Shown here piece by piece: positions 1 through 35,122 of a stretch of 35,122 bases of DNA (its first letter is position 1; each line of letters opens with the position of its first letter). The notes under the pieces were generated by a model, which was not told the DNA's origin, ran no database searches, and saw only the letters and a list, made by a program, of their open reading frames with translations. Source of the DNA: a virus (Duplodnaviria; Caudoviricetes); IMG/VR virus record IMGVR_UViG_3300014656_000081, positions 1 to 35,122 of that record, one strand, 5' to 3'. A program made the translations under genes and the position numbers.

Positions 1-2
1 GT

Positions 3-587
3 CCTCATAATAATGATGAGGCGTATAAGATGGCCGTTACCGATGCCCTCTCGACCGCATGTAAAATGCTTGGAGTGGCTTCGGATATTTATATGGGCCT
101 TTGGGATGGTGCCAAGTATATCGAAAAGGAACCAAGAAAACAAAAGCAGGCCAGGGATCAAAGTTCCGAGCAAACGGAACCGCCACCACCCGAATCCAAA
201 CCCCCAAAAACAGAACCTCCCCGAAAACCTGCGGAATGGACTCCGTATGAATCAGAGTTACAGACGCGTTATGGGTCGGACAAGGCTGCCATACTGAAAA
301 AGGAAGCCGAAAAGCTGAATATTGATATCACTGGAAAACTTCCCCGGGAAGTTCACCAAATGATACTCGGCTTCGACGCCAAGGTGAATCCTGAACCAAA
401 CGACTCTGTAGATGATCGGCTTGCTGTCGCGCAGCAAATCTGGATAGCCATAGACAAGGAAAACGCCAATGATCCTGTCGTTGTGGAAATGGCGCGAGTA
501 AACGCCAGACTTGATACGATACATCCTGAAAATCCTGATGAGGCTCAGAATTTATTAAATGAAATCGTGGCATTGAAAGCTAAATGA
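3..587 (+). CDS. Sak/Rad52-family single-strand annealing protein (5'-truncated by window edge)
   Basis: Frame is open from base 3 (PHNNDEAYKMAVTDALSTACKMLGVASDIYMGLWD); matches the Rad52/Sak K-x-A-x-TDAL...LG-x-x-x-D-x-Y pattern, then a Pro-rich linker. Confidence 0.75.
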   Translation, partial: PHNNDEAYKMAVTDALSTACKMLGVASDIYMGLWDGAKYIEKEPRKQKQARDQSSEQTEPPPPESKPPKTEPPRKPAEWTPYESELQTRYGSDKAAILKKEAEKLNIDITGKLPREVHQMILGFDAKVNPEPNDSVDDRLAVAQQIWIAIDKENANDPVVVEMARVNARLDTIHPENPDEAQNLLNEIVALKAK

Positions 588-593
588 TGAGAT

Positions 594-1037
594 ATGAAAC
601 AACCCGTTCCCATATTTGATGGCAAAATAATTCAAGGCAAGAACCGAAAAACGATCCAATACGCTCCAGGAGATGAGGCAGGCATTAAGCGTTGGATTCA
701 GACATTCAAAGTCGGCCAACGCCTTGATATCATCATCCGTCGGCATTCGAGTAAACGCACGAATGAGCAGAACGCTTATTATTGGGGTGTCGTGATCCCT
801 ATCCTTGCAGATTATTTCGGACATGACAACCCGGAAAACATGCACGAGGATCTAAAGTTGAAATTTAACCCGGTTGAAAGCAGGCTCACAAAAGGAAAGA
901 TCATTGGCGGAACGACAATAAAAATGAGTACGGTTGAATTTATGGTCGCAGAGGACAGCTATGTTGAGAGAATCTGTCGTTGGGCAGCCATGGAGTATCA
1001 AATCTACATACCCCCGCCGAAAAAGGACAAGAAATGA
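594..1037 (+). CDS. NinB/Orf-like recombination accessory protein
   Basis: KRTNEQNAYYWG motif typical of NinB/YbcN-like proteins; directly follows the SSAP gene. Confidence 0.6.
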   Translation: MKQPVPIFDGKIIQGKNRKTIQYAPGDEAGIKRWIQTFKVGQRLDIIIRRHSSKRTNEQNAYYWGVVIPILADYFGHDNPENMHEDLKLKFNPVESRLTKGKIIGGTTIKMSTVEFMVAEDSYVERICRWAAMEYQIYIPPPKKDKK

Positions 1038-1420
1038 ATCTACCGGTCAGGTCTAAAACATATCTCAAATGGCTGTTAACGCAACCGGCTTTATGCGACC
1101 ATAAAACAGAGGTCTACGCTCATCAGCCGCTTGACGGCAGTTCCAAGGGCAAGAAACCGAGCGATCTCTATGCCGTGCCTTTATGCGATACGTGCCACAA
1201 AATTGAGCACCAGGAGGGTAGGCTGTCTTTTTGGACAAACGTGTTCCGGTTGCCGGAAACAACGAAAACTTTTGAGTGCAAGGAGAGGGTCAACGGCCTT
1301 TTGGCCCTTGAGTGCATTAAATTGGCGAATAGGTTTCTGGTAGAGGACCTTTTACCAAAGAAAAATCTAACCAGGAAATTCAGCCGACAGAAAAAAGCGG
1401 CTGATTTCAGCGTTAGGTGA
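1034..1420 (+). CDS. DUF968/HNH-like Zn-binding putative nuclease
   Basis: ATG 1034 overlaps the upstream stop (ATGA); RSKTYLKWL..QP and KPSDLYAVPLCDTCH motifs; C-terminus runs through the attC-like site. Confidence 0.6.
   Translation: MNLPVRSKTYLKWLLTQPALCDHKTEVYAHQPLDGSSKGKKPSDLYAVPLCDTCHKIEHQEGRLSFWTNVFRLPETTKTFECKERVNGLLALECIKLANRFLVEDLLPKKNLTRKFSRQKKAADFSVR
1365..1418 (+). mobile_element. attC-like integron recombination site (complete, 54 bp)
   Basis: R'' ATCTAAC - CAGGA - L'' AATTCAGC - CGACAGAAAAAAGCG - L' GCTGATT - TCAGC - R' GTTAGGT; extra base in L'' and bulged A in CGAC/GCG as in classical attC. Confidence 0.8.
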
Positions 1421-1424
1421 TTCA

Positions 1425-1784
1425 ATGGAAAAAGAATACGTTGTTATACGTCCGATACGTGGCATTCAAACACTATGCGTAAAAGCAAAAAGTAAATCTG
1501 AAGCCAAACGACTTGTTGATTCATGGGCAAATTCTGTGGAAGGTATGCAATTGGATATTGAATGGTATGGAAAATCAATCCAAGCAATACCACAGAAAAC
1601 ACCTAAAAAGCCAGTTGAAAATGATTTACGAGGAGCCGGATACTCGCAAGAAGAAATCGATCAAATTATGCGGACATATGATTTTAGCCCAAATCCGGTG
1701 GTTGACCGGGCTAAATGCGCGACGTGTGGAGAGCCACTGATTATGGGAGTATGTGAAACCGGTTGCGGGAAGGTAGCGAAATAA
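1425..1784 (+). CDS. hypothetical protein, apparently chimeric (27 aa shared with virion protein 14227-14919; Cys-rich C-terminus)
   Basis: 119-aa ORF between two attC-like sites; stop TAA lies inside the R'' box AAATAAC. Confidence 0.6.
   Translation: MEKEYVVIRPIRGIQTLCVKAKSKSEAKRLVDSWANSVEGMQLDIEWYGKSIQAIPQKTPKKPVENDLRGAGYSQEEIDQIMRTYDFSPNPVVDRAKCATCGEPLIMGVCETGCGKVAK
1619..1699 (+). repeat. 81-bp dispersed repeat, copy 1 (inverted relative to 14348-14428)
   Basis: 80/81 identity to the reverse complement of 14348-14428; both encode NDLRGAGYSQEEIDQIM(R/G)TYDFSPNPV. Confidence 0.95.
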
Positions 1785-1813
1785 CCGCCCGGCAACTCAC
1801 TTTATCGTTATTG
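1779..1813 (+). mobile_element. internally deleted attC-like remnant
   Basis: R'' AAATAAC (contains stop) ... L'-like ACTCACT - TTATC - R' GTTATTG; L'' missing. Confidence 0.5.
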
Positions 1814-1826
1814 TACAGGGAGAAAC

Positions 1827-1988
1827 ATGAAACAGGATGCTTTATTTTCCGCCTTCCTCGCCGGGTCACTGAGAGCCGAATATTTGACCGAGTTTGATTT
1901 GGACGACGAAGAGATGGCGGAGATCAGACGTGATTTTGATAAATGGCTTAACGATAACCAGCAGTTCAACCCGACTGACGCGGGTTAA
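1827..1988 (+). CDS. small acidic hypothetical protein (53 aa)
   Basis: GGGAG RBS before ATG; MKQDALFSAFLAGSLRAEYLTEFDLDDEEMAEIRRDFDKWLNDNQQFNPTDAG*; ends in an attC-like site. Confidence 0.6.
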   Translation: MKQDALFSAFLAGSLRAEYLTEFDLDDEEMAEIRRDFDKWLNDNQQFNPTDAG

Positions 1989-2001
1989 CTGCGCGATTTA
2001 T
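1952..2001 (+). mobile_element. attC-like site with degenerate R'
   Basis: R'' CGATAAC - CAGCA - L'' GTTCAACC - CGACTGACGCG - L' GGTTAAC - TGCGC - GATTTAT; canonical extra C in L'' and bulged A. Confidence 0.7.
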
Positions 2002-2015
2002 ATGCTCTTTTAAAT

Positions 2016-2207
2016 TATGCGGGGAGCCGGAGTTGCCATCCGGTTTATGGGAGCCTTGGAAAGATCAAATGCCTGGCTGCCACGTGAGGAAGAATGCGGC
2101 AAGCAAGCCCATGTGACGAAGCATTTACGGGGGGGAGCCCCTCGACATCGAGCAATCGGTGTTTGTTAGGTAAAGTGGGGACTGTGAAGATACCCAAACC
2201 CCGCATA
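2016..2207 (+). ncRNA. candidate structured non-coding RNA between attC-like sites
   Basis: Terminal complementarity TATGCGGGG (2016-2024)/CCCCGCATA (2199-2207); internal hairpin CCGGA/TCCGG (2027-2043); no + strand ORF >=60 aa. Confidence 0.35.
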
Positions 2208-2228
2208 TAACAACGGCGTGGAGTAGAC
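2205..2228 (+). mobile_element. attC-like left half-site
   Basis: R'' ATATAAC - AACGG - L'' CGTGGAGT - AGAC; right arm degenerate. Confidence 0.45.
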
Positions 2229-2287
2229 GCTGAGAAAATGCAACTAATTGTATTGATTTAACGGGTTGCGGAATGTTGAAAAATTTT

Positions 2288-2590
2288 ATGGCAGATAAAA
2301 AAGAAAGTTTTCGTGATTTGGTATTAAAAAAAGCTGATGAAGGCAAAGTAGTTTTCATGACCCTTTTAGGCTTGATGGAAGCGGATCTTGAAGAATTTAT
2401 AGAGCAACCGACCGAAGGTTTGCTTTATGACTTGAATCGAGACAGAGTCACAGTTCTGACATTTATAGACGATCCCAAATGGGTTAATGATTTTGCTGTT
2501 GGCTTGGTGATAGCAAAACTTAAAGAAAAAATTGATAACCAATCAATTCAATCGGACTTTAAGCCCAAAAAGCAGATCCCGCCGCTCTAA
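2288..2590 (+). CDS. hypothetical protein
   Basis: MADKKESFRDLVLKK... ORF (alternative start 2273); 3' end runs through an attC half-site into the convergent gene. Confidence 0.65.
   Translation: MADKKESFRDLVLKKADEGKVVFMTLLGLMEADLEEFIEQPTEGLLYDLNRDRVTVLTFIDDPKWVNDFAVGLVIAKLKEKIDNQSIQSDFKPKKQIPPL
2533..2557 (+). mobile_element. attC-like left half-site, truncated at the convergent late gene
   Basis: R'' TGATAAC - CAATC - L'' AATTCAAT - CGGAC, followed almost at once by the stop codon of 2559-2924(-). Confidence 0.5.
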
Positions 2591-2924
2591 CTGCCTGATA
2601 CATGATTTCAGCGGTGATTTCTTTGACGCCGTTCTCAACAAGCATCTGATATAAAATAGAATCCGCGGTGTAGCGATCAATACCAAGCGAATGATCACCG
2701 TATAGGTAATCATGAATCAACGCCGGCACCATCACATCCGGATGGAACGGGGTGTAGGTGACCAGCCAGCCGATAGCCGGAATCGACGCGCCGTTATAAA
2801 TAAACCCCGCCGGTATGGTTATCAATAGAGTCTCACCGTCCACCGTGCATTTATACGAATACTCTTCAATCAGTTCGTATAAATTCTCTTTGGGCCGCGG
2901 TGTCAGTTTCGGTTGTGGTATCAT
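2559..2924 (-). CDS. DUF1353-family protein
   Basis: TIPAGFIYNGASIP and PALIHDYLY motifs; ATG 2924 overlaps the upstream stop. Confidence 0.8.
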   Translation of the reverse strand: MIPQPKLTPRPKENLYELIEEYSYKCTVDGETLLITIPAGFIYNGASIPAIGWLVTYTPFHPDVMVPALIHDYLYGDHSLGIDRYTADSILYQMLVENGVKEITAEIMYQAVRAAGSAFWA

Positions 2925-3262
2925 TTTTTCGTGCGCTCCTTTCCCCGAAATGGTCGCCTCCTTGTATTCCGATGGCATTGCAAATGGATATGTACCGGTT
3001 CCCCGTGATATAAACACACCTCATATTCCCGACGTTCCGGGTCATATTCCCATCTGCTGTTGATCCATTCTTTAATGGCTCTTCCGACAATAGCGGCATG
3101 GCAAGAAATGTCTACCGCTCGCAGGGGAATAGTGTCATGTATCCCGCCGCCACCTCTCCACAATGATGTGCATTTGAACGGGCCGATATTGGATTCCAAA
3201 TCTCTTATTATAAACCGCAGCGTCGGATGGAGAAAACCTATTTGCTCAAGATCCATCTCCAT
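2921..3262 (-). CDS. putative endolysin, M15-like Zn peptidase
   Basis: TSLWR..GIHDTIPLRAVDI...HIHLQ = H-x7-D and H-x-H Zn ligands; at the distal end of the late operon. Confidence 0.65.
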   Translation of the reverse strand: MEMDLEQIGFLHPTLRFIIRDLESNIGPFKCTSLWRGGGGIHDTIPLRAVDISCHAAIVGRAIKEWINSRWEYDPERREYEVCLYHGEPVHIHLQCHRNTRRRPFRGKERTKK

Positions 3263-3452
3263 GAATCACCTCGATAAACGATTTGCTTTCGTATGAATAC
3301 CATAAGTTTTCACGGCAGAAATGATATTTATGCCGTTTGAGTAGTCGGCTGAGCAGTATGTTTAACTGCTTCTCAGTGCTCAGATGATTTTCCAATTCCC
3401 AAGTTCTGTGGACATCGTACTCTTTGACGACAATGTTAATGTTGATGATCAC
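3246..3452 (-). CDS. hypothetical protein
   Basis: ORF fills the gap between co-oriented genes. Confidence 0.4.
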   Translation of the reverse strand: MIININIVVKEYDVHRTWELENHLSTEKQLNILLSRLLKRHKYHFCRENLWYSYESKSFIEVIHGDGS

Positions 3453-3453
3453 A

Positions 3454-4113
3454 TTAAATCCCGCCGGCCTGTCGTGTTAATCCATAGTGCTTTTTGGCTT
3501 CATCCCATTGATATAACTGAGCATTTTTTTCAGTTACGTGGACATAGACAATAATAAACTCCGGTTCAATCGGCATCCCGGTCTTATCATCAAGATCGAT
3601 GCAGAGCATGTATATGTCCGGGCCGTCGGATACCATTATCAAACCTACTTTGCCGTATTCCGGGAATTCAGCCTCTTCGAACGAGAGGGGATACCAGTCT
3701 AAAAGGTCATAAGGATCCACTGAAGAATCGTAAGTATAGGTAAAAATATCCTCATTCGTAAAGCTGAAAACGCATTGCCCTGAAGCGATTTTCTGGCGGT
3801 CCACTTTTTCGAGTTTGTTGTTTGCTGTCCATCGGGCCTCGTAATCTCCCGGTGGATAATCATGGTTTCCAATGGTTTTTTTACCGCTATCAACTCCCCC
3901 GCATGCGATATTTGTCGGTTCCGTTGTTTGATTTCTAAAAGGATGATCATGCCAATAAATGCAATAACTCAGGTCACGATTCGATTTGTTTACCATTAAA
4001 AATGTTACGGTTTCAGGTTCGGCAGGTAGGTTCAAATCTACCGTAACGCATCCAGAAATAATGACGATGACGAACACTGCGGCCAGCAACACTTTTGTCA
4101 CTGACTTTTTCAT
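3454..4113 (-). CDS. putative lipoprotein
   Basis: MKKSVTKVLLAAVFVIVIISGC signal with lipobox ISGC; AGGAG RBS upstream. Confidence 0.65.
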   Translation of the reverse strand: MKKSVTKVLLAAVFVIVIISGCVTVDLNLPAEPETVTFLMVNKSNRDLSYCIYWHDHPFRNQTTEPTNIACGGVDSGKKTIGNHDYPPGDYEARWTANNKLEKVDRQKIASGQCVFSFTNEDIFTYTYDSSVDPYDLLDWYPLSFEEAEFPEYGKVGLIMVSDGPDIYMLCIDLDDKTGMPIEPEFIIVYVHVTEKNAQLYQWDEAKKHYGLTRQAGGI

Positions 4114-4301
4114 TTTAATATACTCTCCTTGAATTTTGACCATGGGCAACACTTGACGGCATCGCCATACTGCAAATACCGTCGCTCACAGTCGTTACAG
4201 ATATATACAGGCACGGCTCCTCCTGCCGAACAGCAGTTAACCGCGTCGGCCAGTGTGTCGTGTTCCTTTTTGCATTTTAGGCATTGGTATCTTCGTTTCA
4301 T
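4110..4301 (-). CDS. small Cys-rich (Zn-finger-like) protein
   Basis: Two CxxC..A..CC repeats; translationally coupled with the next gene. Confidence 0.6.
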   Translation of the reverse strand: MKRRYQCLKCKKEHDTLADAVNCCSAGGAVPVYICNDCERRYLQYGDAVKCCPWSKFKESILK

Positions 4302-4403
4302 TTCTCATCTCTTTTTTGGTCCAGTGGTTATGATTCCAACATAGTTTGCACGGGCTATCCCATTGGTCACGGGTTGAAAGCCACTGGCAGGTAACGCAGA
4401 ATC

Positions 4404-4703
4404 TTATGCAACCAATAGGCGCATCACGTACCCGGCTATCGCACCTATTGCTGCACTCATCGCTGATAGTCCCATAATCCATCGTGTTGTCGGCAGATTT
4501 TTTTCAATCCTGATTATTCTTTCTTCGTTGAGCGCGACTCTGGTAACGATACCCTTGCCTCCATTATCATGGAGTGTTTTTAAAATCTGCTCGGAAAGAG
4601 CTTCTATCTTGCCAAGACACTTATTAAAGTTATCGAGGCGAGTTTGCAGTATCGCAATCGTTTCTTTTTGCTTACAGGATTTGTCGGTTTCGTCGACCAT
4701 CAT
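4404..4703 (-). CDS. coiled-coil protein with C-terminal TM helix (holin/XhlA-like candidate)
   Basis: Heptad-like N-terminus and hydrophobic C-terminus (WIMGLSAMSAAIGAIAGYVMRLLVA); lies between the RBP and lysis genes. Confidence 0.5.
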   Translation of the reverse strand: MMVDETDKSCKQKETIAILQTRLDNFNKCLGKIEALSEQILKTLHDNGGKGIVTRVALNEERIIRIEKNLPTTRWIMGLSAMSAAIGAIAGYVMRLLVA

Positions 4704-4727
4704 TTCCTGCTTTCATATCCGCTTACG

Positions 4728-5774
4728 TTATTTCGGCTCCGCGCGCCCGCGCCCGCCGCCCCTCGAATCCGCATCCCAGCGACAGTAATACGCATTACGA
4801 CACCGGGATCCGCAAGCCGCGCCATTGCTCCAATCGCCGCCCGCACGCAGCTTGACATCGCCATAGGTGCCTTGTTTATTCAATGAGCCCTTGGCACCTG
4901 ATAAATTTTCCCACCCCCACGTTGGGTCCCCCGTATCCGGCAACCCATCCGCCCGCCAGGACTGATCCCGCAGCCATTGGTACATGGCCCCGCAGCAATC
5001 TTCGCAGCCGATATTGCTGATCATTCGCCTACCGGCGGTATCAACATGTCCTCCGGTTGTGACCGGATCGGCGGAACCGGTAATATTGGTTTCTTCGTTG
5101 CTGCCGGCTGCGATCAGCTGAAACTCGATATCGTCTAAAAGCTGCTTTGCGACCGCGCCGAAATCATCGACAAAGTCCATCCAGTTGCGCGTATCGGAAA
5201 TGGTGCCTCCATTCGCAGATGCCGTACTTGCCCCGGTCCCGCTGGCCAGATAGATATCCACCCAGATATTTGCCGCATCGCTGTAGACCATCCCCTCAGG
5301 CTCACATATTGGACGATGCTTGAGATCCCAAATCGAGGCGGGTAAAATATCCTTTACAGCATAATCAGTCAAAGTGTGTCCACCGATTGTCCCGGCCGCC
5401 ACACAGAGTGTATGAAAGCCTCCGAGTTTACGACTGGTAGCCGCAGCAAAACCGGTCGGCCATGTGCTTGTCGTAGACATCTTAAAAACGAGCGTTCCTG
5501 AATTGTCACAGGCATATACATAGTAGTCGGTTCCTGCGGCAGAAGTGCCGGTATCCAGATCCGTATCAATATCGACATCGGTATCCGTATCGATTAGAAA
5601 CCAATTATCTCCAATCCGCAGAGGAATCAAGTTGCTGCCTTTAACCACTACCCTAGTATGATCAGTTGCATGGGCTTCAAGGATTCGATCTGATTTGTTT
5701 AGATAAATGTTGCCTAACACAGCTCCGGCTATAACGACATCCGAAACATCTTTTGTAATTTTCCTATTTGCCAT
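4728..5774 (-). CDS. Mtd-like (C-type lectin fold) receptor-binding protein, DGR-target type
   Basis: LGGFH, SIWDLKHRP.CEPEGMV, ISNIGCEDCCGAMYQW and terminal AGGDW..GAACGSR.R......W......GGRGRAEP motifs resemble Bordetella BPP-1 Mtd-family proteins. Confidence 0.8.
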   Translation of the reverse strand: MANRKITKDVSDVVIAGAVLGNIYLNKSDRILEAHATDHTRVVVKGSNLIPLRIGDNWFLIDTDTDVDIDTDLDTGTSAAGTDYYVYACDNSGTLVFKMSTTSTWPTGFAAATSRKLGGFHTLCVAAGTIGGHTLTDYAVKDILPASIWDLKHRPICEPEGMVYSDAANIWVDIYLASGTGASTASANGGTISDTRNWMDFVDDFGAVAKQLLDDIEFQLIAAGSNEETNITGSADPVTTGGHVDTAGRRMISNIGCEDCCGAMYQWLRDQSWRADGLPDTGDPTWGWENLSGAKGSLNKQGTYGDVKLRAGGDWSNGAACGSRCRNAYYCRWDADSRGGGRGRAEPK

Positions 5775-6021
5775 TTAACATCTCCTGGATTTCCTCTTTT
5801 GAAGAAAACCCTTTTTGCTTCCATATTGGCATCGGATTGTCAATTTCCTCTGTTATCAGATCCTCCGTTTCTTCTGACCCGGAAACCACTCTGATTGCTT
5901 TCGCATCATCATAATCCCTGAGTTTTTCCAAATCTTTTTTTGCCCGATCGGCAAACTCCGGCATCGACAAGAGGTTTTCGAAATCTTTTTTTGTTGCCAC
6001 TCTTTTTGGATATCCTATCAT
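5764..6021 (-). CDS. hypothetical protein (possible RBP chaperone)
   Basis: 85-aa ORF overlapping the start of the Mtd-like gene. Confidence 0.65.
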   Translation of the reverse strand: MIGYPKRVATKKDFENLLSMPEFADRAKKDLEKLRDYDDAKAIRVVSGSEETEDLITEEIDNPMPIWKQKGFSSKEEIQEMLNGK

Positions 6022-6031
6022 TAGCTTTCTC

Positions 6032-7339
6032 CTATCCTATTGTTGGATAAATTTTAAAATAATATATTGTTCCATCAAGGTTAACTACTGCGATTTTCGG
6101 GGTGCCGGAAAGTGTACCGCTTCCAACCCCTCTCATATTTCTAATATTTCCAACCAGCCCTGATTCGGAGCTGATAGTTGGGTATGCAGCAGCATAGTAT
6201 ATATTTCCTCCTATAGAAAATAATATACTTGTTTTGATCCCGGATAATGTTGCATCATCCGCATAAGCCATTGTAACCGAAGGCTCCCCAGAAGAACCTG
6301 CTTGAGCCGCAATTGTCGGATAAACCTTTATGTAATAGTTTTGACCTTGAATTGTATCATATATTTTAATGACTTTTGGCGTTCCGCTAAGAGTAGAATC
6401 TGAATACGTCAAAAGAGTAACAATTGAGCCTGCCAACGGCCCGAAATCCACCGCCGTCACTGTGGCAGTGCCGGTCGAGATAAGCCCGTGCCAGGTGTTG
6501 TTTATCACGCTGGCATCGGTCAGGGCCTGAACCGTATCGACAATAAGTCCGTTATAGAACACCCAGGTTTTACCTTCGGTTTTATCGTGCACGAGGCATG
6601 CTTGAGCGCCCTCGCTGTAGGTGATCGCAGTCGAGATAAGCGAGGTGTCCGTTCCTGCAACCCGCTTGAAGACCTGCAATTTCCCGGCTGTGCGATCCAC
6701 GTCGCAGAAAAGACCGTCCGTCGAAGCTACACTATCATTGGCACAGATGACGATCCCGGCAAGCTCACCGGCTGCTACATTAGCGGGAGTGTACCAATAT
6801 CGTCCTTCGGAATAACCGAGACTAGAGAAGGAGAGGATTGTTGACAAAGTTATTTTTTGCGCACAATTGCCTCCGGTTGTTTCTGCCGCCCCATACGCAG
6901 CCGTAGAGTGGATCTGGAATGTGTCGCCCGAGTTCCCGGTTAAATATACATACGCACTATTTAATTCTGTCATCTCAGTCAGGCCGGAAAGATAAACAAA
7001 ATCCCCATTTGAATATCCATGACCAGCGTTGAATGTTATGACGCCAGGGTTTGCTTTTGTTATTCCGCTAACGCCTTTTGCCGCCTCTTTAGTCTCCGTA
7101 TGCATCGCAGCGTTGGAGGAAATGGCGCCGGTGGCGGAGACCAAATTATGTCCCGATGTACTGGGTGGACGAGCATCAAGCCTTGTGCCGTTTGTCCCGG
7201 TAAAATCATCAATCTGGTCCCACAGAATGGCGCCGGCAACTGTTCGGAAACCCCCCGCAATTCTTAAATTACCGGCAAATGCAATAGAATTGAATAAAAG
7301 TGCAGGTATCAGAAGGAATAAAAGAAGATATTTTTTCAT
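6032..7339 (-). CDS. tail-associated beta-rich protein with signal peptide and three C-terminal repeats
   Basis: MKKYLLLFLLIPALLFNSIAFA signal; ITKANPGVIT..GHGYSNGD (FCCH-like) segment; TLSG..YY...YPTI x3. Confidence 0.65.
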   Translation of the reverse strand: MKKYLLLFLLIPALLFNSIAFAGNLRIAGGFRTVAGAILWDQIDDFTGTNGTRLDARPPSTSGHNLVSATGAISSNAAMHTETKEAAKGVSGITKANPGVITFNAGHGYSNGDFVYLSGLTEMTELNSAYVYLTGNSGDTFQIHSTAAYGAAETTGGNCAQKITLSTILSFSSLGYSEGRYWYTPANVAAGELAGIVICANDSVASTDGLFCDVDRTAGKLQVFKRVAGTDTSLISTAITYSEGAQACLVHDKTEGKTWVFYNGLIVDTVQALTDASVINNTWHGLISTGTATVTAVDFGPLAGSIVTLLTYSDSTLSGTPKVIKIYDTIQGQNYYIKVYPTIAAQAGSSGEPSVTMAYADDATLSGIKTSILFSIGGNIYYAAAYPTISSESGLVGNIRNMRGVGSGTLSGTPKIAVVNLDGTIYYFKIYPTIG

Positions 7340-7348
7340 CAGTCTACC

Positions 7349-7729
7349 TTACTCTTCTTTATAATAAATGACGTATCTTATCGTGCCGCCTGTCATCTCA
7401 ATATCAACGACAACTCCAGTCTGGAAATAAACATCAAACGGCAGGAAAACAGCTTGAGCTTTGTCACTGCTTGAAGTGGTGACCGTCCAGACAGGAATAA
7501 TTGCGGTACTTCCTGTAACCGCGGTCACAGCATCGTATATACTCACTGATGCGCTGTATGTACCGTCTGTTACCGCCATGATTCCCTTGAACCATCCGGC
7601 CCCGGTATAAATCAGGGCGTCCCCGGTCTGCTGGCTGCTCGTCTTATATCCCCATTGAGGATCACGAGCACCGGCTATCGCAGCGACTAAAAGTAACGCA
7701 ATTGCAATGATAATTAATTTTCTTCGCAT
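7349..7729 (-). CDS. small beta-rich virion-module protein with signal peptide
   Basis: MRRKLIIIAIALLLVAAIAGA signal; C-terminal PFDVYFQTGVVVD resembles PPVRFVSGISVT of 26796-27194. Confidence 0.6.
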   Translation of the reverse strand: MRRKLIIIAIALLLVAAIAGARDPQWGYKTSSQQTGDALIYTGAGWFKGIMAVTDGTYSASVSIYDAVTAVTGSTAIIPVWTVTTSSSDKAQAVFLPFDVYFQTGVVVDIEMTGGTIRYVIYYKEE

Positions 7730-7738
7730 TTTGACTCC

Positions 7739-9070
7739 TTACATTCCTTGCGGTAAATAGTATCCTCTCGTTTGCAATGTGAATTTATCGCTATCGCTTA
7801 CGTTTGTCTTTAAATCGATTTTTTGGCTGTCGTCCGTATTCAAGTCCACCTGAAATCTCAATCCATCCGTATCGGTTCCCAACACATGGAATATTTCGTC
7901 TCCCGCCCATGATTTGTCTTCATGCGGTCGAGCATATAAAGTTTGAATACCCGCCCCATAAGTAGATGCATACACTATAACTTTCGCCCGGGTCGCAAAT
8001 GACGGCATGGTCAGGGTCTGTTCACTCCATTGAGCATCGATATCCACGTTGTTAACGTCCACGGACGCCGCCGAATACGCAATATATTCACTACCGCCCG
8101 GAAAATAGTGATCAATAAGTTGGCTCCCGGCATCGGTCCTCACTGCCAGAATACATCGGTCACCGGTCTGTGTGGGGTGGTATAGACCCAGTTTAGAATC
8201 CACCCACTCGGGCTCTGTCGTATCCGGGCTCAGATCCGCCTTGGTAATAATGATATCCCCGCCCGCGACGACAGCCGCATCATTTATGTAAACATAGTAC
8301 CAATCGGATGCCGCTAAAGAAGAAAAAGTCAGATAAATCTTATCGGTCGAATAGACTAATTGATTAGTGGTTCCTGAATGATGCCATGCTCCGGGATAAA
8401 TAACGATAGTATCCTGAAGAACCGTGCCGTTTACGTCTGCTGCCCCTGCCGTGCTGCCGGTTATTGCCTGATTATTCAACCATTGGCCGGCATCGTCTTT
8501 TTCGATAAAAAGAGTTCCCTGCGTAGTGCTGCCGGATACCGCAAACACATAACCTATCCCTCCTCCGGTATTGACTTCAGCCCTTTCGCCCGCCACGAAA
8601 GCCCCTGTACCCCCGTCATAAGGCACTCTTAAAAGAACTTTGAATTTAGATCTTGAAGTTGCCCCGGATATGACTTTCGAATCCGCATAGGCTTTAATTG
8701 ACTGCTGGGTCGCCAATGCCGTTGCGCTTGATTCGGTCATGGCGTCTGTGTCGTAAATCCTGTATTGAGTCGGAGCGTCTGTGTCTCTCCCGACCAAAAC
8801 ACATGAAGTCGAGATATGATCAAGGCTCGTTCCGCCCGATTTTACATGCACTAAATCCGTTGCCGTACCGTTAGGATAGCGATTGACATAGGTGATCAGA
8901 TCCACAAAATCGGTTTCAAGCCACAGTATAGCCTGCTTGACGGTCTGCTGGCGGGGTGAATCGATGATATTGTAGGTGCGGGTGAACGCCCCCCAGACAG
9001 TGAGCGTGGAAGCGATAAAAATTAGCCACAATACGGCTGCGATTATTTTGGAGCTTAGGAATCGTTTCAT
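7739..9070 (-). CDS. tail fibre/spike protein with signal peptide
   Basis: SSATALATQQSIKAYAD fibre motif; Gly/Thr-rich; N-terminal hydrophobic signal ending VWGA. Confidence 0.65.
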   Translation of the reverse strand: MKRFLSSKIIAAVLWLIFIASTLTVWGAFTRTYNIIDSPRQQTVKQAILWLETDFVDLITYVNRYPNGTATDLVHVKSGGTSLDHISTSCVLVGRDTDAPTQYRIYDTDAMTESSATALATQQSIKAYADSKVISGATSRSKFKVLLRVPYDGGTGAFVAGERAEVNTGGGIGYVFAVSGSTTQGTLFIEKDDAGQWLNNQAITGSTAGAADVNGTVLQDTIVIYPGAWHHSGTTNQLVYSTDKIYLTFSSLAASDWYYVYINDAAVVAGGDIIITKADLSPDTTEPEWVDSKLGLYHPTQTGDRCILAVRTDAGSQLIDHYFPGGSEYIAYSAASVDVNNVDIDAQWSEQTLTMPSFATRAKVIVYASTYGAGIQTLYARPHEDKSWAGDEIFHVLGTDTDGLRFQVDLNTDDSQKIDLKTNVSDSDKFTLQTRGYYLPQGM

Positions 9071-9082
9071 GCAAAAGGTTCC

Positions 9083-11719
9083 TTATTCGTTAAAATTAAA
9101 GGCGTAATTATTAAGCATGTGTCGCATAAAGCGCGACATTGTCCTGGCCCTGTTCGCCTTGTTGTCGGGTCGCAAAAACTCGATTGCCAGCCGGGGGTCA
9201 AGCATGGCATCCGAAATAAGCGTTTCCGCCATCTCCTGGGGATCTTTCCCAACAGTCTTTTGTATCCACCCGGAGATCGCCATAATTCCGCGCCCGCGCA
9301 CAAGCCCATACCACGAAGACAGGATAATCCTCGCCCTTTTCACCGTCTCCTGGATAGGCGCGGTAGGAGAACCCGCCGTCATTTGCTTATTGATCCTGTC
9401 TTCGATTTGAAGTTGCTTGTTCAGTGACTCAAGGACTTTCATTTCGGTAGAGCCGTAAAGTTTGCTTAACGCCCCCCTGGTTTTTTTGTCCTCCATCATC
9501 TTAGCGAGCCGTGAACGTATAATCTCAAGGCTTCCGGCGACCTCTCTGGTCCCCCTGACACCTGCAAGGCTGTCTATATGGTTTGATAGCGCTTGCCTAA
9601 GTCCTCTCATAGCGTCACCTGTAGGGTCTTGCTTGGCAAGTTGAGCCAATTTGCCGAAAGTCGCTTCAAGCTCACTCGAATTTAACGCCTGTTTAATAGC
9701 ATTTTCCGGGTCTCTATTAACAAAATACCTGGCAGCAGACAGGTTGGCTTCTTTTTGTGTCGCCATTACCCCTTTCTTGGCAGCCTCTACGGAAGCCGCA
9801 AAAAGACCTTGGGCCTCTAACCCTTTTTGTATGTTATTCCGAAACTCCAGGATTTCGTTCTTTATACTTGGAAACCGGTCTATGGTTTCCCTGACTTCTC
9901 TTTTGTTTAGATAATTGTCAAGCCGGGTCAAAGAAGTCTTCCCGGCACTTCCCCTCATCAGATCCGCCACATCGCCTATTATATGCGTCCTGACCGCGCC
10001 CATAGTGGTTGAAGGGTCTTGTGAACCCCTGATAATGTTTCTTAGTTGATTTGCCGATTCTTGTGCCCCGGAAGATATGCCCAAAAACCTTTTGCCGGTC
10101 GCGCTCGGGGGCCACGGCTCGCCCCTGCGAATAGCCTGCCGAAACTTACCGGCCACTCCTTCTTTAAACTTCGGCACAAACTCGTTTTTAAAATAATCTA
10201 ATGCTTCATACGCTCTTTGTGCGTCCGGGCCGCCCCTTGCCGCAAGTTTTTCCGTTTCTTCTTCAACCGTTGCCTTAAATCCCACAAGCCTTTCTACGAG
10301 CCCACCTTCTTCTTGTCTTCTCGCACGGGCGATAGCCGCAGAAAGATCCGGCCTCAAGTCCTGTAATGCGCCATACGTCAAAGGTCTTTCGGCAACGCTT
10401 TTTTGGGGGGGTTTTAATATCCTGAATATTCTCGATTTCAATCCTTTATCTATTTTGGACGGCACGGAATCAAGAGGGCTTTGTTTTCCCACAAGAACTT
10501 GATACGCTTCCCTAAGATCGTCTTTTGGAATTTCAACCGAATTTGTAGGGTCTATTTCTTTAAACAGTCGGTTTTTAGTGCGGGTCATTCGTTCCAGCTC
10601 TTCGCGTAACGATTCGTCAATTATGGCACTTGCCTCCGCCTGGCCCCCTCCTTGTTTGACAAACCCGTTTATAAGGTTGTCCGTTTCGTCCTCTGCACCT
10701 TTCAGGGTGCTTTCGGCAAGTTCTTGCGCGTTAGCGGCCCCGGTTAATTTCGCGTTTAAATAATTCTCGAAATATTCCTTAGCCTTTGTGGGGTCTCCAC
10801 CGTGGCGTTGTGTTATCTCTTCAAGTGCGTTACTTACAGAACGCATATTCAATTCTTTTCTTTCCACAAAAATAGGGGATTGTTTATCCTTTGTGCCGAT
10901 GCCTTTTTCAAGTGCGGTTAAGCCGTAATCGCCGGAAGCAACTCCTGAAGTCGGTTTATATCCCGGCACGTACTCGCGCCTTAGCACTTCTTTTAGTTCC
11001 GCTATGGCGGCCTCAGGGTCCAATGCAGCACTTCTAAACGCCCCCCGCGCAGCTTCTTCCGCTACTTTGGAAGGATGAAAGATGTTTTTGGCCAATCCGT
11101 ACCCGAACTTTACAGTACCGCCGACAGCACCCAACCCTCCACTGAAAGCAATGTCGGTTGCCCCGGCGAATGCTCTTTTTTTGACACTTCCGGGTGTTGC
11201 GATAAAGTCCGCAAGGCCCCCTCCCAACAGATCGGCCCCGACTCTAATCGCCCACATACTGCCCCTTGTAATCCCGGTAGCCAGTCTCACGGCTGCCGAT
11301 GCCGGTATTCCGTAATGGACAAGGGTCTGTAACAAATCTTCCGCTTTTGTTTTTGGCGGTATTCGGGGAATTAGTTTACTGACGAAATCAGATACTTCTT
11401 GTGAACTTTCTTTTTCGTATCCAAGCGCAGCACCGACATCAAACGGCAGAGTCGCCGTTCCTCTAACGAGGTTCAAAAGACCGCCTCCAACCACCCTTGC
11501 TACAGAATCGGCAATATCGAAATGTTCCATCCCCGGAATGGCTTGTGTTCTTATGTCCGGTTTCGGCCACGTTCCGGTTACGCCCGCACCCCGGAATCCC
11601 ACACGTTCAACGGGCTTGGGAATGCTCTCTACGTCCTCCCATTCGGACGAAGATGAACTTTCCATGTCCTCGACAATTTCCCACTCGTCAGTATTCAAGA
11701 GGTTGGATCGTTCCATCAC
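9083..11719 (-). CDS. large internal virion/ejection protein
   Basis: 878 aa, Ala/Gly/charged helical composition; position after nozzle and smaller ejection genes in a podovirus layout. Confidence 0.6.
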   Translation of the reverse strand: MMERSNLLNTDEWEIVEDMESSSSSEWEDVESIPKPVERVGFRGAGVTGTWPKPDIRTQAIPGMEHFDIADSVARVVGGGLLNLVRGTATLPFDVGAALGYEKESSQEVSDFVSKLIPRIPPKTKAEDLLQTLVHYGIPASAAVRLATGITRGSMWAIRVGADLLGGGLADFIATPGSVKKRAFAGATDIAFSGGLGAVGGTVKFGYGLAKNIFHPSKVAEEAARGAFRSAALDPEAAIAELKEVLRREYVPGYKPTSGVASGDYGLTALEKGIGTKDKQSPIFVERKELNMRSVSNALEEITQRHGGDPTKAKEYFENYLNAKLTGAANAQELAESTLKGAEDETDNLINGFVKQGGGQAEASAIIDESLREELERMTRTKNRLFKEIDPTNSVEIPKDDLREAYQVLVGKQSPLDSVPSKIDKGLKSRIFRILKPPQKSVAERPLTYGALQDLRPDLSAAIARARRQEEGGLVERLVGFKATVEEETEKLAARGGPDAQRAYEALDYFKNEFVPKFKEGVAGKFRQAIRRGEPWPPSATGKRFLGISSGAQESANQLRNIIRGSQDPSTTMGAVRTHIIGDVADLMRGSAGKTSLTRLDNYLNKREVRETIDRFPSIKNEILEFRNNIQKGLEAQGLFAASVEAAKKGVMATQKEANLSAARYFVNRDPENAIKQALNSSELEATFGKLAQLAKQDPTGDAMRGLRQALSNHIDSLAGVRGTREVAGSLEIIRSRLAKMMEDKKTRGALSKLYGSTEMKVLESLNKQLQIEDRINKQMTAGSPTAPIQETVKRARIILSSWYGLVRGRGIMAISGWIQKTVGKDPQEMAETLISDAMLDPRLAIEFLRPDNKANRARTMSRFMRHMLNNYAFNFNE

Positions 11720-12860
11720 TAAACCTTATTCCTGTTTTTCCAGTTTTTTTGTGTTTGACAATACTTTCTATGTATGGCTTTCCCATCTGTACGGCAAAAT
11801 CGTTATATTCCTGCATAGATCGGCGCTTTATGGATTTCAAGACGGTTTTTAATTGTTCCGGGGAGCCGGATTTCGCTCCTATTTGAGACAGGGCGTTTTT
11901 AATATCGTAATCCGATAATCGTCCTTCCGGGTCTTGTTGCCGCGCAACAATATAGGCCAATTTGACTAATGAGCTTTTTATCTCTGCGCTTGCCGTTGCG
12001 CCTTCTTTAAACTCGGACCAATCGTAAGTGTCCGGATTTAATAATACGTTCTCGGAAACGATCCTTCCCTTAACAACGGCCTGTCCCCGGGTAAATTTAT
12101 TGGCGACGCCTTTCAACTGACTGGAAACAGAATCGATGAATCTTTGGGCCGCACCGGTAGCACCGATCAAGGTCGCATCTTTTCCTACCATAGAGGAGAT
12201 CTCGTCCGTCATTCTTACGATCCTGCGCGTGTTCAATCCTTGATTGATCAAGTCGCGGACTAAAGTTTCATCTGTTGTGACATCTATTTTTGTTTCAGGT
12301 CTGCCATATTTTTTGAATTCAATAACTTTCTGAATATATTCCGGTGTTCCTCTAAGCTCAGGAACTTCCTTGCCATAAACTTGAGATTCAAAAGTTCTTA
12401 CTGCAGCAGGTGTTGCCACCGGCTTCATTTTTGACCGTGCAAGCTCTATCTCAGAAGGCAATTTCGCTTGCGCGATAGCCCCGGCTTTTCTTGCTTCTGT
12501 ACCTATCGGGTCCATCAGTCCTTGAGGCCCACCTGCCGACATGATTTTAAATTGAAGGTCGGGATCTAGCCGTCCATAAGAACTCATTAACCGGCTTTCA
12601 GGATTCATACTCGATGACTGCATTAATTTATTAACGGGATAATCAGCACCACTTTCCATTTGTTGGCTCATCAATGCCCGATTAAATTCTTGAGCTGCTC
12701 CCCGTTCTTTTTCAGCCAATTCCGCCTTTTTTATTTGGAGATCATATAGTTTGAGTTGCTTTTTTACGGCCTCCCGCTTTTCCTTGTTCTGTATCTGAGG
12801 CCAAAAGCTCTGATTAAACCCCTGCATTAATCCCGCACCAAAATTACCCCAATTCGGCAT
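11688..12860 (-). CDS. internal virion/ejection protein
   Basis: AAGGAG RBS before MPNWGNFGAGLMQGF; helical composition; synteny. Confidence 0.6.
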   Translation of the reverse strand: MPNWGNFGAGLMQGFNQSFWPQIQNKEKREAVKKQLKLYDLQIKKAELAEKERGAAQEFNRALMSQQMESGADYPVNKLMQSSSMNPESRLMSSYGRLDPDLQFKIMSAGGPQGLMDPIGTEARKAGAIAQAKLPSEIELARSKMKPVATPAAVRTFESQVYGKEVPELRGTPEYIQKVIEFKKYGRPETKIDVTTDETLVRDLINQGLNTRRIVRMTDEISSMVGKDATLIGATGAAQRFIDSVSSQLKGVANKFTRGQAVVKGRIVSENVLLNPDTYDWSEFKEGATASAEIKSSLVKLAYIVARQQDPEGRLSDYDIKNALSQIGAKSGSPEQLKTVLKSIKRRSMQEYNDFAVQMGKPYIESIVKHKKTGKTGIRFSDGTIQPLEY

Positions 12861-12871
12861 TTTCCATCTCC

Positions 12872-13993
12872 TTAAAATGGCCACCAACTACCCGTAGAGC
12901 CAACTGCCCCAAGATATCCGCCTGCAAGCCCGCCAAGACCCAATCCCAAGCCTTGCCACATGTTGCCTTGCTGCTGTTGGGCTCCGGTATATCCGGGCAT
13001 ACCCATACCGCCTCCGGCAAGGAGGTTTTGATAAATCTGTTGATTCATTGCCTGCTGCCAGTTGGATACATCCAGGCCATGACCATACTGTCCCATCAGT
13101 TGTTGATTTTGAGCCTGCCTTGCACGTTCCGCCTGCTCGTCTTGCCAAGCTGCCGTAGTCAATCCTGATTGCCATAGGTTCTGAGCCTGCTGTGCTCCCA
13201 AGGTAGCCCCGAACTGCCCCTGCTGATTTGCAAGACTAGCCCCGAATTGAGCTTGATTGATGGCATTAGCCGTATTCGCCTGGTTCCAAACGTTTTCTTG
13301 CCGTGCGAGCTCATCCTGTCTCTGGGCCTCTGACATGCCTGCTTGCCAAAGATTCTGCGCTTTGCCCATCTCGGCGCCGTATCGTGCCTGACCCCATGCG
13401 TTTTGGTTCTGTCTTTCGGCCATTCTCAACTGATCGGCTCGGGCTTGCTCCTGGGTTTGCAGTCCGTATCGTTGCATCCGGGCTTGGTTCATAATGTCGG
13501 CTTCGGTTGCCGCCTGATTCGCTATGCTTGCCGCATCTATTGACGATCCGTATAGCCCACCACCCCCCAACCGGGATTGTTCGCCGGCATATCTTTCTTG
13601 CGCTGCCCCTAAAGCAGGCTCCGCAATCGATCTTTCAAGAGCTCCGTAATCCCCCCCTGAAAGGGTCTGCACCAATTGTTTTGTTCCGGCATACTCCGGG
13701 AATTTTATACCGCCCATCAAGCCATACAATGATGGCACATTGCCTTGTGTGCGAGTGAATCCCGGCATTCCGACACCCTGGTATCCTGCGCTTGGAGTGT
13801 AACCGACCGGCTGATATCCCGGAGGAGCCGCTGCCTGAGCAGGCATCGTCAAAGACGGGTAATCGGGGTAATCGTATCCCTGCTGTCCCGATTGTTGCAG
13901 CCATCCCTGAGCCTGGCCACCGACCCATTTTGCAAAATCTTCCGGCCTGATGTTTGAACTGCCGAAATTGAACCACGGATTATAAGTTGGCAT
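12872..13993 (-). CDS. Gln/Gly/Ala-rich ejection (pilot) protein
   Basis: GGLYGSS motif, Q-rich coiled coil, Gly-rich hydrophobic C-terminus. Confidence 0.6.
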   Translation of the reverse strand: MPTYNPWFNFGSSNIRPEDFAKWVGGQAQGWLQQSGQQGYDYPDYPSLTMPAQAAAPPGYQPVGYTPSAGYQGVGMPGFTRTQGNVPSLYGLMGGIKFPEYAGTKQLVQTLSGGDYGALERSIAEPALGAAQERYAGEQSRLGGGGLYGSSIDAASIANQAATEADIMNQARMQRYGLQTQEQARADQLRMAERQNQNAWGQARYGAEMGKAQNLWQAGMSEAQRQDELARQENVWNQANTANAINQAQFGASLANQQGQFGATLGAQQAQNLWQSGLTTAAWQDEQAERARQAQNQQLMGQYGHGLDVSNWQQAMNQQIYQNLLAGGGMGMPGYTGAQQQQGNMWQGLGLGLGGLAGGYLGAVGSTGSWWPF

Positions 13994-14003
13994 TTTTAAA
14001 TCC

Positions 14004-14033
14004 TTGACAATTTAGATTCCGGTTGTGTATAAT
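14004..14033 (+). promoter_or_regulatory. sigma70 promoter, antisense to the late operon
   Basis: TTGACA-N18-TATAAT followed by AGGAGG and ATG at 14056. Confidence 0.8.
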
Positions 14034-14055
14034 ATTCAAAAAAAGGAGGTTGGTT

Positions 14056-14238
14056 ATGAAACGATTCATTATCATTTTATTGATTCTATCTTTTATTTCC
14101 TGCCAAACTGCAAATACACAGCTAAAAAGTGAGGCCCCAATTGAACCGCCGGAGCAAATAAATACAGATGGTATGGCTATGATTACGAATTTTATGATTG
14201 AAATACTAAAAGTTGTTAATATCATATCAATACCATGA
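14056..14238 (+). CDS. small lipoprotein moron (60 aa)
   Basis: MKRFIIILLILSFISC lipobox-like signal; own promoter and RBS; AT-rich. Confidence 0.65.
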   Translation: MKRFIIILLILSFISCQTANTQLKSEAPIEPPEQINTDGMAMITNFMIEILKVVNIISIP

Positions 14239-14919
14239 GAAATAATTAGATAATCCAGGCCCCATCAATTCTTCGGTAAGATCTCTTGACATAATATTAC
14301 TGGGAGTAAACGCTTGTTCATAATCATTGAAATAGTTTTCCAGACTTACCGGATTTGGGCTAAAATCATATGTCCCCATAATTTGATCGATTTCTTCTTG
14401 CGAGTATCCGGCTCCTCGTAAATCATTTGATAGTTCTCTTTCTGCCGCTCTTGTGGTAGAAATTTGCCCTGCTAAGGTTTTCGCCTGATTCTGTCTAAGA
14501 CCATGAGTCAAAAACCCGAGACTCATTAAAGTGCTTGCCGGCTGAGGAGTTAAAAGTCCAATTGGTGTCCCGACAACAGCTCCCCAAACTTTATCCCAGA
14601 AAGATTCTTTTGCTTTCGGAAAAGATAATTCCTTATATTTTTCTTTTAATGCTTTAAGAAGACTGTCTCTTTGAGACGGATTCGCATCTGCGAGTAATCC
14701 GCGCATCAACCCCATGTGATATCCTTTGGTTTCAAGAACATTACTCAAGGGATTTACTCGATATCCTTCTCCCCAATTAGCTGCGGCAAAAGGATTCGCG
14801 CCAGGGTAATCAAACTCATCGATCCCCAGAAAATCGCCATAGCCGGTGTAAGAACCACCATAATCCAATCCCGGACCGACATCCGGTTCGCCCCATCCGA
14901 AATCATCATCATCAATCAT
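14227..14919 (-). CDS. internal virion protein (putative)
   Basis: Coupled to the upstream nozzle gene (TAATG overlap); D/G-rich N-terminus. Confidence 0.55.
   Translation of the reverse strand: MIDDDDFGWGEPDVGPGLDYGGSYTGYGDFLGIDEFDYPGANPFAAANWGEGYRVNPLSNVLETKGYHMGLMRGLLADANPSQRDSLLKALKEKYKELSFPKAKESFWDKVWGAVVGTPIGLLTPQPASTLMSLGFLTHGLRQNQAKTLAGQISTTRAAERELSNDLRGAGYSQEEIDQIMGTYDFSPNPVSLENYFNDYEQAFTPSNIMSRDLTEELMGPGLSNYFSWY
14348..14428 (-). repeat. 81-bp dispersed repeat, copy 2
   Basis: Reverse complement of 1619-1699 with one mismatch. Confidence 0.95.
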
Positions 14920-16745
14920 TATGCTTCTCCCAACACAGCGATATCAGCTCGTACCCGGCTGAGAATAAATCTGCCGGTTCCAATCCCCCGGAACGTAATA
15001 TTAGGCAATCGTACTTTCACCCGGGATATGAATTTTCTGCCTTTCTCGGCAAGTTGTACCAAATCCTGGTCCGGGTATGCCGCGATATCCGTTGATAACC
15101 CTCCTAAATCGTCCGTAGCATCGTATAAATCCTGGCTTGTCCCGGTAGTGGTGATTGTTTCAGTGCCTGCCGTTCTTATCGTTGCGCTTTCATTGCAGCG
15201 GTAAGACAAGATTATAGATCCGTCCGTGATCGGCTCGTAATAGATCTCGGCGCGCTTAACTAATCCTTCATGACCGAAATCAAAGTTTTTCGTTAGCCAT
15301 TCGGTATCTATCGGGGAATTGAAATATAATGCGATACTCGTTTCGTTGGTCGTCAATGCTTCCGAAACCGTGATAACTGTATTTGATAATGCTGCAATAG
15401 TATATGTGCCGTCATTTCCGGCCCCGCTGCCATAAATCGATACCTTCCCGCCTCGTTTGAAGCCGTGGAGAGAAAACGGACTTCCCGAATCCGCCGTGAT
15501 GGTCTTTGCTGCTGCATTAATGGTGCAGACGTGCGTGCTGAATACCAGGGCGTCTTCCGGCTGGGTCTCGTTGCCGATTTTATAGAGCATGCCGTCACTA
15601 CCGCCCAGATAGATCACATTATCGGCCTGACATAATGCAGACCATCTAATTGATCCCAACCCTATGGAAGTCCATCCGCCTGTCGTCTCTTCGTTCCGAT
15701 CTTTTAGCCATGGATGATATAGATATGCTTCGGCATTATCTTTTTGAAATATGGCGATAGTCCCCCATTCGGGAACATAGACCAATCCATAATATCGGGG
15801 GATAACCTTTTCTTCGAGTACGGAAGTTATTCGGGCTCCCACACGTCGATTAACAAGATCTCCATAAGCGGCAGTGGATTCCAGTCGAGAAAACCCCTCA
15901 TCCGACAGGTAATAGATCGTATCATCTGCGGATATCAGGCATTTCTCGTTCTTGGCTCCTGTAGTCGGGAAAAGAGGTTCAACCGCCCATTGCTGACTAG
16001 TGCCGCTATAAGCATCATCCGAAGTCTGAATACGATAGGTCTTACGCGCCCTCGAAGTTGTGCCGGTGATGCTTCTTTTAGAAACGACTACATCGTCATA
16101 CGGCCCGGAGGCAAGTCCCCGGACTTCCAAGCCGTCCTTGTATCCGGCCCTTACAAGTACCGCTCCGCCCACTGAGGTATAAGTCCATCCGGTCTCATCT
16201 TCGACTTTAGAGAAACAAACCGCATCCAAGTATCCGGAAGCAAGGGAATTGCACACTACTCTATTATTGTGCTCAATAACGATAGTCGGATTCCCCGGGG
16301 ACCCGGTCACATACCCATAGGTGGTGCCATCCCATGATCTTAATCCCGCATCGGCATTGTCCGCAACAAGCAACTTGCCGTTGAAAGTTATCATAGTGGG
16401 CTCAACATCCGCCGTGATATCACCTATTTCCGTCCAGGTATCGGTTGTGCTCAAATAGTATAATTTGTTGTTGGCGGCACACACGACATACGCAGTTGAA
16501 GCATTCACAACATAATAATGAAGGGCAACTATCGGACCCCCTAATTTCTGGGCTAAGGCTAATGCCACCCGGATCGCCGGCCTGACAATCGGCACATCCG
16601 TATTGATCCGATAAATGAAATTATGAAGTCTCGGGGATTCTTGATCCGATATGGAATGATTCGGCTCTGCCTGATTCGCGCCGAGAGAAAACCGGATATC
16701 TATGGGAACTGTGCGCCCGGGATGTCGTGTTGAATGTCTGGGCAT
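14919..16745 (-). CDS. tail nozzle/DNA-stabilisation protein (P22 gp10 / T7 gp12-like)
   Basis: 608 aa beta-rich; HNNRVV and IYYLSDEGFSRL motifs; downstream of the adaptor. Confidence 0.65.
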   Translation of the reverse strand: MPRHSTRHPGRTVPIDIRFSLGANQAEPNHSISDQESPRLHNFIYRINTDVPIVRPAIRVALALAQKLGGPIVALHYYVVNASTAYVVCAANNKLYYLSTTDTWTEIGDITADVEPTMITFNGKLLVADNADAGLRSWDGTTYGYVTGSPGNPTIVIEHNNRVVCNSLASGYLDAVCFSKVEDETGWTYTSVGGAVLVRAGYKDGLEVRGLASGPYDDVVVSKRSITGTTSRARKTYRIQTSDDAYSGTSQQWAVEPLFPTTGAKNEKCLISADDTIYYLSDEGFSRLESTAAYGDLVNRRVGARITSVLEEKVIPRYYGLVYVPEWGTIAIFQKDNAEAYLYHPWLKDRNEETTGGWTSIGLGSIRWSALCQADNVIYLGGSDGMLYKIGNETQPEDALVFSTHVCTINAAAKTITADSGSPFSLHGFKRGGKVSIYGSGAGNDGTYTIAALSNTVITVSEALTTNETSIALYFNSPIDTEWLTKNFDFGHEGLVKRAEIYYEPITDGSIILSYRCNESATIRTAGTETITTTGTSQDLYDATDDLGGLSTDIAAYPDQDLVQLAEKGRKFISRVKVRLPNITFRGIGTGRFILSRVRADIAVLGEA

Positions 16746-16961
16746 TTATCGAGCCTTCTTCCCGCCCTTCCTGCGTTTCTTGCTCTTCTTGCTTTTACAC
16801 GGCATAAGAACTTTTTCCTTTAAAATAAAAACAGGTTCATCTAAACTTATATCCTTGTCAGGGAAAATTCCCCACGGCCAATATTCAAAAGCATCCGATT
16901 CAACTGGTCTTATAGTCGGGATCGGATGGCAAGGGCCTTGAAACATTATATATTTCTCCAT
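16746..16961 (-). CDS. hypothetical protein with basic C-terminal tail
   Basis: ORF abuts the nozzle start; ends KSKKSKKRRKGGKKAR. Confidence 0.45.
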   Translation of the reverse strand: MEKYIMFQGPCHPIPTIRPVESDAFEYWPWGIFPDKDISLDEPVFILKEKVLMPCKSKKSKKRRKGGKKAR

Positions 16962-17058
16962 ATTTTTTTGTCGCTAAATTAAAGGCTGATATCGGTTCAA
17001 AGTCCTTTTTGAGGTATTCTTCAAAATAATCCATTAACCATTTTGCTCTATCATCCAT

Positions 17059-17721
17059 TTAAAACCTCCTTGGCCTGACAAACGGCACAACCCCGGGATT
17101 CATATAATTCCAGCGTCGCCATTTGTTTAAGCGGTTTTGTTGGATTTCACTCATAAGCATATTATCGAATTGTGTAATATCGTACTCGTCGTTTGCTCGT
17201 AATCGATTCACCATGTATTCAATGATGATTTCATCCACCCTACCGGACCATGGCATGGTCGTTCCAGTCGTATAAGCGGAAACAGCAATTTCCGGCCAAT
17301 ACCACAAAGCCATTGTAACCACACTCGTTGGAGTGCCTTTTATGGCAATATCCTCGTCCTCGTCTATCATCCAAACCGACATTTGGCTGATGAGATTAAG
17401 TTGCTCCCACTGGTCGAAATCGATCTTATCAAGTCTCTTATAAGTATCAGTCCTGTAAAGCCCGCCATCCACACCGTAATCCACAGGAAGTACGTCGTAT
17501 GTTGGAGTATTCGCCACTGTCGCAAATGTTGTCCGTTTCATTGCAAAAGCTATATTGTGGCGATAAAGAATGTCGGATGTCCGCGTGATACAGCGTTTAA
17601 CCATAGGCAGTAAGTGTAGAGAATCGTCCCATCGAGGAGTGATTGTATTCCCGCCGGAGTCGGTGATATTATCATCAAGCTCCGCCCTGATTGCAGTTAT
17701 TATGTTTGCGATTGTGGACAT
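17059..17721 (-). CDS. head-tail adaptor protein
   Basis: MSTIANIITAIRAELDD start, TYDVLPVDY motif, 220 aa, synteny. Confidence 0.65.
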   Translation of the reverse strand: MSTIANIITAIRAELDDNITDSGGNTITPRWDDSLHLLPMVKRCITRTSDILYRHNIAFAMKRTTFATVANTPTYDVLPVDYGVDGGLYRTDTYKRLDKIDFDQWEQLNLISQMSVWMIDEDEDIAIKGTPTSVVTMALWYWPEIAVSAYTTGTTMPWSGRVDEIIIEYMVNRLRANDEYDITQFDNMLMSEIQQNRLNKWRRWNYMNPGVVPFVRPRRF

Positions 17722-18803
17722 AATACCTCGTAAATATTAATCCATGTGACGACAATCAACGCCAGCGGCCCTATATGCAAGGCGAAATTAAATGAGCAAT
17801 GAACCGCTATAATAATCAATGCCGTCATGGGCATGATTGCTTCCCGATTAAACCTTTGGAGCAAATCTTTTAAAAATCCGAACAGCAGAATCGGGAAGGG
17901 CAATCCTAATTCGTAAAGCCCTTGAATATACTCACAGTGGGCCTCCCTCCACCAACCCTTGAAATATTCCCTGTGTTCAAGAAAGGTTTGTTTCCAATGA
18001 CCCAAACCATATCCTGTCAGCCATTTTTCCTTGTACCACATCAACCCGGCTATCCAGGCATGCACACGATGAAAATTCGGCTGATCGATGTACCGGATAA
18101 ATCCCGCCATTCCTATAAACGCGATGCCCAGCATGCCGTAGCCATAGTATTTATTCCACGTGAAACACCAGAACGTCAGACCCACGAAAGCACACAGGGG
18201 CCCGCCCACGGTAACAGAAAGAACAAAGCCCGGGATTAAAACGGGAGATAGATACCACCATTTAGGTCTAAGAAACGCCGGTAACGTAAAGGCGAGCAGG
18301 GCGGATACCTGATTTTTCTGGCCCATGAATCCCGTCCTGAACTCGGCCATTTCCCGGAGGGGATGGAATAAGGGATCTATGTTGTAATATTGTAAAACCA
18401 GCCATATTACGTTGCCGGCTGCAATTACGACAAACACCGCATATATATAATGGATGTATTCTTTTTTAAGGATTTCTTTTAAGATTGCGTACCAGAGTAT
18501 GAATCCCAGAACGTTGTTGAACGCTACCTGGGAGTCGCCCGGATAAAAAAGTATCGTAGGCTTATCGGGTGCGGGCTTGACGATAGCCACAAGATCCGGT
18601 TGCGGAATATGGGTCGAAATCTGGGCCCAAACGAGAAATAAAGCCATCCACTTGTTTCTTTGCCATAACCATACCGCAAACAACCCTACTGCTGCATGCC
18701 GCGCTGTCAGCATCATGCAATATTCGAGGTAGGGGCTCTTGAACCGCATAAAAGAAGCGTACAGTATCAAGAGCCCCGCAGCTATGGCATAGGCCCGGTT
18801 CAT
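17700..18803 (-). CDS. O-antigen ligase / O-oligosaccharyltransferase (Wzy_C) family membrane protein
   Basis: Many TM segments; GFMGQKNQ, R...W..G......WLTGYGLG and EAHCEYIQGLYELG (AHN..L..L.E.G consensus). Confidence 0.8.
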   Translation of the reverse strand: MNRAYAIAAGLLILYASFMRFKSPYLEYCMMLTARHAAVGLFAVWLWQRNKWMALFLVWAQISTHIPQPDLVAIVKPAPDKPTILFYPGDSQVAFNNVLGFILWYAILKEILKKEYIHYIYAVFVVIAAGNVIWLVLQYYNIDPLFHPLREMAEFRTGFMGQKNQVSALLAFTLPAFLRPKWWYLSPVLIPGFVLSVTVGGPLCAFVGLTFWCFTWNKYYGYGMLGIAFIGMAGFIRYIDQPNFHRVHAWIAGLMWYKEKWLTGYGLGHWKQTFLEHREYFKGWWREAHCEYIQGLYELGLPFPILLFGFLKDLLQRFNREAIMPMTALIIIAVHCSFNFALHIGPLALIVVTWINIYEVLCPQSQT

Positions 18804-19519
18804 TACCTCGCCGTACCCGCGCTTGAATATGTCCCGGTCACCGACGCGGAAAAAGACAAATCCCCCGCCAAGCCGGTTACGGAATAACTGATTGGGTTAT
18901 AGTGAAACCATGCCGAGGTCGATCCGGTTAGACTTGCGGTATTGCCGGTAAATCCGTTTGACGCGTTTAATATCAAAATCGACCCGATAGGAATGAACTT
19001 GCCCCTTCCGGTAGACTCAAAATCGCTGGTAGGGTAATCATCCGCCATTGTTCCCGGATTTGTCTGGGTATAATCGTTATTCGGTGCTCCCGGTAAATCC
19101 GCAATGGCCTCCGCCGCTGTAGCAAACCCGGTTGAGTTGCTGGCTGCCGCTGCGCAAGAAAAAGTGCCCTGATCATTGATTGCGATCCGATAAGCTCCAT
19201 ACAAACTTCGCGGCACAGCGGTGGTTTCCATCGTGAAGCCCGACGCTTCTTTGTGATAGCTCACACCGTCTATTTTATAATCGAAAGCCGATGTGGAAAC
19301 ACTAACACCGTTTTGCGAAGGGGTCATGACAAACTCGCTTATAACCCCGTCCCCGCGTCTTTCCCAATTGATATAGCTAACCAAATCGTTTAAGAGTTTA
19401 TAAAGATCCCCCTGGCTCATGCCTCTTGGCGTTATTTGGATTCGGTCTTTATCCTCGGCAAAAGCGAAGGGGAGGCAAAGCATTAAAATAATCAAAAATG
19501 CTATGAATTTTTTAAACAT
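18803..19519 (-). CDS. virion-module protein with signal peptide
   Basis: AGGAGG RBS; MFKKFIAFLIILMLCLPFAFA signal; Ser/Thr/Ala-rich; AFDYKIDGVSYHK. Confidence 0.65.
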   Translation of the reverse strand: MFKKFIAFLIILMLCLPFAFAEDKDRIQITPRGMSQGDLYKLLNDLVSYINWERRGDGVISEFVMTPSQNGVSVSTSAFDYKIDGVSYHKEASGFTMETTAVPRSLYGAYRIAINDQGTFSCAAAASNSTGFATAAEAIADLPGAPNNDYTQTNPGTMADDYPTSDFESTGRGKFIPIGSILILNASNGFTGNTASLTGSTSAWFHYNPISYSVTGLAGDLSFSASVTGTYSSAGTAR

Positions 19520-19531
19520 ATGTCCTCCTGA

Positions 19532-19552
19532 AGAGGGGGCTTGGCCCCCTCT
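19532..19552 (-). terminator. GC hairpin after the capsid decoration gene
   Basis: AGAGGGGG-CTTGG-CCCCCTCT; lacks a long U tract, so weak terminator or stabiliser. Confidence 0.4.
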
Positions 19553-19557
19553 GTGGT

Positions 19558-19995
19558 TTAGCTGGTCACAACCCTTGCCATCTGCGCACCGATCCAAAAG
19601 ACTGCGGTTGACGCAGCGTGTCCCATGGTGAGATCAATGGTGTCGGCACTGGAATAAAACTTACCGTGTCCGTGGGTATTCATGTAGGTATCGGTGCCAT
19701 GCACACCGCCGCTTGCCGCTGCGGAATTCAAGTTGATCTGTGCGTCCCATGAAGCCGCCCCCGATCCGTCTCCGATAGTAGCTGTACAGGTAGAGCCTTC
19801 AGCGGTCGTTACCTCCCAAACCACCAGAAAAACCCAAGTGTTGGCGGGTACTGTGATAACCCGTACAACGTCGGCTGCCGAGACCGCAAGGTCTGCAAAA
19901 CTGATCTCAAAATGCGGAAACCCCACTTTACCATCGGGTAGTTCAAAGCCGGGATTCGCAAATTCCCCCGTTACCCATCTTGTAATCGTCGCCAT
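19558..19995 (-). CDS. capsid decoration/cement protein
   Basis: Directly after the MCP; ADVVRVITVPANT and TIGDG..DTIDLT beta-sandwich pattern. Confidence 0.6.
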   Translation of the reverse strand: MATITRWVTGEFANPGFELPDGKVGFPHFEISFADLAVSAADVVRVITVPANTWVFLVVWEVTTAEGSTCTATIGDGSGAASWDAQINLNSAAASGGVHGTDTYMNTHGHGKFYSSADTIDLTMGHAASTAVFWIGAQMARVVTS

Positions 19996-20046
19996 TTGTT
20001 TAACTCCTTATATTTATTATAAATTTAAGTGTTCAATTTCTGAACA

Positions 20047-21075
20047 TTACGCATCACTGACCTGGGTTCGAGCCACGTGCATGTGAACAACCCCATAATC
20101 AAGGCTATTGAATTGAGTTTTGCCCACCGCTCCCATGAACATCCAGGCGTAGCCATGTTCGGTCTTATACTCGAACTCCTCTGCAACCACTTCCGGCCGC
20201 GAACCCCAGGCCCAACACAAGCATTGGGCACCAAACATACTCAATTTCGCACCGGGGATGTTCGAGCCGGAGCCGCCGTTTGTATAGATTTCCGCATTCT
20301 CATGGCTGTGGATAACCACTCCATCCCACAGATACTCCGCACCGTTGAAAATCGGGTGATCCGTTCCCGGGGGCAGGGCCTCCCGCGCCGCCTGGCTCCA
20401 TTCCGAATCCTGTCTAAGATCATAGATCACATCGGGGTGACACATTAGAACAATATAATTTCGGCCCTTAACCTTGATGGGCCTCAAAGGAGTTTGAGCC
20501 CTGTTGCCTCCTGTAAGCGCCCAGGTCTTTGCAAACGATATCAAAGACGGGGTAATCTTCGAGTCTGCTGCGGTAATCGCACCCTTAGCCGTCGCATCCG
20601 TAGCCGTAGTGAGGTTACCGGCTGAAGTCCGATAAAACAGCCGCGTGGGAGATGCTTCAAGGGTGTCAAAACATAGACTGTCGATGTATTCCGCTCCCTG
20701 GTCCCTAATCGCCATTTGGGACTCTTCATCCATCTCGAACATTACCCGCTGGCGGCTAAGAGGTCCATCGTCCCTGATCGCAAAAGCGTAAAACCCCAAG
20801 GAAATCGAGAAATCATGAGTCGTAAGACTCTGTTCGTAACCCTCAATCCCCTCTCCTTCTCTCCGGGGTGTGCCGGTGAGTCTCATACGAATACCAAAGG
20901 TGATATTATCGCCTTTGGATTTATTGAATTGTTGTTTCGTATGAATTGCCGTGTCTCCTGTCTTGCTGGCGAAACGCGGCATCCAATACGTTTCTTTAAT
21001 CGTGTCTCGAAAAAGCTTTTCCTCAAATAGCTTTTTCGCTAACGCGTTGCCTGTCGCAAAAGTCGTTCTGGCCAT
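20047..21075 (-). CDS. major capsid protein, N4-gp56/DUF4043 family
   Basis: KSKGDNITFGIRMRLTG, IEGYEQSL, HPDVIYDLRQD, HPIFNG...WDGVVIH motifs. Confidence 0.9.
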   Translation of the reverse strand: MARTTFATGNALAKKLFEEKLFRDTIKETYWMPRFASKTGDTAIHTKQQFNKSKGDNITFGIRMRLTGTPRREGEGIEGYEQSLTTHDFSISLGFYAFAIRDDGPLSRQRVMFEMDEESQMAIRDQGAEYIDSLCFDTLEASPTRLFYRTSAGNLTTATDATAKGAITAADSKITPSLISFAKTWALTGGNRAQTPLRPIKVKGRNYIVLMCHPDVIYDLRQDSEWSQAAREALPPGTDHPIFNGAEYLWDGVVIHSHENAEIYTNGGSGSNIPGAKLSMFGAQCLCWAWGSRPEVVAEEFEYKTEHGYAWMFMGAVGKTQFNSLDYGVVHMHVARTQVSDA

Positions 21076-21078
21076 TTT

Positions 21079-21939
21079 TTATCTCCTGTCTTCTTCAAGT
21101 AGTTTTTTGAGGTCGGAGTCGGACAAGGCTGATATATCGACATCGGTTAAATCCCCGGCATCAAGGTTCTTTTTTGCGGTTCCACCAGCAGTATTGGTTA
21201 GGCTGCGCCGCCCGGCATTAGCAACCTTTGCCATTAGTTTGGCCGGCTGGCCCTTAAGTTCTTCGATCTGCTTTTTGAGTTCGGCAACTTCTGTCTTATG
21301 TTTCGCCCGCGAGTAATAATAAAGAATTACCCCGGGATTCATCATATACGGAGCCTGCCGGAATCTCTGTATGTTTTCGGGAGACTCTCCGGATTCCCGG
21401 GCCTCCCGGCAGATCGCCTCAAGGTTTTCGTTCGATTCGATATCGGGATAATACCGTAGGACATTTCTCCTGTTTGCAGCCAATATTTCCTTCGTTTGTA
21501 CGGCCCGTTCTTCCTGCTCAATCGTGTCGAGCTGCCGGTCGATATCCCGTTCTTCAGTTTGAGCATGCCGGAACGTACCGTCTATGATCTGTTGGGAAGC
21601 GTCTTGCCCGGAAAGCTCCTTCTTTCTTTCAAGAAGTTTTTCTTTGATCTTTCTCAGGTCTCCCAACTCGTTGGCTTGCCGATTTATAAAAACCTGTCCG
21701 TCCCTGATCTGTTTTTGGTATTTCTCGCTTTCCTGTTTGAGCGTTTCGATCTCTGTCTTGAGTGATTCGACTGTAACAGGAGGTTCGGCCCCTGTTCCCG
21801 TTACAGTCGCATCCTCGGGTTCGTCTTTGACAGTTCCCGCGTCTGGTTGCTCCTCTGCATCAAGGACTTCGGCCAATGCGCTGTCTTCCATGTCCATAAT
21901 ACTTTCGTCATTTACGTCCCGGGCAATTTCTTCTTCCAT
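21079..21939 (-). CDS. capsid scaffolding protein
   Basis: AAAGGAG RBS before ATG 21939; acidic N-terminus and coiled coil; immediately upstream of the MCP. Confidence 0.7.
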   Translation of the reverse strand: MEEEIARDVNDESIMDMEDSALAEVLDAEEQPDAGTVKDEPEDATVTGTGAEPPVTVESLKTEIETLKQESEKYQKQIRDGQVFINRQANELGDLRKIKEKLLERKKELSGQDASQQIIDGTFRHAQTEERDIDRQLDTIEQEERAVQTKEILAANRRNVLRYYPDIESNENLEAICREARESGESPENIQRFRQAPYMMNPGVILYYYSRAKHKTEVAELKKQIEELKGQPAKLMAKVANAGRRSLTNTAGGTAKKNLDAGDLTDVDISALSDSDLKKLLEEDRR

Positions 21940-21980
21940 TGTTGTTCTCCTTTCAAATAGGCTCAATCTGTCCCTAAAAT

Positions 21981-22030
21981 AAAAAAGCCCGCATAAAGAA
22001 TGATTTCTCATTCCAATGCGGGCTTCTTTT
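21981..22030 (-). terminator. rho-independent terminator-like hairpin
   Basis: AAGCCCGCAT...ATGCGGGCTT stem with A/T tracts on both sides. Confidence 0.55.
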
Positions 22031-22090
22031 GCCGGTATTGGCTTACCTGTTACGGGTTAAGCGGTAACAAGCGTTATGTGCCCTATATCC

Positions 22091-22306
22091 CTACCTTTCT
22101 ATATTTTCATTCAGCTTGTGATCACCACACCAATCGTTTTCAAAAACAACTGGATAACCGTTCATTGTTGGTGCATGTCGCCGACATCGACCAATCATAT
22201 TATCTGTTGTTTGTGCCGGAGCGTCTGAAGAAGACAGTTTCATTACAAACCACATACAAGTCCCACATTTCATTCCTTTTGTTCGATGTGCCCATTGATC
22301 TTTCAT
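22091..22306 (-). CDS. small Cys-containing phage protein
   Basis: CGTC...GRCRRHAP...YPVV..NDWCGDH motif; GGAG RBS. Confidence 0.7.
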   Translation of the reverse strand: MKDQWAHRTKGMKCGTCMWFVMKLSSSDAPAQTTDNMIGRCRRHAPTMNGYPVVFENDWCGDHKLNENIER

Positions 22307-22351
22307 ACCTTCTCTCCTTTCAGTATTTTATCTAAAAGGGATACAGCGTAT

Positions 22352-22729
22352 TTAAGTACGCGGTAAACCCATCTCAGGATCTGTTCGGCTTCGATTTTCA
22401 TATACTTTTAAAATAATCCCTATAATTATTGCAAATATAATTGGAATTATACTATTTAATATGCCGCCAACAAAAAGCAGAAGCATATCATCTGCCCATA
22501 TTTTGAAAGACGAATAATACCATGAAATAGCATATGTAATATCTTCTTTATATCCACAGGCACACTCGAGCCTATCGATATCCAGCTTCCCATATTTTAT
22601 AAATAGATAAGCAGTCCCCCAGATTCCCTTTTTAATTACATCTTCATTTTTTATAAAATTAAATGGATCTATTAGACCTATTAATACCATCAGCAAGCAT
22701 AAAAATATTATTATTTTTAGTAATTTCAT
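22352..22729 (-). CDS. AT-rich membrane protein (moron-like)
   Basis: N- and C-terminal TM helices; visibly lower GC than flanks. Confidence 0.5.
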   Translation of the reverse strand: MKLLKIIIFLCLLMVLIGLIDPFNFIKNEDVIKKGIWGTAYLFIKYGKLDIDRLECACGYKEDITYAISWYYSSFKIWADDMLLLFVGGILNSIIPIIFAIIIGIILKVYENRSRTDPEMGLPRT

Positions 22730-22818
22730 TTCACAAGTTCGTATGTATTTATAAATGCCTCCTCTCCCGTTACGTCAGACGGTCTTGATTTTCTCTCGAT
22801 ATTTTTGCATAAGCCCTC

Positions 22819-23055
22819 TCAATTTCTGCTTTGTTTGAATCCCGCCATCTTCGGCACGATAATATTATTTGACGGCGCTTTAATTTTGTCTTTTTGACGA
22901 TGAAATTGAATAACTGCGGTTAAGGCACCGTTCAAAACCTCGACTGTAAACGGAAAGTTTTTTATGGGACCGTTTATCGCGACCTGCCCGTCGGTAAAAG
23001 CCACTATTTCATATTTAGCCGCTATATTTTGATCAGTGTTGATTTCTTCAGCCAC
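22819..23055 (-). CDS. hypothetical protein
   Basis: Overlaps the portal stop; GGAGG RBS. Confidence 0.6.
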   Translation of the reverse strand: MAEEINTDQNIAAKYEIVAFTDGQVAINGPIKNFPFTVEVLNGALTAVIQFHRQKDKIKAPSNNIIVPKMAGFKQSRN

Positions 23056-25174
23056 CCATACCTCCTTGTTGTGGGCCTTGAGCTCCTCCCATAATTTGCT
23101 GAAAAATTTGTGTGGCCAATCCTTCGGGAAGTTTCGCCCCCAGCGTCTTGGCCAGCTCGACCATGGATTTTCTCTTTTCGGCCTCTCCCTGTGTCGCCTG
23201 CATCTGTTGTAAACTTTGCAGCGCTCGATCTTTCATCTCTTTGGGTAAAGGAGCGTTTTCGATCATGATTTCGGGCGGCATCATGATTCCTTTCTGAGCC
23301 GCCTCAAGCATCACGATAAAATTGTTCATCTGTTGAGTCGGAGAATGCGCCTGCTGACCCACTACGATATCGAGCTCGTTTATAAGTTTATTTGAAAGAG
23401 CTTCCATAAGAAGTTCTCTCGGATAACGATCCACTTGCTGACCCGCTACCATAACCGGAGAGTCGGGTTTGTTCCGGCTCATCAATACTCTGACAATTCT
23501 TTCAGGAGTGTAGCATTTCTGAATCAACCGTACTATACGTCTCCCGAGTTGTTTTTTCGCGAAATCAGCGTTGTCGAACAGAAATTCGTTCCCGATGAGT
23601 CCTTGTTTTTTTTGTTCGATCATTGCTATTCCGGATTTAGCTTGCCCCGCCATACCCAACATTTCCGGATTGATGTTCAAAATTTCCTTGAGGTTCATCT
23701 TGGCGGCAGCGCCCATTTCAATGATTTCCGCAGGCATCCTGACGCCCTCCGTTTTTAAAGGCGGTCTTTCTACGGAAGTCACTTCAATATTAAATCCGGG
23801 ACTTGAGCTTTTTTCTTCGAATTCTTTTTTTGTTGCAACGTTCGGGAACGTACTGGCATCGTGAAACCATCCGTAAGCTGCAACTTTGTTGAGGATGTCA
23901 ATCTTTTGAGACTCGCTTTTATTGATAACATCTTGAGCCCCGAGAGCGGGTTTGATTTTGCCCCACCATTTCTTTTTTCGTTTTTTCGCGTACACCGGGA
24001 TAATAGAAAACTCGGTTTCATCGGTGATTTCGTCGGAAATAAACGCGAATCCCGCCACAACAGTTGTACGGATTCGATTATTTTCGATATAGATTATCGC
24101 GAAGCCTTCCATGGTCTTCACGGACGCAATATCTTCCCGCCTCCAATCCGTCCCTTCAAGCACGAAATTATCATCAGCATAAACGAATACAGGAGTTCGG
24201 GTATAATGTTTTCGTTCGCACTCGATTACCCGGAACTCTTTCCTGACGATATCAACGAAATCAGGATCTATTTCGTTATTATTGGAGCTTTTTTCGTACT
24301 GTTCTCCCTCGTATCTCTGATGGAACTCTTTGTCATCCTCGTCTATCGGATATCCCTCCTTCTTGATATCGTCCGCAACCTCGGGATACATCTGCTCTAT
24401 TTTCGCTTTAGAAAACCATTTCGCCTTGTGAAGATATTCAAGATCCCCACAATCCAATCGATTATGAGGGCCGAAAAACGCCTCGTCCCATTCCCATTTC
24501 TCAATTATCACTTCTCCTTCGAGGTTTTTCGAATGGTCTATATAAGGATGATAAAGACCTCTCCCCGTAATTCTCTGATCGTCCTGGACCTCGGTTTCGG
24601 TAACGGTAAAATCGTTCCGTTCACAGATATTTTTCACAATTTCGGTCATCATGTCCGCTGTCAAGGTATCGCCGTTCTCTGTAGGAAAATACTTGATGTC
24701 AGATCGGTTTTGTCTCTGATATCCTGATAGCATGTCCATTGAAGGCTCGATGAGATTGATAGTAACCGCAGTCCGCTCCTTGCCTTCCATCTCCGCTGCA
24801 GCACCCTTTTCCCACTGATCTCCGCAGTAGAAGTCTTCACATTCTTCCGCATCTTGCCGGGATTCTTTTTCATATGCTTTAGCATCCTTGAAAAGCCTAT
24901 GAACTTCCTGGACCATATCATCCTCAGCCTGCTGCTTTATGGGGTTGGTAAGATCCACGTCTCCGGCTAAATAATGGGTATGCCCGTTTTCTTCAGCGGC
25001 TATCAACCCGGGATTCCCAACAGGATTGCCTAATTCGTCCAGATCCGGATATTCCAGGGTGATAAGATGGGCATGACCCTTGTTTTTGGAGGTTATCCCC
25101 GATACTCCGTCCGGCCTGATATAGGCTATATGGTAATGACCGTTTTTCCCATACCGTGTGGTTTTTTGGAGCAT
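23048..25174 (-). CDS. portal protein (P22-like) with His-rich N-terminal extension
   Basis: DFYCGDQW, TINLIEP..D.LSGYQRQNR, AQDVINK, AKSGIAM motifs; follows TerL. Confidence 0.9.
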   Translation of the reverse strand: MLQKTTRYGKNGHYHIAYIRPDGVSGITSKNKGHAHLITLEYPDLDELGNPVGNPGLIAAEENGHTHYLAGDVDLTNPIKQQAEDDMVQEVHRLFKDAKAYEKESRQDAEECEDFYCGDQWEKGAAAEMEGKERTAVTINLIEPSMDMLSGYQRQNRSDIKYFPTENGDTLTADMMTEIVKNICERNDFTVTETEVQDDQRITGRGLYHPYIDHSKNLEGEVIIEKWEWDEAFFGPHNRLDCGDLEYLHKAKWFSKAKIEQMYPEVADDIKKEGYPIDEDDKEFHQRYEGEQYEKSSNNNEIDPDFVDIVRKEFRVIECERKHYTRTPVFVYADDNFVLEGTDWRREDIASVKTMEGFAIIYIENNRIRTTVVAGFAFISDEITDETEFSIIPVYAKKRKKKWWGKIKPALGAQDVINKSESQKIDILNKVAAYGWFHDASTFPNVATKKEFEEKSSSPGFNIEVTSVERPPLKTEGVRMPAEIIEMGAAAKMNLKEILNINPEMLGMAGQAKSGIAMIEQKKQGLIGNEFLFDNADFAKKQLGRRIVRLIQKCYTPERIVRVLMSRNKPDSPVMVAGQQVDRYPRELLMEALSNKLINELDIVVGQQAHSPTQQMNNFIVMLEAAQKGIMMPPEIMIENAPLPKEMKDRALQSLQQMQATQGEAEKRKSMVELAKTLGAKLPEGLATQIFQQIMGGAQGPQQGGMGG

Positions 25175-25193
25175 TTATATGTCCTGCGCTTTC

Positions 25194-26792
25194 TTAAGCC
25201 ACCATCCAGCGTTTCTTGAATTGCCTATCTGATTTCCGGTTGAATCTCGATGCATATCTATCGAGCTCCGTAACGTTATCGGCCACCCCGGGACGTATAA
25301 ACGCCCTTAATATTAAGGCATCCGCCTTATTGGGCGATTTTTTACCTTGTCTTTTGAGCTCTTTTTTTGAGATTATTCTGATTTTAGGCTCCCACTCCAC
25401 AACTTTAAGCGTTGACAACTCGTCTATAAGCTCTGGATCGTTAAGTATCTTAATAATTCGTTTCTCGAATCTATTACGAGTCGTCCAGCACAGTTCATCA
25501 CGCAATCGATAAAACTTATCTTTAAACGATGGAGAATTGGACACGTTACATGCCCTGAAATCATATCCGTCCCTTCTCAGGGTGTCAACCACGGAAGAAC
25601 CGACTCCGATTTCGTCCACCACGACGAAATCCGGTTCGAATAAATCAATCCATTCCTCGGTAGCTGCCGCAACCGGATCTCCCGAGTCATAATCCATTCT
25701 TTTTATGGCCTCAACCGAATGCCCGACGTGCCTCATCAAAATAGAAGGATCGCCGCCTCTGCCGACATCCAGCGTAAGCACGGTAAGGTCGGAATCAGAA
25801 GGATAAAATTCTGCGTTGATCGCGTCTTCAATCCAGTCCCTGGGGATAAGAATATCATCTGATTGAAGAGGCGGCAAACCCTTTACGTTGATGCGGTAAG
25901 GCGTCGATTCTTTGCCGTACGCTTCAAGTTGGTTCTGAACATAAAGTTTATAGCCGGGGACGATAGTGTCTATATTAGACTCTTCACCGTCCCACCTGAC
26001 CTTGACCCACATTTTCGAGGCGACAGGATCGTAATAAGACTTGTAAAAATACCCCGTTGCCCTCGTCGGGTTGGAAATCATGATCACAAAGTTGCATTCC
26101 CGGGTGAGAGTCGCTTCCAAAGGACTCATGACGGCATCCGAAATGCCCGCGGCTTCGTCAACCACGATCATCATGTATTTTTCGTGATATCCCAGAAGGG
26201 TTTTGGCTTGCTCCTCTTGGGTGGCTTTCGTGTTGGCCGTTCGTTTTGAAATAAAAGACTGGTTTTTCAAAGGAATGAATCTAATACCATCCCGGGTGAC
26301 TTCAATAAGCTCGTCCAACCTGGACCCGTTTATGGTGCACGTGCTTTCGTTCAATAATTTTGACACCTCGGAACTGTAAACGTCTTCTAATTGCTTCTTG
26401 GAAGTTGCGGTCGCAATACCCTTAAACTGTCCTGCCGATCCGCAAACCAATAAAATCCAGATGGAAAGCCCGGCAACAAAAAAGTCTTTCCCGAGCCCCT
26501 TTCCGGAATGGATCGAAATGCCCCACTTGCTCGCCAGTTCTTCCTGCCTTTCGGTAAGCGTGATTTTCTCTCTTCCGGTCACCTTTATCGACGCACGCAA
26601 TTTGGCGTCCATTAATTCCTTGACAAGATTGGCGGCCTCGATCTGCTGGTTGGAGAGCCTTCTTCCCAGAGCTTCCTTGAAAAACCTCGGTATGTCCCCC
26701 CGCCAGATAAGAAACTGATCTTTTATGACCAACTCGGGATCGGGGTCAATAGGTATTTCATACCTGAATTTCTTGGTTTTCGCCCTGGCCAT
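25194..26792 (-). CDS. terL: terminase large subunit
   Basis: Walker A SGKGLGKD, Walker B IVVDEA, ISNP coupling motif, RNase H-like LDVG..GGD and SPNKADAL. Confidence 0.95.
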   Translation of the reverse strand: MARAKTKKFRYEIPIDPDPELVIKDQFLIWRGDIPRFFKEALGRRLSNQQIEAANLVKELMDAKLRASIKVTGREKITLTERQEELASKWGISIHSGKGLGKDFFVAGLSIWILLVCGSAGQFKGIATATSKKQLEDVYSSEVSKLLNESTCTINGSRLDELIEVTRDGIRFIPLKNQSFISKRTANTKATQEEQAKTLLGYHEKYMMIVVDEAAGISDAVMSPLEATLTRECNFVIMISNPTRATGYFYKSYYDPVASKMWVKVRWDGEESNIDTIVPGYKLYVQNQLEAYGKESTPYRINVKGLPPLQSDDILIPRDWIEDAINAEFYPSDSDLTVLTLDVGRGGDPSILMRHVGHSVEAIKRMDYDSGDPVAAATEEWIDLFEPDFVVVDEIGVGSSVVDTLRRDGYDFRACNVSNSPSFKDKFYRLRDELCWTTRNRFEKRIIKILNDPELIDELSTLKVVEWEPKIRIISKKELKRQGKKSPNKADALILRAFIRPGVADNVTELDRYASRFNRKSDRQFKKRWMVA

Positions 26793-26795
26793 CCT

Positions 26796-27194
26796 TTACC
26801 TGCTATAAAAAACCTTCCACCGGGAAGTGTTGGCAGCGTTCCCGCTCACCGTGACGCTTATTCCACTGACAAACCTGACAGGAGGATCGAACTTCAGATC
26901 CGTGTTCATCTCAGGACACGCCACCTCCGCTACCCCCGCAGAATACGCCGGCGTCCACCTTAAAATCACCGTCCCCCTCGAATACTCGTCCGAATCAAGC
27001 AAGGTAATCACTAAATTCCTGATGTCCGTATGAGTCGCCATAAACCGATGCAAATATCCCGGAGTACTGGAAGTCGCATCCACCGCCGCATTATGATCAC
27101 CATCATAAGTGGGGCTGTAAAACACAAACCCCGCACCGAGCAAAAGAAACGCCGATAGAATTAAAAACACTGCCAAAATATTTCGTTTATTCAT
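26796..27194 (-). CDS. small beta-rich protein with signal peptide
   Basis: ATG 27194 overlaps the upstream stop; MNKRNILAVFLILSAFLLLGA signal. Confidence 0.6.
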   Translation of the reverse strand: MNKRNILAVFLILSAFLLLGAGFVFYSPTYDGDHNAAVDATSSTPGYLHRFMATHTDIRNLVITLLDSDEYSRGTVILRWTPAYSAGVAEVACPEMNTDLKFDPPVRFVSGISVTVSGNAANTSRWKVFYSR

Positions 27195-27486
27195 CCTTCT
27201 TAGGCCTCCCCGGACCACGCTTGCCCTCGGAAATACCTCGCTCAAGATCCGCCATAGCCATATTTGCAATTTTGACTTCGGAAAGATCCCTCTCAAGATC
27301 CACCATATTTGCAATTTTGACTTCGGAAATATCCCGCTCAAGATCCGCCACCCTGGTCCGTAATTCGTTGTTCATGTCATGCAGCCGCTCCCGATCCGAC
27401 TTCACAACCTCAAGATCCCTCTCCAACTCGGTTATCCGCTGATCCCTCTGAATCAACTTCTTCGTCCGCTCATCAGGTTTCGACAT
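27187..27486 (-). CDS. coiled-coil protein with tandem 15-aa repeats and AT-hook-like tail
   Basis: DLERD(I/L)SEVKIANM x2 plus partial copies; C-terminal KRGPGRPKK. Confidence 0.65.
   Translation of the reverse strand: MSKPDERTKKLIQRDQRITELERDLEVVKSDRERLHDMNNELRTRVADLERDISEVKIANMVDLERDLSEVKIANMAMADLERGISEGKRGPGRPKKDE
27258..27347. repeat. 2 x 45-bp tandem repeat (plus partial copy at 27227-27254)
   Basis: CCATATTTGCAATTTTGACTTCGGAAA(G/T)ATCCC(T/G)CTCAAGATCC(A/G). Confidence 0.9.
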
Positions 27487-27648
27487 GTCGCCCCCTTATG
27501 GTATGTCATAATACGCTACATAAAACATTACACCCGTAAATAATAAAAATATGAATAAGCCAACTACAACCTTACTTATCACATACACAATCCGAAACAT
27601 CAACGTTGCTGAAATTTTATTCATTACCGCCGCTTCTTACCCCACCAC

Positions 27649-28197
27649 TCATCGATCATATTTCCCACTAATCTGCTGCCCTTTAGAATAACCGATAATC
27701 TCCAGCGGTTCCATCTTCGGCTTGCGGGATTCGAATTCTTCAGGTTGCGCTTCCTTTCTTGAATCTTTCATTGCCCTTGAAAATCGATACAGTTCCATTA
27801 AAAACTGCCCGACGCTTTTCCCGACGTCCAAAGCGGAATGTTGAACTTGCTTCCAGTCAGCCTCTTCAACATAGAGACAAATCCGCTTATATCCATTGTT
27901 TCTTTTTTCAGGTGGGTGCCGCTCTTTGTGACAATCTTTACAAAGAGCAAGATAATTATCATATTCGTCAGGTCCGCCTTTTGCAAAATGAATAATATGA
28001 TGAACATGTTCCGACTTTTTACCCAAACAATTTTCACAAAATTCATGTTCATTCAAATAGCGTGCCATAAGCCCTTGATTTCTTATACCAGAATTTCGCC
28101 CTTCGATTAAATGTTTACTGATAGATTTTCGATTTTTATAAGCCTCTTCTTTTATTTCTTCATAAATGCCTTCTGGAAAATAAATATTGTGTCTCAT
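27649..28197 (-). CDS. HNH endonuclease flanked by two ribbon-helix-helix-like segments
   Basis: CENC..HVHHI...KGG.D..DN..LCKDCHKERH; MRHNIYFPEGIYEEIKEEA..KSISKHL and KRICLYVEEADWKQV..KSVGQFL; GGAGG RBS. Confidence 0.75.
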   Translation of the reverse strand: MRHNIYFPEGIYEEIKEEAYKNRKSISKHLIEGRNSGIRNQGLMARYLNEHEFCENCLGKKSEHVHHIIHFAKGGPDEYDNYLALCKDCHKERHPPEKRNNGYKRICLYVEEADWKQVQHSALDVGKSVGQFLMELYRFSRAMKDSRKEAQPEEFESRKPKMEPLEIIGYSKGQQISGKYDR

Positions 28198-28254
28198 GGC
28201 TACCCCCCTCCCTGTGTGTGCGGTATACATACTGTGTGAATACACATTGTGCAT

Positions 28255-28283
28255 ACTATACACACAAATAGATAGCATGTCAA
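28255..28283 (-). promoter_or_regulatory. sigma70 promoter for the RHH-HNH gene
   Basis: TTGACA-N17-TATAGT on the minus strand, overlapped by TGTG..ATAC repeats. Confidence 0.75.
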
Positions 28284-28399
28284 CCCCTTTTGTTTTTGGC
28301 GCGCTGAAAAGGGTACCTGGTCACAATCTCAACGGCCCTGCCCCCCCCACCCCCCGGGGTGCCCCCCTGGTCGGACCCCGAACTGGGTATTATGGTTAC

Positions 28400-28427
28400 A
28401 GGTCTGATAAGTATTATTATGTCAACT
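28400..28427 (+). other. dif-like XerC/XerD recombination site
   Basis: AGGTCTGATAA-GTATTA-TTATGTCAACT: 11-6-11 layout; compare E. coli dif GGTGCGCATAA-TGTATA-TTATGTTAAAT. Confidence 0.7.
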
Positions 28428-28435
28428 GTGTGTAA

Positions 28436-28448
28436 TATCAAGCACTTA
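28436..28448 (+). promoter_or_regulatory. IHF-binding consensus
   Basis: TATCAAGCACTTA matches WATCARNNNNTTR. Confidence 0.45.
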
Positions 28449-28458
28449 GGGGACATAC

Positions 28459-28941
28459 TCACCGTTCCATTCCGGCACCACCACATGTGGTATCCTCTGG
28501 CACGACATCCTGACCATCTCCCAGCTGCCGCTCATACTCGGCTGTCGATCCCTGCCCGGCATGCACAATGATGTGAGCTGTGTTACTCGTTGATTTTCCT
28601 CGGATTAATCGCTCGTTTCGAGTTAAAATGTCCACCATTATAGCCTGTTGATATGGGCTTGTCTCCTTTAAGCTGGCCCGGTTTAGGCTCTGAACTACCT
28701 TCAGTTTGCTGGCGCTGAGTATGTCTGCCTCGTGTTTCTGGTAAGCTCGCAAGTCGGCTCCCTCAGGGATGAGAGGTTTTAGTCTTTGGCAGACAGCGCC
28801 TTTTGTTATGCCGAAATGATCTGCTATTTCTTGATAGGTAAGGCCGCCGATACGCATTTTTAGAGCTTGTTCGAGATTTAATATGCCTGTGGGGACCGCT
28901 GGAATATCGATAGTAATCTGTTTGGTTAGTTTAGCAGGCAT
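28459..28941 (-). CDS. terminase small subunit (putative, HTH)
   Basis: ALKMRIGGLTYQEIADHFGITKGAVCQRL HTH; ERLIRGKSTSN C-terminal motif; upstream of terL. Confidence 0.65.
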   Translation of the reverse strand: MPAKLTKQITIDIPAVPTGILNLEQALKMRIGGLTYQEIADHFGITKGAVCQRLKPLIPEGADLRAYQKHEADILSASKLKVVQSLNRASLKETSPYQQAIMVDILTRNERLIRGKSTSNTAHIIVHAGQGSTAEYERQLGDGQDVVPEDTTCGGAGMER

Positions 28942-29687
28942 TATTTTTCCCTGCTCTCCCGTACAAACAGGTGATTCATCCGATTGATATCTTTGAGTTT
29001 CATCCCGCTTTTGTCGAATATGTCAAGCATCGCTCCGTAGTTCGAGTTTCCATGTTGAATCTCGATCATAACCGATTTGATGCGCTCGTCGAGCAGGATC
29101 GGTTCAAGTCCGGACAGAACCCGGAATTCCGCACCGTCCACGTCTATTTTAATATGGTTGGGGATTGGCATTTTGAGTTCTCCAACCATCTCTGCTGCGG
29201 TATAGGCGATGACAGCCTGCCCGTCCTGGCACAGCGTCAGTCGATGATCAGCAGTGCCGGGGGAAATCGCGCTTGTCCGGAGAGTGAGCAGACCGGGAAA
29301 ATCGGAAACAGCGAGACAATACGCGCGGATCATTTGCTCATAGCCATTAATTATTATGTTACGCGTGAGCACATCATAATTACCGGCATGCGGCTCGAAT
29401 GCGATCACCTGGCAGCCGCGCCGGGCGGCGTAGAGGCTATAGCAGCCAATGTTGGCACCGATATCCCACAGGATCTCATTGACCTGCATCGAATCAATCC
29501 ATGCAATCGTATCGGGTTCTTTTGTCAGCAGTGTCCGGGCCCGGTAGCTGCAATGGGAATTAGGACACCAGAACGCAATGCCGGCGGTGGTGATTTCGGG
29601 AACGAACGATTGCCAATTCCTGGCGAATGCGGATTTGTCAATGATTTTAAGGGCATAGCGGAATATGCGGATGATGAGATGTGTCAT
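28941..29687 (-). CDS. FkbM-family SAM-dependent methyltransferase
   Basis: WDIGANIGCYS, AFEP, HIKIDVDGAE motifs; ATG 29687 overlaps the upstream stop. Confidence 0.9.
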   Translation of the reverse strand: MTHLIIRIFRYALKIIDKSAFARNWQSFVPEITTAGIAFWCPNSHCSYRARTLLTKEPDTIAWIDSMQVNEILWDIGANIGCYSLYAARRGCQVIAFEPHAGNYDVLTRNIIINGYEQMIRAYCLAVSDFPGLLTLRTSAISPGTADHRLTLCQDGQAVIAYTAAEMVGELKMPIPNHIKIDVDGAEFRVLSGLEPILLDERIKSVMIEIQHGNSNYGAMLDIFDKSGMKLKDINRMNHLFVRESREK

Positions 29688-29869
29688 AATACCCAGTGCT
29701 CCGACCGGTGCTCCGCCTCGAAATCGTCTCGCGGGGTAGGATACACGGTTTTTTCCAAACGCTTGCTCTCCCTGTGAATTCCGGCGAGGTGAACAGCGAT
29801 ACGAAACGTGTATGAAATAATAGCAATTCCGATGAGGTAATAGAATATCTCCAGTATTATCATGGTCAT
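29684..29869 (-). CDS. small membrane protein
   Basis: AAGGAG RBS preceded by a GC hairpin; one N-terminal TM helix. Confidence 0.55.
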   Translation of the reverse strand: MTMIILEIFYYLIGIAIISYTFRIAVHLAGIHRESKRLEKTVYPTPRDDFEAEHRSEHWVL

Positions 29870-29944
29870 CTGACTCCTTCGGGAATGCCCCCGGCACCCC
29901 TGCCGGGGGCGTGGATAAAAGGAGGTTAATGAATGGGTGAATAT

Positions 29945-29973
29945 TTTGTATCAGGATTTCGGGTGGTTGTCAA
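29945..29973 (-). promoter_or_regulatory. possible sigma70 promoter heading the late operon
   Basis: TTGACA-N17-TACAAA with TGn extension. Confidence 0.4.
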
Positions 29974-30340
29974 GCATTTTTTTAGTTGCCGTTTTTTGTC
30001 AAAAATAGGCTCGTAAATACCTGATTTTATTGGGTCGGTGACAATTTGCGCAAAACCTGCCCTTTTTTGTCAAAAAATTGGTAGGGACTGGTAGGTGTGG
30101 CCTCTAATAGTGGATACTCCGGTTACAGGTGATTACTTTTTACCTGGTTACACCTATTTCCGCTATAATTCTCTGTTATCATTGGATAATATCATTTTGC
30201 GCCGAAAAAAAGTTGACATAACTATGTAACCGTTTTACTCAGTTAGCACATGCATGTAACAACCGGAATGATCCCGGAATAATTTTTATTCTCAATCATT
30301 TCATATACTTACCATGTTTTTTTAACAACTCGTGAAATGT

Positions 30341-30356
30341 TGGCACGGACTTTGCT
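30341..30356 (+). promoter_or_regulatory. sigma54 (-24/-12) promoter
   Basis: TGGCACG-GACT-TTGCT, exact consensus and spacing, intergenic, 66 bp before the first ATG (30423). Confidence 0.8.
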
Positions 30357-30422
30357 GTCTATAATAATTATGGAAACAACCCAAAAGCAAGTCCCGGGGA
30401 AACCCGGGCAGAGGAGGGAATT

Positions 30423-30593
30423 ATGGGAAAGTGGCAAACGACAAACCCGGTATGCGGCAAGGATGAGTATTATTGCGACTTTTGTGGGGCAATGATGCCC
30501 CGAGAGGAACTGACGGAAACGCAAGGGGGAGATTTAATCTGCTCCCTTTGCGAGCAGAAACGGGCAGCCACCACACACGGTGGCCCATATTAG
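30423..30593 (+). CDS. small Zn-finger-like protein (56 aa)
   Basis: Hairpin+GAGGAGG RBS; CDFC...CSLC. Confidence 0.6.
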   Translation: MGKWQTTNPVCGKDEYYCDFCGAMMPREELTETQGGDLICSLCEQKRAATTHGGPY

Positions 30594-30645
30594 CAAGGGG
30601 GATCAGCCCCGGCGCCGAGGGCAATATCGGGCAGAGGAGGGAACC

Positions 30646-31815
30646 ATGAAATACAGAACCAAAAAATCGGCAATCGAGGCTGCCCGAGCCATGGGCAGCT
30701 CGTCAAAAACTTTTAATGGCGCGCGCTCCTATCTGCTCGCGCACGTCGATCATCCACTTACCCGCCATATCCCGGGTACGTGGGAGTGGCGATCGGACCG
30801 TCGCACCACTCGGTCACAATGGTATGCACACGAGCATTCCCGGCGTCTGTGTGTTCGCTATGTCGGAGCAAAACGCCTGCCCCGCTATCTCTCCGAGTCC
30901 GATCGCACTATCATCCGCCTGCATCCCGCAATGGAGGAAATGGCCCGCTTGACCGCAATGCCGAGTTTCGCGCGCGCTCATTATCTGCCCGACGACTCGC
31001 CCATGCACTCAATTCCCCGGTTTTCCCGGTTTATCCGGGAGGCCGAAGTTGCACAGGGCGAGCTGGTTACGTTTTCCAGCGTCGCCACCCATGCTTATCG
31101 AGTGTGTGATTTCGGTCGGACGCGCCGGAATCACAAGGGATTCTGCTCCCTCAGCCCCGGCATCCGCACCGAATCGTATCAGCGCGGAAGGAATCCGTGG
31201 GGCGGAAAATGGACTCACAACGACTATTATGCCGACTACACCCTGATCCGTCCGCCGGATCACGGCCGGGTGTACGGCATGTATTATGTCGCCCCGGATC
31301 GGCAGACTAGGACGGTATACGTCTCCCCGTCCTGGCTCAAAATCGGGGCCCGCACGACGCCGATCCGACGGCAACGAAAATCGCCGGAAACGAAACCTCT
31401 ACCAGTGCATGTACAGCGTCGTATCCTCGTTGCTCACGTGTCCGCGGTGCTCCGAATTGATTATGACCGCACGGCCAAAAAGCTCATGCTTATCGATTCT
31501 GCCGGAGAGCAGTATCATCTCGCGCCGATCGGCACTCCCGACGGTGCCCACCGCCAGGTACGGGAAGCCGTATCCGCATTCCGCAAGCGTCGCGCAGAGC
31601 GTATCGCAATTAAGCACCCGGAGCGAATCTGGGTGTCGGTAGAGGACAGCTACGCGGCCGGCAATTGCCGGAGTATGACCGATCAGTTTGCGGCGGAATT
31701 TCACGCCGCAATCGGCGCTCTGGGTCCGGTGTGTGCTCGTGCCGATCTTTTACTTTCGATACGCGACGACAATTACACACGCCGCGCAATTTCTTATGCA
31801 GCGACGCGTGCTTAA
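30646..31815 (+). CDS. Arg-rich hypothetical protein (389 aa)
   Basis: GAGGAGG RBS before ATG 30646; C-terminal VSVEDSYAAGNC; no family recognised. Confidence 0.7.
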   Translation: MKYRTKKSAIEAARAMGSSSKTFNGARSYLLAHVDHPLTRHIPGTWEWRSDRRTTRSQWYAHEHSRRLCVRYVGAKRLPRYLSESDRTIIRLHPAMEEMARLTAMPSFARAHYLPDDSPMHSIPRFSRFIREAEVAQGELVTFSSVATHAYRVCDFGRTRRNHKGFCSLSPGIRTESYQRGRNPWGGKWTHNDYYADYTLIRPPDHGRVYGMYYVAPDRQTRTVYVSPSWLKIGARTTPIRRQRKSPETKPLPVHVQRRILVAHVSAVLRIDYDRTAKKLMLIDSAGEQYHLAPIGTPDGAHRQVREAVSAFRKRRAERIAIKHPERIWVSVEDSYAAGNCRSMTDQFAAEFHAAIGALGPVCARADLLLSIRDDNYTRRAISYAATRA

Positions 31816-31863
31816 AATTTCACATCCCCGGCCAACGGGGAACGCTGAGGCGAGAAACCTACC

Positions 31864-31932
31864 CCCGATCCGGCGGGAACCACCGCCATGCCCGGAATTG
31901 CTGGCGGTAAAAAAGGAGAGAAGAAATGAAAA
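31864..31932 (+). repeat. 69-bp intergenic direct repeat, copy 1 (hairpin + RBS + ATGAAAA)
   Basis: Identical to 33309-33377; ACCGCCA/TGGCGGT stem. Confidence 0.95.
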
Positions 31933-32165
31933 TCAAATGCCCGAAATGTAAGTTTGTCGTAAACAGAGGCCCGGTTGCCTTGCGAGAGGCAATCATAATA
32001 AAGCACCTCTGCCTCCGCCATGCGGCGATCGCCGATTCTTACGTCGGCGAAACGGTCGTTGGCGAGCGGAGTGTCTTTTCCTCTGCCACTTTGGAGGGGA
32101 AAAGATATGCGCATCAAGCGCTCACTATTTACGAGTACGCGGAAGTGAGTGCGGCGATAGTATAG
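31926..32165 (+). CDS. hypothetical protein
   Basis: Start supplied by the 69-bp repeat; CPKC. Confidence 0.6.
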   Translation: MKIKCPKCKFVVNRGPVALREAIIIKHLCLRHAAIADSYVGETVVGERSVFSSATLEGKRYAHQALTIYEYAEVSAAIV

Positions 32166-32296
32166 CCCGGCGGAACCGGGCGAGGAGGGGAAATGTATTA
32201 TAAAAGAATATGGCATTCTCTCGCAAAGAGGATTTGTAATTAAATAATCCAACCCGCCTCCGTCTCCACGAGGGGGCAACCAACCCGAGCCCGGCG
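32166..32296 (+). pseudogene. internally deleted duplicate of the 33960-34311 gene unit
   Basis: 32166-32225 = 33960-34019 and 32225-32296 = 34240-34311; 221 bp missing; residual 16-aa ORF 32193-32243. Confidence 0.9.
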
Positions 32297-32318
32297 ACAC
32301 CGGACAAGGAGGATTGAG

Positions 32319-32552
32319 ATGAGAAAAGAACATTTTGAGGCAATCCGCCGAGATTGCCCGTGGATGATCGACCATGCGGATTATGCCGCCGCCTGTACTC
32401 TGGCCATCCGTACCAGCGACACGAAATGGCTGGAGAAATTGTCCTGTTGGGGACGAGAAATGTCCCCGTTGGTAGAACCCGAACCTGACCGGCATCCGCC
32501 GGTTGACATTCCAACGCTTGAAGAATTGAGGCGTTGGATAAAGAGGGAATAA
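32319..32552 (+). CDS. hypothetical protein
   Basis: Hairpin+AGGAGG RBS. Confidence 0.6.
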   Translation: MRKEHFEAIRRDCPWMIDHADYAAACTLAIRTSDTKWLEKLSCWGREMSPLVEPEPDRHPPVDIPTLEELRRWIKRE

Positions 32553-32556
32553 TGAA

Positions 32557-32814
32557 ATGAACATAAATAAATCAATAGCAATATCCGATAGGGGGATTGT
32601 GAGGATCACGCATCTGCCGTATACGACGCACTATAGTTGCGCAGTATGTGGGTGGATGCCCTCGCACTGGCTGCCGAAGCTGCACGGGTGGGGGAAGGCC
32701 CAGAAGCTCCGGGCCTTGGTGCGGGAACATTATCGGATAAAACACACCACACCCGAGCCCGGCGGAACCGGGCGAGGAGGGGAAAATCATGGAAAATTAT
32801 TCGCACGCATTTGA
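32557..32814 (+). CDS. hypothetical protein
   Basis: ORF with CAVC; C-terminus reads through the hairpin-RBS repeat. Confidence 0.5.
   Translation: MNINKSIAISDRGIVRITHLPYTTHYSCAVCGWMPSHWLPKLHGWGKAQKLRALVREHYRIKHTTPEPGGTGRGGENHGKLFARI
32758..32785 (+). repeat. 28-bp hairpin-RBS module (also at 32166-32193 and 33960-33987)
   Basis: CCCGGCGGAACCGGGCGAGGAGGGGAAA, three identical copies. Confidence 0.95.
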
Positions 32815-33301
32815 GGAGTTTGAGGGAAAAATGAAGGAGAAAAGAATATGCCCGGAATGCGGGCAAATCTGGGAGCACGGTTCGGATGCCGCGCGAGATT
32901 TTCGGCTTGCACGGCATCTAATTGACGTACACGGCTACACTGCCGACTGCCAAGTCGACGAAGCAGTAGCCGTGGGGGGAAAATGCACATTTGTGACTGC
33001 CATTTCCCCCACCAGGAAACGCTTTACCTACTCCTACTCAACGGGAAGAAGGGAGGTAAAAAAAATGAAGAAATTCAAACTGCAAAAAGTGGTCGTACAT
33101 TTCGGCGGCTCCCCGCGATTTGATATCGCTGGGGACCCCCAAATCGTCCGGGCAGCGAATCCCGCAAACGCTGCCCGAAATGCTCTAGGGACTCGGGGCA
33201 CAGTCGAGTCGCTGGAACGGGACGCGTACGGACCAATCTGGGTCCGTGGTACGGGCTCGATCGACGATTCATGTCCGGGTGTGATGATCACACCCGCATA
33301 A
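32789..33301 (+). CDS. hypothetical protein (possible fusion; in-frame internal RBS+ATG at 33065)
   Basis: CPEC..H...H N-terminal half; GGAGG-N-ATG MKKFKLQK second half. Confidence 0.55.
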   Translation: MENYSHAFEEFEGKMKEKRICPECGQIWEHGSDAARDFRLARHLIDVHGYTADCQVDEAVAVGGKCTFVTAISPTRKRFTYSYSTGRREVKKMKKFKLQKVVVHFGGSPRFDIAGDPQIVRAANPANAARNALGTRGTVESLERDAYGPIWVRGTGSIDDSCPGVMITPA

Positions 33302-33308
33302 TTCTAAT

Positions 33309-33377
33309 CCCGATCCGGCGGGAACCACCGCCATGCCCGGAATTGCTGGCGGTAAAAAAGGAGAGAAGAAATGAAAA
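33309..33377 (+). repeat. 69-bp intergenic direct repeat, copy 2
   Basis: Identical to 31864-31932. Confidence 0.95.
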
Positions 33378-33568
33378 CCAAGGTTTTGGCCCAGCAGTAT
33401 GCCGATGCTTTCAGCGACGTGTCTCTAATCCGCGTCGCGAAAAATGGGAGAACGGCCACATTCCGGGAAGCGTCCCCGACTGGCGGCCGGGAATTCACGC
33501 TCACCCGGAAATATCTGGAAACATGCTATATCATTGAAACCCCGCACGGGGTTGTGGAGGTGCAATAA
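33371..33568 (+). CDS. hypothetical protein
   Basis: Start supplied by the 69-bp repeat. Confidence 0.6.
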   Translation: MKTKVLAQQYADAFSDVSLIRVAKNGRTATFREASPTGGREFTLTRKYLETCYIIETPHGVVEVQ

Positions 33569-33958
33569 ATGTTTGTAAATATATCAAATCATCCATCCGT
33601 GAAATGGTCCCCGGCGCAAATCGCGGCAGCCGGGGAACCGATCATCGATGTCCAGTTTCCGGCCGTATCTCCGGAGCTGGACGAAAACAAATTGTTGGAT
33701 TTCGTCTGCAATTGGGCGGACGAAGTCCTTTACCCCATTCTCCCTCCGCGCGATTTCGGAGGGGATTGTAAACTTGTAAGGCCGGTTACCGCCCACCTGA
33801 TGGGCGAGACCGGCTTTTGCGCTCTCTTGGCAGAAAAGCTCCGCAACATGGGAGCTGTCATTGTCCACTCCACGACGGCCCGTGAAGTTGTGGAGCATCC
33901 GGACGGGTCCAAAACCGCGCAATTCCGGTTCGTGCGGTTTCGGCGAACCGGATTTTGA
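33569..33958 (+). CDS. Csx20-like CRISPR-associated protein (putative cOA ring nuclease)
   Basis: NISNHPS..WS..Q, DVQFP.V.P, HLMGE, STTAREVVE..DGSKT..FRFVRFR motifs; GGAGG RBS. Confidence 0.7.
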   Translation: MFVNISNHPSVKWSPAQIAAAGEPIIDVQFPAVSPELDENKLLDFVCNWADEVLYPILPPRDFGGDCKLVRPVTAHLMGETGFCALLAEKLRNMGAVIVHSTTAREVVEHPDGSKTAQFRFVRFRRTGF

Positions 33959-33986
33959 CCCCGGCGGAACCGGGCGAGGAGGGGAA

Positions 33987-34262
33987 ATGTATTATAAAAG
34001 AATATGGCATTCTCTCGCAGAGGATACCGGAGGATCCGGTCCCACCGGGGACTGGGTCAACTGGGATGTTTCTGTCGATGGAAGTTGGTACGGAAAGACC
34101 GATTTCGGGGTATCCGTAGTCGGTCTTGTGGAACCCGTTGATGCTCCCGATCATATCCAGCATTCCTGCCAAGCGCTTGTCTCTATTGAGACGTTGCCGG
34201 AATGGGAACAGTATTATATTCGTCAGAGATCGAGGTTGAAAAGAGGATTTGTAATTAAATAA
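33987..34262 (+). CDS. hypothetical protein
   Basis: Starts at the hairpin-RBS module (MYYKRIWHSLAEDTGG...). Confidence 0.6.
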   Translation: MYYKRIWHSLAEDTGGSGPTGDWVNWDVSVDGSWYGKTDFGVSVVGLVEPVDAPDHIQHSCQALVSIETLPEWEQYYIRQRSRLKRGFVIK

Positions 34263-34331
34263 TCCAACCCGCCTCCGTCTCCACGAGGGGGCAACCAACC
34301 CGAGCCCGGCGGATTCCGGGCAGGAGGGAAA

Positions 34332-34526
34332 ATGTCAGAAATAGCAACTTTTCACGAGATCTGCAGGCTCGCCGGGCTTCCATGCTGGCGATCATTCATC
34401 CCACGCTGCAAACGCTGCGGGGAGATCATGATCCATAAAACCGGGGAGCCCCTCTCGATTGAGGCTTGGGAAGGATGCCTGGGGATCTGCAACCAGTGCC
34501 TTGTGCAGGCACGGCTGGCGGAATGA
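34332..34526 (+). CDS. small Zn-finger-like protein
   Basis: Variant hairpin-RBS; CKRC...CNQC. Confidence 0.6.
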   Translation: MSEIATFHEICRLAGLPCWRSFIPRCKRCGEIMIHKTGEPLSIEAWEGCLGICNQCLVQARLAE

Positions 34527-34546
34527 ATAATCCACCTACCTCCTTT

Positions 34547-34798
34547 TCATGCTTTTTTCTCCGTCCACATCACCATCACCCGCGCAGGGTGTCCATTTGA
34601 CAATTTTCCAGCGTATGATTTTACCACGTATGCCGCGCCTACGCCTTTAAAATGGCTCATCCAAGTCAACAGGGTCATTTGATCTTTGGGACCCGGATAA
34701 ACATCGCTTAGAAAATCGTATCGTTTTTGATCATTTAGAGCATCTATCATTTCTCTTTTGTATTCATACTCAATATTTCCGTCCTGGTATTTATACAT
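34547..34798 (-). CDS. hypothetical protein
   Basis: AGGAGG RBS; 83 aa. Confidence 0.65.
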   Translation of the reverse strand: MYKYQDGNIEYEYKREMIDALNDQKRYDFLSDVYPGPKDQMTLLTWMSHFKGVGAAYVVKSYAGKLSNGHPARVMVMWTEKKA

Positions 34799-34815
34799 TC
34801 AACCTCCTGTTCCGC

Positions 34816-34929
34816 CTACGGCATATTAGCCAGTACGCCTTCCAGCAGATAGAGCCCGATTGTTATCGCGGCTATTATCCCGAGCACCGCCAAAACAACT
34901 TCGCCCTTAATTTCATTTAATCTTTTCAT
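34816..34929 (-). CDS. small single-TM protein (37 aa)
   Basis: GGAGG RBS right after attC R'; MKRLNEIKGEVVLAVLGIIAAITIGLYLLEGVLANMP*. Confidence 0.55.
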   Translation of the reverse strand: MKRLNEIKGEVVLAVLGIIAAITIGLYLLEGVLANMP

Positions 34930-34943
34930 AATCCCTCCCGAGA

Positions 34944-35001
34944 AACTAACGCCGAATTAAGCGGCCCGCTTTTCAGGGTCCGCTTGAATGAGTGGTTAGC
35001 A
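34944..35001 (-). mobile_element. attC-like integron recombination site (complete, 58 bp)
   Basis: Minus strand: R'' TGCTAAC - CACTC - L'' ATTCAAGC - GGACCCTGAAAAGCGGGCC - L' GCTTAAT - TCGGC - R' GTTAGTT; both extrahelical bases canonical. Confidence 0.88.
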
Positions 35002-35121
35002 ATTGATGATCTCTTCAATATGGCCGTCGTCAATGAGAACGTTCTGCCAAGCCGGACCATCGTAACCGCCTAATCTACGGAATCTGAATGGGCCGATCCT
35101 CGTATCTCCATTTTCCTCATC
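34996..35121 (-). CDS. hypothetical protein, 3' end only
   Basis: Open frame ...DEENGDTRIGPFRFRRLGGYDGPAWQNVLIDDGHIEEIINC* with stop inside attC R''. Confidence 0.5.
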   Translation of the reverse strand, partial: DEENGDTRIGPFRFRRLGGYDGPAWQNVLIDDGHIEEIINC

Positions 35122-35122
35122 A

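Follow-up and report, generated by a model that had tools for sequence, protein, structure and literature searches.

A probable decaying array of integron-type cassettes terminating a phage early operon, with one attC site split by a late-gene copy

The distal end of an early operon in a tailed phage is probably occupied by a decaying integron-type cassette array, in which one complete and four damaged attC sites are found and whose cassettes were likely inserted serially by a host IntI. The window, a stretch of 35,122 nucleotides, is a whole linear virus record with an estimated completeness of 52%, and groundwater metagenome runs from several studies contain DNA that is near-identical to it. 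On the plus strand, the early operon ends with a recombination gene, NinB and a DUF968/HNH-like gene, which are followed by the attC region, and the late operon with its tail, capsid, portal and terminase genes is convergent with the array (Table 1). The product of the truncated first gene presumably resembles the Rad52/Sak annealing proteins. The best homologue of the DUF968/HNH-like gene covers residues 10–97 only. Shortly past an A-run (1355–1370), the frame of this gene misses the TAA of R'' by one base, resulting in read-through of site 1, and its homologues stop earlier than the window copy.

Table 1. Positions of the array, its cassettes and the associated genes in the window.
Feature	Position	Strand	Basis or remark
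Recombination-module gene, 5'-truncated	3..587	+	PHROG label 'exonuclease'
NinB/Orf recombination mediator; anchor for finding relatives	594..1037	+	phrog_72, E 1e-9
DUF968/HNH-like gene; last ~18 codons pass through attC site 1	1034..1420	+	
Site 1, complete 54-bp attC, crossover G1412|TT	1365..1418	+	geometry, fold, model R1
Cassette A	1413..1807	+	R' GTTAGGT vs R'' ACCTAAA at 1601-1607
ORF A, three-part chimera	1425..1784	+	protein search
Long attC belonging to cassette A; 131 bp once the insertion is removed	1601..1813	+	excision test
82-nt insertion within L'' box: 81 nt from late gene 14227-14919 plus one G	1619..1700	+	
Cassette B	1808..1995	+	
ORF B, 53 aa, runs into site 3	1827-1988	+	
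Site 3, attC whose G|TT crossover contains an inserted 'AT'; stem intact	1952..2003	+	
Cassette C	1996..2211	+	
Site 4, left arm and AT-rich loop; right arm and cassette D start gone	2205..2285	+	
ORF D, 100 aa; alternative start 2273; widespread phage gene family	2288..2590	+	
Site 5, left arm only, cut where convergent late gene stops	2533..2558	+	
DUF1353 gene; last of convergent late operon; array boundary	2559..3017	-	
Late gene, 230 aa, source of 81-nt copy	gene 14227-14919; copied part 14348..14428	-	
Second complete attC, in other early operon	34944..35001	-	7/7 pairing, R1 48.5 bits

A strict geometry scan of both strands returned two sites with fully paired L boxes (7/7), namely site 1 and a site near the far end of the window on the minus strand, while 200 first-order shuffles of the window gave a mean of 0.01 such sites. 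Site 1 is made up of R'' ATCTAAC, a 5-nt spacer, an L'' of 8 and an L' of 7 nt paired at 7/7 positions, and R' GTTAGGT. Its bottom strand folds with a z of -3.99, and it scores 40.9 bits (E 2.8e-6) on R1, a covariance model of our own (not that of IntegronFinder) built from 16 bacterial integron attCs (13 chromosomal, three class 1) with one poorly aligned row. These results confirm the complete attC that the preliminary description had placed here. The site is short, and its first unpaired base on the top strand is a T, at a position where most training sites carry C or G. The extrahelical bases are found on the plus-strand left arm, indicating that the array genes have the usual orientation. 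A reversed orientation was rejected, as the best overlapping minus-strand match reaches 10.2 bits. Other contigs of four runs match the window here over site 1 only; scans with patterns of sites 1 and 2 gave matches in the window itself alone, and the R' start (TTAGA) of the cassette that owns site 1 was not found upstream of it.

The minus-strand site, absent from the preliminary description, has the best R1 score in the window and resembles the class 1 integron attC of aac(6')-IIa, with an 80% match across 56 nt. The gene upstream of it ends at the TAA of R'', and a ribosome-binding site and ATG come after R'; no matching R'' of a next cassette was found before 34480. The R'' and R' end boxes are complete in these two sites, and 7/7 pairing of L'' with L' is also found in site 3 and in the long site after excision (described below), but not in sites 4 and 5. 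The attC reading that had been left to a covariance model is thus borne out for the two complete sites, is not significant for site 3 (E 0.27), and finds no match at sites 2, 4 and 5.

The cassette rule, by which the R' that starts a cassette matches the R'' that ends it, had been described as roughly holding for two junctions of the window, and this observation can be both retained and extended. The match covers 4/4 variable positions in cassette A, which is newly added using ACCTAAA at 1601, 3/4 in cassette B, and 4/4 in cassette C once an inserted AT is skipped; the R' of cassette D is no longer present. In a pool of 27 sites, the fractions that match as well are 0.04, 0.11 and 0.04 for A, B and C, respectively. 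Among 27 adjacent pairs from nine phage arrays, R' matches the R'' that follows it at 89 of 108 positions, with 14 perfect junctions among the 27, compared with means of 49.8 positions and 1.4 perfect junctions (maxima 69 and 7) in 20,000 permutations. Both the damaged attCs of the window and the cassette-rule junctions in relatives, which are far above chance, support the earlier view that these are integron-type sites of which the older ones are decaying.

Site 2 (1779–1813), which had been taken for an internally deleted site, is instead the right arm of a long attC belonging to cassette A, with L' at about 1795–1801 and R' at 1807–1813. By itself it forms no hairpin (fold z +0.81), and its AAATAAC is loop sequence of the long attC rather than R''. 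The long site is split by an insertion, 1619–1699 of which is an 81-nt copy of 14348–14428 that differs at a single position (1671). This copy is recent, and was inserted in coding sense and in frame. When 360 trial excisions were compared, removal of 1619–1700 gave the best attC geometry (L boxes 7/7, stem 8/9), and this block coincides exactly with the duplicate found independently. In R'' ACCTAAA the invariant C is replaced by A (AAC to AAA), and the overall fold of the repaired site is no better than that of shuffles (z -0.88). In four runs, other contigs give an ungapped match to 1780–1810 and part from the window to either side of it, the right-hand break falling at or immediately after GTTA (1810/1811). 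The family of long sites was not found in the 301 class genomes and 401 phylum genomes scanned. Two other accounts were considered and set aside. A conserved 35-bp mini-site or an attI-like site does not fit, as 1701–1711 pairs with 1787–1796 and the long attC is restored. An assembly error as the source of the duplication is disfavored, though not fully excluded: the right junction (1700 side) is bridged in an independent run, and the less secure left junction is bridged by 30 letters only, in a run that is possibly the source.

Site 3 had been described as complete except for R'. Its stem is indeed intact (L boxes 7/7, fold z -2.59), and the R' end is present as well, with an AT inserted at the G|TT cut; the R1 match of 16.3 bits is aligned with this 2-nt insert, and other contigs depart from the window at position 1995, where their sequence runs on as G|TTATTG. 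ORF B has no Pfam or PHROG match and no tblastn match in the fetched loci. Cassette C contains no convincing ORF and has no Rfam match at E<=1; Rfam likewise gave no match in the window or in six phage loci. This cassette is closed by a 9-bp terminal helix (2016–2024 with 2199–2207), and its fold (z -2.62; 4/200 shuffles as good) makes it a possible structured RNA, as predicted by folding. The segment 2092–2195 has a match of about 88% in other contigs. A non-coding cassette with a terminal helix like that of cassette C, but without a sequence match to it, lies at about 3725–3935 of locus L019.

The assignment of sites 4 and 5 as left halves stands for site 4 and is weaker for site 5. With a left-arm matrix built from 20 host attCs, the left arm of site 4 scores 19.6 bits and ranks second among all window positions on both strands; the best L' match within 200 nt of it is 4/7. 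Site 5 scores 10.7 bits and ranks seventh, below two presumably chance matches, and is supported by the register of its TAAC with the R'' of the complete attC that ends the homologous gene in locus L005. The AT-rich loop of site 4 (2205–2290) is open, is in frame with ORF D (ENATNCIDLTGCGMLKNF...) and contains two cysteines. Homologues of ORF D occur in 13 viral loci, of which 12 have no flanking attC. In L005, the homologue (76% identical) is an intact cassette with GTTAGTG and CGCTAAC borders, and it has different neighbours in a similar kind of location. An Atlas search with ORF D gave no usable match.

It is very improbable that the five elements are chance hairpins or terminators merely resembling attC. 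The three sites without a model match, the lack of significance of site 3 and the rank of site 5 are what such a reading can draw on, and it is opposed by the shuffle test, the model score, the cassette rule and the long site, which was reconstructed independently; for site 1 it is largely refuted. All five attC-like elements of the preliminary description exist in some form, of which site 1 alone is complete, site 3 is borderline and site 2 had been misread.

Related arrays, which are forward-oriented, are present in other phages. Among 80 viral loci with a NinB relative, model matches were found in four, and two of these four are among the six loci with NinB of at least 52%. The complete phage G006 has four attCs in the matching early operon, located upstream of the recombination genes with none after NinB, and shares with the window the NinB gene and weak matches to two late genes only. 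Its array adjoins the recombination module (locus L022), and in L022 3333–4720 the intact four-site array ends in a left-half site whose R'' still fits its R'. G697, another complete phage, has four attC matches, as in G006. In L019, the array comes after a presumably RecT-like gene. The two divergent early operons of G696 both contain arrays; this phage has no fewer than 15 attC model matches in three arrays (L237 877–1966 and 6997–7960; L239 4959–6105) and some short cassettes that lack an ORF, and is a better subject than the window. The layout is reversed in L020, and no relative was found with both flanking genes of the window array.

The long attC of cassette A has a loop that reads CxxC...CxxxC. 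The 82-nt insertion produces a +1 frame shift through which ORF A enters the frame of this four-cysteine loop, an event with a 1-in-3 chance. The product of ORF A consists of residues 2–55, which fall in a family of 50–82 aa proteins, a middle part that is the late-gene copy, and residues 92–118, which are the attC loop. A search against 1.84 billion proteins gave 18 matches, 15 of which are N-terminal, one is the phage's own late gene, and two cover the C-terminal stretch. Two unrelated proteins, P0134 (...HSRVDRANC...) and P0138 (...AEKPPGSSL), read through intact sites of the long-attC family, of which they encode the left arm, loop and right arm; their in-frame reading follows from how they were found. 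Word-index searches with ORF A and the DUF968 gene returned self-matches only, a separate search gave two marginal loci, and neither the array nor the loop peptide had a match among GenBank phages. The loop tail of ORF A is predicted to be a zinc ribbon, that is, a small zinc-binding tail, and the Pfam zinc-ribbon matches all fall below the cut-off (E 0.033 in the window, 0.0019 in L019 and 0.013 in L239).

When the loop pattern was back-translated, it found one further viral locus, L219 in G696, in which the same loop is carried on different arms behind an unrelated gene. The neighbours at L219 are two long attCs with other Cys ribbons. Nine of the 41 model matches in phage loci are at least 95 nt long, and four of the nine have a four-Cys motif, all in G696 and one being the pattern's own match. 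The upstream ORF runs through the motif at all four (three according to the script, with a near-tie on strand). A fifth four-Cys loop, seen by eye in L019, is not among the model matches, and the motif background is 24/3354 phage windows. Among long host sites, the motif is found in 0/9 model matches and 0/17 strict-scan sites (overlapping sets); the strict scanner, which misses short-stem sites, those of the window included, was used for long loops only. Cys-ribbon loops are present in three phage records, one of them found via the motif, and in two further proteins. The orientation script is crude and assigned 28 of the 41 matches as sense, nine as antisense and four as unclear, with several near-ties. 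Host genes that read more than 12 codons into a site number 0/48 by the sense-frame script and 11/30 by a cruder open-frame count. In a literature search that covered few subscription papers and, for Qi et al., the article apart from its supplements, no paper on translated Cys-ribbon attC loops was found; a search on empty cassettes also found none. It is possible, if rather doubtful, that phages keep a cassette pool of their own in which long attC loops are four-Cys protein modules that are joined in frame to small genes of unrelated kinds and pass from arm to arm by homology, and that the late-gene insertion was selected for locking cassette A and framing the ribbon.

IntI acts at G|TT on the folded bottom strand of attC and reads the asymmetry of its unpaired bases. 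In the proposed course of events, a chromosomally encoded IntI would have integrated circular cassettes from a phage-type pool in trans, using either a GWT site or the G|TT of a preceding attC. As the attC top strand carries the genes, and they are located at the distal operon end, the early transcript would express them. The cassettes would then have been fixed through attC damage, cassette A by the C-to-A change in R'' and the 82-nt insertion, cassette B by the 2 nt added at its cut, and C and D by loss of the right arms; the best reading is that they are now mostly immobilized. The late-gene patch and the loop common to different arms and genes are not explicable by an IntI crossover at G|TT, and are likely to have arisen by short-homology recombination, perhaps via the adjacent phage module. 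These same features, along with the location of the array beside a recombination module as in L019 and L022, are suggestive of shuffling mainly by a phage annealing recombinase or an unknown phage enzyme via short homology, without IntI. This alternative is considered improbable, as homologous exchange would lose the complementarity of R' and R'' in each cassette and would not keep the asymmetry that IntI reads.

A one-time capture of a piece of a host chromosomal integron through illegitimate or homologous recombination, followed by decay with no later cassette traffic, would be consistent with damage at every array site but one and with the good alignment of site 1 to the chromosomal attC L201, and such routes have been proposed in the main text of Qi et al. 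(PMC9892861). This explanation is nonetheless unlikely. The genes are of phage type, as illustrated by the viral homologues of ORF D; arrays occur in early operons of several unrelated phages, and in G696 in each of the two divergent ones; a second attC is found in the other early operon of the window; and long host sites lack four-Cys loops (0/9 and 0/17). Serial insertion by a host IntI remains the preferred reading.

In agreement with the preliminary description, the window contains no integrase: a search for IntI (TIGR02249) found none in this record (0/1; contig 52% complete), and none was found in the complete phages G006 and G697. G696 has a weak tyrosine recombinase match only, which is non-IntI. 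A completeness of 52% leaves room for a phage-encoded recombinase in the missing part of the genome. No attI site or Pc promoter was recognized by eye in the window, and no excision joint at the array was seen in the assembled contigs of four runs, in which rare variants are dropped. A contig joint from 2550 to 1395 in run X5 could represent a circle or the attC of another organism. The best NinB match among named genomes (65%) is on a 3.7-kb contig of a Desulfobacterales MAG, and NinB is also 56% identical to that of a WOR-3 MAG. In the class of that Desulfobacterales MAG, 84 of the 151 genomes have an IntI over the cut-off; none over the cut-off was found in the MAG itself. A host of this class, and with it a host IntI, is hinted at by the weak NinB link. 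Between 1365 and 2558 there are one significant and one borderline site, so that the array has the two clustered attCs of a CALIN if remnants are counted; at least two clustered attCs are clearly present in L005, L019, L022 and G696. The window array is CALIN-like, now marginally so in its number of sites, and is not an integron, as there is no intI on the contig.

The preliminary description regarded attC arrays as foreign to phages, which is contradicted by the main text of Qi et al. (2023, PMC9892861), where 17 phage CALINs are reported and IntI1 recombines 5/6 tested phage attCs. The window resembles these phage CALINs in having co-oriented attCs between small genes and no integrase, and it resembles TJE1 and PH101 of the same study in the usual orientation of the genes. 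It differs in that its cluster has one intact site and that another site is interrupted by sequence copied from a late gene of this phage, with the loop in frame with a gene. Translated attC loops are not described in the parts of that main text covered here, and the supplements could list them. Integrase-less attC clusters in phages are thus already published, and the Cys-ribbon attC loops are an addition. In the available portion of a preprint by Loot et al. (bioRxiv 2022.09.11.507474), IntI1 inserts cassettes at GWT genome sites, and domestication through attC loss is proposed. The resulting SALINs/attG are alike in placing cassettes outside an integron at a GWT target, and site 3 of the window reads G|AT; unlike the window, which has serial cassettes in a phage operon, SALINs are shown in bacterial genomes. 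The chromosomal attCs of the probable host class (L159–L208, L244–L263) share the box geometry, L201 being the one that site 1 resembles, but have long loops without the four-Cys motif. The use of attC as a protein linker, presented as an engineering proposal in the part of Bikard et al. (2010, PMC2926619) considered, is similar in that attC doubles as protein code, and the window is a natural case; in contrast to the linker idea, an IntI crossover at G|TT here would transfer a gene along with its loop and would not exchange the two.

Taken alone, the array is one more phage CALIN in a decayed state. Importance also lies in the several steps of cassette domestication that are found side by side, including an attC disabled by a fresh late-gene copy. 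If the proposal of translated loops is true, recombination sites would double as protein modules, and such loops, if real, would bear on the origin of cassettes and attC loops and provide natural examples of attC as a linker.

Other features of the window were also observed. The plus-strand operon at 31859–34332 contains repeated intergenic modules of 35–78 nt, in up to five copies, ahead of small genes; these modules end in GGAGG-type ribosome sites and could promote gene shuffling by homology. An FkbM-type methyltransferase gene (28941–29897, minus strand) lies upstream of the late operon, and three 45-nt direct repeats (27207–27347) are located close to the terminase region.
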